Origin: Yuukianura sp. NJ FZ-2021
Taxonomy: Eukaryota
Reading direction: 5' to 3'
DNA length: 64,000 bases
Assembly (NCBI GenBank): GCA_046563655.1
Contig: CM102283.1
Span: 7,998,001-8,062,000 of the forward strand
Part shown: in pieces, positions 1-64,000 of the stretch
Layout: the number at the start of each line of letters is the position of its first letter
How positions within the stretch are numbered: the stretch's first letter is position 1
Translations under genes and position numbers: made by a program
Notes under the pieces: generated by a model
Seen by the model: only the letters and a program-made list of their open reading frames with translations
What the model was told of the DNA's origin: nothing
Databases searched by the model: none

Positions 1-1981
1 AAAGGCAAAAGTGTCCTAAGAGGGCGGGAGAATTCAAAAAAAAAATCAAAATCAAAATTTGTAACCCATTTCTGTTTGAAAATGACAAAATCTTACTTTT
101 GGAACAAAACTTCCGAAAATTTCAGTGTCTCTGACAGACGCTCGCATGACTGCCGGAGCGATATTGGCAAACCTGAAAGTTTCGAAACAGTGGAACAACC
201 TTTACATTAAAAGTGTTTCTTTTTAGTTTTTTGACAAAAAATTAAATGACATCAAACTTTACCGAAGGACTTCCAAGATTGTTGCTTCTGTGTATGGCAT
301 TCTGTAACACAATTAAAATCAAAACTAAAGTTAAATTAGCTGCAATTGATTCGTTTTAAAATATTTAATTACATTTATTAATTAATTGTTAATGTTATTA
401 ATTAATGTTAACCTCAGTTTGTCACTGATGCAAGGCAGACGTTGCCTGCCAATGACGATGTCAATTTCCCGCTGAACTTCTTTTTGAATTTCGGGGTACT
501 TGATCATGTACAACATGCAGAATTCTAAAGCGTTTGCGCTCGTGTCAGATCCAGCCAAAACCAAATCTGTACAACTTTGCATCAGTTGCTCATCTAAAAC
601 AAAAAATGGTTGTTCAAACACGAAATTTTGAATTTTAGAACACACACACAAGTTGAGATTTTTTTTTCAAGTTCTACCCGTGTATACGTCTGTTTCAATT
701 TGGTCGCGTCGGCATTCTTCAATTTTAAGCAAAAATTTGTCCACAAAATCCTTTTGCACTTCGAGGTATTCCCCAGTTTTTCTGCGTTTGGCAATCATTT
801 CCTAAATTCAAAAGTTTTCATTAGTCAAAAAATGTTGACGTTTTTTTTCAAAATGTTGAAATTTACTCTGAATATGTCTCGGACTTGGCTAAACATTTGT
901 ACGAGTTGATTTTGATTTGTGAGTCCTGGAATGTGACGCAAGAATGGAAATGCATACATCGGTTGTGTCGCAAGCGAAGTAGAACTGATTGCCGCCTCAA
1001 TGATCGGAACCAGTCGTTTCATTTCGGCATCTTCACAAGAAAATCGATTTCTGAAAATAAATTTATAACTGAAGTAATCGGCTAAAAGTGCTTTTGGTAT
1101 TACTAAAACAAAAAATAGTATAAAAATATAAAACTTTTTTTTTAATGTTTTACGCACCCACACATAGCCCTCCATAGCATGTTGAGAACTGGAAGGTTAA
1201 AGTACTGATGAAATGAAATTTCCGTTTTTGAATCGATTACAAATTGGTGAAATCGTTTCAAGAAATCGGTGAGTTCCTCTTGTAAAACGAGTTCAGTATT
1301 TTGTACTTCACCCAATCCAGATTCAATTAGAGACCGAATTGTAAATCGACGTGCTTTCTTCTGTGATTCTCCACGACTAAACAGAACTCCTGGAATTTAA
1401 GCAAAAACTTTAAAACGATTTTTTAAAACTTTTTTTGAAAAGATGCTTTTTGAAAATCTCACCAAGATTTTGGCTCATTGTCAACTCCAAGTACAGCGGT
1501 TGATTGGGGTAGCGTCCACTCCAGTCATCTGAAGTGAGTAGCTGTTTGGCCGTTTGGTAGTCTTCGATAAAAACTGAAAACGAGAAAGAAAAATTAAGGA
1601 AAGAAAATGGTTTTGAAGTTTATTTTCAAAAAGTTACAAGAATTTTACCGAAGTTTTGTACACCCGCTTTGAACCCCATGACAGGTCCATAGGTCTGGCA
1701 GAGTTTGCGCATAACCTCCGCATTTTTGGTGTTGATCGAATGGTAAGCTATTTGAATAGCGCTGCCAATAAATGGAAAACTCACCGGACCTGAAACAAAG
1801 ACAAGTTTACACAAAATTTTCACAACTTTGCAAAAAATGTCAAATTTTTCACAATTTGGTTAAAAATGTTAAATTTTTTGTTTTTACCGGGAAGTCGTTT
1901 CTGGTGAGGTTGTGTGAAGTACCACAGGAGAGATCCAAAGACGATCAGCGCAAGGACTTGGCATGTGTCTAACGGAATCAT
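1..1981 (-). CDS. Cytochrome P450, CYP2-clan-like, multi-exon; 3' part runs off the window start
   Basis: N-terminal anchor MIPLDTCQVLALIVFGSLLWYF followed by LPG|PVSFPFIG. I-helix DLVLAGSDTS, YPEIQKEVQREID, and K-helix MPYTEATILEVLR (ExxR, ~263-303). Exons are joined by GT-AG introns. The heme-Cys motif is not in the window. Confidence 0.92.
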
Positions 1982-2404
1982 TGTCACGCTAACTTTCGTC
2001 TTCCCTCCAGTACTTGTTGTGACCAAACTGAAACTGTGGTAAAGAAAGATGCGTTGATGAGATGACGGATGCAGTACTAAAATAGAATGTGAAAACTTAG
2101 AAAAAATTGGTAAGATTCCTCTGACCTTCACCAAGGCACCCTTCAAGTCCCTCTATCATAACTGGCCTCATTACAATACAAGAAAGTAAAAGTGAAAGTG
2201 TGGGACCTTCAAAGGCAGCATGCTAAACCAATTGCTCGAAATTTTGGAAAAGATGTGCCCTTCAAAAAATATTTGTCCAAAAAAAGCATTATAAGTTATA
2301 CTACCGAAATGCACAATTGGAATTGAGCTATTATTTTATTTAATCCTCGTAAATAAAAACTTGTGCAACTGAACTATGATCATTGATGCTGAGGTAAAAA
2401 TGGG

Positions 2405-5108
2405 TTAATGTTGGTACTGGGCTGGTTGTGGGAACTTGACACTACTTTCGATCCATTTTGCAACGTTTAGGAGCAGATTTTCACTGAACATGGGTCCGAT
2501 TACTTGCAGACTCAAAGGAAGTCCTTGGGAATTCAATTTGATTGGCAGACTCACAGCAGGAACGCCTGAAATCGAAATTAAATTATCATAATTTCAGGAT
2601 CACGTTGCTAGTAACCGCTTAATTTTAAATTTGAAATTGAAACTTACCCGCCATGTTGGCAGATTGCGTGCAGTAGTCTTGGATTGACGTTTGTGTTCTA
2701 CTGTCATACTGGACAAATTCAGAGTAAGTGGGAGGAGCTGACAGGGTGACTGGCGTTACTAAAATGTCGACACCTTTGTTCCAGACGTTCTCAAAGTCAT
2801 CGGTGATGAGGCGGCGTATCTTCATTGCCTGCGTGAAGTACTTGTCGTAGTTTCTAGAAACCAAAAACGTATTACATTCAAACACTACAATATTTCAGCC
2901 GAAGTTAAAGAATACTCACGCTTTGAGCAAAAAGTAATTTCCCGCCAGAATTCTACCACGGACGACGTCATTGAATCCCTCATGGCGCGTTTGAGCGTAC
3001 AATCCTTCCGTAGTATTCACTTTCGGACGTAGAGGGCGATGTCCGAACCGAAGTCCATCGTATCTGGCCATGTTGCTCGCCACTTCACATGCATTGAGAA
3101 CGCTGTAACAGGAAATCGAGTACTTCGTATGCGGCAGGCTAACCTGGAAACCAAATACTAAGAATCAAATATATTCAGTATTGATGACTAAAAATTTCAA
3201 AGTTAATTGATTTACATCCGATACAATGGCGCCACTGTCACGAAGTAAGTCAGCTGTCTCTCTCCAGCAATCCAAGACTTCCTGGCTCATACCCTCACAA
3301 GCAAATTCCGCTGGAATGCCAATCCGGATCCCTTTTACATTGAATTCTGGTTGTAGCTGGACCGGTGGCAGCTTCCCGTCAAAACTTGTTGAATCCTTGT
3401 CATCGAATCCCTGGACGACATCTTTAAGAAAAAAATACTGATTAATGTCATAACAACGTCACCAAAAATAAGAAAATTTGAAATGGATATTTCTTACTGA
3501 GAATAATGCTGGCATCCTCCACCGTCCTGGTAATGATTCCGGGGACATCCATTGAATTTACTAGTGGAATTAGACCATGGCGGGAGAGGAGACCATACGT
3601 CGGCTTTAATCCGACTACTCCGCAGTATGCTGCTGGGTTCCTAGTAGATCCGCCAGTATCAGAACCCAACGCACTGTAAACAGAAGAAAACGTTTAAAAA
3701 ACGTTAGTAAGTAATCATCAATGCCTAGCTAATTGTTAATCTTACGCAAAACATATGCCTGAGGCGACCGCCACAGCACTCCCACCAGAACTGCCGCCCG
3801 GAATCCTCCAGTCGGAAAAGGAATAGATGTCACCATGCCCTCTGCGAAATTCGTCTAACCCCCAAACGTTTTTGGTTGGCCCAAAAATACTGTCAGTAGT
3901 TCCACATCTGCAATGCAAAGTAACATTAAGTGAATGTCTATTGGTAGTTTATGAATAAGAAGAACTGACGAATCTTACCCCATACCAAACTCATCCAAAT
4001 TCGTTTTGCCAACGATTATTGCCCCAGCATCAATTAGTTTCTGAACGACCGTGGCTGTATACGGAGGATTAAAGTTCTGTAGCATCTTAGAAGCACAAGT
4101 AGCTGGAAGTCCTTTGACACAAAAGTTATCCTTAATAGCGACTGGAATCCCATAAAGAGGAGGTAAGTTTGAGCTGAATTTCGTTTCTAGTTGAGTCGTC
4201 ATAAACTGTAGAGTGTTGCGCGAATTAACAAAAGTGAAGGCGTTTAGGTGACGGTGATTAGTAAACGCCTCGTATGCCTGGTTGAGTATACTAGAGGGCG
4301 TGTCAATCTGAAGTCTCAGGCTCTTGAGAACCTACAAAGAACATATGTAATTCAATTAGTGTTTATTTCTTGACAGGCTTAACAGACTGTTAACGTTAAA
4401 CAAGAATCAAACACTCCAAAAGAATACATACTGGGAATCAAGTCAAAAATTTAATACAACTGTCTAGAACGCTGTTTACATTTAACTATTCACTACCTAG
4501 AGACTTCTTGCTGTCCTGCAGCGGGAGATCTTCGGAGGAATCCGGACCATACCGATTTCTGAGGACCATATCTGAATCCCAGTTCGCTACAGGCCGATTT
4601 TTCAGAAATCTGATATACGTTTCTCTGATGTGATTCAATGGCCCCCTGTAACTACGTGCTTGAGAAAGCAAATCCTGCTTTTCTGTCTCGAACTTCGGGT
4701 CATGCAGGAAGGATTCCGGTAGTTCGCTGTCCGAATCTTCTGGGATTTCGAGGCCAAATGTTCTGGAACGGCGTCTGTACATCGCTTCGTAGCGTTCTGT
4801 TTCTTCGGGACTCATGAGGCTCGCTTGGCTTGTATCACTTCGCTCGTCAGAGTCTGTGTACGTCTCTGTCTCGGACTCATCTTCCGATCTAGCCACGGTG
4901 GCACCAGGAAGCAACGCATTCGCAGCGCCAAATATCCTTATAACGCCAGCCCAAATGCTACGAACAGTTGCGAGACTTATGGAGGAACGACTTTCGTTAC
5001 TTGACTTGATAGGTACAACGTCTTCTTCCTGACTTCTGTGGTCCGTCTCCACAATCGTTGTTGGTGAACCGTCTTCTTGAGAGGAGTCTGAATCGAGTAC
5101 GCCTGCAT
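2405..5108 (-). CDS. QRSL1: Mitochondrial glutamyl-tRNA(Gln) amidotransferase subunit A (GatA)
   Basis: Amidase motifs [49 protein letters not shown] and ILAGNYFL. Stop TAA at 2405-2407. Exons from 4332 downward are secure; the first coding exon (5108-5001) is inferred. Confidence 0.9.
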
Positions 5109-5112
5109 CCAT
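4486..5112 (-). CDS. 208-aa acidic/Ser-rich orphan ORF between the QRSL1 promoter and QRSL1 body (probably nested in QRSL1 intron 1)
   Basis: Uninterrupted 627-nt ORF with an AAAAATGG start context and coding-like GC content relative to AT-rich flanks. No family recognised. Confidence 0.55.
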   Translation of the reverse strand: MDAGVLDSDSSQEDGSPTTIVETDHRSQEEDVVPIKSSNESRSSISLATVRSIWAGVIRIFGAANALLPGATVARSEDESETETYTDSDERSDTSQASLMSPEETERYEAMYRRRSRTFGLEIPEDSDSELPESFLHDPKFETEKQDLLSQARSYRGPLNHIRETYIRFLKNRPVANWDSDMVLRNRYGPDSSEDLPLQDSKKSLGSE

Positions 5113-5220
5113 TTTTGCTCATACGTGTCTTCCCAGCTTCCAGCTAATATTAAAATAACGTTAGCTAACAATACTAAAGTAAAATTTATACATTAATTAT
5201 TGTTGAATGTACATTACTTA

Positions 5221-5740
5221 CAACAGAATTTGAATTCCAATTTCGAGAAAGTAACAATCGGTTGACTACCAATGAAAACTGACGTGACGATTTGAGCAAC
5301 AAAGAATAAAAGGAAAGGGTGCAGCGACAAGAGAAAAAAAGTAAACAAATTTTGAAAAAAAACTTTCCCGCTCACTTTTGAACCAAGGGCGCCATGGCGC
5401 CTCGTAGTTTCAAGATTAAGTTACAACCTTTACTAATATTATCAATTAATTCTAATAACACTAAAACTAATTGCTATTATACATCGAAATGCTTGATTGA
5501 CCTTTCGTGACCTCAAACAAACCATGACAGAAGGAGTAGAGTAATTTAGTTGATTATAACAGCGAGATAAGAAGTTTACCTCTGAAATTGTACGGTGCTG
5601 GGGCATATTGAGACTTCCTCCGCGCGAAGAAAAAGTTGTGTTTTTATTTTGTTTTGAATTGATTGAATAAAAAATTTTCGCTAGATTTTTCAGTGATTCC
5701 TTGCAGACGATGTACTGATATTGACCTTTGTTGAGACAAA
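5221..5740. promoter_or_regulatory. Bidirectional promoter region between QRSL1/orphan ORF and RTN4IP1
   Basis: Divergent gene starts about 630 nt apart. An E2F-like TTTCCCGC (5364-5371) is followed by a CHR-like TTTGAA (5377-5382). Confidence 0.55.
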
Positions 5741-7365
<1,625 letters not shown>

Positions 7366-7747
7366 ATAAGGTGTGGTCTTTTAAAATTTTATATTGTAAA
7401 AACAATTATGACTAATGACATGAGCTTACGATTACTTAACTGTGAATTATTCTATGCAATACATTCGAACAACACACACAAGCAGGTGACACACTTAAAT
7501 AGTCTTCTTCATCAAAACCAAATCCGGCATCTTCGTTTTTATGATGACGTAATTTTTATACAACACGCCTTGCGCCTTCTGTTTCGCTTCCTTCACATCG
7601 TGGTGGTGTCGGCTTAGATTTTCTTGATACTTCAATCCAGTCATTTCTACGGATTCGCTAAGACGGTTCTAAACCCACCTTTGAATGCTTGTCGTAGTTA
7701 AAATTTTGATAGTTATACAAGAGTAGACATTTATATTGGAGTTGACA

Positions 7748-8602
7748 ATGGCCAACTCCAACTTTGGTGGACTTCTTAAGGTAATTTTTGTATTTGATTA
7801 TTATTTTTTTCAAACTTTAAAACGTCTGGAGTATTCTAACGTGTGTGCTCTAAATCATTTTCAGCTTATTTTCCTGTTACACCTCATCCTCTCTTCATGG
7901 TAAACACTGATATTTCTCTATTCAATATAAAAATGGAAAATAATTGTTATATTTAATTATTTGAACAGGGGGATGCAATCAGCGTTCACAATTCCCACAA
8001 GCTACCTGTACACCAATCTCGTTTTTATGCTTGTTCTGCTATGGGCCATTGGAAGTCGTAGCTCACCAGACGCCATCGGAATGGTACAATTTCAGCATAA
8101 GTTTGTCCTATTTTTCCAAATTCAAAATGAAAATGCTAAATAATTTTATTTTTTTTAATTAAAAGACGTTCCTAGTCAATGCCACAGTTTTTGTCATTGA
8201 CATCATCACCATGACTGTATACTGGCCCAGAGGTAATTTGGAACATAAGATCTCTCCAGCTGCAGATACTAATCCGCTTGTTTTTTAAAATCCAGTTTTA
8301 ATTAACATGTTTCCTCACTTTTAGGTGAGAGGCATCGTCTATACTTGGGATTTGCCGTGACGAATACCATCCTGCGTCCAGTCACATGCCTCGTACTCTA
8401 CCGAATCTTCAGAGAATTGGATACACGCGGAATGGGAATCATTCAGGGACTGCTTGGGGATGTCATTGATGGACCAATTCTGAGCAATTTTCATTCCAAT
8501 GGAGACCGAGAGTACCGCGGAACTTCCGGAGCAGCCACCAACCCTGCGCCGCCAGGAACCACCCGAATGGGATACGAACCGATTGACACCTCCAAAATTT
8601 AA
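7748..8602 (+). CDS. AGTRAP: Type-1 angiotensin II receptor-associated protein-like (3-TM)
   Basis: Spliced product MANSNFGGLLK|LIFLLHLILSSW|G...SYLYTNLVFMLVLLWAIGSRSSPDAIGM|...DIITMTVYWPR|...ILRPVTCLVLYRIFRE follows the AGTRAP pattern (K-vIllgHw-l-tW, SY-waN, W-----S-DAI-M, DI----i-yPR, L-P--C--Y---RE). Confidence 0.8.
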
Positions 8603-9446
8603 AAACTGCCGCTACACAATGTCGTCTACCCTCAACTGCACCGATTGAAGCCAAAGCCACTGCTAGGATAATGTACGTTTACAAATCGTTTGTTTCACAT
8701 CATTTGTTCCAAGCCTGTTCTTGTCATTTTACAACTTCCGGTTCTTTTTTAAAAATTCATTAGAAACTGTGTTTGAGTACTAAATATTTTTAGCTTTTCA
8801 GTTGAAAATTTTGAGTCATGTGGATAAGGCTTGGAACATTTGAAGCAATTCTGGATACTGATCTCTGCGTCATCTTCAAGAGAAATATGATGCAAAAAAT
8901 CTTCTTTGAAGATGATGCAAAGATCATTTAAAAAAACGGGGCAAATGACGGTTTTGTCTTCAAGTTTTGTCTTCCGCCAACACGGATAACTTCATAAAAT
9001 TTTCATAAGGATTGGAAGTATTAAGTAGTAATCTTAGCCGCAAGTAGCGAAAACAATAGAAATATGAATGCTAAATACATGGGGAGGGAGTGACCTTGGG
9101 TAAAGATGTCTTTTTTCTGCTCATTGTTCTTCCCCTGTGAATCTGTCTTCCCCGTTATGTGTTTAAGGGGTGGAATAAATCTATGGCTTATTTACTGTTT
9201 TCAGACGTACAGACAAAGATCCGAAAGGCTTTAGCAAAAATGTTCATAGCGAAACAAATCTTTCATCTCTGGATATTCATTCTCTAATCATTTGTTTTCG
9301 TTTCATTTTCAACTTCAAAATTTCAACCCTTTCATTATTTTCACTTGTTGAAATCACATGGAGTGGAAAAGTTGAGTTGAAGTTATAATTTAGTTACAGT
9401 TTTAGTAATTTCATGTAGTTTTTGAATAGTTGAAAAATTTGTGGTC

Positions 9447-12400
9447 ATGAAAATTTATTTTCTATTTGCAACTCTACTGTTTCGGTAAGTTTTCATAATT
9501 TCCATTTTATTTGCATTTTCAAATTAAGAATTTTTGATTGTTTCGAAATTAATTTTGTTTTTGTTTTCAGGCCTTATACACCAAAATACAACTTCGATTA
9601 CCCCGAAGTGAGAAGAGATGAAAATCAAGTCGACGATTATCACGGAACTCAAGTAAAATATTTTTGTTGTTGTTAGAATGCTGTGTTAGTCTCTGTGACC
9701 TTTGACCTCAATGATAATTTTGTTTTTTTTCCCTAAAGGTCAAAGATCCATACCGATGGCTGGAAGACTTGGATTCACCAGAGACACAAGCTTTTGTTGC
9801 AGCGCAGAATCGCTTGACGATTCCATATTTGAGAAAATGTTCAGCCCGCAGCGCCATTCGAGCCAGTCTGACGCAACTCATGAATCATACGAAGTTTGGT
9901 ACTTTGGTCAAGAGAGCTGGACGCTACTTTTTTACTGAAAGTGAAGGACTTCAAAATCAGATGTAAGAAGATTCAAAATTTCAAAAAATAGTCAGAAAAG
10001 TTCAAAAATTTATCAAAAAGTTGGTTTTTGACTGTTTCTTTGACTTTTTCAGGAGTTTGTACACCATGGACCGTTTGACAGAAAATCCTCGACTTCTACT
10101 GGATCCAAATACTTTGTCTTCCGATGGAACCACTTCAATTGCTAGATTTTTTCCATCTCCGGATGGGAAGCACTTGGCTTTCCAATTGTCTAAAAAAGGA
10201 TCTGATCTGGAGAGTATTCACTTTATGCATGTAGAGTCCAAGATGCAGTTCAAGGACGAAATGGAGGACACCAAGTACACAAGTCTCAGTTGGACTCATG
10301 ATGGAAAAGGAGTATTTTACACCGTGAGTTCTTAAAATTTTAGTATTTCAACCATTTATGCAAAATATTAATCGATTTGTGCAATTTAAGCAAGGTTGTA
10401 ATCGATTTTTTCAATTTTAATTTTTAGAAATACTGGTTGGAGAAAAAAGACGGAAACGGGACAGAGAGTGGAGAAATTGCGAGGCGACAACTTTGTTATC
10501 ACGTGATGGGAACCAATCAGGATTCAGATACGATTGTCGTTGACGTCTTTGAGCAACATCCAACATGGTCATGGTATGTCCACATTTTGAAACGCTTTTT
10601 GAAAAAAAAAGAATTTAAAAAACTTTTTATATGTTTTTTTCGAAATGTAATTTGTAGCTCCGGAGAAGTTTCAAATGATGGCAAATATTTGTTGGTTGAA
10701 TTTGAAGAGGAACTTGGTCCAGTACAAATTCATTACATTGACCTAGAAGAATTTTTGAAAACTTTGGAACCTTTCCCAAAACTAATTCCAATTGTTGAAA
10801 ACTTCCAATCCGAGTATTACGTAAGTTCGAAATTTTTTGAATTCAAACACTTCAAAATTTGAAGTTTTCAAGATTTTTCTTTGTTCCACAGTACATTACA
10901 AACGAAGAAAAGAATTTTCTGTTTCTCACAAACAACAATGCTCCTAACTGGAGAATCGTCGGAATCAACTTTGACCAGCCGCAAGAACAATCCTGGAGTG
11001 TCATTGTACCTGAAAATCCTAAGGCCGTTTTGGAATGGGTGTATGCCGTTAACAAGTAAATTTTTCAAGAAAATCATTCTAAGAATTTGAAAATTTCAAA
11101 TTTTGATACATATTTGATTTCTTTAGAAATCGGTTAGTGATGAGCTACTTGGAAGACGTCAGAAGTACAATTCAAATCAGACCGTTGGATGGCAGAACGT
11201 CATTGGCCACATACCGACTTGAGCCTGGGACTGCTTATGCTCTTTACAAAAACAAAGATGATCATGAATTCTTCTTTGCTTATGAATCCATCATAACGCC
11301 AAAACGGATCTACAGATTAGATTTTCGGGAACACCAGAACTCTCCATCGGTAAAAAAAAATACAGTAGAGCCTCCAATTCGGCAACTTTTCTTGAAGAAA
11401 ACTTAAACGCAAAAACTTAGGATTTTTTTTTTTGGAAGAATCTTAACTTTCAACTGCTAACACTTTTTTGTGTTTAAAAAAGTTTACTGTATTCTTTTCA
11501 ATCGGCCAATCAGAACGAGTTGCAAAATCGGAGGTCCTACTGTATAAGTCATTGTATATTAAATGATAAGCGTTCTTCCTAAATGGAACAATTGAATAAT
11601 TTATTTGATGCTTTTAGTTACAAACGTACCGGTCTACAACAGTTCCTGGATTTGATACTAAGGATTACGTGTTGACTCAAGAGTTTTACACGAGCAAAGA
11701 TGGAACTAAAGTCCCAATGTTCTTAGCCCATAAAAAGGATTTGGAACTGAACGCCTCAACGCCATCTTTCCTGTACGCTTATGGCGGATTCAACACCATC
11801 ACTCTACCCGATTTCTCCGTGGACCAAGCCGTCTTTATGAAAAACTTCAATGGGATTTATGCCATTGCCAGCATTCGGGGAGGCGGGTAAGCTCAAAAAC
11901 ATAAATCCACAATGGGCTTTTAGTTTTTCATGAATAACGAAACGTTACAAATGAAAAAGGGGCTTCGGACATAGTTAAGCTTTCAGACTTTTAGTAAAAG
12001 TCGGATTTTGTTTTTTCGTTGCAGTGAGTATGGTCTCCAGTGGTATGATGGCGGGAGACTTCAAAATAAACAAAACACTTACGACGATTTCCAGGCTGCG
12101 GCGGAGTACTTGATCCAAAACAACTTTACGTCGTCGGATAAACTTACTATTCAGGGAGGTTCCAATGGTAGGTCAAAGGTGGTGGAAGATTTTTCGAAAA
12201 AATGGAGATTTTTCTAACAAAATGTTAAAAATTTTCAAAATTTAAGACTATTCCAGCGTTTTTTTTTTGCTTTGAGGTGGACTGGTAGTTGCGGCCGCAG
12301 TAAATCAGCGTCCAGACTTGTACGGAGCTGCGGTGGCACATGTAGGGTAAGAAACAGAAAATTGAAAATTTTAGTTTTTGTACGAAAAGGTTAGGTAAAA

Positions 12401-13054
12401 TTTAACTGAAAATTGTTGAATTCTTGTTGAGTAGTGTCATGGATATTGTTCGATTCAACAAGTTTCCGGCCGGAGAGTCCTGGACGTCGGACTTTGGAAG
12501 TCCCGATAACGCTACTCAATTTGAAACTCTGTTCAAATATTCACCTTTGCATAACGTTCGATTTCCAGCAGATGACAATGTTACGCAATATCCAGCCACT
12601 CTGTTGTTTACAGCAGATCATGATGACAGAGTAGTTCCTAGTCACAGTTACAAACTTATAGCAGAAATGCAGTATAAGCTTGGTAGATCCAAGCGACAGG
12701 TAAAATTGTGTCAAGTTTAAAAAAAAAATCACATTTTCATTTTGTATTATGAACTCTAAGTTTCTATTTTGTTGAAACTTTAATGAATTTGTTGTTCCTG
12801 GTTATAGAAAAATCCTTTGTTCTTGCTTGTTCAAGCAGATGCTGGACACGGTGCTGGGAAACCTACTTCAAAGAGAGTAAGCGAAGCGACCATTTTTTTT
12901 TTACTATATTGATCTAATTATAGTTTTTTACTTTTTTTTTCATAGTAATTTTGAAAATTTCAATTTCTTTTCTTCTTGGTAGATTGAGGAGTACACGGAC
13001 TCGTTCTCTTTTATGTGTACGGCGCTGGATCTTAAATTTAGCAACGAAGAATAG
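9447..13054 (+). CDS. PREP: Prolyl oligopeptidase (S9A) paralog 1, intron-rich, with a short hydrophobic N-terminus
   Basis: [66 protein letters not shown]. Catalytic [14 protein letters not shown] and AGHGAGKP are all present. Stop TAG at 13052-13054. Confidence 0.93.
11361..11544. mobile_element. Tc1/mariner-type MITE in a PREP intron
   Basis: Imperfect TIRs CAGTAGAGCCTCCAATTCGGCAACT ... AGTTGCAAAATCGGAGGTCCTACTG, flanked by TA on both sides. Confidence 0.65.
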
Positions 13055-14322
13055 TAATTTAGCACTTGAAAAAAGCACAAAATTGCCGAACTTAATTTTG
13101 ATTGTGTTTTTAACGTTTCTTAAAAGAATTTTATAGCGAAGAAGTGTCACTGCCTGGTCCATTTTTAATAGAAACTTTTATTATCAATTAGTACAAGCTT
13201 TTAGAGCCAATTTGGTACAGAAAATGGGTGCGGTACTTATTAGTAGTGGGAGTTAATTGCGATTAATTACTTAATCCACTTTATCATTCACTCCGTCTGA
13301 CACTTTCCATTTTTATATAATAACATAAAGTAATATAAAATATTTAGCTTAACAAAAGAATTTAATACAACACTATTAATGGTGCCTGGATATTTAGAAG
13401 ATTGTGAAACAAAACGGGTTCTGACTAGCAAAATTGTAGCAAATTAATAAAAACTGAAGTTGTTCAAACAGGTTGAACAGAATTTTAACAAACGAAAGGC
13501 TTGTAAAATTTCATTTTCTTTTTTTTTTAGACCTTAAGTTGTTAATCATTTCTTAAATTTTCAGTTTAAGTATTGTTTAGTTATGTCAAAAATACGAGTA
13601 TTTAGTTTTATTATGTTATGTTTATTAAGTTATTTTTTCATTCAAGAATAATTAGCAAAAGCTCAAGCTTTGTTTGACGTTTTTTGAAAGCAAAAATTGT
13701 TTGACAGGCAGCTAAGGATAATTTTAAAATATGGAATTCCTGTTGAATGTTCAAGTAAGTCTTTGCTGCTGTGTTTTCTTCATAAATTTTACTAGCAAGA
13801 GAAAGTTTTTTTGAAAATGCAGTTTAATTTTTTGCGTGGGTTTTTCAAAAAATTTAGAGTGTGAATGGAATGCTGATTTTGGAATGTTATTGGTCGTTTC
13901 TAAACTAAAAATCGGAGACCAAAAAAGAGTTTACACTCTAATGTCAATTGAACAATTTTTTTCAAAAAAAGTAAAAACTTAAAACTTTTGACCTAAAAGT
14001 TAAAATTTCAGTTCACTAAAGTTAAATCTCCAGCATTTTCGAAATGAGTATTCATATTTTGTAACTTTTGGTTAATAGTAGTTGGTAAAAAATTATAGTT
14101 GAGACTTACTTTTCAATTAATTCAGTGGTTAAATTACTTTAGTTTTTTTGCAATGTTGTAAACTTGCGTCTGCGCCAACGGGAAGAAAAGCTGCCATGAT
14201 GTGAGTATAGCCAAGTAGCGAAAGGAAGTTAGCTTTTTTTTGAAAATGATGATTGTCGCACGCCATTTTTCCATTTGCTGATATTTTCTGAAGTCGGAAG
14301 TTTGTGTTTGACCTTTGACCTC

Positions 14323-15834
14323 TCATTTGAGTTCCTCTGCATCCGTTTCCACAGTTCCACCTGAAGGTTCAGGTTCAGAAACCATGTCAATTTCAAGGAC
14401 AGGAGCGAAGAGACTTCTGCTTTTTGACCCCCCACTTCCCCCCTGGGGGTGGCAGGGGTCAGGGGGCAAACTTGGCTTTGGAAGTTTGGAAACTTCGAGT
14501 GTGTCTCCCACTGGAGGTGGAAAGTTTAGTCAAGGTCAACCGAGGTCAACTTAAAATTCTTAGGGAACACGGGAGTTTTTAAAAATCAAAAATTTGAATT
14601 TTGAAATTTTGTAACGTTACCTCGTTCAGTCCTTCGTAGGCTTCCGGCAAGACTTTCCACATCACCAGATCTCGCAGAAAATTGAAAACTGTTAATAGGA
14701 ATCTTTTTGCCCAGCGTCCGCTCATCCAAGTGCCATCGATTTCCTATCAATGCCAAAAAAAATGTTTGTTTGAACAGAAATATTTTGTTTTGAACTTGAA
14801 TTTTCAAACAAGAAACAAAACTGTCTAGGATTTTGATTGATTCGACTGAAGTGTTACCGCAGCATAGAAGAATAAGGCCAACTGCAGTGATGATTCCTCC
14901 ACCACAACCAATGATCACCTACACACAAGTAATCCCCCATTTGTAAGTAATTACATTTTCAATTAAAATTTCGAAAAAATGTCAGAAAAAAATTTGAAAT
15001 TTTGATTTTATGATCACGTCTTACTCCAGGTTCACCAAATCCCAAAAGGTAGCAGATGAATCCGGCCAGTATTGTAACAATTGTTCCAATAATCATTATG
15101 CCAAGTCCGATATGCGCACAGGAAATTCTCTCCTGAACAAAAATACATATTATAATATACCGCATATTATAATATTAAACATAAAATAAATATTATACAT
15201 CATGTACTACTACATATCATGTTTTATGTAATAGTCATTATCGATAATCGGTTTAGCCAAGGAAAGTCATTTTGGCCATCAAAGCACGTTTCTGCCATTA
15301 AAATTTATTTCGGCCACCAAAACTCATTTCAGCCGTCAATAAATCATTTTTGTCATAAATCAGCCCTGTCACCCCTACGAACCGCCTCCATTCGTCAGTA
15401 ATGACCACATCGCTCGTTATTTTTTTCATTTTTTTTTCGGATTGAATGTCATAGGTTACGAAACTCACCGGTTTATGATATAAAATCACAGGGTCAGCAT
15501 GGTAGTATCCATCCAGGGAAGAGCCATTTCGTATCGACTGGCCGTGAGTACCCTGCTTATGTCCACCAATCACAGGCGGTGATCGGTGTTGTTGATGCTG
15601 TTGTTGTTGAGTGGATTCATAGACTGTGGGGATTCTTGGAGCAGAGCTGGTTGGAGTCGAACAGGCTCCGGCTGCAATTGAATCCAGAAAACTAGTTTGA
15701 CTGTTAGTTTTGCGATGAATGGACCGATGATGTTGGGGATCCCGACTTTGTTCCGGTGGAGTCGAAGTGGCCTTTTGTTGTTGATGTTCTTCACGTTGTT
15801 GACGGCGCTTGTTGAGTAAATTGGCGGCATGCAT
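14323..15834 (-). CDS. Orphan membrane protein: long Q/S/P-rich N-terminus, two TM helices, short tail
   Basis: Exons ~15834-15465, 15132-15025, 14918-14857, 14743-14621 and 14511-14323 are linked by GT-AG sites. Hydrophobic segments IGLGIMIIGTIVTILAGFICYLLG and VIIGCGGGIITAVGLILLCC. Confidence 0.65.
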
Positions 15835-16471
15835 GATTTAGTAACTTCGTGTGGTTAGGGTTTCGTGTTTACTTTAGTTAAACCCCGGCTATTAGTGGAC
15901 AAAAGTGGCATGGCCGAAACAACATGTTGAATTCACGAGACCAATTTAAACGCACTTTCCACAATTTACATTCACTTTCAGTTAGTTATGTTAGAACTTT
16001 GTTGTGCCGAACATGAAGTTACATTACACGAGGTTACATAAAGTTACACAACTTGGTTACATGTAGTTTTCAGTTAACTGAACGTGACAGGAGACTAGTA
16101 AAGTGACCACTAATACGGTAGAGTGAGAACTCACGGTGGAAAGTGTTTGGTTTTCCCTTTTATGTGATCTCAATCTGTGATCTAAAGGTTCCAAATCCTA
16201 TAAGACATAATGCTAACGTTTGGTTCGGAAGGAGAAAGTTGGTAGTGAAAGTATATGGAGCCAGGTAGAGACTATTTAGTAGCAGGAACAAGTTTTTGCC
16301 TATTTTGCACAGCGCTTCTGAAACAGGGTTCGGCAGATCCGGTAAAGATCGGCAACAGTTCGGTTTTTTGTAAAAACCGAAACGAAACAGCCAAAACCGA
16401 TTTTAAAGTTTCTTTAGCCTTAAAAATCTGAAATTTTAGAAGAAAAAAATTTAAAAACTTTTTAAGTTAGC

Positions 16472-16771
16472 CTAAATTTTTTGTATTCTGACTTTGGCAG
16501 TTGACTTTTTTGAACTTTTTTGGAATTGCCCAGAAAGAAAGCGGGCAGCGGGTTCGAATCCCCCTGGAGGGAAAGGGACCGGAAATTCTTCACGGTGAAA
16601 ATCGCTTGGTTTCTCCTTGGATTTGGTGGGTGCTTTCTCCATTGGTTCGATCAATAATTGAAGCATATACGAACCATGTGAAAACTCCAATGCTTTCGAT
16701 CCATGTAGAAGTACACTTTTAGTGTAACTTTCCAAATACCCAATGCAAATGGAGACAACATCTTCCATCAC
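16472..16771 (-). CDS. Possible small ORF or exon, function unknown
   Basis: 99-aa ATG-initiated ORF with coding-like composition. No family recognised and no downstream exon resolved. Confidence 0.25.
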   Translation of the reverse strand: MMEDVVSICIGYLESYTKSVLLHGSKALEFSHGSYMLQLLIEPMEKAPTKSKEKPSDFHREEFPVPFPPGGFEPAARFLSGQFQKSSKKSTAKVRIQKI

Positions 16772-19700
16772 TTTCCAACGGCTAGACTATGTTCTACACA
16801 CTTTTTAGTACAATGGAAACCAAAACCTAACCAACAGAGAATGAACTGGACGCAACAATTTCTAAGCAACACAACATTTTTTTTTGAAAACCTGTCAGAT
16901 TTTTTCTTATGAAAAGACGGTGACTAAGACGAGAGAGGAAATGTCAAAATCTATTCTGATCACGACGCCATATCGAGTAATAATCTTGAGGAAAAATGAG
17001 ACATTTCCAAATGAGATGCGAAGAAAAGAGGTGGAACATGACAAGGGGAAAGGAGAAAGTTACACTTCCAGAAAATGTCAACTTGGAGCCCCTGGAAGGA
17101 TATGTCATCATTTATTGACTTTGACGCGTGACAATGTTACGTTGATCATTCTTTGGTTTGGGTTTTATAAGGTGACAGACGCAGTGTGACACTGACAACT
17201 CACTTACTCACTTCCCACTATGGAATAAGATTTTCAAAAAAAAAAAAAAATCAGTGTAACTCATTTCAAATTCCAACATTTTCAGAAAAGAAAATTCTCG
17301 TTTCATACTTACAAAATTTTTAGGAAAAAAAAATTACATTGTGACTCATTTCCAAGTAACCTTAAAAACAGTTCTTGATTTTTGTGTCTGTAATTTTTTC
17401 CCTATTTTTGATTTGAACAAACCTGTTTTGAATTTTAAGACACCTTGGAATATTTTCGGAACAAGTTTACATCGACATGCAGAATGTTGTTGGAAAACAA
17501 AGAAATGAAAAACACATACAAAAATAGAAATTTGTTGTTTCCTTATATTAGATTTTGTTTAGTAACTTTCTGAAAAGGTTGACAAATTGTTCGTCACTCT
17601 AGTTTTGTTTTTGTAAATGCCAAGTTTAAATATAAACTGTGTACGTGCTGGTTGTTTTTTTGGTGACGTTTGCAATTTATTTGTAATTTCACTTCTCTGG
17701 AGGCATTGAAAGCGTGTATCGAACAACAAATTCAAAAAAAAAAAATTTTCCTTGCCAGTACATTAAATCTAAGCTTTTCTCTGCAAATAAACTCCATACA
17801 AATATTGAAACTCTAAAAAAATCAATACGGTAAAAAAATATGCATGAATAGAACTAGGACAAGAATGACGACAAAATCAGTTTTTCCAAAACAGACTTTC
17901 TTTTGCTGAAAAAAATGTGTAATTCTATTTCCTTTTTTCATTTTCATATTTTTCTCTTTCAGAAATTTCAGCTTCTACAATAACCTTATTTTCCAAACTC
18001 GAAATTATGATAATATCCGTTTTCAAAATAGAAATGTACAGTATGATCCAGAAAATTCTGATTTAAAAAGCTTAGCAGTGGTGCTTCATGATTGGTCGAT
18101 GACGAAATGTACACATTGGTCCAAAAAATTTCCATTTTTTAAAATGTCGTTTTCTGATTGGTAAATGACAATTTCAGTTCATAAATAACAAAACCCTGTA
18201 CTTTTCCATTTCTGTTGACCTGTTTTAATAAAATATGTGAATCCAACAAAAGGAGAAAGTTTTTCGAAAAACAAGTCGGATTTTGAACAAAAGCTGAAAG
18301 GATTTTGAGTTATTAAGATCCAAAAAGCTGGAAGATGAGAGGCTTACTGCTCATTTTGTTTTCTTCCTATTCAGTTCAATGAATCACGTAATTCGATCCA
18401 TAATTTATTTAAAGGATGAAAACTTTCAAATAATAGGACCAACCTACACTATTAGTTTCCCTATTCAGAACTTTTTTACAAAAAGAAAGCAGTCTGGATG
18501 GACTCGAAATTTTGTGAAAAGCCTTCAAAAGCTTCAAAATCCAGCAGCTCTAAATCTTCTTTATGATCTTTTCATCTGTGATGGAGACATCAAAAGAGAA
18601 AGCGAGAAAACCCTTGAACTCTGGAGAATTCTAACAAAAGGCGGGAAGTTTTCAAAATTTTGAACTCTGCTAAAATGATATCCAAAAGTCCAGAACGTAA
18701 TTAACAATGTTAATTTAACATCAAGCCCAGTTAGTTAACTCAGAATTTAAATTTGGTGGCATCTCTTTCAAAATTTAACTTTGCCGGGATTTCAAATTTC
18801 TCAAAATTTAAACATGTCCGGTCTCAGATTTCCCAAATTCTAAATGTACAAAAAAGACTCAGATTTCCAAAATTTAAATTTAAGTACGTCTCAAATTTTT
18901 CAAAAATGTAAATGTACTGACTCTCAAAATTCATTTGCATTGCCGTCAATTTGCATTGTTTCCGGTAATCCTTTGTTGAAAATTTCAAATGCAACCGCCT
19001 TCTAGCAAATCCAAAGTTTTGTAGAACTCATTTACAAGACTTCCTTGTTGTTTAGTAAACTTTAGCATCCCTTCAGGGCAGCTTTAGCCTTATCTTGCGG
19101 GAATTCCGCTGCTAGCACTCCTAGCTCTGCTCCCACGTTTAAAAACTTTTATTAATTGAATTTTCAAACTCAGTTTTTAGAAAAGTTTTTTAGCACAGGA
19201 GAATATCATCCTCATTACTTCGAGAGTTGGCGCTCAACGTTCCTTTTTGTTCCAGTTTTAGAAGTTTTTGTTAAACTAGAAAACTAGTTGTTAATGAGTA
19301 AGGACTTTCACTTTTGCCCAATCCCAACATATACTAGACATCACAAATCCAGAAGTCATCATTATAAATGACGTGACTAAAAATATTTTCAAAATTTCGA
19401 AAGTTTTTGAACGTGATTTTGAGTTAAAGACGAAAGTCAAGTTCGTGTTAATCAGTGATTTCAGTTTCAAACGGAGCCGGACTTTGAAAAAAAAAGTAAT
19501 TTTTCTAAAAAAAAAAAGTTGAAGTTTAAAAAAAAAGTGGAGAATTAGATATTTCGGGCGGACAGTTGAAAGAAGAAGCCTTTCGGGGAAACTCATTAAA
19601 GAGACTTTGTGTAGTTCCAGAACTTTGAAATGTGCTGCTGAGAAGTATAGTACTGGAGAAGTATTTCTGAGAAGAAGACGGAGAGAAAGTTGACAGTGAC

Positions 19701-20342
19701 AAAAGGCCACTTGTAGACTTCCATTTGTCAACACAGTTTTCTTCTCCCGGGAAGTTTCAAATTACAAGTGAAAGGAAGAGAAAGGCGGTGATAGGTGGAT
19801 CTCTCCGATTTTTTTTTTGTCCCAAGGGAACCCTAGGGTCACCTAACTCCTAAAATCCAAGAAAAAACTAAGGCTTGAGTTCCATTTTCCAGAAAAACTT
19901 TCACTTTTTCTAAGGTTAGATTTTTAGAAAAGAAATTTTCTGGAACGTTAGGGAATTAGTGTAACCCAACCGTCTCGTTTTTTTTCTCCGCTCGTCATTC
20001 AAAAACTGAATCCAAAGTTTAATTAAATCCGAGAAATTGAAATCTTGAAATTAAATAACATGACTGCTGCTGCTGCTAGGCTCTTTTCACCCGACTGAGT
20101 TAATGAGAACCTAATTTGAAAACAACCGCGGCGGTGTGCTGTGCTGAAGGTTTACATAGACACAAAACCACTGTTCTTGACGTTTACTACTTTGACGCTC
20201 CACAAACTTTTTAAATTAGATTCAAAACCTCCCGCCCTAACCCCTGCTTCACCCCTTCCTTCTCCCCAGACGGATGTCAATATTAAAGTTTAACAAAGTT
20301 TTTAAGAGTATAAAAATGTCCCCTTGGAGTAATTCGGCTTCT

Positions 20343-20878
20343 TTTGAGGAAATACTGAGGAAAGCGTTGCTGAGAAAACTAAGGAAAGCGTCTTCTGAGG
20401 AAAGTTTGAGGAAATCGTCTTGAGGAGACTCCGAGGAAAGCGTTTTCGAGGAAACTGAGGAAACTCCGAGGAAAACGTTTTTGAGGAAACACTGAGGAAA
20501 GCGTCTTCTGAGGAAACTGAGGAAAGCGTCTTCTGAGGAAACTGAGGAAAGCGTCTTCTGAGGAAACTGAGGAAAGCGTCTTCTGAGGAAACTGAGGAAA
20601 GCGTCTTCTGAGGAAACTGAGGAAAGCGTCTTCTGAGGAAACTGAGGAAAGCGTCTTCTGAGGAAACTGAGGAAAGCGTCTTCTGAGGAAACTGAGGAAA
20701 GCGTCTTCTGAGGAAACTGAGGAAAGCGTCTTCTGAGGAAACTGAGGAAAGCGTCTTCTGAGGAAACTGAGGAAAGCGTCTTCTGAGGAAACTGAGGAAA
20801 GTGTTTCTGAGGAAAGCGTCTTCTGAGGAAACTGAGGAAAGCGTCTTCTGAGGAAACTGAGGAGTGTTTCTGAGGAAA
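20343..20878. repeat. 25-bp tandem minisatellite (GAGGAAACTGAGGAAAGCGTCTTCT)n
   Basis: About 14-15 near-perfect units from ~20490-20860 with degenerate flanks. The 25-aa periodicity of the spurious ORF equals three units. Confidence 0.95.
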
Positions 20879-21115
20879 AAGTGATGAAAGTATCCATTAA
20901 TTGCTGATATTCATTCAAAATTCAAATAAAAGTGAAAGGAACTTTCTCATGACTTCTTCCCGCCAAAACTTATTTCCTGGATGTCTGCATACTTTTGTTG
21001 CTACTGCATCGTGGTTGACTGGCAAAACAGAAAGTTTTTTTCTGGATGGATGATCTATGATACTCTACATTAGTTTTTGATATAAATTCCTCTGGATTTG
21101 GAATGCTCACAGAAA

Positions 21116-22095
21116 CTACTTGAATCGACGTTGTTGGCTTTGCTGTACTAGAAGTGCAGGGCTGCTGGCAGTCGTTATAGACATTTCACCACCACTGTCA
21201 ATGTTGACGGCGTTTCCAGAATTTCTCATCCTATCAGCAGCTCCAAGGCAGGGATGAAGGATCGATACGTTAATTCCTACAAGAGCAATTCCATGTACGA
21301 GAAATCAATATAAGGATTGTTATAATTCCAGACTAAAAAAACTCAACAAAAAAAATTTTTTTTTGTAAAGTTGCATTTTACCGAGTAATGTTAGTCCCAA
21401 AACCAAAATGAGGAGACCGAGAATCACCAGCAAAATGAATGGGGTGAGACGACAGACGTTGTAGGCCAACCAAGAAGTGCTTAACACAATGACGCCCAGG
21501 AGGGCAATGACTATGCCGCTAGCAACAAGCACCTTAGAACTCCACTTTCTAAAAATTAAAAAAAAAAGTTCATAAAATTGAAAAAGTTGTTAATTGAAAT
21601 TTTAAGTTATAAACTTTACCTTCCGCAAAAACTGCACTTGACATCACCTTGAGAATTTTTTGAACCAGATTCCCCCTCATACTCAACTTCCATTTCCTCT
21701 ACTGCCGGCGGAACCGAAAAACTGTCGGATTCTTCAAAATTTGTAGAGGTCAAAGGCCTTTGGACATCATTTTCACTGGGATAACGGTCATGTTCTGCCG
21801 TGTTGTCACGAAATAGAAGTGGGCCGAGACTTGCCAGTAGTCGGAGGTCACTGCTACTGAAACTTTGACCTGAAGATATCGATTTTTGTAGTTCCACCAA
21901 CCTTTCCCGCCGAAACGGAATGATAATTGGTACAGAGTCGTCATCTGATGCATCTTCTGGGCTTAGTTTTCCAAGGAACGTAGAATTTTTCAGTTGGATT
22001 TGCAGTAACTGTTCCAAACGAAGTCGTTCCCGCTCTAACTCCAAACGTTGTTGTCGTTCCTGTTCTTTTAAAACGCGTTTCACCGCGGCGTACAT
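21116..22095 (-). CDS. Orphan membrane protein: coiled-coil N-terminus, two TM helices
   Basis: Three exons (22095-21620, 21548-21382, 21276-21116) join in frame: ...CSFCGR|KWSSKVLVASGIVIALLGVIVLSTSW...FILLVILGLLILVLGLTLL|GINVS...RRFK*. Confidence 0.65.
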
Positions 22096-22582
22096 TCCAA
22101 ATTGCTAGGTTGAGTTCGGCCGTGAACAAAACTTTATTGGCTTCTGAAACCTTTTCTGTTGAAGTTGATGAGTGGACGAGTCTGAATGACGCAAATTTGG
22201 CGAAAAGTGAGGAATTGTCCTAGTTTGTGCTTCTAAACGCAAAAAACAGATCAATTATCCAATACTGGAGAAGAAAGTAACATGCAATAATAAATGTGTC
22301 CTTGTCAGATCGCATTTACCTTGTTGCTTCGTGGGCGGGTCTGTCAAACTGTAGAAAGCTACTTTGGGTGGAACACGGAACAGGTTTCGGCAGCACAATT
22401 ATTTGTGCAGTTAAGTGAAAACTTTCATTTCTTATCAAACCTCAGAGGAAAATAATTGAACATTCTGATTCTGATGCTACGGATAAGAATTGCTTAATGT
22501 ACTTTCACTTTTTTTTCTTGTTTGGCCAAATTTTGAAATTTTGACAGAATATATTCCTATTCCTGTAAAGTTGTTGGAGTTT

Positions 22583-24406
22583 TTAGACTTCAAATGCGAT
22601 AGAGTCAGTCATGAGTCCATCAGGATCCGATCTGACCTCTGCAGTGCTAAAGGTCACTTGGACACTTCATGACCCTGACCCAGTGGGAACTGAAATTGCA
22701 AACTTATCTCTCTCTGACACGACTTCTTCTCCGTTCAAATACCAAAATACGTCCAGTTTTTCTCCGGGAACTGGCAGCGATGGATCTCGCAGTTGACCGA
22801 GTTTGAGAGTATTGACAGTGACGGTCTTAGCATGGGTAATCATTGAGTCGGTAAATGGCACGTTCCTCTCGTTGTTCGCCGGTCAACCAGTGTGTCCAGC
22901 CCAAACTTGCGACAGTACGGGCAGCATTCACCCCAGAGTAAACGTATCTACAACACAAATAACTCAAATTTTTAATTTCAAAATTCAACGTTTCAGTTTT
23001 CCAAAAATTTGGTTTTAAAATAGTAATACGGGCTGCAATTTACCCATTGTCGTACTTCTCTCCTACGTCAACAAAATTGTGGCTCATTTCGCTAAAGAGA
23101 AAAAAAAATCGAATCGGGAATTCAATTTTTTTGAATTTGTGTGCAAAATTTTTAAATTTCAGATTTTTAAAAACTTACTGTCGGAGTACCATTGTTCCAG
23201 TACGCGTACTTCTAGTGGAAATGACAAATTCTCCGCCCAGTCCACCATAATAGTGGTCATGTCCTATCAAACTTGGATAGTCGCAACCTGCAACACAAAT
23301 TCAAGTTTTGAATTTTCAATTTCAAATTCCTTTAGAATTTCATAATTTTTTTTTGCAACAGCACAGAACGTTCGTTCAGTAACTCCAAAAATCGAAATAA
23401 ATAAAAATAGCTAACCTGAGGGTCTTGTCAGTTGACAAATTTCTTGAGCAAAGCCTGGTCTCGCTACAAAAAAAAAGTTTAATGGTGATTGAAAAATACA
23501 ATTTTAATTAATTTTTCGCATTTACAGTACCTTTTTGAAAATTTGAAAAAATTTCGAAATTTTAAAACTTACCAGTGTAAATAGCTCGCAATTCTCCACC
23601 TTCTCGGAACAGTCTGAACGGCGTGTAGAGTGGTCCGTTGTATCCAATTCCAGAACCCTCACTCTCAACAAAAATGGCCCAAATGTTGAATACTGGCAAG
23701 TATGAACGGAACGTCGTCGTGGCAAACATGTCATTCGTCAGTCGGTTCATATCATCAAAGAATTCTGAAATTCAAAAAAATCCACCATTTTAAGTTCCAA
23801 AACATCAAAATTTTGAAAATTGAGTTAGGTTTACCCTGTCTTTCTTCAAGTGTGTATCCATCTCCCATGAAAACCACGTCAATTCGGTTAGCCTGATCTC
23901 CAGAATCTACGATTTTGACAACCTCTGGTTCCTGGACAACTTTTTTGCCAGAAGTTGGACTTCGGTACACAAGTGGCTAAACTTGAGATGTACTTTTGCA
24001 GATACTTTGCACATGCTCGTCCAGAATTGACTTCTTTCGGGCAAAAATTTCAATGATGAGATCCTTGTCTCCAGTGGGCTTCCCAATACCGGAGTCTCCT
24101 GGATATGACACGGCTGGTTTCGTGCGAATAGAAAGAGCGTTTTCAGATGGATCGCTGAAATGCTTGTAGCGCTGAATGGTTTCATCTGTCAAAATGATGC
24201 AGTGATTGTCTTCATCGGTTTGCCGCAGTTTTACATAGTAGTCTTCCGCCAAACTACAAAAAAAGAGAGGCTTGGTTAAGAAATTACGATCAAAAATTTT
24301 AAATCATCAAAATATGAAGCAAAGTGCTAAAAAAAACTTTTAAAAATTGAAGTCAGACTTACCAACTTGCGCAAAGTAGCGCCAGCAGAAAAAGTTGCTT
24401 CAGCAT
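22583..24406 (-). pseudogene. M64-family metallopeptidase pseudogene; inverted duplicate of 34988-37618
   Basis: Near-identical to copy 3 but carries an in-frame TAG at 23977-23979 (GAG in copy 3) and an internal deletion at 22830/22831 that creates TAC CCA TGC TAA. It also has HEMGH>HEMSH and GEEY>GEKY changes. Confidence 0.9.
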
Positions 24407-24658
24407 TCCGGTATCGTAAAAATACCAAAAATCTGAAATTCCTAAATTTCTGAAATCTGATTTCAAGCTGTATGCTCTCCGAGCAAAATACTTGAGCAGT
24501 CTGAAGCTAAGTTGGAAATTTGTGAACAATTTTGTCACTTATCATGAAATCTATTATCAATTGCATGGATTGAGTTATAAGTAGTTTTAGTTCTCATTTA
24601 TGATGCTGGTGTGACCTTTTAGTATTGAAACAATGGTGCTAATGTGTGTACTTCCAGA

Positions 24659-24950
24659 TTCTGATGGGTTTTTACATGAAGCTCCGCAGCACATTGAACC
24701 TAGGGAAGTTTGCAACCGAACTGTGACTTCTTCCTTTCACCGTGACCTCAACGGTCTCATTTGTGCCAGCGGTGAGAAGTCAGCGGAAGCATGTTTTTCC
24801 CCGAGAGATGCTGGATCTCCACTGAGTTGCAATGTGTGCGGAGTCATGAAATTGTCAGGAGTATTTAGTTCGGGATTTCACGTGGGTCAATGACCTCTCC
24901 CGTTCTCTTTACTGACATTCGGAAATGATCTCAGTTGGGCTAAAGTACTC
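24659..24950 (+). pseudogene. Isolated C-terminal exon of a trypsin-like serine protease homolog
   Basis: After the acceptor TTCCAG: ...VCNR...LICASGEKSAEACFSPRDAGSPLSCNVCGVMKLSGVFSSG, which is the GDSGGPL-C region with the catalytic Ser replaced. No upstream exons are visible. Confidence 0.6.
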
Positions 24951-25537
24951 CTGTAACGGTTAACAAAAATATAGCCTTGTTCTAAAATTATTGTTCTAAT
25001 TTAGGAAACCCTAACCCATGCCCTTGTTTAATCTGCTTGGAAACACTTTCAAACAACTTTCCTTTGTGTTGAAAGTGTCCAAGGTTGTACATTTCTGAGC
25101 CGAAGGGACGCCGAAGGCTCCACAACGATTAAATTCTAATTTTAGATGGCAAAATTTCATTCGGATTGGTTGGAAATTCTAACCAATGGAATTGAAAGGC
25201 TAGTGTCTGAAGTTTAGAAGCAAACAAGGTATATAAGAACGAAAATGCAAATTAAGCGTCTTTGCAAATTTGCAATTTCTCTACTATCAGTCCACTGCAA
25301 ACCTCGTAGCGTGGTTGGAACTTGGAGCACAAATCCGCAACAATATTGGGTGGTTTGGCTGCTAAAAAACTATCTACCCCACACAGGTACTTTTGCTTTT
25401 AGATTAATATTTCCTCAGTAGAGTCCAAGGCTTCAGATTCTTCAAGGACAACTTGAAGATTCACAGAGAAGTTGGAGGTTTCATTCTTTTCGAGATATAA
25501 CGGGGTTTATTTAATTAATTAAGTTATACAATTTAAT

Positions 25538-26157
25538 ATGGAGCAGGACGGAAAGGAGACATCTGGTGACATCGTCCCGCAAGACGTTAGCGACTTAATC
25601 TTTTCGCATACAGATCCTGCAGTTCCGTCATCAAGCCGGGTTATGACGCCGGGTTATTTCCCGTCAACAGAGGTACAGAAATCTTAGAATCTTTAACTAA
25701 ATAATTAGTTTGAACTGAAAATGGAGTACTGCTCCATTGTACCGCATTTTTAAAACATAAAAATTTTTAAAACATGGCCTAGAACATCGAAGTCACAGCC
25801 AAGCAGTCAGGAATTCGTAGAATTCTTCGCGAGGCGCTGGAGAAGCAGTCGGAATTTGACAGAAAAAAAGACGAACTTTATGTCATAAAAAACGTTGGAA
25901 TTCAGAAACGAGAAGCTGATTTACTTTCTCGCCTGAAGGGTCTAGCAGAGTGGGAGAAGATGTGGCAAGAAGACATCATTGCCCGCCTGAATTTCTTGAA
26001 AGAGTGTGAGGAAAATGGTCTTGATGTAATGGAGAAACAGTTAGAGAAAGAATCGGTCATCCTGGAAAATCTTCACATTGTCAAAATTCAGAATGAGCTG
26101 GAAATTACAGCCACAAATTTCGAGGGTAAATCGTTATCCTCATTGCACCGACTTTGA
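25538..26157 (+). CDS. Hypothetical coiled-coil protein
   Basis: Exon 25538-25672 (MEQDGKETSG...STE) splices in frame to 25783-26157 (NIEVTAKQ...EKQLEKESVILENL...), which is E/K/L-rich. The 3' end is uncertain. Confidence 0.5.
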
Positions 26158-26359
26158 CTCGATGGGGGGTCATTCCACCTCCAAGATCCACATTTTGCTT
26201 CATTCAATTCATAATCTCCAGCTCCTCAAAACAATTAAGCAAGGGTTATTGACCTCATTTGGGCTCGCTAAGTTACTGTTCAGAGGAAATCGAAAGTGAT
26301 CGCGAAGGATCGAAAAACGGCATGAAAACTGTATGAAATCAAATTATCAATCTGAAAAC

Positions 26360-26430
26360 TATTATTCATTCTTCATTATTCATTATTATTATTATTATTC
26401 ATTATTCATATTCATTATTATTATTCATAT
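26360..26430. repeat. (ATT/ATTC)n microsatellite
   Basis: attattcattcttcattattcattattattattattattc... Confidence 0.8.
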
Positions 26431-26899
26431 AAACTTCTTAATACTTTGGTTAAATTGATACTGTTTGCTTTTCAACTTTATGTTAAATCGATAGCAGTTT
26501 AGTATGGTAATGCTGCTATGTATAATTTATTGCTAAGATTTGTGAAAGTTCGTTGCATAGCTTGCGTATATCGTACTGATTCAGTTCTTTTCTCACAAGT
26601 TTTTCTCTCGTCTTTCTAAAAATTTTGTCGCTTCAGTTTCAAAATAATTTATTGTTACCCTATGCTTCTGTTTAGTAAATCGTGTAAAGTTAATTGACAG
26701 TTGATGGATTTTAATTTTAATTAGTGCTCTCGGAATGGGGTGGAGTTAAGAGGAAAATCGATATTCCTGAGGAAAATTCGGCAGGAAATTACATCCCAAA
26801 AGTTTCTCCCTTTTTGTGACTTCCTTTCCTTTTGCTTTTGGTATAATCCAAGTTTTTTCGATGTAAAGCTACGGTGGGTAGTGAGTAATTAATTCAGTT

Positions 26900-27499
26900 C
26901 GAAGCACGCCATTACATCAGAAAAAAGACATAAGCAGAAAAGACATAAGCACCAAACACATAAGCAGGAAAGACATAAGCAATGCAAAGACATCAGCACT
27001 GTAAACACATCAGCACGAAACACATAAGCAGGAAAGACATAAGCATGTCAAACACATCAGCAACGTAAACACATCAGCAGATCACAAATTCCTCCGATAT
27101 TAATTTGAACTGCATTGACGTTTTTTTTTAATTTTTTAGTGAATGTAGTTATATAAATAACGTTAAAATTAAGGTTATGGTCATCTTTAAGTAAATACCA
27201 TATAGTAGGATTAGTTACGTAGATTCTGTTAAAAATCATTAGGTTAGGTTTGGTTAGCACACGAAACTGCTCGAAACGCCACAATGCAATTTTTTTTAAT
27301 TTCAGAGGAATTTGTGATCTGCTGATGTGTTTAGGTTGCTGATGTGTTTGACATTCTTATGTCTTTCCTGCTTATGTGTTTCGTGCTGATGTGTTTGCAG
27401 TGCTGATGTCTTTGCATTGCTTATGTCTTTCTTGCTTATGTGTTTGGTGCTTATGTCTTTTCTGTTTATGTCTTTTTTCTGATGTATTGGCATGGACCC
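26900..27499. mobile_element. 600-bp non-autonomous foldback/MITE with ~190-bp TIRs and an 8-bp TSD
   Basis: Arms 26905-27094 and 27305-27496 are reverse complements built of ~15-bp AAA(G/C)ACAT(A/C)AGCA subrepeats. ATTCAGTT is directly repeated at 26892-26899 and 27500-27507. Confidence 0.9.
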
Positions 27500-27592
27500 A
27501 TTCAGTTTTTTCCCAACTTCGTAAACTATTCTACGCGAATCTCTCAATATATTGCGAAGGAGTGGACGACAAACTTCATTCAGGAGAGTTGT

Positions 27593-28359
27593 TCAATAAG
27601 AAATATTCTTCAGCTTCCTCAACCTGTTGTACAGAATGGATACGGCAAATTCGATGGCTGATATATCCTGCAGTAATGAAATAATCATTTAGTTTCAGAG
27701 GTTCCGTAGATTGTTCAGTTAATTCGTTATTTTCTTACGCCAAACTGAATAGATGAAATTGGTGGATCCTGATATCGCTCGCAAAATGTGTCAAGTTGCG
27801 TAGTAGACAACATTGATCCAGCAGAACGCTAAGTTAGAATGGAAACTTATGTAAAATATTAATTTAAGTAGAACTTTTTTTTTAAATCTTTACCTACCTG
27901 TGTGAGGTAAATTTCGACCCGGCGTGAAGCCAGAAACATGACATGAACTCGGGAGAATTCAGTTTCGGCTCTATCAAGGCAACTTTGTTCAGCAGGATTG
28001 AGCAGTAACAACAAGTAGTCCAACCTTTTGTCCATTATGTCTTCCAAGTACATGTTCAACGTTGGGACCATGAATATTTCTATACCGATCGTTCGCTGTC
28101 CTAAATTGTCTGCAATTTTTTCTTCTTTCTCAGCCCTCCGGACGATAGTCTCAGCCAGCAATTTCGTTTCATACTTTTCGCCAATAAGCTTCACACATAC
28201 AGAAAAAGAATCAAAGAAACGAAAACATTGTTATGAAATACCGAAAACGTTTAAATAATTTGAAATTACCAAAAGGCGGATGTTCCTCAATCCCTTTTGT
28301 TTTGATCCATCTTGATCCTCTAGCACCCATTGGAGTAATGGGGGCTTGGAAGAACTCAT
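27593..28359 (-). CDS. Hypothetical helical protein, about four exons, divergent from VPS52
   Basis: MSSSKPPLLQW...IRLL|LIGEKYETK...YLTQ|RSAGS...QFG|DISAIEFAV...ISY* assembles through GT-AG sites. No family recognised. Confidence 0.45.
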
Positions 28360-28989
28360 TAGGTAGTCGTTCGTTGAGGTCAAATATCAATGTTTAACAA
28401 GGTGAGGTATCAGCTACTGAATCCTTGACGAATCTGCAATTAACCAATTAACGACAAGTCGATTACTAATGGACAAACGACAAAGAAAAACAATACACAT
28501 AACTCACACAATTTATCTTTTTTTTTTTTTAGGTTTTGTTTTTGTTTGTTGTTTTTATAAATTTGGCGGAAAGAAATTCCCTCGCTGTCAAAATCGTCTC
28601 AAGTAACCCCAGTACCAAATGCCCACAAATTCAAAAAAATATGAAATGAAACGCGGGAAATTAGTTGTCAGTATTGAATATTATTCTGCAATGTTTACAG
28701 AAATTTACCAGATAATCAATCAATTAGTTAATTAGAATTAATTAATCACAAATGAATGAGTACCTTTTTATCAGTGAGCTAATTGACAGTTGACTGTACG
28801 AAACTTTAATTACAAACGGTAAGTGGAATTTTGAATCGAACGTCGGTAATTGGTTAAAGCGAAATGTAAAACAAAACAACACCCGCAGAATTTTTTAAGT
28901 AACAAACATCAAGCCAATTTTTGTTTAGTGACATTCTGATTTCTCATTTCAGCTCCTCAGAACCAAAAGTGAAGAATTTGTGTAGAACC

Positions 28990-31494
28990 ATGGAGGATAG
29001 TTCAATTGCTGGAGATCTGTTGGACTCGGTTAGTCCAGAAATTGAGTATTTAGTTCGGGAAGCACTGCAAGCTCAAGGGGATTTACGAGAGTACTCGAAA
29101 CATATCGAAGTGGAACTTCACGAGGTAAACGTTTTTAATACGAATCTAAAGTTTAGGTCTTCAATTGCAAGTGGGTTTAGTGTCATGATTTCTTTTTACC
29201 TTTACTTGTAGGCCGAAAATGAATCGATCAAGGACTACATCCGGGAGAGTGAAAATATTAACGTTTTACACAATCAAATTGACGAATGTGATAAGATTTT
29301 GGAGCAAATGGAGAAGATGCTGTTAGGATTTCAATCTGAGTTGGGATCTTTGTCAAATGAGATTGAAACGCTACAAAGGGAGTCGATTAGCATGAGCGTT
29401 CAGCTTGGTAATCGACAGGCTGTTCGCGGAGAGCTTTCACAATTTGTAGATGACATGATGGTTCCGGAATACCTCATCAAGTGAGTTCTAAAGGTCATCA
29501 GATCATTACTTGTTTTGTTAATTTTTGTTTTTGTCCAGAACAATTTTAGATGCGCCTGCGACCGATCCATCTTTTATTGAGCAGTTGAGAATACTGGGAC
29601 ACAAGACTACCTTTGTAACAAACGCAAGAGAAACGCGGGCTGCCAAGGACGTTATGGATATTATTCAAAAGCTAACTATCCGAGCGACGGCTAAAGTTCG
29701 GGAGTACATCTTGCTCCAGATCAACAAATTCAAGAAACCCGTTACGAACTACCAAATTCCACAGAATGGAATTTTGAAGCATAAGTAAGACATCACCGTA
29801 CTTTATTCATTCATAAATCATAAGTACATTTTCCAAAATTCATCACCATGCAACTCTTAAATATTGCAGATTCTTTTACGAGTTTCTGTTACACAACGAG
29901 CGTGTCGTAGCGAAGGAAGTGAAGGACGAATACATCGAAACCATGAGCAAAGTATATTTTTCCTACTTCAAAGCCTATGCTTCGCGACTGGCAAAGAAAC
30001 AAACTTCAGAATTGCCCAGTAAGGAACACGTTCTTGCTGCCCCGGAAGAAGTCAAAGGAAAAAATCCATTCTTCTCACTGGGTTCTCGTGCTGATTTACT
30101 AAACGATCTGGAAGCTCCTGCTGTTATTCCACATGCCTGGAATGGTCCACCGTTACCTTACGAATCTGTCTTCCGGTCACTCATTTTCACCCTAGTAGAC
30201 AACGCTTGTCGAGAGTACTTGTTTCTTGGGGAATTCTTCCTACAGAAGGCACACGAGTTGATGGATTTGTTTCATCTTGTCATGGGAAGAAGTTTAGCTC
30301 ATATTTTGGTAAACCAGAAAAAAATCTCGATTATAATTTTCAAAATTTTGAAAATTTGTTTCATAATTGTGTTTCCCTGCCTTAGTCGGTAGTTGAAGAA
30401 GGAACGTCGAGCAATTGGGACACAATTGGAATCCTCCTGTGCGCTCACATCGTTCTGCGACTGCAACTTGTTACTCATAAACGAGCCGTTCCAGCTCTGG
30501 ACCACTTTTTCACGGCGTGTCTTAACTATATTTGGCCAGCGTTTGAGCGATCAATTCATGCCAATATCAATTCGCTTCAGGCCTGTACAGTTATGCCGCT
30601 GGATGTCATGCCGCATTACGTAATTGAGTATCTTTAGTTACGTTTTTTTTTGCCAATATTTAACTTTGAGTTAATTTTTTTTAGATCACCCGACGATATG
30701 CTGAGTTGAGCTCTAGTTTAACAGTCATAGATGCTGGATTTCCAAAGGAAAATGTACGGAAGGCCATTCGATTCTTACAAGAAGACATGTACCAGAACAT
30801 ACTTCGAATGGCGGCAGCATTTCAGGAACGTTCGAAGCAACTCGTCTTTTTAATCAACAACTACAATCTCATTCTCTCAGTGCATTCGGTATGAAAGATG
30901 CAAGTACAATTTTACAAGATTTTGCTTTAAACAAGACTAGGATTTTGCTAAAACTGCCATGTTTTGTTTTCGATGTTTAGCAAAAAGGCCTGGAGCCAAA
31001 GGAATCTGATAAGTTCCGAGGCGGTCTAATGGCTACAAATTCAGAATACGCTGAGGAAATCTTGTCTCCGCACTTTGGTGAATTGATTCAATTTGTGAAA
31101 GAAGCAGAACGTGAACTTCAATTAGGCAATGTAAAAGCTGTGCAATCTGAAGAAAGTAAGCTCAGGGATTTACAAAAAAGAAGATTTTTTAAAAGTTCTT
31201 GTGACTAAAATTCTTTGTTTTTTTATGTAAGATCGAGTACTGCGGATTATCACTGGATTTTCAAACAATTGGAGACTGGCGCTGGATGCAGTGAATCGAG
31301 AAGTGATGACATCGTTTCCCAGTTTCCATACTGGAGCAGGCGTCCTTCAACAGGCACTGACATTGTTAGTACAATATTACCATCGATTCCAAAAGATTCT
31401 GAGTGAAGTTCTGCCATCACTGGCTTCTCGTCAGGATCTCGTCAATATTCATCAACTTATGGTGGAAGTGAAAAAATACAAACCCAACTACTGA
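28990..31494 (+). CDS. VPS52: Vacuolar protein sorting 52 (GARP/EARP subunit)
   Basis: DLREYSKHIE, SIKDYIRESENI..LHNQI, FQSELGSLSNEI, KKPVTNYQIPQ, EYIETMSKVYFSYF, LVDNACREYLF, LVFLINNY and C-terminal VEVKKYKPNY*. Confidence 0.95.
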
Positions 31495-31790
31495 TGGGTT
31501 GAAGAGCACTTTCTGCAATTTAGGTAATAAATGGAACGAGGATTGTTCCTTGCCAAGGTCAATTCACCTTTACTTGTCTAGCGACGTAACGAATTCATCA
31601 TTTAGAAACACTTGTCAATTAGTGGTTAGTTATTAATCGTCAATTATTAATTGCAACATGTTAGGTGGATTAAAACGGGTAGAATTCTGGAATCCAAAAC
31701 ACAATAGCTGCAGGCTAGAAAATATAAAAGCTTATCTCTATTTTCTACTTTTGTCGTTAAAAACGAATTAGGACCAGATTTTTGGTTGAG

Positions 31791-32020
31791 GTAAGGTTTA
31801 ACACCCGTCTTTGTAGCTGTACAAAGTTGCTACTCTGCCATTTTTAGTGGTTTACAATGGATGGCTACACTGTGTGGCAACATATGTTGCCAATTTAGAT
31901 TAGGTTATGTTAAAGTGGCTACTTACGTCGTGACTCTTGTGTAGCCACCCATTGTATTTGTAACTACTAAAATGACTTATTGGCTACACTATGGGTACAA
32001 TAGCTGTGGTTAATCCTTAC
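31791..32020. mobile_element. Short inverted-repeat element upstream of M64 copy 2; a related copy lies at ~58879-59110
   Basis: Ends GTAAGGTTTAAC ... GTTAATCCTTAC with internal TAGCCAC/GTGGCTAC motifs. The same left end and motifs recur at 58879. Confidence 0.5.
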
Positions 32021-32048
32021 GGCGACAATTTTTAGCTTCAGAATCACA

Positions 32049-34549
32049 ATGTGGAGTCAATTAGTTTGGGTGTTGCTGTATTGCGGTACAAAGTGGTAAG
32101 ACATTTATTAAAAAACTTAAAATTTTGGAACACAAATTCATTAAAAAATTTTGCTTTTTAGTTTGGCTGACGACTATTATGTAAAGTTGAGACAAAGTGG
32201 AGGGAGCCACTGTCTCATTTTGTCAGAGGAGAAGATACAGCGCTACAGAGGCTACGCAGATGACTCAGAAAATGCTGTCTCCATTTCAACCAAGTCGGCC
32301 GTATCATATCCAGCAGATTCCAATATCCGAACGCATTCCGAAGACAATGACCTGCTAATTGAAATTTATGCCCGGAAGAAGGAAAACGTTGATGCATACG
32401 TTCAGACGCACTGCAAAAGTACTTCCCACGTACAGCCACTTATACTTCGAAGTTCAGAATCAAAGCCCGAAATTGTAAAAATCGTGGACTCAGGAAATCA
32501 GAGCAACCGAATCGATTTGGTTTTTATGGGAGACGGTTACACAAGCAACGAACGGCAAGGTTAACTTTTATTAAGAAGCAAAAGCTACTTTATGCATGGA
32601 CCTTGTCTGTCTGTCTGTCCGGCTCTTGCAAACAGTGAAACTATAAAATAATGTCTTTTTTTATTACAGATTTTTTTGATGATATGAACCGACTAGTGAA
32701 GGACATGTTTGAGGCCACTACGTTCCGTTCCTATTTGCCACTGTTCAATATTTGGGCTATTTTTGTGAAAAGCGTTGACTCTGGAATTGGGTACACAAGA
32801 CCACGGAATACAGCATTCAGACTTCATCGCGATGCTGGCCAATTGCGAGGCATCTTTCCTGGTAACGACACAGTTTTCGATATTTCGATAGTTTTCGATA
32901 TTTCCAGTTGATGAAAAGTGTATCTAACTTTTTTGACATCTTAAAACCTTTTCAGGCAATCCATCTCGTGCTCGCCAAATTTGTGCGCTTACTGGACCAT
33001 CGGGTTATACAACTTGCACAATTTTTTTTTAAATTGTTCTAAATTTATGTGTATTGAAATCTAGGATGCGATTATCCAACTTTGATTGCAAACGATGATT
33101 ACTACGGAGGCTTGGGCGGCGAATTTGTCATTTCCACTAGAAGCAAAAGGACTGGGACGATCGTACTTCGCCAGTAAGATTTTATGCGAAAAAGGTTATA
33201 AGTCGCAAGCAAGGTTCCTAAACAAAAAAAATGTTTGTTTTTTCTACACCAGGTTGTCCAATAACTCCGATGTTTTCCATTTTGTCAAACAATTTGAAAA
33301 AAAAAACTTTTTCCTATGGTAATTATTTAGCAATGGTAGTTGGGAGACAAATTGTTTGAAGCAAAATTTTTGCAAACCCCGAGTTATTGGAGAACCTGTT
33401 GTAGGAAATACAATTCGGTTGTCAAGGAACCTTGGTCGCAAGTATTCTTGCTACTGTCATTCCGTTTGTTTTGTTTAGTGAAATGGGACATAACTTTGCG
33501 AACGTAGGAGAGGAGTATGACAATGGGTACGTCCGTATAGTCGAGAAAATTTTGTATTTTTTTTTTTCGCAATTTTGATTTTATTATTTAGTTATATGTA
33601 TTCCGGCGTAAATTCAGCGCGGACTGTTACATTTTTGGGTTGGAAGCACTGGCTAACTGGAGAAAAGCGTGAAGAACGAGCAATATTTCGACTGAATGCT
33701 TATCCATGGAAAGATTTGAGCAAAGGAGACTTTGAAAAACAGTTCAGTTCGGATGGAAAATACTTTCGGTGGAACATCATGGTCACAGTTTCAGCTGCTG
33801 GAGAGGCAGATTCACTCGAATTCCGATTGGACGGTGAAGTTTTACCTTGGAAGTCAACTGGCTATGACGATCGAGAATTTTATAGATGGACAAGCAATGA
33901 AGGATTTACAAAGGGACTTCACACGTTCAGTGTCCGTTCCAAAACGACTCCAACAAATTCAAAAATTCCACGCATGATTTGCTCTGTCAACATTCACGAG
34001 TATGGAAATGAACAAGAATTTCATGCTGACAATGAGTACATCAGTGCCTATCCAACCTGGAACGTTTATGGAGTCAAGTCTTTTCGTCCAGGAAATGAAA
34101 AATGTGACTCAAAATTTTCTTGGAAAATATTTTTTCAACTTATTTTTGAGCAGATTTTGAAACTGTTTGATTTTTCAGGTCTGATGAGAAATATGAGCAG
34201 CACTTCGTTCTGCAGCGTCTGCAAAGAGGGCATGTGGCATCAGTTTTTCAAAAAAATTTCTCTGATTGACAATGTCACTGTGGATGAAAATGGACCAGAC
34301 ATGAAGAAATTGACTGTCCACACTTTAAAACTTGGTCAATTGCGGGATCCTACTCATCAAATTCCAGGAGAAAAACTTAACGTGTGTTGGCATTTGAACG
34401 GAAAAGAAGTCGTGAGTTTGCGCGACCAGTTTGAAGTTTCCGCTGCTTGTGGATCAGGGACATGGACTGTCCGTGTTACATTTGTTACTCCCGAGGTCAG
34501 GTCGGATCCCAAAGGACTTTTGACAGCCACGCTATCAATTCGCATTTAA
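32049..34549 (+). CDS. Secreted M64-family (IgA peptidase-like) zinc metallopeptidase, copy 2
   Basis: Signal peptide MWSQLVWVLLYCGTK..LA, then NRIDLVFMGDGYT, TFRSYLPLFNIWA, CDYPTLIANDDYYGGLGGEF, VLRH|EMGHNFANVGEEYD and CLMRNMSSTSFCSVCKE. Eight exons, frame intact. Confidence 0.88.
33245..33403. mobile_element. TA-flanked MITE in an M64 intron
   Basis: TA-CACCAGGTTGTCCAATAACTC ... GAGTTATTGGAGAACCTGTTG-TA inverted ends. Confidence 0.6.
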
Positions 34550-34987
34550 ATAGCCTACTGATACACTTTTGAACATTGTAAATTTTCAGTTTCTGAAGTG
34601 CTTAAAAATGTTTTTGACAAATGGACTTGAATTTTATCAAAATATTTGTTTTCTGGGTAATCCCAGATTAGAAAATATCACGGGTGTGAAATGGCACTTG
34701 ATGATGTCAATCTTAGCAGCATTTTTTTAAAATATACTTTGGGTTATCTTGCATTAGCACCATTGTTTCAATACTAAAAGGGTCACATCACTTTCATAAT
34801 TAGAACAAAAACCACTTGTAACTCAATGCATGCTGCAAATGATAAATGATAAGTTAACAAAAATCTTCAAAAATTTCCAATTTTTAGCGTCAGACTGCAC
34901 AAGTATTTTGCTCGAAGAGCATAGAACTTGAAATCAGATTTTTGAAATTCAGGAATTTCAGATTTTTGGTATTTTTACGATACCGGA

Positions 34988-37618
34988 ATGCTGAAGCAAC
35001 TTTTTCTGGTTGCGTTACTATGCGCCAGTTGGTAAGTCCGACCCCATTTTTTAGAAAAATTTTTAAAACAGTTATTAAAGTTTAAAATGTTTAATATTTT
35101 GGTGATTTAAAATTTTTGAGCTTAGTAGCGTAACAAAGTGTTTTTTTTTTGTAGTTTGGCTGAGGACTACTATGTAAAACTTCGTCAAAGCGATGAAGAC
35201 AAGCACTGCATCATTTTGACAGAGGAAACCATCCAGCGCTACAAGCGTTTCAGCGATCCATCAGAAAACGCTCTTTCCATTCGCACGAAACCAGCCGTGT
35301 CATATCCAGGAGACTCCGGTATTGGGAAGCCCACTGGAGACAAGGATCTCATCATTGAAATTTTTGCCCGAAAGAAGGCAATTCTGGACGAGCATGTGCA
35401 AAGTATCTGCAAAAGTACATCTCAAGTGGAGCCACTTGTGTTCCGAAGTCCAACTTCTGGAAAAAAAGTTGTCCAGGAACCAGAGGTTGTCAAAATCGTA
35501 GATTCTGGAGATCAGGCCAACCGAATTGACGTTGTTTTCATGGGAGATGGCTACACAATTGATGAGAGACAAGGTAAACATTTCTATTTTTCAAAATTTT
35601 GATGGTTTGGAACTTAAAATGGTGGATTTTTTTTTTGAATTTCAGAATTTTTTGATGATATGAACCGACTGACGAATGACATGTTTGCCACGACGACGTT
35701 CCGTTCATACTTGCCAGTATTCAACATTTGGGCAATTTTTGTTGAGAGTGTTGATTCTGGAATTGGCTACAATGGACCACTCAACACGCCGTTCAGACTG
35801 TTCCGAGAAGGTGGAGAATTGCGAGCTATTTACACTGGTAAGTTTAAAAATTTCGAAATTTTTTTAAATTTTGAAGAAAAAAAAATTCGGTGCATCCCTT
35901 GACTCACTGTTATACTTTTTGTTTTGCAGCGAGACCAGGCTATGCTCGAGAAATTTGTCAACTGACAGGACCTTCAGGTTAGCTGATTTTTTTTTTCTCG
36001 ATTTTCTGGAGTTAATGATCGCTCTCTGCAGTTCCAAAAACTACTCTGAAATTTTGAAGGAATTTGAAAGTGAAATTTAAAATTTGGAAATTTGTGTTGC
36101 AGGTTGCGACTATCCAAGTTTGATTGGAAATGACGACTACTACGGTGGACTGGGTGGAGAATTTGTCATTTCAACGAGAAGTACGCGTACTGGAACAATG
36201 GTACTCCGACAGTAAGTTTTTAAAAATCTGAAATTTCAAAATTTTGCACACAGATTCAAAAAAATGAATTTCTGATTCGAATTTTTTCTCTAGCGAAATG
36301 GGCCACAACTTTGTTGATGTTGGAGAGGAGTACGACAATGGGTAAATTCCAGCACATACCATATAAAAATCTTTTTGGAAAAATTCAAACTGTCAATTTT
36401 GAAATTTAAAATTTGAAATGTTTGTGTGTTGTAGATACGTTTACTCTGGAGTGAATGCTGCCCGTACTGTCGCAAGTTTGGGCTGGACGCACTGGTTGAC
36501 CGGCGAACAACGAGAGGAACGTGCCATTTACCGACTGAATGACTACCCATGGCTGGATTTGAGCACTGGAGAGTATGAGAAATCCTTTACTTCGGATGGC
36601 GACTACTCTCGATGGAAAATTGTCGTGTCCGTTTCTGCTGCAGCAGAGGCAGATTCACTCGAATTTCTACTGGACGGAGAAGTTCTGCCCTGGGAGACTT
36701 CTGGCTATGACGATCGTGAATTTTATGACTGGTTTGGAAACGAAGGCTTCACTGCTGGAAGACACACGTTCGGTGTTAGATCTAAAACGAATCCAACCAA
36801 TCCCGACGTTCCGCGCATGATCTGCTCTATCAACATTCACGAGTATGGAAATGAGGAGGAGTTTCATGCTGGACCGGAGCATGTCAGTGCTTACCCTACG
36901 TGGGACTACTATGGAGCCAAGACCTTCCGTCCAAATAACGAAAAATGTTAGTTTCAAAAAAGTTGAAAGAATTCTTATAATTTTTATAATTTTTTTAACC
37001 TAAGTTAATAAGTAGCGAAAGCTACTTCATAATCTTATATATCTCTGTCTGTCTGTCCGCCTCTGCCTGCCTGCTTGTAATTCTCTCTGTCTGTATTTCT
37101 GTCTTTTTTTTTCTGTACGTCATTTTTGTCTGTCTGTCTGTCTGTTTGCCTGTTCAGCTCAATTATCATTGCTTGAACTACTTTTTTATGTGCGGTTTTT
37201 ACAACCAGTTTAGTTTGCTAAACTTTTCCTTTCTTTCTTTTTTTTAGGTTTGATGCGAAATATGAGCAGTCCATCATTCTGCAGCGTTTGTCAAGAGGGC
37301 ATGTGGCACCAATTTTTCGAAAGGATTTCCATCATTGACGGTGTGACTATTGAGGACAATGGCGCAGACGCTAAGACCGTCACTGTCAATACTCTCAAAC
37401 TCGGTCAACTGCGAGATCCATCACTGCCAGTTCCCGGAGAGAAGCTGGACGTATTTTGGTATTTGAACGGAGAAGAAGTCGTGTCAGAGAGAGATAAGTT
37501 TGCAATTTCAGTTCCCACTGGGTCAGGGTCATGGAGTGTCCAAGTGACCTTTAGCACTGCAGAGGTCAGATCGGATCCTGATGGACTCATGACTGACTCT
37601 ATCGCATTTGAAGTCTAA
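34988..37618 (+). CDS. Secreted M64-family zinc metallopeptidase, copy 3
   Basis: Signal peptide MLKQLFLVALLCAS..LA, then NRIDVVFMGDGYT, LFREGGELRAIY, VLRH|EMGHNFVDVGEEYD and CLMRNMSSPSFCSVCQE. Intron positions match copy 2; frame intact. Confidence 0.88.
37005..37160. repeat. Interspersed repeat carrying (CTGT)n microsatellite; related copies at ~32570-32625 and ~46335-46370
   Basis: TAAG(T/A)AGC(G/A)AAAGCTACTT followed by TCTGTCTGTCTGTCC is shared between 32572 and 37009. A reverse-orientation GACAGACGGACAGACAGACA occurs at 46337. Confidence 0.55.
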
Positions 37619-38207
37619 AAACATCGACAACTTTACAGGAATATAAAAACATTTTGTCAAAATTTCACAATTTGGCCAAACAATTAAAAAAAAGTGAAAT
37701 TACATGAATAATTCCCCAAAAAAATTTGGAGATTCTTCAAGGTTTCGTTCTATTTACAAGAATGACATCTATAATTTCAGTTTTTTTGAAAAAGTTCTTG
37801 TACTTTTTTGATTAAGTGCTGTGATTACATTAAGATAATTGAATTTAGAGTGTAATGAACCACTTTAGGTGTGTGGTAGCACTTATCCTTCAAAAGTGTG
37901 TATAAGGACATTCACTTTTAAAAAGGAAGGGAACCAGTTTACCTTGAAATTTTGAAAATTTTGAATTCTTTGTGTTTTTTGTTTCGACAGGGCAAAATTC
38001 TGGGTGTGAACTAAAATGCATGATTAATTGGAATTTACCAAAACAATTTCTCACATTTAATAAACTAAAACCATTTAACTTAACTTTTAAATTTTTTGCA
38101 CACATAGGATACTTTTTTGCTCAAAAAATTAAAATTTTAAAGTTTTAGTAAATTTTTTGAAATAAATTATAGGACAACGACCATAATTTTGAAAGTAATT
38201 GAAATTT

Positions 38208-38881
38208 TTAGGTTGCAGTGGGCGTGGCCGTGGCTGCGCGTGCTCTCAGTCTTTCAGCCAGTGCTCGTGCTCGCTTGCCGATATTTTGAAAGAACAGACC
38301 GATTCGGCGACCAGCTCGGTACGCGAAACTGTCTTGGTTCGTCTCCAGTCTCGGAATTCGGAACCGACCAATCCGCTCTCTCAATTTACTTGCTCGTCCA
38401 GTCACATTGAAGTTTCTTACAAAATCAGCCAATGGACTTGGACGCGCCGCCGCTGCCGTTCCTCTTCCAGCCAAAAATGCTTGGACCAATGACGGCCTAC
38501 CGCTGCTGGACGCCGGAGTACTGCCAGCACCGATACTGAACGGTCTGAATATATTAAACGGACTTGCAGGTTTCTAGCATCCAAAAAACATAAATTCAAA
38601 ATTTCGATTTTTTTTGAATTTTTTTGTTTAATTACCGCTGGAGCTTCCGTGGCTAGATCGTTGCTACCTCCACTGAAATCTTTGTTTTCAGCGTCATTCA
38701 AGCTCAGAATGGCCAGAGGGGGCGGAGCTTCCGAAGATTTTTCTTTGTCGCTTGATCCTTGTGTCAGCGTCAGCAGGACCGGAGAATCTCCGTTGTCATC
38801 GTTACTGTCAAGAGAGTCATCTTGACCTCTGACACTGCTGCAAATCAGTACCAAAGCTACTGTCACTTGTAGCCACTTCAT
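38208..38881 (-). CDS. Secreted 203-aa protein: signal peptide, acidic pro-like region, Arg-rich C-terminal region
   Basis: Exon 1 (38881-38636, MKWLQVTVALVLICSSVRG-QDDSLDSNDD...) joins through a 62-nt phase-0 intron to exon 2 (38573-38208, ...SKLRERIGRFRIPR...RAGRRIGLFFQNIGKRARALAERLRAR...). Confidence 0.75.
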
Positions 38882-40104
38882 GACTTTTGGCTTCTGAAGT
38901 TTCGACTAAGACTTTCTTGGCTTCTGCGCACTGATTAAAGATTTTGATCTTTTCCTGTGGGAAGCCAAAAATGGACTGACTGTTTGGTCAGATCTACTTG
39001 GTAGTGAAACCTAAAATTCAAAGTTGCCAAACTAATAACCTAACAATTTAGCCCTCGCCATTTCCAATGTGTTAATTTGAACATAGTATGTATTATATAA
39101 CATATCAACCTAACAATTTGAACAACTAAGCAAAAAGTCCAAGTTACCTTCAAGTGCCCTTCCAAAGACACGTTTCTTCTTCCTCACTTTTTCATGATCA
39201 TCCTGTCCAATGTCCAAGTCAAGTGTAGTTTTCCTCGTCCAATTAATGTCAAACCTGTTTTGACATAATTTCCACTTTATGATGTAACTCAATTACTTCC
39301 TACGTTATGGACATCCCTGGATTGCTCATTGTGCAATGACGAATGCGCAATTCCATGAACATGCTCCACGTTTTAAGTCTTTTGTTACATTGTGTATCAA
39401 TCAAGTATCTTTGATTGTGTGAACTTTATGAGTCAGCGTATAAGTTTGCTAAATGTTAAGATTTTGTGAAAAACAACAATCAGTTGATGTCCAATTGCTA
39501 CTTTTGAAGGTCATGGGGGGAATTCAGTTGCATAATTTTCCCAATGAGAAGATCTTTTGATTATCCTAGGAAACAAAATATGTTGTTTGGAATTGAAGTG
39601 TCCACTAGCCCTTGGACATTGGCAGAAGTCAAGCCCCCCTGCAGTTTCAAGGTCACATGTACTTCTGAAATGAGGTCATTATCATCAAGAATCAAATTGT
39701 ATAAGATACATAACCGCTGGCGATGTGGAACGATTACTAATTGAAGTATTTGGTCGTTTTTTCATTCGTTTATTTATATTTTTCGATTCACGCTATAAAT
39801 TTCATTGAATGTAAAGAAATAGATACAAAACATAAAAACATAAATGATCCAATAAATTTATGTCAAAGAGGAGGGATGGCAGTTTTCAACAGCGAGGGAA
39901 GTTTTTTTTTCTTTTTCGGGTAGATTAGCATTTAAAGTCTGCGCCAGTCATTTTCAAGGCAACGGAGATTCGTGATTGGTTGACGCAAAACTTTGTAACA
40001 GCTTCACAAACTAATGAGCAAACGAAAGCACAAAGTTGAATATTGCCGTTGATATGAACCGACACTTCTAAATTTCTGGCGACCTTCGAGCGCAAAGTAC
40101 AAAA

Positions 40105-42785
40105 ATGGAGCGACCGCACAAGCGACTGGTTCTTCCCGCGACAAAATTCAAGTATCCTATGCCAAGACGATTGGACATGAGAGACAACTTTTTTGGAGTT
40201 GAAGTTAGAAAATACATAAGCTTTTTCAATTCCCCATTTCAAAATTTCAGAACTGAATTTTTTAGGTGAGTGACCCCTACCGTTGGATGGAAGACATGAA
40301 ATCTCCCGAACTTCAAGCTTTCCTCAACGCAGAAAAGAAACTGACGACATCTTACTTGGAGGGATATCCAGATCGAGCCGCTGTTCAATCAAATTTTGAA
40401 AAATTATTTTCGCACACGAAAACATATTGTCCGAAACAGGCGGGATCCAAGTACTTTGTTTTAAAAAAGGAGGGATTGAAAAATCATGCGATACTTTACG
40501 TCATGGAAGGCCTCAAAGCCAAACCCAAGGTATAACAGCGTATTCCTCACCCATTCCCCACTGGGGACGGGGATTAATGGGGTAATCCCCGGGGTCGTAG
40601 ATGGGGATTTAAGGGGTGGTAATCCCCGGGATCGTATGTGGGGATTTTGGGGGTTCCGAAAATTCTGGTTCGATGAGATCCAGAAAGTCTCAGGAATGCC
40701 TCAAATTCTTAAAAATATACGAGATGCAGCTAAATTCAACGAAAAAATCTTGTTAAAATTTTGAAAAACCGCCGGAACAAATCTTTTCTGAACTTTTTTT
40801 CCAGGTCCTTGTTGATCCAAATCAACTCTCTTCTGATGGAACTCTGGCAGTGGCATCATGGGAACCTTCGCCAAATGGTGAACTGTTGCTGTACCTCGAA
40901 TCAAAGGCTGGCAGTGACTGGAGAACCGCGAGATTCAAAAACATTTCCAAAGATGAAATGTTACCCGATTTCCTCGAAAATATCAAGTTTACTCGCCTCT
41001 CCTGGACCAAAGACAATCTCGGTGTGATTTACAGCTGTTACCCTCAAGCATCTTCCCACGAAGCTTCAAATCACGAACGCAACGACTTTCAGCAACTGTT
41101 TTACCACCAAATTGGAACCGCCCAATCAAAAGACATCTTACTCCTTGGATTTCCAGATCATCCTGACTATAGATGTCCAGCAGTAGTTTCATCCTGTGGA
41201 AATTTTGTCATTGTGACACCAAAACGCGCTGTTGCCAACAATCTCGTCTATTTTTTGAATCTGAAACAATGGACGGAAGACGGCCGTCCACCGTCACCCG
41301 TCTTGATACCAGTTCTGGAATCGTGGGAAGCAGAATGTCAGTACGTGGCAACTAAAGACACGTATCATTATTTCATCACAAACAAAGATGCGCCAAACTA
41401 CTGTCTGGTGGGAATTGACCTTGACAATCCAGAACCTACTGGATGGATCCAACTCCTGCCAGAAAAGAAACAAAAAGTTCTTGAATGGTGCCAAATTGTG
41501 CAATCGTACATTTTTGCATCATACCTAACCGATGTCAAGTCAACTCTCCAAATTCATTCGTTGGACGACGGAATGCTGCTCCAATCGTTTCCTTTGGATA
41601 TTGGCAGTATCTACTCCGGCTCTACATCAATCGATGACGACAATTTTTTCTTTAGATACACAAGCTTCGACACTCCTGGCAGAGTTTACCGTATTGACCT
41701 CCGAAACTTCAAGCTGGACCGAAACAATAACCCAGGAAATACGGTACTGGTTGGCCAAGTTCCGAAAAAAGCGGGAATTCTTTTGTGTTTGAAATGTGCC
41801 GAATGTGGTCGGCCGAAAATGAGTTCGGAATTTAAAATTTCCCTGTTCAGCGACACGCAATTTTTGAGTTATGCGCCGCTGAATCTCGTCGTGAAACAAG
41901 TTTGGTTTGGAAGTAAAGACGGCACGAAAATTCCAATGTTCTTGGCATACTGTGCAAGAATCAAACCGAAGCAACGCCCATGTCTGCTTCATGGATACGG
42001 TGCACATGGAGTCATTACGAAACCGAGCTTCAGTGCGCTTTATACTATGTTTATGGAACATCTTGATGGCATTGTTGCTGTAGTGAATGCTCGTGGTGGC
42101 GGGGAATTTGGAAAACGGTGGTACGAAAATGGCGCTGTTTTTAAAAAACAAAATACTTTTGATGACATTCAAGCCGCAGCGGCTTATTTGGTCAACAAAA
42201 AGTATACGGACAAATCGAAGTTAGTTTTGCTTGGAACGTCAAGTGGAGGACTTGCTGCAGCGGCTTGCGTCAATCAGCGTCCAGATCTTTTTGGTTGTGC
42301 CATTATCAACGTAGGGATTCTGGATATGATGAGATTCCATAAGTTTACGATTGGACACAACTGGGTATCGGACTATGGATCGCCTGAAAACAAAATGGAA
42401 GCAATTAATTTGCTTATGTATTCGCCATATCACAATGTCGCTATGCCGGAAGACGAAACTGTGCAGTATCCAGCCGTTCTGGTGCTAACGGCTGAGGAAG
42501 ATGATCGGGTCGTTCCGTTTCATTCATATGTAAAATACTTAGAAATTATTATGATTTCTTAATTGTCAAAACTAATTAGTATTGAGTATTTTTATTGTGT
42601 TTTAGAAATATGTCGCTGAGTTACAAGCCGTCGTTGGCAAAGACCCGCGCCAGACGAAACCGCTTTTGCTTCATGTTGAGCCGAAAGCCGGTCACGGATA
42701 TGGGAAACCCACTCGCAAAATGGTGGAAGAAGGAACGGACATGTTTTGCTTCATGAGCTACGCTGTTCAACATAAATACAATTAA
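40105..42785 (+). CDS. PREP: Prolyl oligopeptidase (S9A) paralog 2, intron-poor
   Basis: KYPMPRR...FGVE|VSDPYRWMED, SKDGTKIPMF, NARGGGEFG, KQNTFDD. Triad motifs GTSSGG, EEDDRVVP and AGHGYGKP. Four exons; stop at 42783-42785. Confidence 0.92.
40536..40660. repeat. GC-rich CCCC/GGGG palindromic repeat in PREP2 intron
   Basis: GGTAATCCCCGGGG occurs twice among multiple G4/C4 runs inside an otherwise AT-rich intron. Confidence 0.55.
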
Positions 42786-43272
42786 AATTTGTAACTAACA
42801 CTAAATTAAAATCCAAATTAACAAAGTAAAAACGAAATTGGCAGGGTTATAAATTTCGTGCTCATAGGAGGGGCATCAGAAAAACGCCACTCGGATTTAA
42901 GCGGGAAATTCAAACTTCGCAAATTCTGTTTTGTTTTTGTTTTTTTAGATTTGTAAAGCATTTAGGTACCACCATACAGCGGATTTAATTAACGTGATTA
43001 ACGATCATTGACTTTAGAAGTTTAATTAGTAATTGATTCACTATCCGGGTTCCCGGTTCCAGTGATTAGTCGCAACTGCTAAAGTTGAATTTCTAGAACT
43101 CCGTGCAGTTTTTTCTCTGAAAGTGAAACAATCACCGACCGTTAAAAAGTCACCGTCACCCGGCCGGCACTTAAGAATCGTTTACGGTAATTGAAAGATT
43201 AGTGTAGTTTAAGGTATATTAATTAAACTGATACTAATTTGTGTTTTTTTAATATTCAAGTAGCATTCCACA

Positions 43273-45187
43273 ATGGCGCCGATAGTTCAGAAGCCAGCTA
43301 CTACACCCGAAAGCAAACCCATGATAGCCCGACCAACAAGTAGCAGTTCCGGCATGACAGCAGATAAGAAGTACTATTGTCAAAAGTAAGCATCTACAAT
43401 TATGGTGTTTAAATGATGATCATTTGTTGCTTTCAGGTCAGATTTGATAATGAGAGTGAAATATACCAATACATTGCCGGATTTGCCATTTGACCCAAAG
43501 TTCGTGTCTTATCCATTTGATGAAAATCGGTTCGTTGTGTACTCTACTACATCTCTAGAGAAGAACTTCAAGTATGAAATCCTAACAGAACCGGATTTGG
43601 GAGTTGACGTAGAACTTGTCGTTCCAAATGCGTACACCCTTGTTCCACCAAATGCACCACCACCACAGTTGGATCCCAAAGATGAACGACTGCTGGAAGA
43701 AGAAGTGCAAGTTCAAAAGAACCAGAAACGTTCTGTTCATCACTCGAGAAACGTGTCTTGGCTGAGACGAACAGAGTATATCTCAACTGAGCAAACACGG
43801 TTCCAGCCACAACTGATTGACAAAGTGGAAGCCAAAGTGGGATACTCCATCAAGAAGAAACTGAAAGACGAATGGCACTACTCCGACCGTGATTCACAGA
43901 TAAAGGCAATTGAAAAGACGTTTGAAGACTCTGCCCAACCAATTACAAGGCACTTTTCCAAACCAAACGTCACTCCTGTGGAAGTCCTGCCAATTTTTCC
44001 GGATTTCAAACTATGGAAGTATCCTTGTGCTCAGGTAAGCAAAAGTTTTCTCTACTAAAAAGATTCCAGTGTTTACTTCCACTTTGATTGACTTTGATTT
44101 GGTCTTAGGTTATCTTCGACTCTGATCCAGCCCCTGTTGGACGATCGTCGAGTGTCCAGATCGAGGAGATGTCACAGGCCATGATTCGGTAAATTGCATA
44201 ATCTTTTACTCACTACGCTGTACACAATAACACCATGATGATTCTAAGGCGAATTCGATAAGCTTGGCTTTCCTCAAATGTGAAACCTTGTTTAAAACTT
44301 GTTGCTTCCTTTTAAGGAAATACGCTTTTTAAAATGAGATCCACCTTTATCCTGATTCGAATTGAAATTCTTACAAAAATCATTCAAAAAAAGTACATCA
44401 GTCACTAAATTTTTTTCTTATACTTCCTCCAGGGGTGTCATGGACGAAAGCGGTGAACAATTCGTCGCTTACTTCTTACCTACCGAAGAAACTCTTATCG
44501 CAAGAAAGGCCGACGTTGAAGCTAACCGTGAATACGATGATGAGACAGTCTACGAATACCGAATGGCTCGTGAGTACAACTGGAATGTCAAGAGCAAGGC
44601 TACTAAAGGTTATGAAGAAAACTACTTTTTCGTTATCCGGGACGACGGTGTGTATTACAACGAGTTGGAGACAAGGTACGACTTCTATTTTTGATTGGTT
44701 TAAAGTAAAAATGTAATGTGTTCAATTTTTATTTGTTAGAGTACGACTCAATAAGCGAAGGACACGAGGGCCCAATCAACAGCTCAATACAAAATTGTGC
44801 GTGAAACATATTGAATTGACTCAGAGTGATTACAAGTTTCAGCGAACTCGGGAACGTGAATTGGAAGCCGTTCAAGAAGAGGAAGAGGAGGAAGAAGAAG
44901 AGGAAAAGTCCGACGAAGAGGACAAAAAGACGACCGCTGACGACAAAAAGTCGGATGCCGGAGGTGACTCTCACTCTTCAGATGACGATGAGAAGAATAA
45001 GTCCGATGATGACACAAGCACTGTCGTCAGTAGCGTCGTCAAGCCCAAGAAAGACCTCGTAAAAAGAACCTCCAAGTCAGATTCTGGATCTTCCTCTGAA
45101 GATGATGACAAGAAGTCGGCCAAGTCCTCTTCAAAATCTTCATCTTCCAAATCATCCGGAGCTGACAGTGATGGTTCGGATCTTTAA
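43273..45187 (+). CDS. PAF1: RNA polymerase II-associated factor 1
   Basis: [91 protein letters not shown] and an acidic/Ser-rich tail. Confidence 0.97.
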
Positions 45188-45256
45188 ATTTTATAAGTTT
45201 AACTTTAACATATATTTAAAATACAAATCATACAAGAAGCGAATCTTTTTAATGAA

Positions 45257-47778
45257 TTATGACTTAGTAATCACCTGATCAGTCAAGTACTCGTAGTCCA
45301 ATTGAATTTGGCGCCGGATTTTGTCGTCATCTGATAAATTAGTATTGTTGTTCTTGGGGTCAAGGTCGTTAGTTCTAATAGCAGGGTCACCTTGATTTTG
45401 ACCTTTGACTTTCTTGAGTCTCTTTAAACTCTCCTCCATTTTTTGTATAGATGTGAGCACTTCGTCCATTTGAATTTTGTATCTGGAAAAAAAAATAACA
45501 TCGGGAGTTAAAAACCGATTTTAAAAAGTAACTTTTTGAAATTGATTTTTTTAAAAATTCTTACCTGTCCAATACTTGCTGTGCAACTTTTGACCCCACA
45601 CGGTCCGAGAGGTCACCTTGTTTAGCCTCTTTCATACTTTGGTGTAACGTTTGAATTGGTTTAAGAATTGCATGGACGTATTCACTCGGTTTAGTCGGGA
45701 CGTCTCGGTTAGTACGTCGGAAGAGTCTTGGAACTTCGTTGACAGAAGAAACAAACGAAATACTTTGGGTCACAGTAAGGTCAACTAATCTGGACTCCAG
45801 TTTTTCTCTCGTTTCTTTCCAGTTGAACATGGACAAAAATAAAGCACCGGCGGGAACTTCTGTATTTGAAGACTCCTTGTCATCAAGTGAAACAGGAACA
45901 GAACTACTTATCTTGTCAGTTAGGATTTGGTCTACTATGAGTTCACAGAGAGTGAGGTCAGCCGAGACACAAATCAGCTGATCCACAGTCACTTTCGGAT
46001 TAGAGGTCACTTGTTGTAGAATTTCTTTGAGGTAACGCGAAATAAATAAGGCACTGGCTTTTAGGAACCGAGCGGATAGTTCCGGAATGAAGACTTTCTC
46101 TGTGTCCCAACACTAAGCAAGTCAAAACATAGATTAACAAGTAACACAAACATCAACGGACAAAGCTTTTGTTTGACGTGATATGGGGATAGTAATTACC
46201 TGATTGATGACTTTGACCAAGACTCTTGTGGAATCCAACTTGAAATCGGATGTTAAGCAGTTTGAAAGTATTGACTCCAGTGCCGATTCCAATTCTACCG
46301 AAAGTGAGTGAAACCTAAGAAGATAAACAAAAACGATGACAGACGGACAGACAGACATACAAAGTCTTATCAATAGTCTTTCTTCAGCATATAGTAGACA
46401 TGGGTGTCCTGAAGACTAAAAGTAGTAATTGACATGCACAAATACTACAATTTTGTTGACTTAATTTCAAATTCAATTACCTTAATTGAAAGTAAACGTT
46501 GAATTGCCATTTGGCTACGAATTCGTTCAAGGCAGCTGAGTTCCTAAACGTCTCTAAATGGTTGAGTGATGGTAAAGCACCTTCCACTTTTTCAATGAAC
46601 GTAGAAAATCGGATCCAGTTGGAATGAAAAGAGTCTGGAGTCGCTGGAGACCAAATATGTGGAAACTGTTTCATAAGGATGTTGACAATGTGTGGAAAAA
46701 TGGCTCGACCCAGGAAATCGTAGTTCTTCATCCATGGAAACTGTTCCAGTTTATGACTCAAACGGATAACGGAGGAATGATGAATAAAAGATTCGATTTC
46801 GGTGAGAAGAGCAGAAACGTTTCCTTTTCGAGCCAAAACTGTATCACATTTGGGTTTCAGAATGTCATTGACCAGAACACTCTCAGCTTGGACTTCCCAT
46901 TGTAGTTGTGAGAACATAAACAGAATGGATCTGATGGTAAGAGTTCGATCGTCTTCGTCGGTTTCATCTTCGGTATTCGGATTTTCGGTAGTTGTTGGAA
47001 TTGTGGAATCACCGTACGTTCTGAGCAGCAGTTCCAACTTCCTCAGCACAATTGAGCAACAGGAGTCTAAACGCTGCGAGAACAAAACGTTCAGGTTCTA
47101 TTAAAAATGAAACGCAAGTTTAATTAGTAGAGTTCAAACGGACTTACAGCTTGTAATTTCTGGACAAGGGGAGACGGAAGGCATCTCTGGATCAATTGTC
47201 TAGTGTCGGACACCTTATCACATGCAATCTTAAGTGAACTAAAGTCTGAACTGGTCTGGATGTTTTCAGGGCACTTTGCCAAATACTTTTCGGAAGATTC
47301 CAATCCAGCCAGTGCTCTGCGGAGAAACTGCAGTTGATTTTGTGTAGCACGGATGGAGCGTCGTTGTTCCAGTTCCGCTTGGAGCGGTCCCATGGTTTCC
47401 TCCAGCGATTGGTACAAATTCTGGAAACCCAAGTGAAAGTTATGAATCGTTGTTTTGGATTTCAAGTTGACACAATATGCTCACCCGTATTTCACTTTCA
47501 GACCGTGACAACGGTCCGATGATATTTTGAATTTGTCCATCCAATCCAACCAACTGAGATGACAAGTTTACGAATTGGCCATAGTCTTGATTTATCAGTT
47601 CAATTAGATTTGTTCTAAGGGTTTTCAAGTGGACTCCAAGATCGTCTCGGAGAACATCGAGCGGAACGGTACTTCGCTTCTTCTGGATAAACTCATCTAC
47701 TGAAAACGTTTCTAACTGGAACTCCGACGGGTCAAAGCTGGTTAACTTCGAGGTATTGCTAAAATCCAGGAAATTCAT
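45257..47778 (-). CDS. COG2: Conserved oligomeric Golgi complex subunit 2
   Basis: FSVDEFI...LDVLRDDL...LIELINQDYGQFVNLSSQLVGLD, WQFNVYFQLR|F, EVPRLFRRTNRDVP and KMEESLKRLK...SDDDKIRRQIQLD. The exact C-terminus is uncertain. Confidence 0.92.
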
Positions 47779-49467
47779 TGTTTTCCTACCGACCGGCTAA
47801 CCTGCTGTTTCACAGAGACCATGAATTAAAACTACAATTGTCTAATTTAAGACCCGTCAATGATGTCAATGTTTTACCTGTCATTCCCACAAGTGTGATT
47901 AAAGTAGGCCACGAGTTGGGCTGCTCCAGAAATCGGTGACACCGAACGGTAAGCTGGTAGTTTTCATACAAACATACTTACCCAATTACCGTTAAATGAC
48001 AGTACAAACATACCATTAAAATGACAACAATGGTGTTACCTAGTTTAGTAGTAACAACAATTTTTTTGGTGAGTTGTCAGCTGCCTTCCACATCGAGTCA
48101 TCATTTTATCGCGTATGGGCAAATACCGATTAAAGTCATTTAAAATATTCTTTTAATTTCCGATTAATTACAATTACAGTTAGTATTTACCCTAATGTTT
48201 ACTTTGCAAACAACATTAACGCCTATGTTACACAAACTATATTAAATGTGCTTATCTTGTTTTACCGTTGCATTAATTGTTAATTCAAAAGATGGCTGAC
48301 CACACATGGTTGGGGAGGCATGACGGGTGACACATAAGTTTTAGAGTGACTAAAATTCGTCCCATCCCCATCCCATTCCATCACATGGGAAGAGATGAGG
48401 GTTTACATTAGTACAGGAATTGTGAAATTACTGAATCTTCATGAGTTGGAACTTAAGATTCACAATTTTATATCCCCCGAATTCCAGTAGATTATCTAAT
48501 CTGACCTCTCTTTTCCCGTAGAGTTACCACCATTGTTTATTTTTGGACGGAGGATTGTACCTACGGTGAATCGGTCAATGACGAAGTTACTGCAGTTGAT
48601 CTGCGCCATTACTGGAAACGAAAGGCCTTGCTGAATTTTTGGATGCCATCTTTTTGTGTATGTCCCCCTTCGATTTCGCGTAAGTTAACTTCCTTGTTCG
48701 TTTTACATTACGTTAAGCGCGAGGAGGTGAATGTTGACGGTGCATATTGACAAGAATTCGGCCGGCCAGTAATGTACACATAATAAGATAATCCGCTTTT
48801 ACGCAGTGTAGTGAGTGCAGTTAGATCTTTGATGGTCAGCGGTTGGGTTTTCCTGCCTACCTGCGGTCGCATTGACACCACATGGACAAAGACTTGCCTT
48901 AATTGTAGTTTATATGGTAGATAAATGTGTACGTCCACACATAATGTTTGTTTGTTTGTTAGGTTTTGATGTCACCCGCATCCCCATCCTACCGGACAAT
49001 TCATCTAGTTCAACGTGTCTTATGCACCTCGTCACCACCTCGCACTTTAATTAGCCATACCTTGTTTGCACAGTGACGCATCTCTCGTCTTGTGGCAGGG
49101 ACGTCCGCAGCAGGAGACTTACCACATAACTCGATGACTACTGTGCAACACCCACAACTTTTGGACCGATTCGGGTGATTGATCGATCTGAATTTTATTG
49201 CGGTTGAAAAATTAATCCAACTGACCACTTTTTCTTGACACCCCTGGCCTTGTTAGGATTTAGCAAAACAGCGAGACTACCCTCTGCCTGAGTTTTTGAA
49301 TACTGCTCTCAAACCACACACATCTGTAGACAGAAACTGCACACAAACCCTTGATTTTTTGTATGATTTTTATTATTCTAATTTGCCGTGTTGTTAATAG
49401 TTTGTTCTCAATCGGCTTTTGTTCTTTTTATCCTGTGTGCAAATTCAAGTTCAAAGTTTACTCAATT

Positions 49468-52400
49468 ATGTCAATAGGAAAGCGATTCCGAAACGGAGAA
49501 GCCGCCACAACGACGACGTCCTCTCGCAAAGGTTCGACGAGTTCGTCGAAGTCAAGTGACCGAAGGTTCTCCAGTTTCGGCTCAACTTCAAGAACACTTT
49601 CGTCCAACCTTGTGAAACTTTACCAACGAACTTTTGAGAGGAAACCGAGTGTTGATCTATCCGACTCTCGCCGACATCTGTCCTCATCCAAGTCTACATC
49701 AGCATCTTCTCTGGTTTTAATGAGTTCGCCATCCGTTTTTGATACTCCGAGCAGTACTAGCGGAAGTGTTAGTGGCGGTGGTGGACATTCAAGAAACTCT
49801 GTAGCACCAATGCAAAATCAATATGGCAGGACGATTCTGTTCTCAAATACTTCTAATACACCAATGGAAGGTTCACTTAGCAAATGGACGAACGTTATGA
49901 AGGGCTGGCAGTTTCGATGGTTCGTGTTAGACGAGGCGACCGGGCTTCTCTCGTATTACACGGTATGACCTCAATTAGTCAAAACTTTATTATGGTAAAC
50001 TAAAATTAAGCAATCTACTCCCATAATTTTCTGCTTCAACCCGCTAACACCCATCAGCTGATTGGATGTTAGACCGATGAAGGTCAAACTATGTGCTACT
50101 GCTATCTTTCCCGCTCAACTCGTGCTATTAGCCTAACAGTTTCTTTTTCAAATGCTTCAGAATAGCGTAGGAAATGACAAAATGTGTGACCTTGTCCGTC
50201 ATTTCCAAGCTTTAGTGCTACCCAGTAGGGTCATTAAGCGTGTCCTTAATTACTATATTGCTTTCTACTTCGCTTCAGACACCGCCCAATCCGTGTTCCC
50301 GAAGAGTCAGCTTGTTATTCCGCTAGCTTTCATATTTTCCTGATGAGATGTGTGTTGTGTGTTATTTTATTGATTGAGTGTTTAGAAAAAAGAAAGGAGA
50401 CGGCACATTTTTAGCCTTTCTCGGGTTTAGTATTGAACTTTTAGTGGCTTTCTCTTTTCTGGCAAAAATCGACCTGTCGCTGAATTATTGCGAATTGATT
50501 GTCGAAGTTGTAAGAGCCACATCCTCCTCAGTCCAGCAGTTCTTTAATAATTCAAAGTTTCCCCGGTGTTTCATTGGCTTTCGTTGTTTTGTATGCTAGG
50601 GGAGTACATTCCCCCCGCCTCTTTCCGTATTTCACGGTTATTATGGGCCAATTCCAGCTTTGACTGGTTTACTAAGTTTATAAGTCAAAGGATTGTTTTT
50701 GTCGATTTTGATGTAGTCCAAGGAGAAAATGCGCCGTGGAGTTCGTCGTGGCTGTATTCGACTCCAGGGAGCCGTTTTGGGGATTGACGACGAGGACGAC
50801 GCCAATTTTACTATAACTGTTGATGCAAAAGTTTTCCATCTCCAAGCTAAAGATGCCGAAGAACGGGAAGTTTGGGTAAGTTTACCGAAAGGTATTTAAT
50901 TGGATTGTTAAGTTGTTAGTCATGAACAATTTGAATCACTAATTACTTTCTTTTTTGGTGTTTCTAGGTGAGAGCCTTGGAGGATGCCATATTGAAGCAC
51001 ACTCGTCTCCGACCTTGTTACAAATCTCGTTACTTTTCTGCTGGAGATCCATCCATCCAACCACTGATTAGTTTTGAGCAACGACTAGCTCAGGCCGATG
51101 TTTATTTGTGAGTAATTAACTAACTAACCTAACTATTTTTTTTAAAGTTTGTAATTTATATTTATCCGTTAGTCGCAAAAGTTCAAGCACGCGCGTGGCT
51201 GTAGTAGTACGAACTAGTGGTTTGGTTGAATCGTGACCGCATTTAGTTTTTAGCAAAGACGGAAGAGCCTAAGATTAAGCGGCAAACCACTTACTAACTT
51301 AATTAATCAAGAACAGTTAACCTATAAAAATGTGGGCGGAATTGAAGGAGCAACTTATGAATAGCGCCAGGATTAGCAATCATTCCAAAAAAAATCGCGC
51401 GAAATGAAAAATATGTTAAAGTTGCTGGAAATGTTGGGGAAGTATGAGGTGGAGTTTAACATATGTCAATGTCACCTGATTAATTAGTTGTATTGTGTAC
51501 ACTTTATAGGCAAATGCTCATTCAGCAGATTGGAGAGCTAGATGGAAGACCAGAACTGAGTCGTGTGGTTGCCAAAGGAAATGAATTCCTTAGTGCGATA
51601 AAGCATACAATAGTGCTTCTCCAGATTGCAAAAGTAAGTCACGTTGTCAAGTCAGTTGTGCCTCTGTGTTACTTTTACAACGTTTTTACACTAACAAATT
51701 GTTTCCACGGAATCCATCATCTTTTGTCTCCACATCATCATGAAGATGAACATGGTACTCTTCTCACATATGTTTTCCTTTTTTCTTCCAAATTTTATTT
51801 GCTTCTTCAAACCATTACACAATGTACAGATAGAAAAAAAGACGGGTTGGAGTAAAGTATAGGCTTAAGTATATTTTATGTTTTTGTTTTTAGAACACTG
51901 CATTTCCTGTTCCTGACGTCGCGAGTCCGATTATTTTGAGATACGCTGAACAAGATCCTGAAATTCAGATTGGAATAGCAATTGGATCAGAAGCTCAAGA
52001 AGGAGAATCCGGAAGTGTTGGGGGGAAGGCAGTTCCGAAGTTCCCGCTAACAAAGTCCCCGGTACGGGGAAGTGAGCAAGAAGCGATTACTGGATCCATT
52101 AAGTCCCCAGCACATCTTATTCAGAGTCCAGTGTCCCCTGTGGCAGATAAGAATCCAGTTCTCTTCTCTTACTCCAGTTCAGACGACGAACAGGACTTCT
52201 ACGACGCTGAAGATTTTAGTGAAGACAACCGAGAAGAAACAGAATAGTAAGAAATAGAAGTTTTCTGATTGGTTAGTATTTGGTTGAAGTAAGGCCTAGG
52301 GTGAGTGATTGTACGCTTCAGGCTTAGACTTAACTTAACATGGGGTACAATTTCAGTTTCGTATTTTTGAAGTTGGCGGTTCGGAATGAAATAGGGGCTA

Positions 52401-54297
52401 TGCCGCTAATGTTAACTGGGGGTACAATCACTCAGCCTAAACCTTACTTCAACCCAAAATTCATGTTAAGTTTAGGTTTTAATTTGTGATATTTTTTTGT
52501 GTAGCTCAGCGAAGGCAGAAAGTGTTGAGGCAGAGCAAGACAGATCCAGTAGAGGAGAAGAGCAGGCAGAGGTGCCTCCTGGATATGAAGAGGTTATGAA
52601 GAAGACAGACGGAAGCGGAAATGTCGTGAGTATGAAACCGCTTCCAGCAGCTCGAAGGAAACCATCAGTGGAAGAAGTGGACTATGATTCGTTGTACGAC
52701 AACCAGTCGGATGATGAGTTGGACTCACTGGAGTCTCATGGTTCAGTAATCTCACATCTTCTGTCTCAAGTCAAAATTGGGATGGATCTTACCAAAGTTG
52801 TGCTCCCGACTTTCATTCTGGAGAGAAGGTCCTTACTGGAGATGTACGCTGACTTTTTTGCACATCCAGACATGTTCGTCAATATTACGGATTTCAAGAC
52901 ACCGAAAGACCGAATTGTGGCTGTTCTGAGGTAAACATGAATTATTTTACATGAAGGTCAAGGTCACTCAAGATGAAAGTTTTTTTGATTTAGGTGGTAT
53001 TTAGGTTCGTTTCATGCTGGACGTCGATCTGAAGTGGCCAAGAAGCCTTACAACCCTATTCTTGGAGAAGTGTTTCAGTGCTACTGGGATTTACCAATGA
53101 AAGACTCTACCAAATCCAATATCAACTCTGGTGGTGACCTAGAACATTGTGACATTTCCAGTGCAAAACTACTCCCTTGGGTGGATAATGAAGATGCCGT
53201 GATGTTTTTTGCTGAGCAAGTTTCTCATCATCCCCCAATCTCTGCCTTCTACGCGGAACACCTCGGCAAAAAGATTTCTTTAAATGCACATATTTGGACA
53301 AAGTCTAAATTTTTAGGGCTGTCCATCGGTAAGGCTTTTCTCTTGGTAAGCTTCCATGCTGCTTATTGTACCTTGCCAAACTTCCTCAATTGCTACTCTG
53401 TTTTTTTTTTTGAAAATTTTGAAAACGATAAGATGCACGAATCCTAAGTGTTTGTACTTTTGTTTTCCAGGCGTAATTAATATTGGACATGCCCTGCTTA
53501 CACTTCATTCTCCAGTTCGAGAAGACTATGTACTTGGGTTTCCCAATGGTTATGCTCGATCAATACTCACAACACCTTGGGTAGAGTTAGGAGGCCCTGT
53601 AACCATTTCCTGTACGCAGACTGGGTTCAATGCCACTGTTGAATTCAAGACGAAGCCTTTCTTCAGTGGTGACAAGAACAAGGTCAGCGATTAATCCATT
53701 AGAGACGCTGATTTTTCAGCGTAGAGTGTCTATATTGTAGTAGTTCATACTTTGTATTATGTGAAATTTAGATCTCGGCTCAAGTTTTCAGTCCAGACGA
53801 TAAGAAGAAGCCTTTTCTAACAGTAGAGGGAGAATGGAACGGTCTGATGACAGGAAAGTGGATTGACGGAAGAACTGAAAAGTTTGTGGACGTCAAGCGT
53901 TTGGATATAACTAAAAAACAGGCTCGTCGTGTAGCTGACCAAGAAATATACGAATCACGTCGGATGTGGAAAGAAGTAACAGCGGGCTTAAAGTAAATCC
54001 AAATATTTTATACTTGGATTGTTGAAAATTACGAAACTCTGACACCTTTTTTTCATTTTTAGATTCAGGGACATTGACAAGGCCACTGAAGCCAAGTTCA
54101 AGTTAGAAGAGAAGCAGCGACATGAGGCTCGGCATCGTGGAGAGCGTAAAGAGTCATGGCGACCACGAAAATTCATTCCAGCCGGCGACACTTGGATCTT
54201 TACTGACCCCCTTGAACAAAGACTAAAGCAATTGCAGAAAGGAAGAGCTACGGTAGATGGATCCGGTGCAGGCACGGGACAGGAGTTACCTCGCTAA
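49468..54297 (+). CDS. OSBPL9: Oxysterol-binding protein-related protein 9-like (PH + FFAT-like + ORD)
   Basis: PH domain [27 protein letters not shown]-like [44 protein letters not shown] and the OSBP fingerprint EQVSHHPP. Stop at 54295-54297. Confidence 0.94.
52282..52454. mobile_element. Small inverted-repeat element (MITE-like) in an OSBPL9 intron
   Basis: ~33-bp imperfect TIRs GGTTGAAGTAAGGCCTAGGGTGAGTGATTGTAC ... GTACAATCACTCAGCCTAAACCTTACTTCAACC. Confidence 0.7.
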
Positions 54298-55221
54298 ATT
54301 CAAGTACAAGTTCCACCTAGGAGTGTGGGAGGAGTAACTAATGTTAGAAAAGTCTAATTCTATGTTAATTATTGTAAGTAACTTAAGACAAGGAGCGCAC
54401 ATTACTATTGAAACACCTTCTTGAGTTTACTAATAACAGTTATGTATTAATCTTCCTTGTCTCTCTGAATACCGTAGTTTCAAAGTTAGTAGCTTCAACA
54501 TGTCACCTTATCAGCAGGATTTTTTTCCTCTGTAAGTTCCATTGGCTCTCATATTAAAATCGTATATGGATTATACTAGGCAAATTACACTAATAAAACA
54601 TTTTTGTTGAACTACTGAAGATTTTTTTAAAGTAATTTTCACTGAAAAGTATTTTGAACCTGCAATTATCGGCACCGGAAATGCTGTTCAAGATGGCCAG
54701 TCGCCTCTTTGTCTCTTACAAAAATGTCTCACTTCTACCTTGCATTATTTTCCCGCCTTTTTGCCAAATTTGAATTTGAACAGATTTCAGAGCAAAGCAA
54801 ATCAAACTTTTTTTTTCTCGTTGCCTCTGCCTTGTAAATTAGAACGGGGGTTAGTAATTAAATAATTAAAAAATAGATTTCTTTTCTAAACTATAGTGAT
54901 TCGTCGACCGTTGGTGACACAAATCGCAATAAGACAGCAAGCGATTGACAGTACTACTGGAAAGGTCATCCCCATCTTCGAAAGTAACCAAAAGTAAGTG
55001 AAAACGGGGTACGGCTCTCCGATTTTTTTTCATTTTCAAGAAGCCGGTTGAGGTTAAAAACGATTAATTTCACTAAGCGTAAGTTTACTTTGACATTTCA
55101 GACTGTAGTGTAAACGTGACCGGAGTGATCGGTCAGCGACATCGAACGGGTCCGATTTATACGGACTAGACTGCATGAATGCTTTAGGACGATCCTGAAT
55201 TCATGATTTTGGCAGATCATT

Positions 55222-55911
55222 ATGGGAAAAGCTGCCAGTAAACTGAAAGGAATGGTAGCACGACCGGTAAAGAACTACAACGTTGAAAGTCGTGCTTTCA
55301 AAGTCATTTCGCAAGATAAGCCTACTCCTGCCCCTACGTACCCATCCCTTGAGAAGGTTATGCGTGACATTAAAAATGGTAAGCAATGAAACAAAAACGA
55401 TTTTAAGACGTTTAAAACTAAATCCTCGTCTTTTCTTTGTTGCATTACAGATCCAGATCTTCTGAATAAAGGAAAGTTGACTCCAGAGCAAATTAAGAAT
55501 CTATCTCAAGTCTACGTAACATCAACAGGCGATAATCCAGTACTGAAAACAAAGCAGAAGTTACCCGAAGACCGAGGGACATATGAAAACGTCTACGGAT
55601 TTCAAGAGTCCGTTGTAATTCCGCCTGGGAAGGTTTCCCTTCGACAACTGTTAGCACTTCTACAGAAGCATGAACAGGATAAAAGCAAGTACACAGCAAA
55701 AGTGTTGGCAGAAGAGTACAAGCTAGAAGTTAAAATGACTGAAAACTTGCTAGAATACTTTCGGACGTTTCGTGTTCAAGCAGATAAATCTCACCCTGGA
55801 GCACTCGAAAGGGCCAAAAATTTTGTTACAATGGCAGCCAAGGAACCTTTTATCAAAAGTCCTCCTCCGCGAGCCCCCCGAATAAGCAGTAAGGAAAAGT
55901 CCAAGACATAA
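55222..55911 (+). CDS. NDUFAF4: Complex I assembly factor NDUFAF4
   Basis: MGKAASK...VKNYNVESRAFKVISQDKPTPAPTYPS, then LSQVYVTS and IPPGKVSLRQLLALL...LAEEYKL...LLEYF. Two exons. Confidence 0.88.
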
Positions 55912-56157
55912 GAAAAGTTGAACCATCAACTAAAAGTCATCACTGTAAGCTTTTATGCTTGTGGTTGCAAAATGCAAGAAAAACGAGCGAAAGAATTTGA
56001 CTCATGTTCATGTCTTTAGGCAGGATCTTAGTTGAAAATATTCGAATTTTAGAGTTCGTTGTGTCAGAGATGAATTAAATTAGAAGGAATTTTTAGTATT
56101 TAATTAGTCCCATCTCACTCACGTTATTTTGAATAGATGAGCTGAAGAGCATTGAGG

Positions 56158-58591
56158 TCATGACATTTCCAGGTCTTTGATTTGTTTCAGCAATCCTTCT
56201 AGACCGTCGATCTTCTGTTGTTGATTGACTTCTAATTTCTTTCCAGCCTGTTGGTCCTGTTTGAGCTTTTCAATATCTTTGACTTTCTGTAATATTACAT
56301 AAAACACCTTCGATTAGTGCATCATCTAATGAAAATTTTTATGTAGCTTAGTAATCATATACAAACATCCAGTTACCTTTCTCAGCTTATTAAGCTCTTT
56401 GTCCTTACTATCGTCGACTGAAGCATTTCCACTTGGTTTTCCTTGAGGGGTTTGCTGTGTCTGTGGTTTCGGTTTGGCTGCCATTGGAGCTCCAATGACT
56501 CCAGTTCGCTTATGTACCGGAACATACACTGGGGCTGTCTCACCGCCTTCTGTTAAACCAAAAAAATATCAACATGCAATCTACAGCAAGGATTCTAGAA
56601 AAAGTGAACATAGCCTTACTTTGTGAAACCTTTTCCGTAGTTTTGACAAACTTCGCAAGTTCGTCATCTGGAAACGTTCGTTGTTGTTCGTGAGCCGCAA
56701 AGGAAGTGATTCCAAAAAGATGCTTTTCGGCTTTCCATTCGAACACGGCTTTTCCCATGTAATTCCAAACCTTGTATCCATTGTCAACTTGCATTCTGGG
56801 TGCTGTTGTAGCAGTTATAAAGTGAGTACCATCTGTAATTCAGAAGACTTACAGTTAACATCAATGATGAAGCTAATCTTTACATTTGTAATTGAGTATA
56901 CCATTGAGCCATTCCACTTGAGTTGCATTTTGTGCTTTGAACTTGACTAAACATGTCTTGTGGTCCTTCACCTCCCAAATGTCAATGGTGCCAGGTAAAT
57001 TCCCGAGACCACAAATCAAAACAATGTTCCCTTGTGGATTGAAGTAAATGTCGTTCCGTGCTGCCACTTCATCCTTGAACTTGAAGATTGCGTCGCCCCT
57101 GGAGAACGACATGAAATTAATTTGAACTTTCAATTTACTTGATGTGTTGAGAAATGAATGATTACTTCATGTTGAACAAGGCTACACGTGTATTTGGCAT
57201 TTTTCCCACGATAACACAATACTCCAACGAGTTCGGACTCCACTGACAAGCATGGAGATCGGCTGAAAACAGGAATTGATACGTTAGTGGATAATTTGTC
57301 TCTCCGTGGTTGCAAATTATCACATTGACATTAGGGTTTACTTACTTTGTCCCTCTCCAAATCCATCCATTTGAACTTTGTACCCGCCACCTAGACCAAA
57401 CTAATTTGCATAAAAACTGGGCAGAAATACATTTCTGAAGGTACGGATTCGTAAATACCTTTGACGTCAAGGAACTCTAGAGATGTCTTCCCATAATAGG
57501 ATCCGCCAGTTTTGTCAACATCGGTCATCGTGATGACCAACACTGCGGTTCCTGTCCTATTCCACTTGATGCTCACGCGGTCCGACTGATATGAAGATCT
57601 TTGGCTAATGCGAGTGCTAACATCCGGATACTTGTACATTCGAATGTATGCTGGTTCTTGCTGTTTCCCCCCTTTAAAAATGAACAGTAATCGAGATAAA
57701 TATAGAGTGCACATTACTATTTAGGATTTATAACAATATTGTAAGAATAGGTACCTTACCTTTGATATAACAAACGTATGGAAAGTGGTCTTCGTTGTCA
57801 TCGCTAATTTTTGCACCACCGCCACGTCCAGGAGAAAAACTGTACGTTGAAATCTTCATTTCGTTGGGAGTCATGTTGACTTCTTTATGGAAATCATCTG
57901 TGCTATAAAATAGAATTCTTCCATCATTAGCGAGACGGCCATAAATTTGATCGTTCCAGGAGAATTGAGCCTCAGGTTGTTTAGGAGCTTGCTGAGAAAA
58001 GACCATTTTCGGAGTTAACTTCGACTCTTCCCCGTCGATTGACCAAATCTTAAAGTTTTCAGTGCCTGAGAAAGAAATATCGTTTACGTTGACCGTACAT
58101 GAAAGCATAGTTCATTAATAAAGGTTTTAGAAATCCTAACCTTTGCCTGGGTTTTCCCAAGAAATAAGGAATCGATTCTGTGGAGAAAACTGAGCACTGA
58201 GCATGCGATGTTTGATACTGCAAGTTTGGCTTCCGTCTTCAGTTTTAAAGATGTCTACGCTAAATGGTTAGAAATAATTTTAACATGAAATATATTTTCT
58301 AAATCAAGATTAGCCGTGTAGTGTAGTAGTAGTACATACTGTGATGCTCTCCCAACTGCAAAGTACTTCCCATCACGAGACAGTGTAGTAAATCTCGTTT
58401 CCTCATCAGCTTTCTGTAAGCCATCCCATTGTTTGTACGGTGCTGGACCAACCATTCCGTAAGTACCAAACGATTCCCTCACTGAAATGTCAAAAGAGAC
58501 AAACACTGAGCTTTACGTCAAAGTGTTGGTTAAAGTTAAAACATAACATGGAATACTTACCAACAAATACGCTGTCATTTGTCGTCGCCAT
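56158..58591 (-). CDS. EIF2A: Translation initiation factor eIF2A (WD40 beta-propeller), copy A with canonical C-terminus
   Basis: VRESFGTYGMVGP, FSPQNRFLISWE, WNRTGTAVLV..TDVDKTGGSYYG, FNPQGNIVLICGLGNL, TATTAPRMQVDNG and C-terminal KLRK|KVKDIEKLK..Q.AGKKLEVNQ..KI. Confidence 0.92.
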
Positions 58592-59253
58592 ATTCTTACA
58601 CTAAACTGATGTAACCGTCCGTACCTGCTGAATGTTGAATTATAAAACACATGTTTTCTAATTATGATGATTTTTTGTTCTGTAGTTATTTATATTTTCG
58701 CATTACCCTAGCGTTGAATTCAAAGTTCGTCGTGGTCACTGCTGATCCTAGCGTACATAAAGTTATGACGAGTTTATTAGCATCACTGGACAACTTAATA
58801 GTGAACGTGGAATGGAAATCTTAAATTTTTCTTTTACCGGCGAATTTTTAGAATTTACGTAAAACATAAATTTGTTGTAGTAAGGTTTAACTACCGTTAT
58901 CGTACCCGCTTGGTGTAGCCACTTTATGTAGTGGCTTCAATGGATCGCAACTTATCTACTTATCGTGCCCCTTCAAGCAAAGTTAGTTCAAAGTGGCTAC
59001 AAAAGTTGCCATCAAGCGGTAGAGGGCTATTATAGGCTACAATTTCCAGTTACCAAAGATGTACGGACGGAGTGGTTACACTATGTTGCTACAATGATAG
59101 TTGTGACCCTTTTAAAGTTTACTCACTCCATCGCACATGGGCAAGTACTAATTCATAAAATTTGTATCGATGAATCAATCGTATAGGAAATTACTAATTC
59201 CACACCATAAACTGTAAGTGTATGATTAGAGTTATTAGTGTTATTATAATGTA

Positions 59254-61686
59254 TTAATTGTGATTTTTCCTCAACTCATCTGTGAGTCGGGCATTTTGCT
59301 TCTGAAGGAGATCAATTTTCAGTTCTTGACAATCAGTCTTTACATGGAGCTCCTCGATTTGCTCCTGGCATTTTTCCAGTTTGTTTTCCATAGCGTCAAA
59401 CCCTGCTTCAATTTTTTCATCAATGCTCTTCAATACCTTCATTAAGTCGCTTGTGGAAATGCTTTCTGATCCTTTCGAAGTAGGAATGTAGGCCGAGACT
59501 GAATCACCGCCTGCAATGGTAGTTAGTGATGAAACGATGCAAACTGTTGTGTAGTAATGTTCAAACGTCCCAGAGCAGAGAATTATAATAGTAAACATAC
59601 CTTTCAGCGCAGTGTCTTCCTCGGGACTAAAATGCTTAGCGAGTTTATCGTCTGGAAACGTTCGTTCTTGTTCGTGAGCCGCAAATGAGGTGATTCCAAA
59701 CAGAAGTTTCTTTGCTCTCCACTCAAAAACTTTTTCACCCAAGGAATTCCAAACAGTGAATCCATTGTTGAATTCAACTTCTGGCGCTGTAGTAGCAGTT
59801 ATAAAGTGTGCTCCATCTGTAATTTTCGGAAAGTTACACGTAAGAGAAATCCGTTCGAATTGTCAATAGTGAATGTAAACCGTACCGTTGAGCCATTCCA
59901 CTTGGGTTAGATTGCTCACTTTGATTTTCTTTATACATTCCTTGTATTCCTTCACTTCCCAAATTTCAATCCCGCTGGCTGGTAAGTCAAAAAAACCACA
60001 CAATAAAACAATGTTCCCTTGTGGATTGAAATAAATATGGTTTCGTATTTCCACATCCATGTTGAAGTTGAAAAGCATTTCGCCCCTGCAATAGGAAAAA
60101 TCGTCAGTCTTATAATGAACTTCAATTGACTTGAACAATACGTCAATTTGACTTAGGCTTATTTGAGTTTTGTATATGAATTATAGGATAAGTGAATTTT
60201 TACTTTAGAGTAAACAGTGCTGCATGAGTATGTGGCAGTGCCCCCATGATGACACAAAATTCGTGTGAATTTGGACTCCATTCACAAGCATGTAGTTCGG
60301 CTAAAAAATTAAAGCAAAAAGCCGGATTAACAAACAGTAAATCACTTTTCAATAACTTGTAGGTAGCTGTACTTGCAGTTAACTTACTGTCTCCTGCAAT
60401 GCCGTCCATTCGTACTCGGAATCCATGACCTAAAGTAGGTCAATGTGGTTAAAAAAAGTTTGACTTTTAGCACAATCCATTTCTTAGCGCAAGGATTCGC
60501 AAATAACCTGTAACGTCTAAGAATTCCAGAGCCTTTTTCCTAGAATAGGATCCGCCTGTTTTGTCAACACCGGAAGTTGTTATGACAAGGACTGCTGTTC
60601 CTGTCCTATTCCATTTGAAGTATACACGGTCCGCCTGAAATGAGGATCTTTGAGTAATGGGAGTGCTAACATCCGGATACTTGTACAGTCGAATATAGGT
60701 GGGTTGTTGCAGTTTGTATCCTAGTACAAATAAGCAGTCATTTCATTAGAGACTCCAATTTCAGCATTTTGTAACCGAACAAGCATATGAATGAATACCT
60801 TTTACAAAACAGACATATGGAAATTCATCATAGCGATCATCGATAGCACGTGTACCACCACCATGCCCAGGAGAAAAACTGAACGTTGCAATCTTCATAT
60901 CGTTGGGAGTACCGCAGACTTCGTTGTAAAAATCACCAGTACTATAAAACAGAATTCTTCCATCATCCGAGAGACGGCCAAGAATTCGATCGTTCCAGGA
61001 GAATTGAGCCTCGGGCTGTTTAAGAACGTGTTGGCTGAAAACAAGTTTGGGAGGAGCTCCCTTTCCTCGGCTTCCTGGTTGTCCTTCTCTTTCGATTGAC
61101 CATATGTTATAGTTTTCAGTGCCTTACAAAAAAAGACACTCCTTGAATTTGGCAGTATATCAGAGCAAAGTCGTTCACTTTCGTTTCGAAATACTAACCT
61201 TTTCCCGGATCATCCAAACAAATAAGAAATCGATTTAGAGGAGAAAACTGCACGAGTAGAATGCCGTGATCGATAGTCCAGATTCGACTTCCGTCTTTCG
61301 TTTTCAAAATGTCGACGCTAAATTGTTACAAATGATTTTAATTAACACACAGAAATATACTCAGTCGTAATATTAATATAAGTACACATACTGTGATACT
61401 CTTCCAATAGCGAAGTACTTCCCATCCTGAGATAGTGTAGTAAATCTCGTTTCCTCAGCAGCTTTTTGTAATCCATCCCATTGTTTGAACGGTGGTGGAC
61501 CAACCATTCCGTAAGTACCAAACGATTCCCTCACTAAAAAAAAAGCCGTATTATTACGAAGACATCGATAATCACGAATTATTATTTTTTTAAAATGCAT
61601 CCCAATCCAAGCGACATACGACATATCCATACTACATACTACACTTTGCACTTACCCACGAATACACTTTTTGTTTCTGTTGCCAT
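59254..61686 (-). CDS. EIF2A: eIF2A tandem paralog, copy B, diverged with a different C-terminal coiled coil
   Basis: Same exon structure and high similarity to copy A through the propeller. Motifs are altered (SYYG>SYSR, GLGNL>GFFDL, APRMQ>APEVE), and the last exon is unrelated to the eIF2A C-terminus. Confidence 0.85.
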
Positions 61687-61941
61687 ATTCGTACTCGACT
61701 ACACCAATGTAGCTGAAGAATGAAAACCCAAGTTTAAATTCAGTCCCTCGATTAACTGCTTGTTAGATTACCGTAAGCAACTTGTCAAATAAAAGTAATA
61801 TGATTTTATGTTTATCCTCAACAACAAAGATCCGAGTGAGTGGGTGAGGTGCTGTGATTCAGGGTTGCTATAGCAACGGTAGTTTTGCTTTAAGGTTCAC
61901 CACTCTAGCTGTGATTAGTGATTTGATTAGTACTACTGAGG

Positions 61942-61995
61942 TACAGTGCCCAATTAATTAGTAACAGAGTTACAGTGCCCAATTAATTAGTAACC
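61942..61995. repeat. 24-bp direct repeat TACAGTGCCCAATTAATTAGTAAC x2
   Basis: Exact copies at 61942-61965 and 61972-61995 in the divergent promoter between eIF2A-B and the ATP6AP2-like gene. Confidence 0.8.
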
Positions 61996-62519
61996 GTACC
62001 CAAAACAAGAAACTACTGAAAAGAATGCCGAACAGCTGATGCTGGACAACGATTAAATATTAGAAGCTGTTTTAAATTACAAAAGTTTCCCGCCTTTATG
62101 ATTTGTGTCATTGTGTCTCAATATGAATGTTCTGCTTTTGGCGGAATTTATGCACTAAAATTTATTCTACTACGCGCCGTATTCAAATATCAAACCAAAT
62201 GTCCCCACCCTAAATTTCACCATCTTGATCTTATTGGTCCATTACGTTAATTGACAACTTAACTACTAATTAATTAATTAAAAACTCCTCCATCTCGTTG
62301 TGGCTGGAATCTGCTTGTCGTTGTTGATTCAACTCTTATCATCTGTTCTGGAATCCGGATATTGCTATACACGGTAAACAGCTGACTAAAAGATAATCCT
62401 TTGCAATTTCAATCCGCACTTTAAATGAAGAGAATTTAATTTTGAATTTATTAGTTTCACCAACTACGATTGGACGCTAGTTGAAACCTGTTCTCTACTC
62501 GGATTGCTACTGTGGAACC

Positions 62520-63032
62520 ATGAAATTCCTCCATTTTGTTTTGATTCTGGTCATCTTCGTAACAGGATTTCAGAATTCAGTATCAGCTGATTCATTAGTA
62601 AATGTTGACCGTGTTGCTCGGCAAGCTCCAGCTACCGAAGCTGCAGTGGAACCAAAACCTGCAGCAGTTCCTCAAGCCAAGAAGATGTCTTGGGAGAAAG
62701 CGGTACACTTGAGTTTTTTTTTTATTTTCAACGTTTGAAAGTCGTAATCCTTGCTCTTTTCTGTATCGTAGAAACAGCAATACAACTTGGCAGATCCTGT
62801 GAATGAAGACTACCCAGTAATTTTCAATATGATTTTATTCATCGCTGTTGCATTAGTTCTCGCACTGATAGCCATTTCCGGTAAGCATAGAACATTTGCA
62901 ATTATTATAAATTAACCCCAAACGTTTACTGGATGCTTTTTCCTCATAGTTTCAATCGCTACAATGGATCCAGGAAGGGATTCTCTCATTTATAGAGTAA
63001 CATCAGGACAAAAGGCCAAGAAGGACAACTAA
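62520..63032 (+). CDS. ATP6AP2: Miniature (pro)renin receptor / V-ATPase accessory protein ATP6AP2-like, 124 aa
   Basis: Exons 62520-62702, 62772-62880 and 62950-63032 encode signal peptide, RVAR, YNLADPVNEDYPVIFNMILFIAVALVLALIAIS|VSIATMDPGRDSLIYRVT..KKDN*, matching the conserved ATP6AP2 C-terminal signature. Confidence 0.88.
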
Positions 63033-63504
63033 TTCAAGGTTTTCAAGGGTTTGAAAGCCTACCGACATATGATCAGATATTAGCTTCGCATCTATCCTAC
63101 TAAAAAAGTAGTTAACTTTGCTCATCTAGTCTTGTTTAGTTTATCATTTGAGCACATACAGAGTCGGCAAGTTTCTACTCAAATTCCAACAAATTCTTCC
63201 TTCTTCCTCATAATGTTCCCAACCACGTCATAGCATAGCTGAATCAGAAATACACATTCCAACGGTTCTAGGTTCAATTTGTAATTTATCGTAGTAAAAT
63301 AGTAAGTTGAGAGAAATACAAAGTTTTTACAAAACAATACTTTATTAGCATCACCAATATTTACAAGTCATTTCCCAGGAAGAAATTGATAATAACTTAA
63401 TTTCCCCTGTTTCCACCCCGAAAATCCTGAATTCCCGTCTAGAATTTTTAATTTAAGAAAATACTACACCTTTTGGTAAATGATGAATGTTTAGTGCAGA
63501 AATT

Positions 63505-64000
63505 TTAGTGAGAGTAGGCAAAGTTGGGGCCTTGGTAGTTGAAGGAATAGGCTGCTGGATGGGCAGCGGTGTAAGTCGTTTTAACAACAGGGGTAGCAAC
63601 ATGTTTCACTGCTGGAACAGCCACTGGAACACGGGCAACTGCTGGTACGTGATGTTTGAACAGAGCTGGTTGTTGAACAATTTTACGGTGAATCTTGGTT
63701 GCAGGTTCCTGGACTTCAATTTCCTGGACAGTTTCAATTGGTCGAGTCACTACAATACGTCTCGTGGTGATTCGTTCTCCTCCCTGAAGTTGTGGATCTC
63801 CAAGAGCATCGGCTACCTAAACTCACCAAGTTTCGTAAAATCTCAACAATCTTTACCAAATTTTTCGAAAATTTCCGATTTCTAAAATTTTTCTGATGTT
63901 ACCTGCAGGACTGAAGCAGAATCGGCTGGGGATCCATCTTTGTTCAGGATTTCCGTGACAGTGCCGCCCTTGGCAGTGAGCAGTTCCAAAAGTCGGTTTT
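63505..64000 (-). CDS. 3' part of a Val/Pro/Ala/His-rich cuticle-like protein (5' end outside window)
   Basis: ...SASVLQ|VADALGD...RRIVVTRPIETVQEIEVQEP...HHVPAVARVPVAVPAVKHVATPVVKTTYTAAHPAAYSFNY..*. The composition is typical of arthropod cuticular proteins; no R&R motif is visible. Confidence 0.55.

Follow-up and report, generated by a model that had tools for sequence, protein, structure and literature searches.

A predicted short ATP6AP2 gene lacking the family's usual ectodomain in Yuukianura sp., and a conserved clade of short relatives

ATP6AP2 is an essential and disputed protein with links to human disease, and its co-receptor roles for (pro)renin and Wnt belong to the ectodomain. The full-length protein, described in insects and vertebrates as ATP6AP2, the (pro)renin receptor or VhaM8.9, has about 300-350 aa and combines RENR_N with Renin_r. 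The Renin_r part runs from RxxR to a dibasic end in the order RxxR block, NLA...DYPVIFN, membrane helix and MDPG.DS.IYR.T tail, and the topology is type I. In mammals, the M8-9 or C-terminal furin fragment (CTF) is carved from a 350-aa precursor and is seen inside the c-ring.

The available text of a mouse study (PMC3817224) reports the ectodomain as required for V-ATPase biogenesis and calls it indispensable: in Atp6ap2-deleted fibroblasts, the C-terminal fragment alone gave an acidification of 38%, compared with 119% for the full length. In the accessible part of a study on flies (PMC5716037), a cleavage-site AxxA mutant rescued viability fully, so that cleavage need not matter, and survival was reduced by loss of KKxx. 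The same text describes an ER-retrieval role of the KKxx-type dibasic end for both fly and human ATP6AP2, and reports that patient mutations in the ectodomain weaken the binding of assembly factors (PMC5716037). According to the portion available of a 2012 survey, protein length is fairly constant across animals with complete genomes (PMC3354321).

A sister subunit naturally without the large lumenal domain is known from the ATP6AP1/Ac45 type. Yeast Voa1p, in which the ATP6AP1 counterpart is reduced to its helix, and citrus AP1 are still found in the c-ring, as given in the available part of a preprint (bioRxiv 10.1101/2022.05.01.490144). They belong to another family (Ac45-VOA1_TM) and to fungi and plants, not animals, and offer an analogy to a short ATP6AP2 rather than a case of membership. 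The ATP6AP2 homologue of plants, AP2, is also present in the c-ring according to the accessible text of two preprints (bioRxiv 10.1101/2022.05.01.490144; bioRxiv 10.64898/2026.07.01.735876). No account of a short animal ATP6AP2 was found in the literature searched, springtails (Collembola) included, and the short proteins treated below are already in public collections, nameless or as a domain-labelled hypothetical protein. A clade of animals whose gene codes for no more than the tail bound to the V-ATPase would amount to a deletion experiment done by nature. It would show what a minimal subunit comprises (cleavage block, linker, helix, KKxx tail), raise the question of what replaces the assembly role of the ectodomain, and offer a natural sequence for cross-species rescue.

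The window is the whole stretch of DNA that was analysed, 64,000 nucleotides of Yuukianura sp. NJ FZ-2021 (contig CM102283.1). On its + strand, a 124-aa reading frame of 375 nt was found at 62520-63032, consisting of three exons joined across two GT..AG introns. The complete three-exon, 124-aa gene with 69-nt introns that an earlier sequence-only reading had proposed was confirmed by this splice model and its GT..AG ends. An in-frame stop lies 13 codons 5' of the ATG at 62520 (ORF 62481..). The features of the locus and its 5' flank are:

61687-62519: intergenic gap, 833 bp, likely bidirectional promoter plus 5'UTRs (promoter role presumed)
61938-61994: tandem repeat in the 833-bp gap, 29-bp unit x2, 96% match
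62520-62702 (+): exon 1, 183 nt, aa 1-61; leader, short spacer, RVAR and Pro/Ala-rich linker
62520-62588 (+): predicted cleavable signal peptide, aa 1-23, from hydropathy; likely cleavage after VSA, read by eye
62610-62621 (+): RVAR, minimal furin-type R-x-x-R motif, aa 31-34
62703-62771 (+): intron 1, 69 nt, GTACAC...GTAG
62772-62880 (+): exon 2, 109 nt, aa 62-97 and base 1 of codon 98; carries NLA...DYPVIFN and the greater part of the membrane helix
62811-62966 (+), split by intron 2: transmembrane helix, about aa 75-103, from hydropathy
62881-62949 (+): intron 2, 69 nt, GTAAGC...ATAG, phase 1
62950-63032 (+): exon 3, 83 nt including the stop at 63030-63032; helix end and MDPGRDSLIYRVT cytosolic tail
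63018-63029 (+): C-terminal KKDN, dilysine KKxx-type ER-retrieval signal, from sequence

The position of intron 2 is common to relatives. Three exon-level ORFs on other contigs (P0004, P0007 and P0010) leave coding at the same residue as the window ORF 62772..62915, and since conservation is lost at the same residue in these three and in exon 2, the phase-1 intron position is shared. On the 5' side, an eIF2A gene, the exons of which are matched by Pfam eIF2A, stands head-to-head with the short ATP6AP2 gene, and its ATG at 61686 (-) leaves the gap of 833 bp listed above. The 29-bp repeat in this gap may be an element of a shared promoter. A second eIF2A paralogue lies on the minus strand at about 56600-58482, in tandem with the copy at 59257-61686 (-); six exon-level ORFs of the nearer copy each match a second site about 3 kb further, with 57-87% identity. 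The downstream neighbour at 63505-63816 (-) is an open frame with Pro/Ala/Val repeats and a Tyr-rich end, without a Pfam family, and by eye its product looks like a cuticle-type structural protein.

Family membership was evaluated with Pfam Renin_r (PF07850, cut-off 27.8 bits), which was scored exon by exon and not on the spliced protein. Exon 2 reached 44.4 bits over profile positions 20-54 of 79, and exon 3 reached 32.1 bits over positions 57-79 of 79. Exon 1 alone matched no Pfam family; it aligns with the N-terminal parts of the short homologues P0006, P0009 and P0015. For the Ac45-VOA1_TM domain of the ATP6AP1 family, there was no Pfam match for any exon at E<=10. When compared with the mammalian ATP6AP2 chains in solved V-ATPase structures, exon 2 aligns with residues 292-324, and the close homologue P0015 aligns with residues 288-350 of 351. 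The 141-aa P0006 aligns across the whole locus (62520-63023, E 3.8e-36). In P0027 and P0017, the Renin_r profile starts exactly at the RxxR motif, and the short proteins thus amount to a complete Renin_r segment preceded by a leader and a few residues. Judged from its sequence, the locus is a real gene of the Renin_r family without the family's usual ectodomain, and the alignments support the view that its product would start, after a leader of its own, at the RxxR block of ATP6AP2 and run to the C-terminus, with nothing of the protein that precedes this block.

The short protein has two hydrophobic stretches, aa 1-23 (Kyte-Doolittle windows of at least 1.6) and aa 73-106. Hydropathy and the model of P0015 together predict a type I single-pass topology with an N-terminal leader, one membrane helix and a short cytosolic tail. 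The AF2 model of this homologue (mean pLDDT 70) has a helix at 2-16, disorder at 17-53 and a helix at 71-98 (block-mean pLDDT 80-96), and it has no match in the PDB by Foldseek at E<=0.001, as expected of a single helix. The sequence-only reading had described a signal peptide, some 8 residues, RVAR and then the tail. Its short spacer held, at 7 residues when the predicted leader is taken to end after VSA (aa 23), but it had passed over a linker of 31 residues between RVAR and the NLA block (aa 66-68). This linker (aa 35-65) is 39% Pro+Ala and has neither Cys nor an N-glycosylation sequon. RVAR is a minimal R-x-x-R only, without a basic P2 residue, and the product of a cut after it would have 90 aa and a computed mass of 9.77 kDa.

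When compared with full-length ATP6AP2, the short gene lacks RENR_N, has 7 residues between leader and cleavage motif where the full-length protein has roughly 250, and carries a longer, Pro/Ala-rich linker after the site. The comparison with the mammalian M8-9/CTF is closer. Both span the same residues, the predicted mature form of the short protein being 9.8 kDa, but the short gene encodes the fragment directly, whereas the CTF has to be cut out of its precursor.

The canonical RENR_N (PF25294) is absent from the locus, where exon 1 has no family and the introns are 69 nt each. In the whole window, 16 ectodomain pieces from long forms gave no tblastn match at E<=1, and an HMM of the same pieces gave nothing better than E=5 against 2731 six-frame ORFs, both controls (the tblastn pieces and the home-built HMM) having less power than Pfam RENR_N itself. 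Of the long form P0012 (284 aa), just residues 222-284 find a match in the window. Loss of the ectodomain at this locus is supported as real. The claim of the sequence-only reading that the ectodomain has been lost and the V-ATPase fragment is encoded directly is upheld by the lack of ectodomain-like sequence in the window and by the gap of just 833 bp to eIF2A.

The window sequence itself is absent from the protein collections searched. Exon 1 (61 aa) and the exon-2 ORF (47 aa) drew a blank among longer proteins in a word-index search, which reflects the method, as an exhaustive search did find relatives: phmmer with exon 2 against 1.84 billion representatives returned 9 proteins at E<=0.001, namely four spliced short forms (107, 141, 133 and 120 aa), three exon-level ORFs, one partial protein and one long form. 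A profile built from the four spliced short forms (A1) then gave 63 proteins of 58-247 aa, a length range that leaves out complete long forms. Altogether, 68 proteins and the window were classified, and 22 rows, including the window, are short forms; the other 21 have 93-153 aa and the same layout. The only named one is P0027 of the springtail Allacma fusca (118 aa), labelled in UniRef as renin receptor-like C-terminal transmembrane segment protein. Over aligned columns, identity between the window and P0005, P0006, P0008 and P0009 is 49-64%, and the layout is identical, P0027 included. A further short form of 105 aa, P0060, lies outside the clade and hints at an independent case. The contiguous homologues would be either spliced transcripts or intronless genes, which points to expression in the relatives.

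The motifs at both ends of the Renin_r segment are well conserved. RxxR is found upstream of the core in 21 of the 22 short rows of the clade (P0032 lacks it), and its two Arg are invariant in all 23 rows of alignment A2, which holds 16 short and 7 long forms. The residues right after RxxR are mostly QA when short and long forms are aligned. Since RxxR stands in the same alignment column in full-length ATP6AP2 and in the short forms, the short forms begin, past leader and spacer, at the block where the long forms are cut. The tail pattern ..DSLIYRVTS.Q..KKDN is found in the 22 short rows with the exceptions of P0023, which ends in KKEN, and P0006, which has an aberrant extension after KK; the KK of the C-terminal KKDN is invariant in alignment A2. 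In a subgroup (P0008 and P0016-P0023), a conserved acidic peptide (..DDLISSL.VDD..) lies between leader and RxxR, and hence the spacer is not always a mere remnant.

The alignments thus show the short form to be conserved across a clade with a springtail among its members. The short gene is no singular curiosity; it belongs to a conserved family of 22 rows with one named springtail protein. The sequence-only reading had also raised the case that short forms are simply the norm in arthropods. This is not borne out, as the other arthropod matches are fragments of long forms, several of them with RENR_N, and arthropod clusters of 303 and 308 aa in the Atlas carry RENR_N. As leads only, the top-scoring Atlas rows (0.91-0.92) are clusters of short hypothetical proteins (101-114 aa) without a common Pfam family. 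Renin_r also has a minority share in one short cluster each from Apicomplexa (78 aa, 10%) and from Streptophyta (88 aa, 17%), which is not taken to mean that plant AP2 is short.

Long forms with the clade's tail are also found, namely P0012 (with a leader), P0025 (228 aa) and P0024, and P0012 keeps a weak RENR_N match of 31 bits against the cut-off of 39.4. They lend weight to the explanation that the short gene is an extra paralogue, with a full-length RENR_N ATP6AP2 elsewhere doing the assembly and the short copy serving as an additional or tissue-specific V0 subunit or having drifted to another role. The need for the ectodomain in the available mouse data (PMC3817224) favours it as well, and if a full-length paralogue exists, what is left is no more than a common gene duplicate that has lost a domain. 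On the other hand, the clade holds 22 short forms against 3 long ones and 1 fragment assigned to neither, a count to be read with the 58-247 aa range of the profile search, which excluded complete long forms; the exon-2 search, which covered all lengths, gave 4 short forms and 1 long form. The tail tree (47 rows and 62 columns, with 22 exon-level or very short rows left out) sets the clade apart from other animals at support 99/90 and groups the window with the short forms P0005, P0006 and P0015 at 100/97, with the long forms scattered between short forms. When P0026, P0060 and six rows with long branches are dropped, a tree of 39 rows remains, on which a minimum of two changes between short and long is needed. 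In an AU test on these 39 rows, for which the groups were defined after the first tree had been seen, the long forms as one clade survive (p 0.286), in line with paralogy, but all short forms as a single clade are borderline rejected (p 0.041), which fits poorly with one ancient duplication. No long form has a tail identical to that of a short form, the best pair being 52/58, and there is thus no sign of exons shared between isoforms. Weighing these points, we regard an extra paralogue as rather unlikely, while taking it seriously.

Two further explanations have little support. The short form could be an alternative transcript, in which exon 2 is joined to distant upstream exons that encode the ectodomain, exon 1 being used as an alternative start inside the larger gene. 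Animal genes often have such alternative starts, and the sequence beyond the window is out of view, but no direct evidence was found for it: the 62.5 kb upstream contain no ectodomain-like coding on either strand, and 56.6-61.7 kb is filled by the two opposite-strand eIF2A genes. Furthermore, the RxxR blocks of long and short forms are homologous and the block sits in exon 1 here, so a long isoform would need a copy of its own, and the relatives P0013 and P0031 read through to the 5' end of their contigs into sequence that is not ectodomain. We consider such a transcript highly improbable. That the locus is a decaying remnant or an assembly artefact without function has in its favour a place 970 bp from the window end, and is scarcely credible given an open frame, intact splice sites and conserved motifs, the same architecture in 21 independent sequences including the annotated springtail protein, and an intron position common to relatives.

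The reading that we prefer, and hold to be probable, is that the locus is a functional, lineage-typical short ATP6AP2 gene. The leader (aa 1-23) would direct the 124-aa precursor into the ER and be cleaved off, giving a membrane protein of type I topology in which some 50 residues face the lumen, a single helix (about aa 75-103) crosses the membrane, and some 21 residues, with KKDN at the end, are cytosolic. The KKxx end would keep the protein cycling to the ER, the site of V0 sector assembly, and the helix would be enclosed in the c-ring beside ATP6AP1, as in the case of the mammalian C-terminal fragment. Cleavage behind RVAR by a furin-type convertase is probable; it would take off 11 residues and leave a 90-aa, 9.8-kDa subunit equivalent to the classical M8-9. 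The loss of the ectodomain (RENR_N) would go back to a deletion reaching from the leader to the cleavage block. Expression, both cleavages, ER retrieval and incorporation into the V-ATPase are what we infer for the short protein.

We are also somewhat inclined to think that the short gene is the only ATP6AP2 gene of this genome. The wider proposal, that it is the sole ATP6AP2 of this genome and of a whole animal clade, probably springtails and relatives, is tentative, and we place it slightly on the doubtful side of an even balance. If the sole copy is true, an animal V-ATPase is assembled without the ectodomain that was called indispensable from mouse and human data. The natural test of the essential part that the sequence-only reading saw in the gene depends on this condition. 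Some compensation would then be needed, because the mouse C-terminal fragment rescues only partly. A strict RxxR with nothing to shed would also mean that the cleavage or the motif has a role of its own, possibly the trimming of a short pro-peptide that sets the mature lumenal end of the subunit.

Elsewhere in the window, no Rfam family and no tRNA were found, and several repeats and gene copies were observed. Two prolyl oligopeptidase genes are located at 9967-10862 (+) and 40757-42562 (+); one is a single open exon of 601 aa that covers most of Peptidase_S9_N and Peptidase_S9, while the second has smaller exons and lies 30 kb upstream of the single-exon one. Tandem copies of a multi-exon gene, with clearly similar translated ORFs, occupy 32145-34549 (+) and 35129-37618 (+), and a 342-aa ORF in the first copy (33521-34546) has no Pfam family at E<=0.001. 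At 20349-20878 lies a minisatellite with 14.4 copies of a 25-nt unit (96% match) and with higher-order periods of 65-100 nt, across which all three frames of the minus strand stay open for 180-215 codons. Two arrays with 15-nt units, at 26924-27081 and 27320-27475, are separated by about 240 bp, and from their units, AAAGACATAAGCAGG and CTTATGTCTTTCGTG, they look like reverse complements of each other.
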